Assembly: GCA_038826135.1 (NCBI GenBank)
Contig: JAWBON010000026.1
Coordinates: 1-16,967 of the forward strand
Origin: Candidatus Odinarchaeota archaeon
Lineage (GTDB): Archaea > Asgardarchaeota > Odinarchaeia > Odinarchaeales > Odinarchaeaceae
DNA length: 16,967 bases
Direction: 5' to 3'
Shown here: piece by piece, positions 1 to 16,967 of the stretch
Numbering within the stretch: position 1 is the stretch's first letter
Layout: each line of letters begins with the position of its first letter
Made by a program: the position numbers and the translations under genes
Notes under the pieces: model-generated
What the model saw: the letters and a program-made list of their open reading frames with translations, nothing else
Database searches by the model: none
Told to the model about the DNA's origin: nothing

Positions 1-2
1 TT

Positions 3-3000
3 AATAACCTAGATTTGGTGGGAGAATACTATAGACAAACCTACCCGATTGAAGTGGGTGCTATAACCGATTTTAATAATATCTGGAGGCAGGAAGCTCG
101 CAGACTGCCCAGCTATTCTTCCGATAGAGCTCAACTTGTGGAATTTGTTTCAGGGCCTGTCTTCACTAGGATCGCGCTTAACAAAACCACTACATACTAC
201 ACCGGATATCCTACAGTAATATACAGAGTGTGGACTTTTTATCCCAATTACTGGACTGTGGATGTAACTGTGAAGTTCACTTATACTGAAAACTATTTAG
301 TTTACAGCCGAATGTTCCACAATGGTAGTAGAACCTATTACTCTTACGAATATGAGGATAATGTAATAGACGGTGCTACAATTCAGTTAAAATACTATCA
401 GTCAGGTCAAAACTACACCAAAACTGCTACAATTAATGCATCTGGGGGATCTGAAGGTCTACAATCATCTCTCACCATACCGTACTGGTATGCTGTATAT
501 AAATCAACTTTCGCTTATTCCTGCATACCAGCAGCTGGCTCGGAGGTGAACTATTTCTATTATTACGATGAGTACTATAATCAAAACCCATATCATTATG
601 GAGCGGCAGGTTGGGCGTACTATGGTAGCCCAATCAGTACAGCTAAAACTTGGAATGCGCAAATGGTATATACCCCGCACGGAGGTCAGTCGAATTCGTC
701 ATTCGCTGAGACAGACTATCTGAGAATATATAATCCTCTCGCTGTCCAGAAATTTAGTGCTGAATATTATAGGGGTAACCAGGTTTCCTTTCCACTTGTA
801 GATTACTCTAATAATCCAGTCGCAGATGTTAAAGTTCAATTATATAATGTTTCAGGATCCCAGTTTGTCGGCAATTCTACAAGTAATTCGTCGGGTGTAG
901 TTGTGTATACGAAATTGTATGATTACACTTATAATTTAACCGTCTGGTATACTATAGGTGGGGTGGAAAGAAGCATAGCCACTGTTTCAAGCTTATCTTT
1001 CACCGCGAATTATACTAGAACTGCATATTTTAAAATAAATTGTAGCGTAAACCTTGCTAGTATAAAACTTGTGGAAGGTGCTTCAGCTTCCCCATTATAT
1101 AATTACACTATTATAATTAACTCGACAACTAACAGTTTAAACATTACAGGTGTTTCAAACACTTATGGCTGGTATAATATTAGTCTACTTATCACGCCTA
1201 GTTCTCTATATGGTATTACTGTGAAGAACCCGGCTGGCGTTCTTAAAGCAGATAATATTAGTGTTGTTGATATAAAACTGGTAGCGCTTATAATTGTTAA
1301 CGTCACAGAGCCTGACTCGATAACGGAGCTGAACTTTATAGGCTACTCTGTTCAAATATATCCCGGGACGAATCCGGGGGGTAGAAGTACACTGAATCAG
1401 CTACCTGTTAACATATATTGGGGGGACTCTTTAACTTTCACTGTGGAATTTAGAAATCTTACGGGAAATATACCTATAAGTGACGCTTCTAAGAGAAATT
1501 GGTCTATTTACTATGAGAATAATAGCTTAATAGACACAGGTTTAGCCACACACTGGGCTGATGGGAAATATAATTTTACAGTTTCTTCAAGCAATTACGG
1601 TAATAGCTGGGGGCTAACCCTATACTTAAAAATAGAGTTTGGTAGATCTGGATGTGTAAGTCCGCCTATTTTAACTATACCAATATATATTAAGACGTGG
1701 GATACTTCTCTTTCAACTCATCCTGCCGACTATGCTTGGACTTATTGGAGGGAGAATATAACCATTTCAATAGAATACTCTACCAATCTTACAGGTAATC
1801 TACTAGATATATCCGATGGGGTTCTTTTCACAGGTTATATTAGTGGAGTCGGTTATACAGGTTACTTTACAAATCACCCAAGTAATAATGGCACTGTTAT
1901 GTTTTCTCTTAATTTAACAAATCACGGTTTAGGCATATACGCGCTTACCATCACCGCTAGCTTACCACACTATGCTTCTAAGCAGGCGAACTTGCATCTG
2001 TATATTGTAGCGATTCCAACATACGGTTCTTGGTCAAGCACATCTCTCTATATGTATGAGAGCGGCGGAACTAACGTATTGAAAGGAGCTTTCGATGAAA
2101 ATATACCTATAACTTTGGAATGTTACAGTAACGCTACTCAAAGCTTTCCATCAGAGCCTCTGATAGGTGGAATAGCAGTATATGTTTGGGATAAAGGCTC
2201 CGGTCAGCTTAACGAGATCGGCTTAGGCTCCTATAACGGGACCATCGCCTTAACAGGCTTAATACCTGAGGATGAGGGCCTGTACCTTTTAAATGTAATT
2301 ATTTCACTTGATAATAGAACACCAGTAGAGTTCTATATACAGCTGGATGTTATTCGATCATGGAGCACTAAACTTACGCTTGTTGCTAGAAACCCTGCTG
2401 GGAGTGTTCCCTGGGGGAATAATATAACTTTAACATTTAAATATGAATGTACAGAAAACCCGCGTAATGGGTTAACCTTAGACACTGCTAGTTTATCCTT
2501 TGAGTGGCCTACCGGGTACTGGTATTACGTTGATAAAGGAGCGGGTTTGTATGAAGTTAAACTTAATTCTTCAGCTTACAGTATTACAGGTGGAACAAAC
2601 GATATACTGCTTACAAAAACCGCTTCGATATCAAAGCAATATTACGCTCCCTATAATTCAACTGTAGCTATCGGAATAACTAGAATACCTGGAATAGTAA
2701 ATATATATGTTGACGGGTTTAAGAATCCCACCCAGTTCTATATTATCACATTAGAAAACAAGACAGTTGATATCGACTTCAAAGTTTACTACAGTTATAG
2801 TATTTTCAATAATCAACCTATCACCGGAGCTAATTTAACAGCTGTTATTAAATCTAGCATAGATAGTGGATGGAATATTACCACCCCTCTAGTTGAGGTG
2901 CAGCCGGGTTTATACAGGCTTATTATTAATTCAACTCAGATTCAGCCAGTTGTGAATGCGCCTTATAACTTGATTCTAGAAATTTATGCTCAGAAAGATA

Positions 3001-4055
3001 ATTATCTGCAGCAGCTTAGCCCTCAGGAATTCTATTTTGTATTAAGACCAATCCAAGTAGGCTCTACAGTTGCTGAGCTGGAGGGCGCTAAGATGGAGGG
3101 TACTTTTATAAGCGCTAATCAAGGTGACCAGGTTATATTGAGATTTAAGGTTGAAGATTTAGATCACGATTTAGCTTTAACTTCAGCAACAGTTACAGCG
3201 CACCTTAAATCAGGTGCTCAAATACTGAAATCCTATTCTGCTAGACACATAGGTGGAGGGGTTTACGAGTTTAATATTACCACCAGTGACTTAGACGGTT
3301 CATACACGCTCGTCTTAGAAATTAATGCTGGTGATAATTACTCTATATTAACCGCTCAATATACTATTCAAGTTGTGCCACCGTTTCCTTTAATGCTGGT
3401 GCTACTTGTAGCAGCAGCCTCCGCGGTTTCAATACCTGTAGGCTATAAGGGTTTTAAATATTATCAGTGGGCTAAGAAACCAGCTCAGATAAAGAAGATT
3501 CTTACCAGTATAGATTATATAAAGAAGATGAAGAATTTCAAAATAACCTCGCCTATAAGTAGAGAGGATGATATAAATTCTCAGCTGGGTAGAATCTTAT
3601 CAGATCCATTATATGAAGGTTTAAGAGGCTATGTGGCTGAGCCTGTTGTAAAACTCGGCTCGGTAGGCGAATACTCGGCAATATACGCTGAACTCTTTGA
3701 TAAAGTGAATCAGATTCTACCGGGTCTCTCTCCCGCTGAGAAAACCTCTCTTATCGATGAGTTGGTTAACCTTTCACCTGATGAGAGAGAGGTATTGTTA
3801 AAATCTATAGTGGAAGAGCAGAAGCTTAAATCATCCGGTAAAATTGAAGAAGCCGAGTTTATGCCTGTTGAAGAAGTTTCAAAACCGGTTGTGGAATCTC
3901 GGAATAAAATACTGGATGAATTATCGAAAATGGTTGGGGAAGGTCTTATTACAGAGGAGGAGAAGAATATTTTAGCCGTTGAGTTGATGGATCTTCCTAT
4001 AGAAGAGCAGAATAAATTTTTAGAAAGGTTGAAAAGCCGGAGGCCGGATGATTAG
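3..4055 (+). CDS. Giant single-pass (type I) cell-surface glycoprotein, 5'-truncated: beta-rich ectodomain with tandem Ig-like/prealbumin-like modules, one C-proximal TM helix, ~200-aa cytoplasmic tail
   Basis: The frame is open from base 3 (AAT AAC CTA GAT TTG...), so the TTG at 15 is probably not the true start and the gene begins upstream. The ectodomain is rich in Tyr/Thr/Ser/Asn with ~37 N-X-S/T sequons. TM segment FPLMLVLLVAAASAVSIPVGY (~3384-3446) is followed by basic KGFKYYQWAKKP, then a charged helical tail. Confidence 0.9.
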   Translation, partial: NNLDLVGEYYRQTYPIEVGAITDFNNIWRQEARRLPSYSSDRAQLVEFVSGPVFTRIALNKTTTYYTGYPTVIYRVWTFYPNYWTVDVTVKFTYTENYLVYSRMFHNGSRTYYSYEYEDNVIDGATIQLKYYQSGQNYTKTATINASGGSEGLQSSLTIPYWYAVYKSTFAYSCIPAAGSEVNYFYYYDEYYNQNPYHYGAAGWAYYGSPISTAKTWNAQMVYTPHGGQSNSSFAETDYLRIYNPLAVQKFSAEYYRGNQVSFPLVDYSNNPVADVKVQLYNVSGSQFVGNSTSNSSGVVVYTKLYDYTYNLTVWYTIGGVERSIATVSSLSFTANYTRTAYFKINCSVNLASIKLVEGASASPLYNYTIIINSTTNSLNITGVSNTYGWYNISLLITPSSLYGITVKNPAGVLKADNISVVDIKLVALIIVNVTEPDSITELNFIGYSVQIYPGTNPGGRSTLNQLPVNIYWGDSLTFTVEFRNLTGNIPISDASKRNWSIYYENNSLIDTGLATHWADGKYNFTVSSSNYGNSWGLTLYLKIEFGRSGCVSPPILTIPIYIKTWDTSLSTHPADYAWTYWRENITISIEYSTNLTGNLLDISDGVLFTGYISGVGYTGYFTNHPSNNGTVMFSLNLTNHGLGIYALTITASLPHYASKQANLHLYIVAIPTYGSWSSTSLYMYESGGTNVLKGAFDENIPITLECYSNATQSFPSEPLIGGIAVYVWDKGSGQLNEIGLGSYNGTIALTGLIPEDEGLYLLNVIISLDNRTPVEFYIQLDVIRSWSTKLTLVARNPAGSVPWGNNITLTFKYECTENPRNGLTLDTASLSFEWPTGYWYYVDKGAGLYEVKLNSSAYSITGGTNDILLTKTASISKQYYAPYNSTVAIGITRIPGIVNIYVDGFKNPTQFYIITLENKTVDIDFKVYYSYSIFNNQPITGANLTAVIKSSIDSGWNITTPLVEVQPGLYRLIINSTQIQPVVNAPYNLILEIYAQKDNYLQQLSPQEFYFVLRPIQVGSTVAELEGAKMEGTFISANQGDQVILRFKVEDLDHDLALTSATVTAHLKSGAQILKSYSARHIGGGVYEFNITTSDLDGSYTLVLEINAGDNYSILTAQYTIQVVPPFPLMLVLLVAAASAVSIPVGYKGFKYYQWAKKPAQIKKILTSIDYIKKMKNFKITSPISREDDINSQLGRILSDPLYEGLRGYVAEPVVKLGSVGEYSAIYAELFDKVNQILPGLSPAEKTSLIDELVNLSPDEREVLLKSIVEEQKLKSSGKIEEAEFMPVEEVSKPVVESRNKILDELSKMVGEGLITEEEKNILAVELMDLPIEEQNKFLERLKSRRPDD
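3726..4031 (+). repeat. Protein-level duplicated 28-aa helical motif in the cytoplasmic tail (3726-3809 and 3948-4031)
   Basis: LSPAEKTSLIDELVNLSPDEREVLLKSI aligns without gaps to ITEEEKNILAVELMDLPIEEQNKFLERL: 8/28 identical with the same hydrophobic pattern. Confidence 0.7.
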
Positions 4056-4064
4056 TCGAGCTGG

Positions 4065-4964
4065 TTAAGCTACAGTGTTTTCTAAGCATCCGATTCTCTC
4101 AATTTCAATTTTAATCTTGTCTCCGGGTTTAAGATATTTCGGCCCGGTTTTCTGCATCATGCCTATACCTGGAGGTGTACCGGTGGATATTACATCACCG
4201 GGTAGCATTGTTAAATCACGTGAGATGTCTGAGACTATTTCATAACAGTTGAAAACCATTTTACTAGTGTTTGAATCTTGGCGGAGCTCCCCGTTAATCC
4301 ATAATCTTATTCTAAGATTATTAGGGTTAAAATCCCCTGTATTAATTAATATGAATGGGCCTATGGGGGCAAATGTATCCAGTGACTTAGATCTGAACCA
4401 TTGAATTTTCCCGTTGAATTCAAGATCGCGGGCTGTCACGTCGTTCATGATCGTGTAACCTAAAATATAGTTTTCAGCATCTTTCACAGAGACATCTTTA
4501 CATTTTCTACCTATTATGATCGCCAGTTCAGCCTCATAATCGATTGACTTGGATATTTTAGGTAAAATAATTTTATCTCTGTGCGCTATTAACGTGTTAG
4601 ATGTTTTAGAAAACAGGTTCAGCTTATCCGGTAGGGGCATACCGAGTTCTTGGGCGTGATCAGCGTAGTTTAAGCCTAAGCATATAATCTTCGAAGGCTC
4701 TATTACAGGTGGTAGAAACTCTATTTTATCGACATCTATCTGTTTTATCTTCTGTAAGTTTTTCTTTTTTAACAGGTTATTAAGTTCTCTGAAAGGTGTT
4801 ACTGTGTTTTCCATATACTTGAATAGTTCAGGTCTGGCTGGGATTCGAGAATATGATATGTTTTCTAACAGAGTTCTTTTAACGTTCTCGTAGGGGAAAA
4901 ATTTATCGTCGACGCATAGCCCTAGTTTAGGGCGCCCCGCAAATTTATAGTAGAATATTCTCAT
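4065..4964 (-). CDS. Fumarylacetoacetate hydrolase (FAH) family protein
   Basis: Family motifs KIICLGLNYADHAQE, IDYEAELAIIIG, GYTIMNDVTARD, SKSLDTFAPIGP and PGDVISTGTPPGIG. Substrate not assignable from sequence. Confidence 0.95.
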   Translation of the reverse strand: MRIFYYKFAGRPKLGLCVDDKFFPYENVKRTLLENISYSRIPARPELFKYMENTVTPFRELNNLLKKKNLQKIKQIDVDKIEFLPPVIEPSKIICLGLNYADHAQELGMPLPDKLNLFSKTSNTLIAHRDKIILPKISKSIDYEAELAIIIGRKCKDVSVKDAENYILGYTIMNDVTARDLEFNGKIQWFRSKSLDTFAPIGPFILINTGDFNPNNLRIRLWINGELRQDSNTSKMVFNCYEIVSDISRDLTMLPGDVISTGTPPGIGMMQKTGPKYLKPGDKIKIEIERIGCLENTVA

Positions 4965-4981
4965 TCATATCTTCCCTAGCT

Positions 4982-5653
4982 TCACTCAGAGGGGCTTTCC
5001 TCCCAGCCTAAGGCTTTAAGAGCTTCTAATATGGCTTTTCTTTCAGATTCAAAAGCGGACTTCTCTTCCTCAGATATTTTTTCCATTTTCTTCGAGGCCT
5101 CAACTTTTTCAACGCTAATTGAAACAGGTTCCCGCTCTCCGAAAGCCTCGCTTTCCTCCATTATGTTAACAGGCTGTCGCGGGCCCTCATCCACTGTTGC
5201 TGGTTGTTTTTCAACTTCTACTGTTCCCATCATGGCCTCCGCGATTTCTTCAACTGGTTTAGCTAATCCGCTTAGAATGTTAGCTATATCTTTAGCGTAT
5301 TTTTTAAGAACACCTAGATAATAACCTAATCTATAGCTTTGTCTGCCTGCAGCTACTAGCATCGTGGTTGGGCCGGCTTCAGTGACGATCGTGTAGCCTT
5401 CATCCCCTTTAATTATAACTTCCTTTAACTCGCCTTGTTTAAGTCTTCTAATAGTCATTGAACCGAGGTTAACCATAGCGGCAGCTGCAGCTGAGAATAT
5501 GTCTGCATCCATTTCAGCGCTTACAGAGCAGGCTAGTCTTATTCCCTCTTTTGTAACAACCGCTGTTGCTTCAAGCTCTGTTTTCTGCTCTAATTCTTTA
5601 AGCAGCTTCATTATTTCCTCCCGCTTTTGTTTGATATCGCTGTCCTCGGACAT
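4982..5653 (-). CDS. Roadblock/LC7 (MglB-like) domain protein with a ~96-aa acidic C-terminal extension
   Basis: Roadblock pattern: helix, ATAVVTKEGIRLAC, helix ADIFSAAAAAMVNLG, then EVIIKGDEGYTIVTEAG and LGYYLGVLKKYAKDI. Start placed at ATG 5653 because GGTGA (5663-5659) lies 5 nt upstream; the ORF track uses GTG 5662. Confidence 0.88.
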   Translation of the reverse strand: MSEDSDIKQKREEIMKLLKELEQKTELEATAVVTKEGIRLACSVSAEMDADIFSAAAAAMVNLGSMTIRRLKQGELKEVIIKGDEGYTIVTEAGPTTMLVAAGRQSYRLGYYLGVLKKYAKDIANILSGLAKPVEEIAEAMMGTVEVEKQPATVDEGPRQPVNIMEESEAFGEREPVSISVEKVEASKKMEKISEEEKSAFESERKAILEALKALGWEESPSE

Positions 5654-5808
5654 ATCCTTCACCGTTTGACTTGTACTTTAATACTGGTTAATCTAGTATT
5701 TTAATATATAGATTATATTATGTATCATAACTACATATTAATTATCGATAAAAATAAATACAGTGTTTTTACTATATTCTCCAAAAATATTTTCGGGGTT
5801 CAATCAAA

Positions 5809-6966
5809 ATGAGCAGGAGTTTTACAGCGTCTAGAATGAGTAAAATACCACCTTCGGGTACAATAAATATGTTTGAATTAGCGCTAATGTTTGAGAGAAA
5901 AGGTGAGAAAGTAATACATTTAGAAGTTGGAGAACCCGAGTTTGACACTCCTAATCATATCAAGAAAGCAGCTATTGAATATTTAGAAAAAGGTTTCACG
6001 CATTACACATCTAGTAGAGGAGTCTACGAGTTAAGAGCGGCTGTATGCGAGGACCTATCGGAGAGAGGGTGTGATTTCACACCGGACGAGGTGCTTATCA
6101 CACCAGGAGCTAAACACGCTATATTGTGCGCTGTATTAGCTACACTTAACCCTGGTGACGAAGTTCTAATACCGACCCCTGCTTGGCCAACCTACCATGT
6201 GATTGTGGAAATGGCTGATGCTATACCGGTTAATATCCCAACTGAGAAACTGTATCGGATAGACTTAGATGTTTTAAAGCATTCAATCACAGATAAAACT
6301 AAGATGATAATAATAAACAGTCCGAACAATCCCACAGGCGGTGTTATAGAAGAGAATATTTTGAAGGGAATAGCTGAAATAGCTTTAGAACGTGACCTAC
6401 TTGTTTTAAGCGATGAAATATATGATAGGCTCGTTTACGATGGTTTCAGACAAACCTCTTTCGGATCGTTAAAAGACGTGAAGGAGCGGACGATTCTGAT
6501 CAACGGTTTTTCTAAAACATTCGCTATGACGGGTTGGCGTCTCGGCTATGTTGCCGCTGAAAAAGATTTGATAAACAACTGTCTCAGAATTCAGCAAAAC
6601 AGTACAACCTGTCCTACAAGCTTTGTTCAATTAGCAGCGTTAGCAGCGCTAAAAACAAAGACATCCGACTTAGATAATATGATTCACACGTACGAGAAGA
6701 GGAGGAAGATGATGGTGGATTTATTAAATGAGATAAAATTTATTTCATGCGAGCTTCCTAAAGGCGCTTTCTACGTCTTTCCTCACTATGATCTGCCTGT
6801 TAAATCCGAGGTGCTGGCTGAAAGAATACTTCGGGAAACTAAAGTGTGTTTAACACCAGGCTCAGTCTTTTACGGTGAAAATCATTTAAGATTAAGCTAT
6901 GCGGTAGCTGACGAGAATATTCTTGAAGCTTTAACGCGGCTTAAAAACTTTTTTAATAATCTGTGA
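5809..6966 (+). CDS. Class I PLP-dependent aminotransferase (aspartate aminotransferase-like)
   Basis: LEVGEPEFDTP, HYTSSRGVYELR, INSPNNPTG, SDEIYD, GFSKTFAMTGWRLGY (PLP lysine), GAFYVFP, LRLSYA. Confidence 0.96.
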   Translation: MSRSFTASRMSKIPPSGTINMFELALMFERKGEKVIHLEVGEPEFDTPNHIKKAAIEYLEKGFTHYTSSRGVYELRAAVCEDLSERGCDFTPDEVLITPGAKHAILCAVLATLNPGDEVLIPTPAWPTYHVIVEMADAIPVNIPTEKLYRIDLDVLKHSITDKTKMIIINSPNNPTGGVIEENILKGIAEIALERDLLVLSDEIYDRLVYDGFRQTSFGSLKDVKERTILINGFSKTFAMTGWRLGYVAAEKDLINNCLRIQQNSTTCPTSFVQLAALAALKTKTSDLDNMIHTYEKRRKMMVDLLNEIKFISCELPKGAFYVFPHYDLPVKSEVLAERILRETKVCLTPGSVFYGENHLRLSYAVADENILEALTRLKNFFNNL

Positions 6967-7060
6967 ATGAATGGAAGGGTAAAAGATAATTAATGTTTAA
7001 ATAGGGGTGGAATTCTACACTTCTTAATTAACCTGGTTATTAACTATTTTATGATATCTT

Positions 7061-7067
7061 GGAGGTG
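7061..7067 (+). promoter_or_regulatory. Shine-Dalgarno site GGAGGTG for rps26e
   Basis: GGAGGTG lies 5 nt before the TTG start at 7073; there is no in-frame ATG nearby. Confidence 0.75.
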
Positions 7068-7072
7068 TATAA

Positions 7073-7351
7073 TTGCCTAAAAAGAGAAGGAGCGGCGGCC
7101 GGGCTGGAGGATCCGCTGGTAAAAAATCTGTTGTACAATGCTCCCAGTGCGGTAAACTTGTGCCGAGGGATAAAGCTAAGAAGGTTACTAAATATTTAAC
7201 ACTGGTTGAACCTACTATTGCGAAAGAGTTGAGACAGAAAGGAACATACATTCCTAGAGAGAAAGTGATTAAATATTACTGTATAAGTTGTGCTGTTCAC
7301 CGCGGGGTTGTTAGAATAAGACCTAGAGAGGAGAGAAGGGTTAACGAGTAA
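7073..7351 (+). CDS. rps26e: 30S ribosomal protein S26e
   Basis: MPKKRRSGGR N-terminus, zinc ligands CSQC and CISC, VPRDKAKK and CAVHRGVVRIR motifs; TTG start. Confidence 0.97.
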   Translation: MPKKRRSGGRAGGSAGKKSVVQCSQCGKLVPRDKAKKVTKYLTLVEPTIAKELRQKGTYIPREKVIKYYCISCAVHRGVVRIRPREERRVNE

Positions 7352-7572
7352 CTACTATACGTGTTCGAAGCTGAACATTGATAAAAAATATTATTAACCA
7401 TTTTTACTGAAATCATAGAATAGACTAAGATATTCGACGTTAATTTTTAATCCCGCCGTTAAAGGTAAGCTTATTATTCAACTCTTACAACGCGAATGGT
7501 TAAATCCGCTCTCAAGTTTTATCAGCATCCTTGAAATATACTTTGCTTGAAAAATATAGAGAGAATAAGAAT

Positions 7573-8151
7573 ATGATAGACTTTATTATAGTGTGTAACA
7601 ATCCTGTTAACCCGGAATTCAATTTTAAAGATGTGCCTGGAACCAGTAACAGACTAGATGTTATAATTAGAAGTTTTCTAGCAGTGGTAAATTCAAATTT
7701 TACTAATCACCTCAAACCTAGATTAATAATAAGTTTTGAAAAAAATTCAGGCGGAGCTAAAACAATATTTGTAAACACCTCTGTAAAACTTGATGTTGAA
7801 AACGAGTTTGCAGCTGCTAGATTATTCAAAACAATGTTGAAAGCTGATTGGAAAGAAGATGGATCAAGTGAAGGACTGTTAATTAAACCCCAATCTTTTA
7901 AGGATGTAATCTCCTGTCCAGCACCTGGTAGAAAAATATATTATCTACACGGTAACGGTAGGCTAATCTCTGATTTCAAGCTGGAGGCGTGTGAGAATAT
8001 AGCCTTCATAGTAGGGGATAATAATGGTTTAACAATGGAGCAGGAGAATTTTCTTGAAGAACTGGGTGTTCAAAAATTAAGCCTAGGACCGGTAGAGTAT
8101 TTAACAAGTCAATGTATGATTCTACTACAATACTGGTTAACTAAAAATTAA
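7573..8151 (+). CDS. trmY: tRNA (pseudouridine54-N1)-methyltransferase TrmY-like SPOUT methyltransferase
   Basis: FNFKDVPGTSNRLDVIIRS matches the TrmY pattern F.L.DLPG..GR.D...R. The C-terminal SPOUT knot is FIVGDNNGLT...LSLGPVEYLTSQC. ATG 7573 preferred over the track's TTG 7531 because homologues begin near M..F.I. The sequence is divergent. Confidence 0.82.
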   Translation: MIDFIIVCNNPVNPEFNFKDVPGTSNRLDVIIRSFLAVVNSNFTNHLKPRLIISFEKNSGGAKTIFVNTSVKLDVENEFAAARLFKTMLKADWKEDGSSEGLLIKPQSFKDVISCPAPGRKIYYLHGNGRLISDFKLEACENIAFIVGDNNGLTMEQENFLEELGVQKLSLGPVEYLTSQCMILLQYWLTKN

Positions 8152-8176
8152 GAATAAACTTTACAAAATATTTAAC

Positions 8177-8184
8177 TTTATAAA
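8177..8184 (+). promoter_or_regulatory. Candidate TATA box (TTTATAAA) for the padR-trxB-orf451 unit
   Basis: TTTATAAA is centred ~26 nt upstream of ATG 8206, which would fit a leaderless start. Alternatively GAGGTG (8216-8221) serves a TTG start at 8227. Confidence 0.4.
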
Positions 8185-8205
8185 AGTAAATTAAAGAATG
8201 TAAGT

Positions 8206-8577
8206 ATGTTTAATCGAGGTGTTAACTTGTCTGAGGGTGAACCTTCAATTAAGGCTGTTCAAAGGCTTAAGAGTAAGCTGACTAAGGAGAATTTATGGTT
8301 ATATATACTGAGGCTTCTTCAGGAGAAACCAAGATACGGTTACGAGATCCGTTCTGAGATAAAAAAGAGATTCAACTTCTCCCCAGCTATGGTAACAGGG
8401 TATGTTATAATTTATAAATTGAAGAGAGATAATTTAGTGGAGGAGAGAATAGATAAGTCTCAATCAAACCGTCCTGATAGAAAATATTATTTTATAACTG
8501 ATAAAGGATTATCTGCTTTAAAAGAAGCTAAAACATTTTTAGAGGAACTTATGGGAAAAATATTCGATTTAACTTAA
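8206..8577 (+). CDS. PadR-family winged-helix transcriptional regulator
   Basis: LWLYILRLLQEKPRYGYEI, YVIIYKLKRDNLV and wing RKYYFITDKG. Start is either ATG 8206 or SD-led TTG 8227. Confidence 0.92.
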   Translation: MFNRGVNLSEGEPSIKAVQRLKSKLTKENLWLYILRLLQEKPRYGYEIRSEIKKRFNFSPAMVTGYVIIYKLKRDNLVEERIDKSQSNRPDRKYYFITDKGLSALKEAKTFLEELMGKIFDLT

Positions 8578-8598
8578 AATAATCTCGGAGGATTCCTG

Positions 8599-9531
8599 TT
8601 GGCATATTACGATCTTTGTATAATAGGCGGCGGACCAGCGGGTATGACTGCGGCAATATACGCTGCCAGAAGCGGGCTTTCAACTATTTTAATAGAGGCG
8701 ATGGCTTTAGGAGGAGCTATGGCCACCGCCCCCGTAATAGAGAATTACCCTGGATGGGAGAGTATATCAGGTCTTGAACTAGCTCAGATCATGAGAAAAC
8801 AGGTTATTAAGGCTGGTGCTGAAATAAGAGAAATGGAGAAGGTTGTTAAAGTTAATCTTCAAGGTGATGTTAAAACCATTAGCACAGATATGGGTGAATA
8901 CACTTGTAGTAGCGTTATAATCGCCACAGGTGGGGAAAGGAAGCGTTTAGGCGCTAAAGGTGAAAATGAATTTTACGGTAAAGGAGTATCTTACTGCGCT
9001 GTTTGCGACGGCGCCTTATACAAGGATAGAAACGTTATTGTTGTAGGGGGCGGTAACTGCGCTGTTTCAGCTGCCTTATACTTAAAGAATATCGCTCGCA
9101 ATGTAACTCTTATACATAGAAGGGATGAGCTGAGATGTGAAAACATTCTTAGAAATAGGTTACTGGATTGTGGTGTTAAATTGATTTGGAACAGTGTTGT
9201 AAGAGAGGTTAAAGGTGATAAAACAGTTAAAACTATTGTAGTTGAAAACGTGAAAAATAGAAGCCTCTTTGAACTTCCGGTTGACGGTTTATTTATAGAA
9301 ATAGGGATAGTGCCTAACAGCTCATTATTCGCATATGCTGGTGTTAAGGTTGATGAAGCAGGATATATAATAGTTGACAAGGATATGAAAACCAATATTC
9401 CAGGTGTGTTCGCAGCCGGTGATGTGACAGGGGGGGTTGAGCAGATATCGGTGGCTGTCGGTAAAGGTTCAACAGCCTATAATTCCGCATACGAATATAT
9501 CCGAAACTTAACGGGTAAATGTGAAATCTAA
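8599..9531 (+). CDS. trxB: Thioredoxin-disulfide reductase (low-MW NADPH-type)
   Basis: FAD motif IIGGGPAGMTAAIYAAR, redox motif GVSYCAVCDG, VVGGGN, HRRDELR NADPH motif, TNIPGVFAAGD. TTG start with GGAGG SD at 8587-8591. Confidence 0.95.
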   Translation: MAYYDLCIIGGGPAGMTAAIYAARSGLSTILIEAMALGGAMATAPVIENYPGWESISGLELAQIMRKQVIKAGAEIREMEKVVKVNLQGDVKTISTDMGEYTCSSVIIATGGERKRLGAKGENEFYGKGVSYCAVCDGALYKDRNVIVVGGGNCAVSAALYLKNIARNVTLIHRRDELRCENILRNRLLDCGVKLIWNSVVREVKGDKTVKTIVVENVKNRSLFELPVDGLFIEIGIVPNSSLFAYAGVKVDEAGYIIVDKDMKTNIPGVFAAGDVTGGVEQISVAVGKGSTAYNSAYEYIRNLTGKCEI

Positions 9532-9558
9532 TCTCTTAATCTAAAAAACTTCTGTAGG

Positions 9559-10914
9559 TTGTTGAAATTGGAAGAGTGTAACTTGTATAAATCACTAGAT
9601 GCGTCAAAAACGGTTTCAAAAAAGATTTTAGAAAAAAAGTTAAGTGGAGACATAGCGCTGGTAACATATGATAAAAACATAGTCTATAAATCTGAGAATA
9701 TTCTCTTAACCTGCAGTCAAATACTAGCATATCTTGCAGAGGAGGAGGTGCTTAAAAATAATAGAATTCTACTATTGTTAAATTCTAGCGGTGATGATAA
9801 AACACTGTTTGAAATGTTAAACCAGCTTACACAACTATTCGAAAAAGAAGGGAAGAAATCATCAGTAATCGTTTTCGGGGAGCCGACGCAACCCCAGTAT
9901 ATTAACCAATCTTATAAACATATTAAAATAGACTTGGATTGGTTAGGGGTAAACCCCGGTTTTTTAACCGAGATAGTCCGCGAGACATCTATTAAAAAAA
10001 CAGATTTCGATTTAAAAAAATTATGCCATAATAAGACACTCGCATCCCTAGATGAGTTAAGCTCGATTCTAATAAAGAATTTAGGCCCCCCGTCTTTTAT
10101 TGAAGATCTCTCTTTAAAAGTAGAGAAAGGAAAGAGCGCTGTCAAAATGGATGAGGCGGGGGCGATAGCCGCCGGGGTTGGCAGCTTTATCATAGCCAGC
10201 AGCCCGACTCTGCTTCTTCTAAAAGGTATAAAGTACATCAGCGGCTTATATAATATATTCAAGCATAGGCATGATGAGAATAACAAGAAATTTTTGGAAA
10301 AATGGGCTCGCGAAGTCTCTGAAGGTTACTCTAAGGTTAAGCTCGCTAAATATTTTGAGGCAGATGCTTCTAAACCTATTATAAAAATGCTGGAAGCGAA
10401 TAATATCACGATTCTGGTTAATTTAACAGTTAACACAATATATGAATTATTTTATCCAATACTTCTTTATAATATTATGAACTTACTAGAGCTTAAAGAA
10501 TTAAAATTAGACTATTTGTTTTTCGACAACCTATCGTATTTCGCTAAAACTGAATTTTTCACTCGATTTTTCAACGAGAAACTCATTCATAAGGCTAAAA
10601 GATTTAATTTAATTGTAAGCTTGTCAACAAAGGATCAGGTTAACGCTAAGAACTTAGAGGATATAATAAAATATTTTTCCGCACGGTCTGTAATATACTT
10701 TGACATCTCCTCGGACTTTTTAAATATATTGATGGGTGATCATCCTTTAAGTGAGATGGCTCAAATCCTTCAAAGCTTCGCGGAGATGAAGAAACTAAAA
10801 GACGAGCAGATACTCACATTCGTCTATTTTAACAGTTCTCTAACCCCAAGCTGGCAGATTATTAAAATCCCGTTAAAGTTAACTCATAAATTCAAATTGC
10901 TAATGAGAAAATAA
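9559..10914 (+). CDS. Hypothetical protein; probable degenerate HerA/FtsK/VirB4/VirD4-superfamily P-loop ATPase
   Basis: 451-aa ORF with ILLLL-NSSGDDKT (Walker A-like), VIVFGEP, ITILVNL, YLFFDN (Walker B-like) and AKRFNLIVSLSTK, in the canonical order. The CDS is secure; the fold call is inference. Confidence 0.65.
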   Translation: MLKLEECNLYKSLDASKTVSKKILEKKLSGDIALVTYDKNIVYKSENILLTCSQILAYLAEEEVLKNNRILLLLNSSGDDKTLFEMLNQLTQLFEKEGKKSSVIVFGEPTQPQYINQSYKHIKIDLDWLGVNPGFLTEIVRETSIKKTDFDLKKLCHNKTLASLDELSSILIKNLGPPSFIEDLSLKVEKGKSAVKMDEAGAIAAGVGSFIIASSPTLLLLKGIKYISGLYNIFKHRHDENNKKFLEKWAREVSEGYSKVKLAKYFEADASKPIIKMLEANNITILVNLTVNTIYELFYPILLYNIMNLLELKELKLDYLFFDNLSYFAKTEFFTRFFNEKLIHKAKRFNLIVSLSTKDQVNAKNLEDIIKYFSARSVIYFDISSDFLNILMGDHPLSEMAQILQSFAEMKKLKDEQILTFVYFNSSLTPSWQIIKIPLKLTHKFKLLMRK

Positions 10915-10963
10915 TGTTAAGAGAACGTTTTCACCGTTTACTCCCTTTCCGCTTGCGCGTCTC

Positions 10964-11533
10964 CTATACTTCATCTAAATCACTGTATTTTCGCTCTAAC
11001 TCCTCCAGTTTATCTTCTAAAATAAGTTCCAGCATGTCATCTAGTAGGGTTAGCCCCTTCTTATCTGGCTGTATTAGCTTCTCGAAATCTTCACCTCTCT
11101 CATCAACGCTTTCAAGTACTTTTCTAAGGTTTTCATAAACGTTAAACAATGGAATTATTCTCTGCTGTAATATGTTGCTCTCCCTTTTAAACGAGTTTAG
11201 AAATCTCTCAACTTCGGGTATTATGAAAATTCTTATCCGTTCTTTTAATTCTTTCACGTTCTCAGAGTCGTTGATAGTGGTGTTAACATGCCAGAGCAGT
11301 GACCGCATCGCTGTTAAAACTAAAAGCTTCTCCGTAAATAATTTTTTAAACTGGATCATCAATTCATCAATTTTCTTCTGAGCGTTATCTATATCTTTAA
11401 TTTTATCTTTCAAATCATCTCCTGTAATAAGATCAGGGTATTTATCGAAAACAGTGCTCCGAATCTTAATTAAAAACTTATTAAATCTTCTAAGCGCCTC
11501 TTTATACGCGTTTACATCATCTTTACCAGACAT
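10964..11533 (-). CDS. Hypothetical all-alpha/coiled-coil protein (189 aa)
   Basis: Fills the gap between orf451 and mch, ATG start, helical K/E/L/I-rich composition with few Gly/Pro. No family motif recognised. Confidence 0.8.
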   Translation of the reverse strand: MSGKDDVNAYKEALRRFNKFLIKIRSTVFDKYPDLITGDDLKDKIKDIDNAQKKIDELMIQFKKLFTEKLLVLTAMRSLLWHVNTTINDSENVKELKERIRIFIIPEVERFLNSFKRESNILQQRIIPLFNVYENLRKVLESVDERGEDFEKLIQPDKKGLTLLDDMLELILEDKLEELERKYSDLDEV

Positions 11534-11689
11534 ATATCAGCATCCTATTAGTTATCGGATTCTTCATATTTAATTAGATTTTAATATTTCAAGCAAGTTA
11601 CTCTCAATACCGTGAACTGTTAATCTCTGAAAATATAATATAAGATGTGTAAATCGTTTTTGATAAATCTTCCTATGTTATTCAATAGT

Positions 11690-12646
11690 TTAAGGTACAT
11701 ATTTAGATATGGTTTTTTTATAGGCATCCCAGTTTAACCAGCCAGCTTGGAAGCTGTGGCCGGAATCCCTGTTAATAATAGTGATTTTAGCCGGTGAAAA
11801 AATAGACGGGCTGATCTTGTAGAAATCATATGCAGCTTCTTCTAGAATTTCGATAAAAGGCTTCCCGAATCCTGGGGAACTGGTGGAAACCATGCTTTCA
11901 ACTCTATTTTTTATAAACTCATCCTCTAATCCTTCTACTGTGAGAGTAACCTCCCCCATCATTATAATAGCGTCATTAGTAACTCCCATAGCATATTTAT
12001 CTGACGCGGCTACTGGTGGGACAGGGCACACCCCTCCACCGGCTACTATCCTATTTAAGGGGAAATCTGAATGCATTAACCTGTGAATGGCTGTTTCTAA
12101 AACCCTGGATGAGATTTGAATTGAGCCGACGAGGCTTCCGGTTCTAGCTACTATAATATATGTGTTTTCCGCTTCCACACGGCAGGCATCGCTTATATAT
12201 TTAACAACTTTAGGTGTAGGAATCATGCTTGTTTCAAGGAAAATAACTGTTTTAAAATAATCATCCTTATAGTTAATCTTATTATAAAGTTCTTTTTCAA
12301 CCCTGCTTATAGCTCTCGCAGGCCCGGATCCTAAAGCATAGAAATCGTTTAATTTTATTTTCCAACCCGCGTATTGGGAGCCTAAACAAGCTATAACAGG
12401 GTTTTCACTTTGAACCTTGATGAAAAGATTATTCTCGAATAAGGCGTTTTTGAAAATATTTATCTCAGCTAAACCACCCATGCATATTTCTCCCACCAGT
12501 AAACCAGCCTTTACAGAGCCTTTACTTTTAACCCCGCAGTCTATTACCGTGGAGCCGCCTACTTCATAAACATTCACCTCTAGATCTTGTTTACCAGTTA
12601 TTATTTTCTTAACGATTTTAACAGCCTTCTCATTAATACTTATCAA
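11690..12646 (-). CDS. mch: Methenyltetrahydromethanopterin cyclohydrolase
   Basis: VIDCGV...GEICMGGL, ACLGSQYAGW, ALGSGPARA, GSIQISSRVLETA, TNDAI, GFGKPF..I, FYKI...IFSPA. TTG start with GGTGA SD at 12655-12651. Confidence 0.95.
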   Translation of the reverse strand: MISINEKAVKIVKKIITGKQDLEVNVYEVGGSTVIDCGVKSKGSVKAGLLVGEICMGGLAEINIFKNALFENNLFIKVQSENPVIACLGSQYAGWKIKLNDFYALGSGPARAISRVEKELYNKINYKDDYFKTVIFLETSMIPTPKVVKYISDACRVEAENTYIIVARTGSLVGSIQISSRVLETAIHRLMHSDFPLNRIVAGGGVCPVPPVAASDKYAMGVTNDAIIMMGEVTLTVEGLEDEFIKNRVESMVSTSSPGFGKPFIEILEEAAYDFYKISPSIFSPAKITIINRDSGHSFQAGWLNWDAYKKTISKYVP

Positions 12647-12678
12647 CAGATCACCAGCCTGTTGTTAAAATACAAAAG

Positions 12679-12690
12679 TTTTTATAAAAA
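12679..12690. promoter_or_regulatory. Palindromic TTTTTATAAAAA, candidate bidirectional TATA box between mch and fae-hps
   Basis: Perfect 12-bp palindrome in a 114-bp divergent intergenic region; its spacing fits a mch transcription start just upstream of the SD. Confidence 0.45.
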
Positions 12691-12760
12691 GTATTTAGTT
12701 TATTATTCTTATATCATATTATTATAAGTTAGTAATATATCTTCCAATGGAGAGTTTTAT

Positions 12761-13972
12761 ATGGATTACTTGGTTGGTGAAGCTCTACTCGGAACAGACG
12801 CCGAGGTCGCTCATATAGATCTTCTTGTAGGGGATAAAAACGGGCCTGTGGGGGCAGCCTTCGCAAATGGTTTAACCCAACTATCACAGGGTCACACACC
12901 CTTACTGGCTGTTATACGGCCTAATCTACCCCCGAAACCTATGACTTTGATTGTGCCGAAGGTTACGGTGCAAAACTTAGAGCAGGCTAACAAGATATTC
13001 GGTCCAGCTCAAGCAGCTGTGGCTAAAGCGATAGCTGACGCTGTCGAGGAGGGTCTTATACCGCAGGATAAACTGGAAGACTGGGTTATAATAGTATCTG
13101 TCTTCATACATCCTGCAGCTCAAGATGATCGTAAAATATATCATTTCAATTACAGCGCTACTAAACTAGCGTTGAAGAGGGCTTTAACCAAGTATCCGCC
13201 TCTTGAAAAAATATTATATGATAAAGATAGGGCGAGGCATCCGATAATGGGATTTAAAGTTCCTAGATTATGGCGACCCCCATACCTTCAAATAGCTTTA
13301 GACGTTCCTTCTATAGAGGCGTGTAAATCACTTATTACAACTATGCCTCAAAGCGACCGTATAATTTTGGAGGCTGGAACACCGTTAATTAAACGCTATG
13401 GTGTAAACGTGATACGTGAACTGAGGGAAATCGCTAAAGACATGTTTATAATAGCTGACTTAAAGACTTTGGATGTAGGTAACGTTGAAGTTGACATGGC
13501 GTTTGAAGCTACAGCGGACGCTGTTGTAGCCTCAGGTCTAGCCACCAATGAGACACTGGATAAATTCATCTACGAGGCTCAGAGAATGGGCATCTACGCT
13601 TTTATAGATATGATGAATGTCACAGACCCTCTTGAAAGAGTTAAACAATTAAAAGAGAAACCTGATGTGATAATACTGCATAGAAGTGTGGACGCAGAGC
13701 AGTACGGTAAAGCCGCTCCTAAATGGGAGGCTTTAAAGCCGATAAGAGACTACTTCCAGTCGAAAAAACAGAAGATACTTCTCGCAGTAGCTGGTGGAAT
13801 ACAGCCTTCAACAGCCCTAGACGCTTTAAAGACAGACGCGGATATTCTCATAGTAGGACGCTATATAACACAGGCCAGGGATCCTGAAAGAGCTGTCAGA
13901 GAATTCATACATATCTTCGAACAGAAAGAGTTATGGTCTGATGTTGACTTATTCAGATCTCACGTGGAATAG
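12761..13972 (+). CDS. fae-hps: Bifunctional formaldehyde-activating enzyme / 3-hexulose-6-phosphate synthase
   Basis: N-terminal Fae: VGEALLG...AHIDLLVG, HTPLLAVIRPNL, FGPAQAAVAKA, VSVFIHP. C-terminal HPS barrel: LQIALD, LEAGTPLIKRYG, ADLKTLDVG, LHRSVD, AVAGGI, IVGRYIT. Confidence 0.97.
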   Translation: MDYLVGEALLGTDAEVAHIDLLVGDKNGPVGAAFANGLTQLSQGHTPLLAVIRPNLPPKPMTLIVPKVTVQNLEQANKIFGPAQAAVAKAIADAVEEGLIPQDKLEDWVIIVSVFIHPAAQDDRKIYHFNYSATKLALKRALTKYPPLEKILYDKDRARHPIMGFKVPRLWRPPYLQIALDVPSIEACKSLITTMPQSDRIILEAGTPLIKRYGVNVIRELREIAKDMFIIADLKTLDVGNVEVDMAFEATADAVVASGLATNETLDKFIYEAQRMGIYAFIDMMNVTDPLERVKQLKEKPDVIILHRSVDAEQYGKAAPKWEALKPIRDYFQSKKQKILLAVAGGIQPSTALDALKTDADILIVGRYITQARDPERAVREFIHIFEQKELWSDVDLFRSHVE

Positions 13973-14147
13973 TCTTGTCGCAGCATCTCTTAAATTCCGG
14001 CAGTTATTCACTCCACTTAATATTATACTAACAAATTGTTGCTGTTCAGTGACGGAAACCCATGATTCACTATAAATCTAGTATGAGCGCTATAATCGGA
14101 TTAATAAATATCAAAATACTACATATAAGTATTGAAATAATAATAGG

Positions 14148-15440
14148 ATGGCATGTTTAATGAAAACCGTTATACTCGCAGCTGGGAAAGGTGAGCGCCT
14201 TCAACCTTTAACTTCAACAAGACCTAAACCCATGCTTTATGTAGGTAACAAACCTATACTGCAAGTAGTCATAGAGAATCTGAGAGAGTGCGGTTTAAAA
14301 GATATAGTGATCGTAGTATCATATAAGAACGAGTATATCATGAATTATTTCGAGAACGGGTATGATTTCGGTGTCAACATAAAATATGTTTTTCAAAAAG
14401 ACGATACGAACAGATCCGAGGATGCTATATTAGCCGCTGAGCCTGTGCTGAAAGATGAAAAAGAATTTTTAATCTCCCACGCAGATTTCTTAGTTGACAA
14501 GGAGATGATTCAGAGAACTATTAAAAACTATAAGCTGCTTAAACCGGAAGGAGTTATATCCGTAACTCTGGTTAAAGAACCTCATCTTTACGGTATTGTT
14601 TCTTTAGACGAGGAGGCTCGTATCAAGAGAATAATTGAAAAACCAGAGCGAGGTAAAGAGCCAAGCCGGTATGCGGTTTCAGGAATATACGTTTTCAAGA
14701 ACACTATTCTCGAAGCCTTGGAGAGAAACCACTCCCTAGACATGACAATCCAGGAACTCATAAATAATAAGAAGAATGTTTACGCATCCGTATGGGAGAG
14801 AGAATGGGTTAAAGTCAGGTATCCGTGGGATCTGCTTAAAGCAAACGAACTGTATTTAAAACAGTTGCTTTCAGGGAAAGGCTCCCATATATCTGAAAAA
14901 GCTGACATATCGGATAGGTCTACAATAGTCCACCCTGTCTGGATAGAGGAAGGGGTGACCGTTAAACCTGGTGCTGTTATCACCGGGCCTGTTCTAATAG
15001 ATAAAAACAGTTTCATAGGCACAAATTCACTTATCAGACCATACTCAACCATAGGAAAAGAAGTCACCGTAGGATTCGGTGTTGAAATAAAGAATAGTAT
15101 AATATATAATAAAACCCAAATAGGGCGCTTATCTTTCATCGGTGACAGTATAGTTGGGGAAAAAGTTGAGATAGGAGCTGGAACTCAAACCGTAAACATA
15201 CCGTTCGAAGAAACCACTATAAAATACAGCGCCCAGAGTGAAAAAGTGGATGTTCCACTTAAAAAATTCGGTGCTGTTATAGGTGACCAAGCAATCCTTG
15301 GAACAAACGTCTCCATACTTCCTGGAAGACGAATAGGCTGTTCTTCAATAATCCACCCGGGCGTTATACTCTACCAAGATATCCCCAACAACTCTATAGT
15401 GAAAGTTAACCAGAACCTTCACTTAACAAGCAGCTGTTAA
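14148..15440 (+). CDS. Archaeal GlmU-like protein (sugar-1-phosphate nucleotidyltransferase plus left-handed beta-helix domain) with atypical active-site residues
   Basis: VILAAGKGERLQPLTSTRPKPML, IIEKP, YPWDLLKAN, hexapeptide repeats, GAGTQTVN, KFGAVIGD. The start may be ATG 14160. The glmU symbol is withheld because conserved catalytic residues are substituted. Confidence 0.9.
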   Translation: MACLMKTVILAAGKGERLQPLTSTRPKPMLYVGNKPILQVVIENLRECGLKDIVIVVSYKNEYIMNYFENGYDFGVNIKYVFQKDDTNRSEDAILAAEPVLKDEKEFLISHADFLVDKEMIQRTIKNYKLLKPEGVISVTLVKEPHLYGIVSLDEEARIKRIIEKPERGKEPSRYAVSGIYVFKNTILEALERNHSLDMTIQELINNKKNVYASVWEREWVKVRYPWDLLKANELYLKQLLSGKGSHISEKADISDRSTIVHPVWIEEGVTVKPGAVITGPVLIDKNSFIGTNSLIRPYSTIGKEVTVGFGVEIKNSIIYNKTQIGRLSFIGDSIVGEKVEIGAGTQTVNIPFEETTIKYSAQSEKVDVPLKKFGAVIGDQAILGTNVSILPGRRIGCSSIIHPGVILYQDIPNNSIVKVNQNLHLTSSC

Positions 15441-15511
15441 TAACCATCTGTTTCACACTATCACGGCAATTTAAGATTAAAATATTTACTGTTAAAAAAC
15501 GGTAGACCGAT

Positions 15512-16885
15512 ATGGAGAAGCTGACAAAATCCCGAGTGAAAGAACTTTTATGTGGAGCTTACAGGTCTCCAGTAAACGGATGGCTACGTGTTCACCTTCA
15601 CGGGGAACCTTACCAAATAGGTTTCCAACACGGCTGTCTGCTCGCTAACGAAATAAAACACGCCTTAACCGTTTTAAGCGCATTCTTTGACATAGAGTAT
15701 AAGATCCCCTGGAATAAGTTCAGACAGATCGCTGAAGAATTATATTTACCGAAGATACCTAAAGAACAGCTTGAAGAGATGAAAGGCATCTCTGAAGGAG
15801 CCGGATACGCGGGTGTGAACGGAATAGATCTTACAGACATTATAGCAATTAACGGTTACGGTGACACATTAACATACTACGCTTGGAAGCAAAATGAAGC
15901 GGACCCCTCTTCAAGTATACCTGCACCAGGCCACTGCAGCGCCTTCATAGCCACAGGCGACGCTACCGAGAACAGTGAAATTGTTTTAGCGCATAACATG
16001 TGGTGGAACTATGTTCTCGGAGGGCTTTTTAACATTATGATGACCATAGAGCCTGAGAAAGGTTATAAAATGTTTATTGAAACCGGCCCAGGCTCCATAG
16101 GCGGTAACACTATAGACTGGGATATGAATGAAGCTGGCTTAATGGTATCCGAGACAACGATCACAGCAGCCGTCACCTTCAACCCTAAGGGAACACCATA
16201 TTTTGTAAGAGGTAGAAAAGCTATACAGTACGCTGATTCAATTGATAAATGGCTTGAAATAATGTTAGCCGACAACAACGGCGGTTTCGCCTGTGACTGG
16301 CTTGTCGGAGATATTAAAACAAACGAAATATTATGGCTTGAACTAGCCACCAAACATCACGCTATTAAAAGATCTAAAAATGGTTTCTTTGTAGGATCTA
16401 ATTTAGCGCTGGACCCTAAAGTTAGAACAGAAACAGTGGTCGACTACAATAATCAGACTCGCTCCCATACCGCCAGATACTGCAGATTAAACCCTCTTAT
16501 ACAAGCCAATTATGGAAAGCTTAACATAGAGCTTGGTAAACTTATACTCGCAGACCACTTCGACGTTACAACAAATAAGGAAAGCCCTTCAAGCAACACG
16601 GTGTGCGGCCATATCGAACTCGACCACCGCGGCTGGCCTGAATGGGGAGCCGGCCCATATTACCCGTTTGGAACAACAGACGGGAAAGTCGTTAACTCCG
16701 AGCTTATATTAAAAGGCCAGCAATGGGCTCATTGGGGTAAACCATGCGGAGTCTCATTCATAGCTAAAGAATATTTCTCAAAACATAGCGAATACGCATG
16801 GCAGCAAAAATATATGAAAGATATAATAGCATACCCGTGGACGCTTTTATCCGCGGATCCCCCCTGGAATGACAAAACTAGATGA
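15512..16885 (+). CDS. Peptidase C45 / phospholipase B-like N-terminal-nucleophile (Ntn) hydrolase
   Basis: VHLHGEPYQIGFQHGCLL prodomain motif; GHCSAFIATG...IVLAHN with putative nucleophile Cys142 (15935-15937); MNEAGLMVSETTI, DNNGG, DWLVGD. No signal peptide seen. Confidence 0.85.
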   Translation: MEKLTKSRVKELLCGAYRSPVNGWLRVHLHGEPYQIGFQHGCLLANEIKHALTVLSAFFDIEYKIPWNKFRQIAEELYLPKIPKEQLEEMKGISEGAGYAGVNGIDLTDIIAINGYGDTLTYYAWKQNEADPSSSIPAPGHCSAFIATGDATENSEIVLAHNMWWNYVLGGLFNIMMTIEPEKGYKMFIETGPGSIGGNTIDWDMNEAGLMVSETTITAAVTFNPKGTPYFVRGRKAIQYADSIDKWLEIMLADNNGGFACDWLVGDIKTNEILWLELATKHHAIKRSKNGFFVGSNLALDPKVRTETVVDYNNQTRSHTARYCRLNPLIQANYGKLNIELGKLILADHFDVTTNKESPSSNTVCGHIELDHRGWPEWGAGPYYPFGTTDGKVVNSELILKGQQWAHWGKPCGVSFIAKEYFSKHSEYAWQQKYMKDIIAYPWTLLSADPPWNDKTR

Positions 16886-16967
16886 ATTCACAATATAAAA
16901 CACTACTTGATAAAGATACTAGAAAATATTAAAAATATACGCAGCCTATACGTGTTTGGTGAGTTTT

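Follow-up and report, generated by a model that had tools for sequence, protein, structure and literature searches.

Ring ATPases of the HerA/FtsK/VirB4/VirD4 clade are the closest described counterparts of the protein considered here. They include VirB4/TrwK (PDB 4ag5, 7o42), HerA (4d2i, 7f6d, 7wrx) with Sir2-HerA, TdpA and DndH-C, and TrwB/VirD4 (1e9r, 1gki) with Cagbeta (8dol) and DotL (7ovb). Elp4/5/6 (4a8j) and the archaellum protein FlaH (4wia, 4yds) are further points of comparison. Both are ring subunits of RecA fold with little or no catalytic activity. Ring ATPases have given rise to pseudo-enzymes, among them Elp4/5/6 and the Rad51 paralogs, and these are often organisers of larger machines.

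The window, a stretch of 16,967 nucleotides from a Candidatus Odinarchaeota archaeon, comes from a genome of about 1.26 Mb that is 93% complete and was sampled from a hot spring. It contains genes for ribosomal protein S26e, TrmY, a PadR regulator, a thioredoxin reductase (TrxR) and the protein of interest (the target); a 189-residue protein, Mch and then Fae-Hps are encoded on the opposite strand. The central genes are the following.

8206..8577, + strand: gene for a PadR-family regulator, upstream of TrxR (PF03551)
8599..9531, + strand: thioredoxin reductase gene, 27 nt upstream of the target (TIGR01292, 359 bits, above cut-off)
9559..10914, + strand: gene for a 451-residue P-loop-less HerA/VirB4-fold protein, the target (intact ORF, homologues, AlphaFold2 model, dN/dS)

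The start codon of the target gene is TTG; translation could equally begin at either of two further in-frame TTG codons, at 9562 and 9568. Its GC content is similar to that of the surrounding sequence. Measured against a 92%-identical relative over 447 codons, dN/dS is 0.144; the adjacent TrxR, compared through a fragment on the same contig, gives 0.151. The similarity of the two values points to ordinary purifying selection on the target gene. Transcripts were sought in two runs labelled metatranscriptomic and flagged as probably DNA, which yield contigs of 151–194 nt, none spanning the TrxR–target junction.

An AlphaFold2 model of the target, built on a 26-sequence alignment, has a mean pLDDT of 85.4 and a pTM of 0.87, and is of low confidence only at residues 191–211 (pLDDT is 39–64 across 191–225). 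It contains a RecA-like alpha/beta core with the strand order of HerA/FtsK/VirB4/VirD4, interrupted between beta2 and beta3 by a helical insertion. The elements follow one another as strand 70–75, loop 76–80, helix 81–96, strand 101–106, helical region 126–262, strand 283–288, helix 294–312, and strands 319–322, 350–356 and 377–380. This is the succession of Walker A strand, beta2, helical insert, beta3, Walker B and sensor strand expected for the clade. A VIA-align comparison of the model with 48,161 PDB representatives places T4SS and defence ATPases among its best matches. A HerA/FtsK/VirB4/VirD4-type fold had been proposed in a sequence-only reading of this DNA, which expected a fold search to return HerA, VirB4 and TrwB; the model and its structural matches bear out both. 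Two-copy homo-oligomer prediction from the same 26-sequence alignment gives a score of 0.01 (mark 0.42), a value that counts neither towards self-association nor against it.

The target departs from each of the described systems. VirB4/TrwK shares about 10% identity with it; unlike VirB4/TrwK, the target matches neither AAA_10 nor DUF87 of Pfam, lacks Walker A and the catalytic Glu, lies in a housekeeping locus without VirB3-like or T4SS genes, and carries an insertion with conserved motifs of its own. In contrast to HerA, Sir2-HerA, TdpA and DndH-C, it has no N-terminal HAS barrel, and NurA, Mre11, Rad50, Sir2 and nuclease partners are absent from the window. Its motifs are lost throughout the family, whereas a separate, genuine HerA is encoded elsewhere in the genome, next to an Mre11-like phosphoesterase gene. 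The N-terminal transmembrane anchor and the Walker A motif of TrwB/VirD4 proteins are missing, as is any relaxosome or T4SS context, and equivalence of the TrwB all-alpha domain with the target insertion could not be shown. Elp4/5/6 and FlaH score clearly below the HerA/VirB4 clade, cover only about 195 residues and have no sequence relation to the target; FlaH, moreover, keeps the Walker A motif that the target does not.

Six elements of the target make up the core strands and the motif positions of the clade.

9766..9804, + strand: strand beta1 ILLLLN (residues 70–75) and the loop SSGDDKT (76–82), where Walker A would be; AlphaFold2 model and alignment columns
9859..9879, + strand: strand beta2 SSVIVFG (residues 101–107); model (strand 101–106) and columns
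10405..10422, + strand: strand beta3 ITILVN (residues 283–288); model, hhalign and columns
10513..10530, + strand: Walker B remnant YLFFDN (residues 319–324); model (strand 319–322), two hhalign runs and columns
10591..10632, + strand: sensor-1-type strand KAKRFNLIVSLSTK (residues 345–358); model (strand 350–356), hhalign and columns
10687..10704, + strand: strand SVIYFD (residues 377–382); model (strand 377–380), hhalign and columns

Conservation was counted by column over 26 aligned members of the target family. Position 75 is Asn (17 members) or Asp (9) in all of them. Positions 76–82 that follow are variable, with indels; they hold no conserved Gly or Lys, and GK[ST] is absent from the 26. 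No Walker A motif, GxxxxGK[ST], follows beta1: the window reads NSSGDDKT here, and its K81-T82, which mimics GK[ST], occurs only in the window's close Odin relatives. The end of beta2 is near-invariant (F106 in 24/26, G107 in 25/26), and T290 and T293 are conserved after beta3. In the Walker B remnant D323 is kept in 20/26, and position 324 is Asn in 11, Ser in six, Gly in three or Asp in two, never Glu, so that the hhhhDE motif with its catalytic Glu is not found in the family. The sensor-type strand keeps T357 in 22/26; the next residue is Lys, Asp, Gly or Tyr and never the HerA-type Gln/Asn, and the basic EGRK/RxRH segment before the strand is not conserved. On the last strand, F381 is present in 23/26, and position 382 is Asp in 22/26 and Asn in 4/26. 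Position 376, near the basic residue of the hhalign register, is Glu or Asp in 19/26 and Arg in 5/26. The invariants of the active DUF87 alignment include G150, K152, G155, K156 and S157, E354-E355, T383-N384, and R371/R373/H374.

Alignment by hhalign to 4, then 33, active DUF87/HerA sequences is not significant (probability 0.7% and 1.4%). In both runs, nevertheless, ITILVN falls on beta3 and LDYLFFDN on Walker B, with FNLIVSLST opposite the ..TQ/..TN strand and VIYFD opposite the one after it. ITILVN is paired with the ALVINLK strand of DUF87 ATPases, the sensor strand with EGRKF..TQ and RH.G..FITNQ, and SVIYFD with NxFLFNF. Forced global mode produces a degenerate alignment, and the N-terminal third alone pairs, again without significance, with the wrong beta-alpha-beta unit; Walker A is therefore not mappable by sequence. 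Spacings are close to those of an active 469-residue DUF87 protein encoded by the same genome: 31 residues in the target versus 28 from the Walker A position to beta2, 36 versus about 31 from beta3 to Walker B, and 34 versus 29 from Walker B to the sensor Thr. The Walker B and sensor assignments are well supported. That of the P-loop is supported at the level of model topology and spacing, not of residue-level superposition.

The motifs quoted in the sequence-only reading are all present in the order given there, NSSGDDKT (9781–9804) and YLFFDN (10513–10530) exactly so; KAKRFNLIVSLSTK is also present, beginning at 10591, three nucleotides before the 10594 that had been noted. Its mapping of these motifs onto the ATPase holds for Walker B and the sensor through the two hhalign runs, and for the P-loop through topology and spacing only. 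Its claim that the motifs have decayed while the scaffold persists is supported across the family, from which Walker A, the catalytic Glu and the sensor Gln/Asn have all gone. Profile-level likeness to DUF87 and TrwB_AAD_bind, which it had thought worth seeking, is not significant. The window protein has no Pfam match at E <= 0.1; DUF87, HerA_C, AAA_10, TrwB_AAD_bind, P-loop_TraG and FtsK_SpoIIIE give none at E <= 10 in six members. NCBIfam returns no match for the window protein, a PDB profile search nothing relevant, and the PADLOC and PHROG libraries no meaningful match. Homology to HerA/VirB4 being undetectable by sequence, descent is read from the fold alone; strictly, convergence on a common RecA-like core is a conceivable alternative.

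From these columns we infer that ATP binding and hydrolysis have been lost. A set of polar residues, N/D75, T290, D323, T357 and D382, is conserved despite the loss of the P-loop and could bind a ligand or a metal. The Walker B Asp of ASCE ATPases normally coordinates Mg2+. The target might then still act as an NTPase, or sense a nucleotide or other ligand, through a non-canonical site. Such a site is very unlikely, and less likely than the mixed rings considered below, as the loop that follows beta1 is variable in both sequence and length and lacks a conserved Gly or Lys, no member offers a Glu or other general base after D323, and P-loop family models do not match the target.

Conservation is concentrated elsewhere, in the segment that separates beta2 from beta3.

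9880..10404, + strand: helical insertion (residues 108–282), about 170–175 residues, between beta2 and beta3; AlphaFold2 helices 126–262 and columns
10156..10263, + strand: hydrophobic helix-Pro-helix hairpin and basic amphipathic helix (residues 200–235); Kyte–Doolittle and AlphaFold2

The most conserved motifs of the family lie in this insertion: IKIDLDWL (122–129), GPPS (176–179), SP..KG.KY (215–226) and EW (W249). P177, P178, P216 (within S/N-P216) and W249 are invariant and G223, within KG.KY, is near-invariant, so that all invariant or near-invariant residues except F106-G107 fall inside it. The hairpin reaches a 19-residue Kyte–Doolittle mean of 1.87 without charged residues, and in most members no other stretch of the protein scores higher. 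Within the Odin clade the hairpin is transmembrane-like (1.7–1.9 over 19 residues, uncharged in most members); in several other members it is milder in hydrophobicity and contains a charged residue, which argues against membrane insertion as a general property. Hydrophobicity together with low model confidence is what would be expected of an element that packs on a partner, a neighbouring subunit or a membrane.

The sequence-only reading regarded the target as an orphan. A word-indexed search finds only five relatives, and phmmer, run exhaustively over 1.84 billion cluster representatives, finds 29, of which 23 score E <= 1e-10 and most are 410–530 residues long. A profile of 26 members matches 88/400 Asgard genomes, mostly as full-length frames without internal stops, and the orphan label falls away. 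The closest named homologue is a hypothetical protein of Candidatus Odinarchaeum yellowstonii (63% identity); the named members belong to Odinarchaeia, Ranarchaeia, Thorarchaeota and Baldrarchaeota. Within the window's genus all three other genomes carry the gene, and so do nearly all genomes of one large family, with proteins similar to the named member from Thorarchaeota. The same profile finds it in 0/135, 0/31 and 0/19 genomes of three other Asgard families, the two largest other families among them. The target family is thus restricted to part of the Asgard archaea and is not covered by a Pfam or NCBIfam model; a literature search found no published description of it. One in-frame stop interrupts each of two family matches, TAA in G005:C57:4580-5875 and TGA in G284:C227:8685-9938, for which sequencing error, pseudogene formation and recoding are possible explanations.

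The target shares its fold with active HerA-type ATPases, two of which are encoded by the same genome: HerA beside Mre11 (contig 74) and a 469-residue DUF87 protein (contig 18). HerA-NurA directly follows the family gene in a Ran locus, convergent with it, and in locus L006 a HerA_C protein is encoded 4 kb from the target-family gene. These observations are compatible with the suggestion of the sequence-only reading, a non-catalytic subunit or regulator that joins the active ATPases in mixed rings. Linkage and distribution do not favour such a role, however. HerA linkage is absent in Odin and in the Thor loci examined, the target family is patchy (88/400 genomes), and in Baldr-type genomes the partner is a second P-loop-less paralogue rather than an active ATPase; mixed rings are accordingly quite unlikely. 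Both Baldr-type paralogues are without Walker A, which means that they are not active/inactive pairs; the second also lacks SP..KG.KY and EW. The two may form a hetero-oligomer.

The Baldr-type genes are convergent and divergent in sequence, with about 20% mutual identity (L004 8001–10595; L040 3299–5905; L041 408–3020). The 469-residue DUF87 ATPase (L009 1066–2475) has intact Walker motifs and is widespread in Asgard archaea, Thermoproteota and Nitrososphaerota.

The neighbourhood of the target is a housekeeping one, as the sequence-only reading had described it, and Pfam and NCBIfam searches detect no T4SS, nuclease or integrase genes nearby. These absences bear on the idea that the target is a functionless remnant of a mobile element, a conjugation system or T4SS, or a defence system (VirB4, VirD4, DndH, Sir2-HerA), an idea that draws on the T4SS and defence ATPases among the best structural matches. 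The gene is single-copy, and its housekeeping locus is shared by the genus's three other genomes and by the 92%-identical relative; it is under purifying selection, resembles its surroundings in GC content and has no PADLOC or PHROG match. A decayed remnant is therefore extremely improbable, and less likely than mixed rings.

TrxR adjoins a target-family gene in at least four lineages. The window copy is the only one in the genome above the TIGR01292 cut-off, and so is probably the housekeeping enzyme. PadR, TrxR and target occur in this order in L007 and L053, and the closed chromosome of Candidatus Odinarchaeum yellowstonii shows the gene order of the window. Odin TrxR–target spacers measure 19–27 nt, and the adjacency recurs in the 92% relative. 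In a distant Odinarchaeia genome (L005) a PadR gene immediately precedes the family gene; in the Baldr-type locus L004 and in L006 one lies within 0.4–5 kb of it. Thor genomes of many genera, and a separate family (G310), have a block of a 288-residue P-loop protein, TrxR, a PF00432 alpha/alpha-toroid, the target and a 139-residue protein; Ran and L006 have TrxR, toroid and target. Because the flanks differ among lineages, the TrxR–target core is more than inherited gene order.

The alpha/alpha-toroid (Prenyltrans, PF00432) neighbours combine an N-terminal signal or anchor with a C-terminal transmembrane segment, which suggests that they are located at the cell surface. Toroid homologues were not detected in Odin genomes. 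Protein, profile and tblastn searches of the 93%-complete window genome find none for the Prenyltrans, 288-residue or 139-residue proteins. The toroid family is present in 274/400 genomes, including families without the target. Strict co-occurrence of target and toroid was considered and rejected, given Odin genomes without the toroid and families that have the toroid but not the target. Two further candidates were also discarded: the target as a TrxR substrate, as its family conserves no Cys and several members lack the residue altogether, and the target as a uniformly basic DNA-binding protein, as pI ranges from 4.8 to 9.5. With no conserved cysteine and no consistent charge, the protein shows no obvious sign of being a TrxR substrate or of binding nucleic acid. 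The small genes downstream of the target (Odin 189, Thor 139 and L005 229 residues) proved to have no kinship with each other.

Several neighbours deserve a brief description. The 189-residue frame (10964–11533, - strand) is co-directional with and downstream of Mch and has no Pfam or NCBIfam match; its position is kept in Odin LCB_4, at 74% identity, in a second congeneric genome, at 77%, and, at 35%, in a distant member of Odinarchaeia. The Thor five-gene block lies at 4742–10075 in L001, with a thermosome gene just upstream, and recurs in L044–L052. Its 288-residue protein has an N-terminal P-loop and a weak AAA_26/MobB match, and its 139-residue protein a weak PRK08577 match. A 226-residue Roadblock/LC7 protein (PF03259, residues 19–103) with a long C-terminal extension is encoded at 4982–5662 (- strand) of the window, and its gene is found in the same place in Odin LCB_4. 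A 5'-open frame of at least 1350 residues occupies positions 3–4055 (+ strand); its Odin LCB_4 counterpart has 1552 residues and no Pfam hit on record.

The target is a conserved, constrained protein with a HerA/VirB4 fold and without the residues required for canonical ATP binding and hydrolysis. Family-wide catalytic loss and purifying selection are found together, as a pseudo-enzyme demands, and the non-catalytic, adaptor-type role put forward in the sequence-only reading is strengthened by the shared motif loss and the dN/dS of 0.144. The protein is probably an ancient pseudo-ATPase of HerA/FtsK/VirB4/VirD4 descent, a scaffold or adaptor that works through its insertion. The hydrolysis motifs would have been lost before the lineages of the family diverged. 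The old ATPase core would then provide a frame, and the family-specific beta2–beta3 insertion the working surface. The hairpin and basic helix, unpacked in the monomer model, most likely dock on a partner, a neighbouring subunit or a membrane. The PadR/TrxR context and, in Thor, Ran and others, the membrane-anchored toroid suggest, as the weakest step of the argument, a redox or envelope stress module rather than DNA transfer or repair. An Asgard-specific, membrane-proximal adaptor, with the hairpin and basic helix set against the membrane or the short cytoplasmic tail of the co-encoded toroid in a PadR-controlled coupling of thioredoxin and envelope, is an unlikely though specific form of this proposal.

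Until a partner or phenotype emerges, the finding is of modest practical value; the TrxR/PadR linkage and the insertion motifs are the starting points. If the membrane-proximal adaptor proved true, it would represent a previously undescribed redox/envelope-stress module in archaeal relatives of eukaryotes. The family itself constitutes a compact, soluble-looking branch of the HerA/VirB4 clade, which would already have lacked a P-loop when several Asgard classes had yet to separate.
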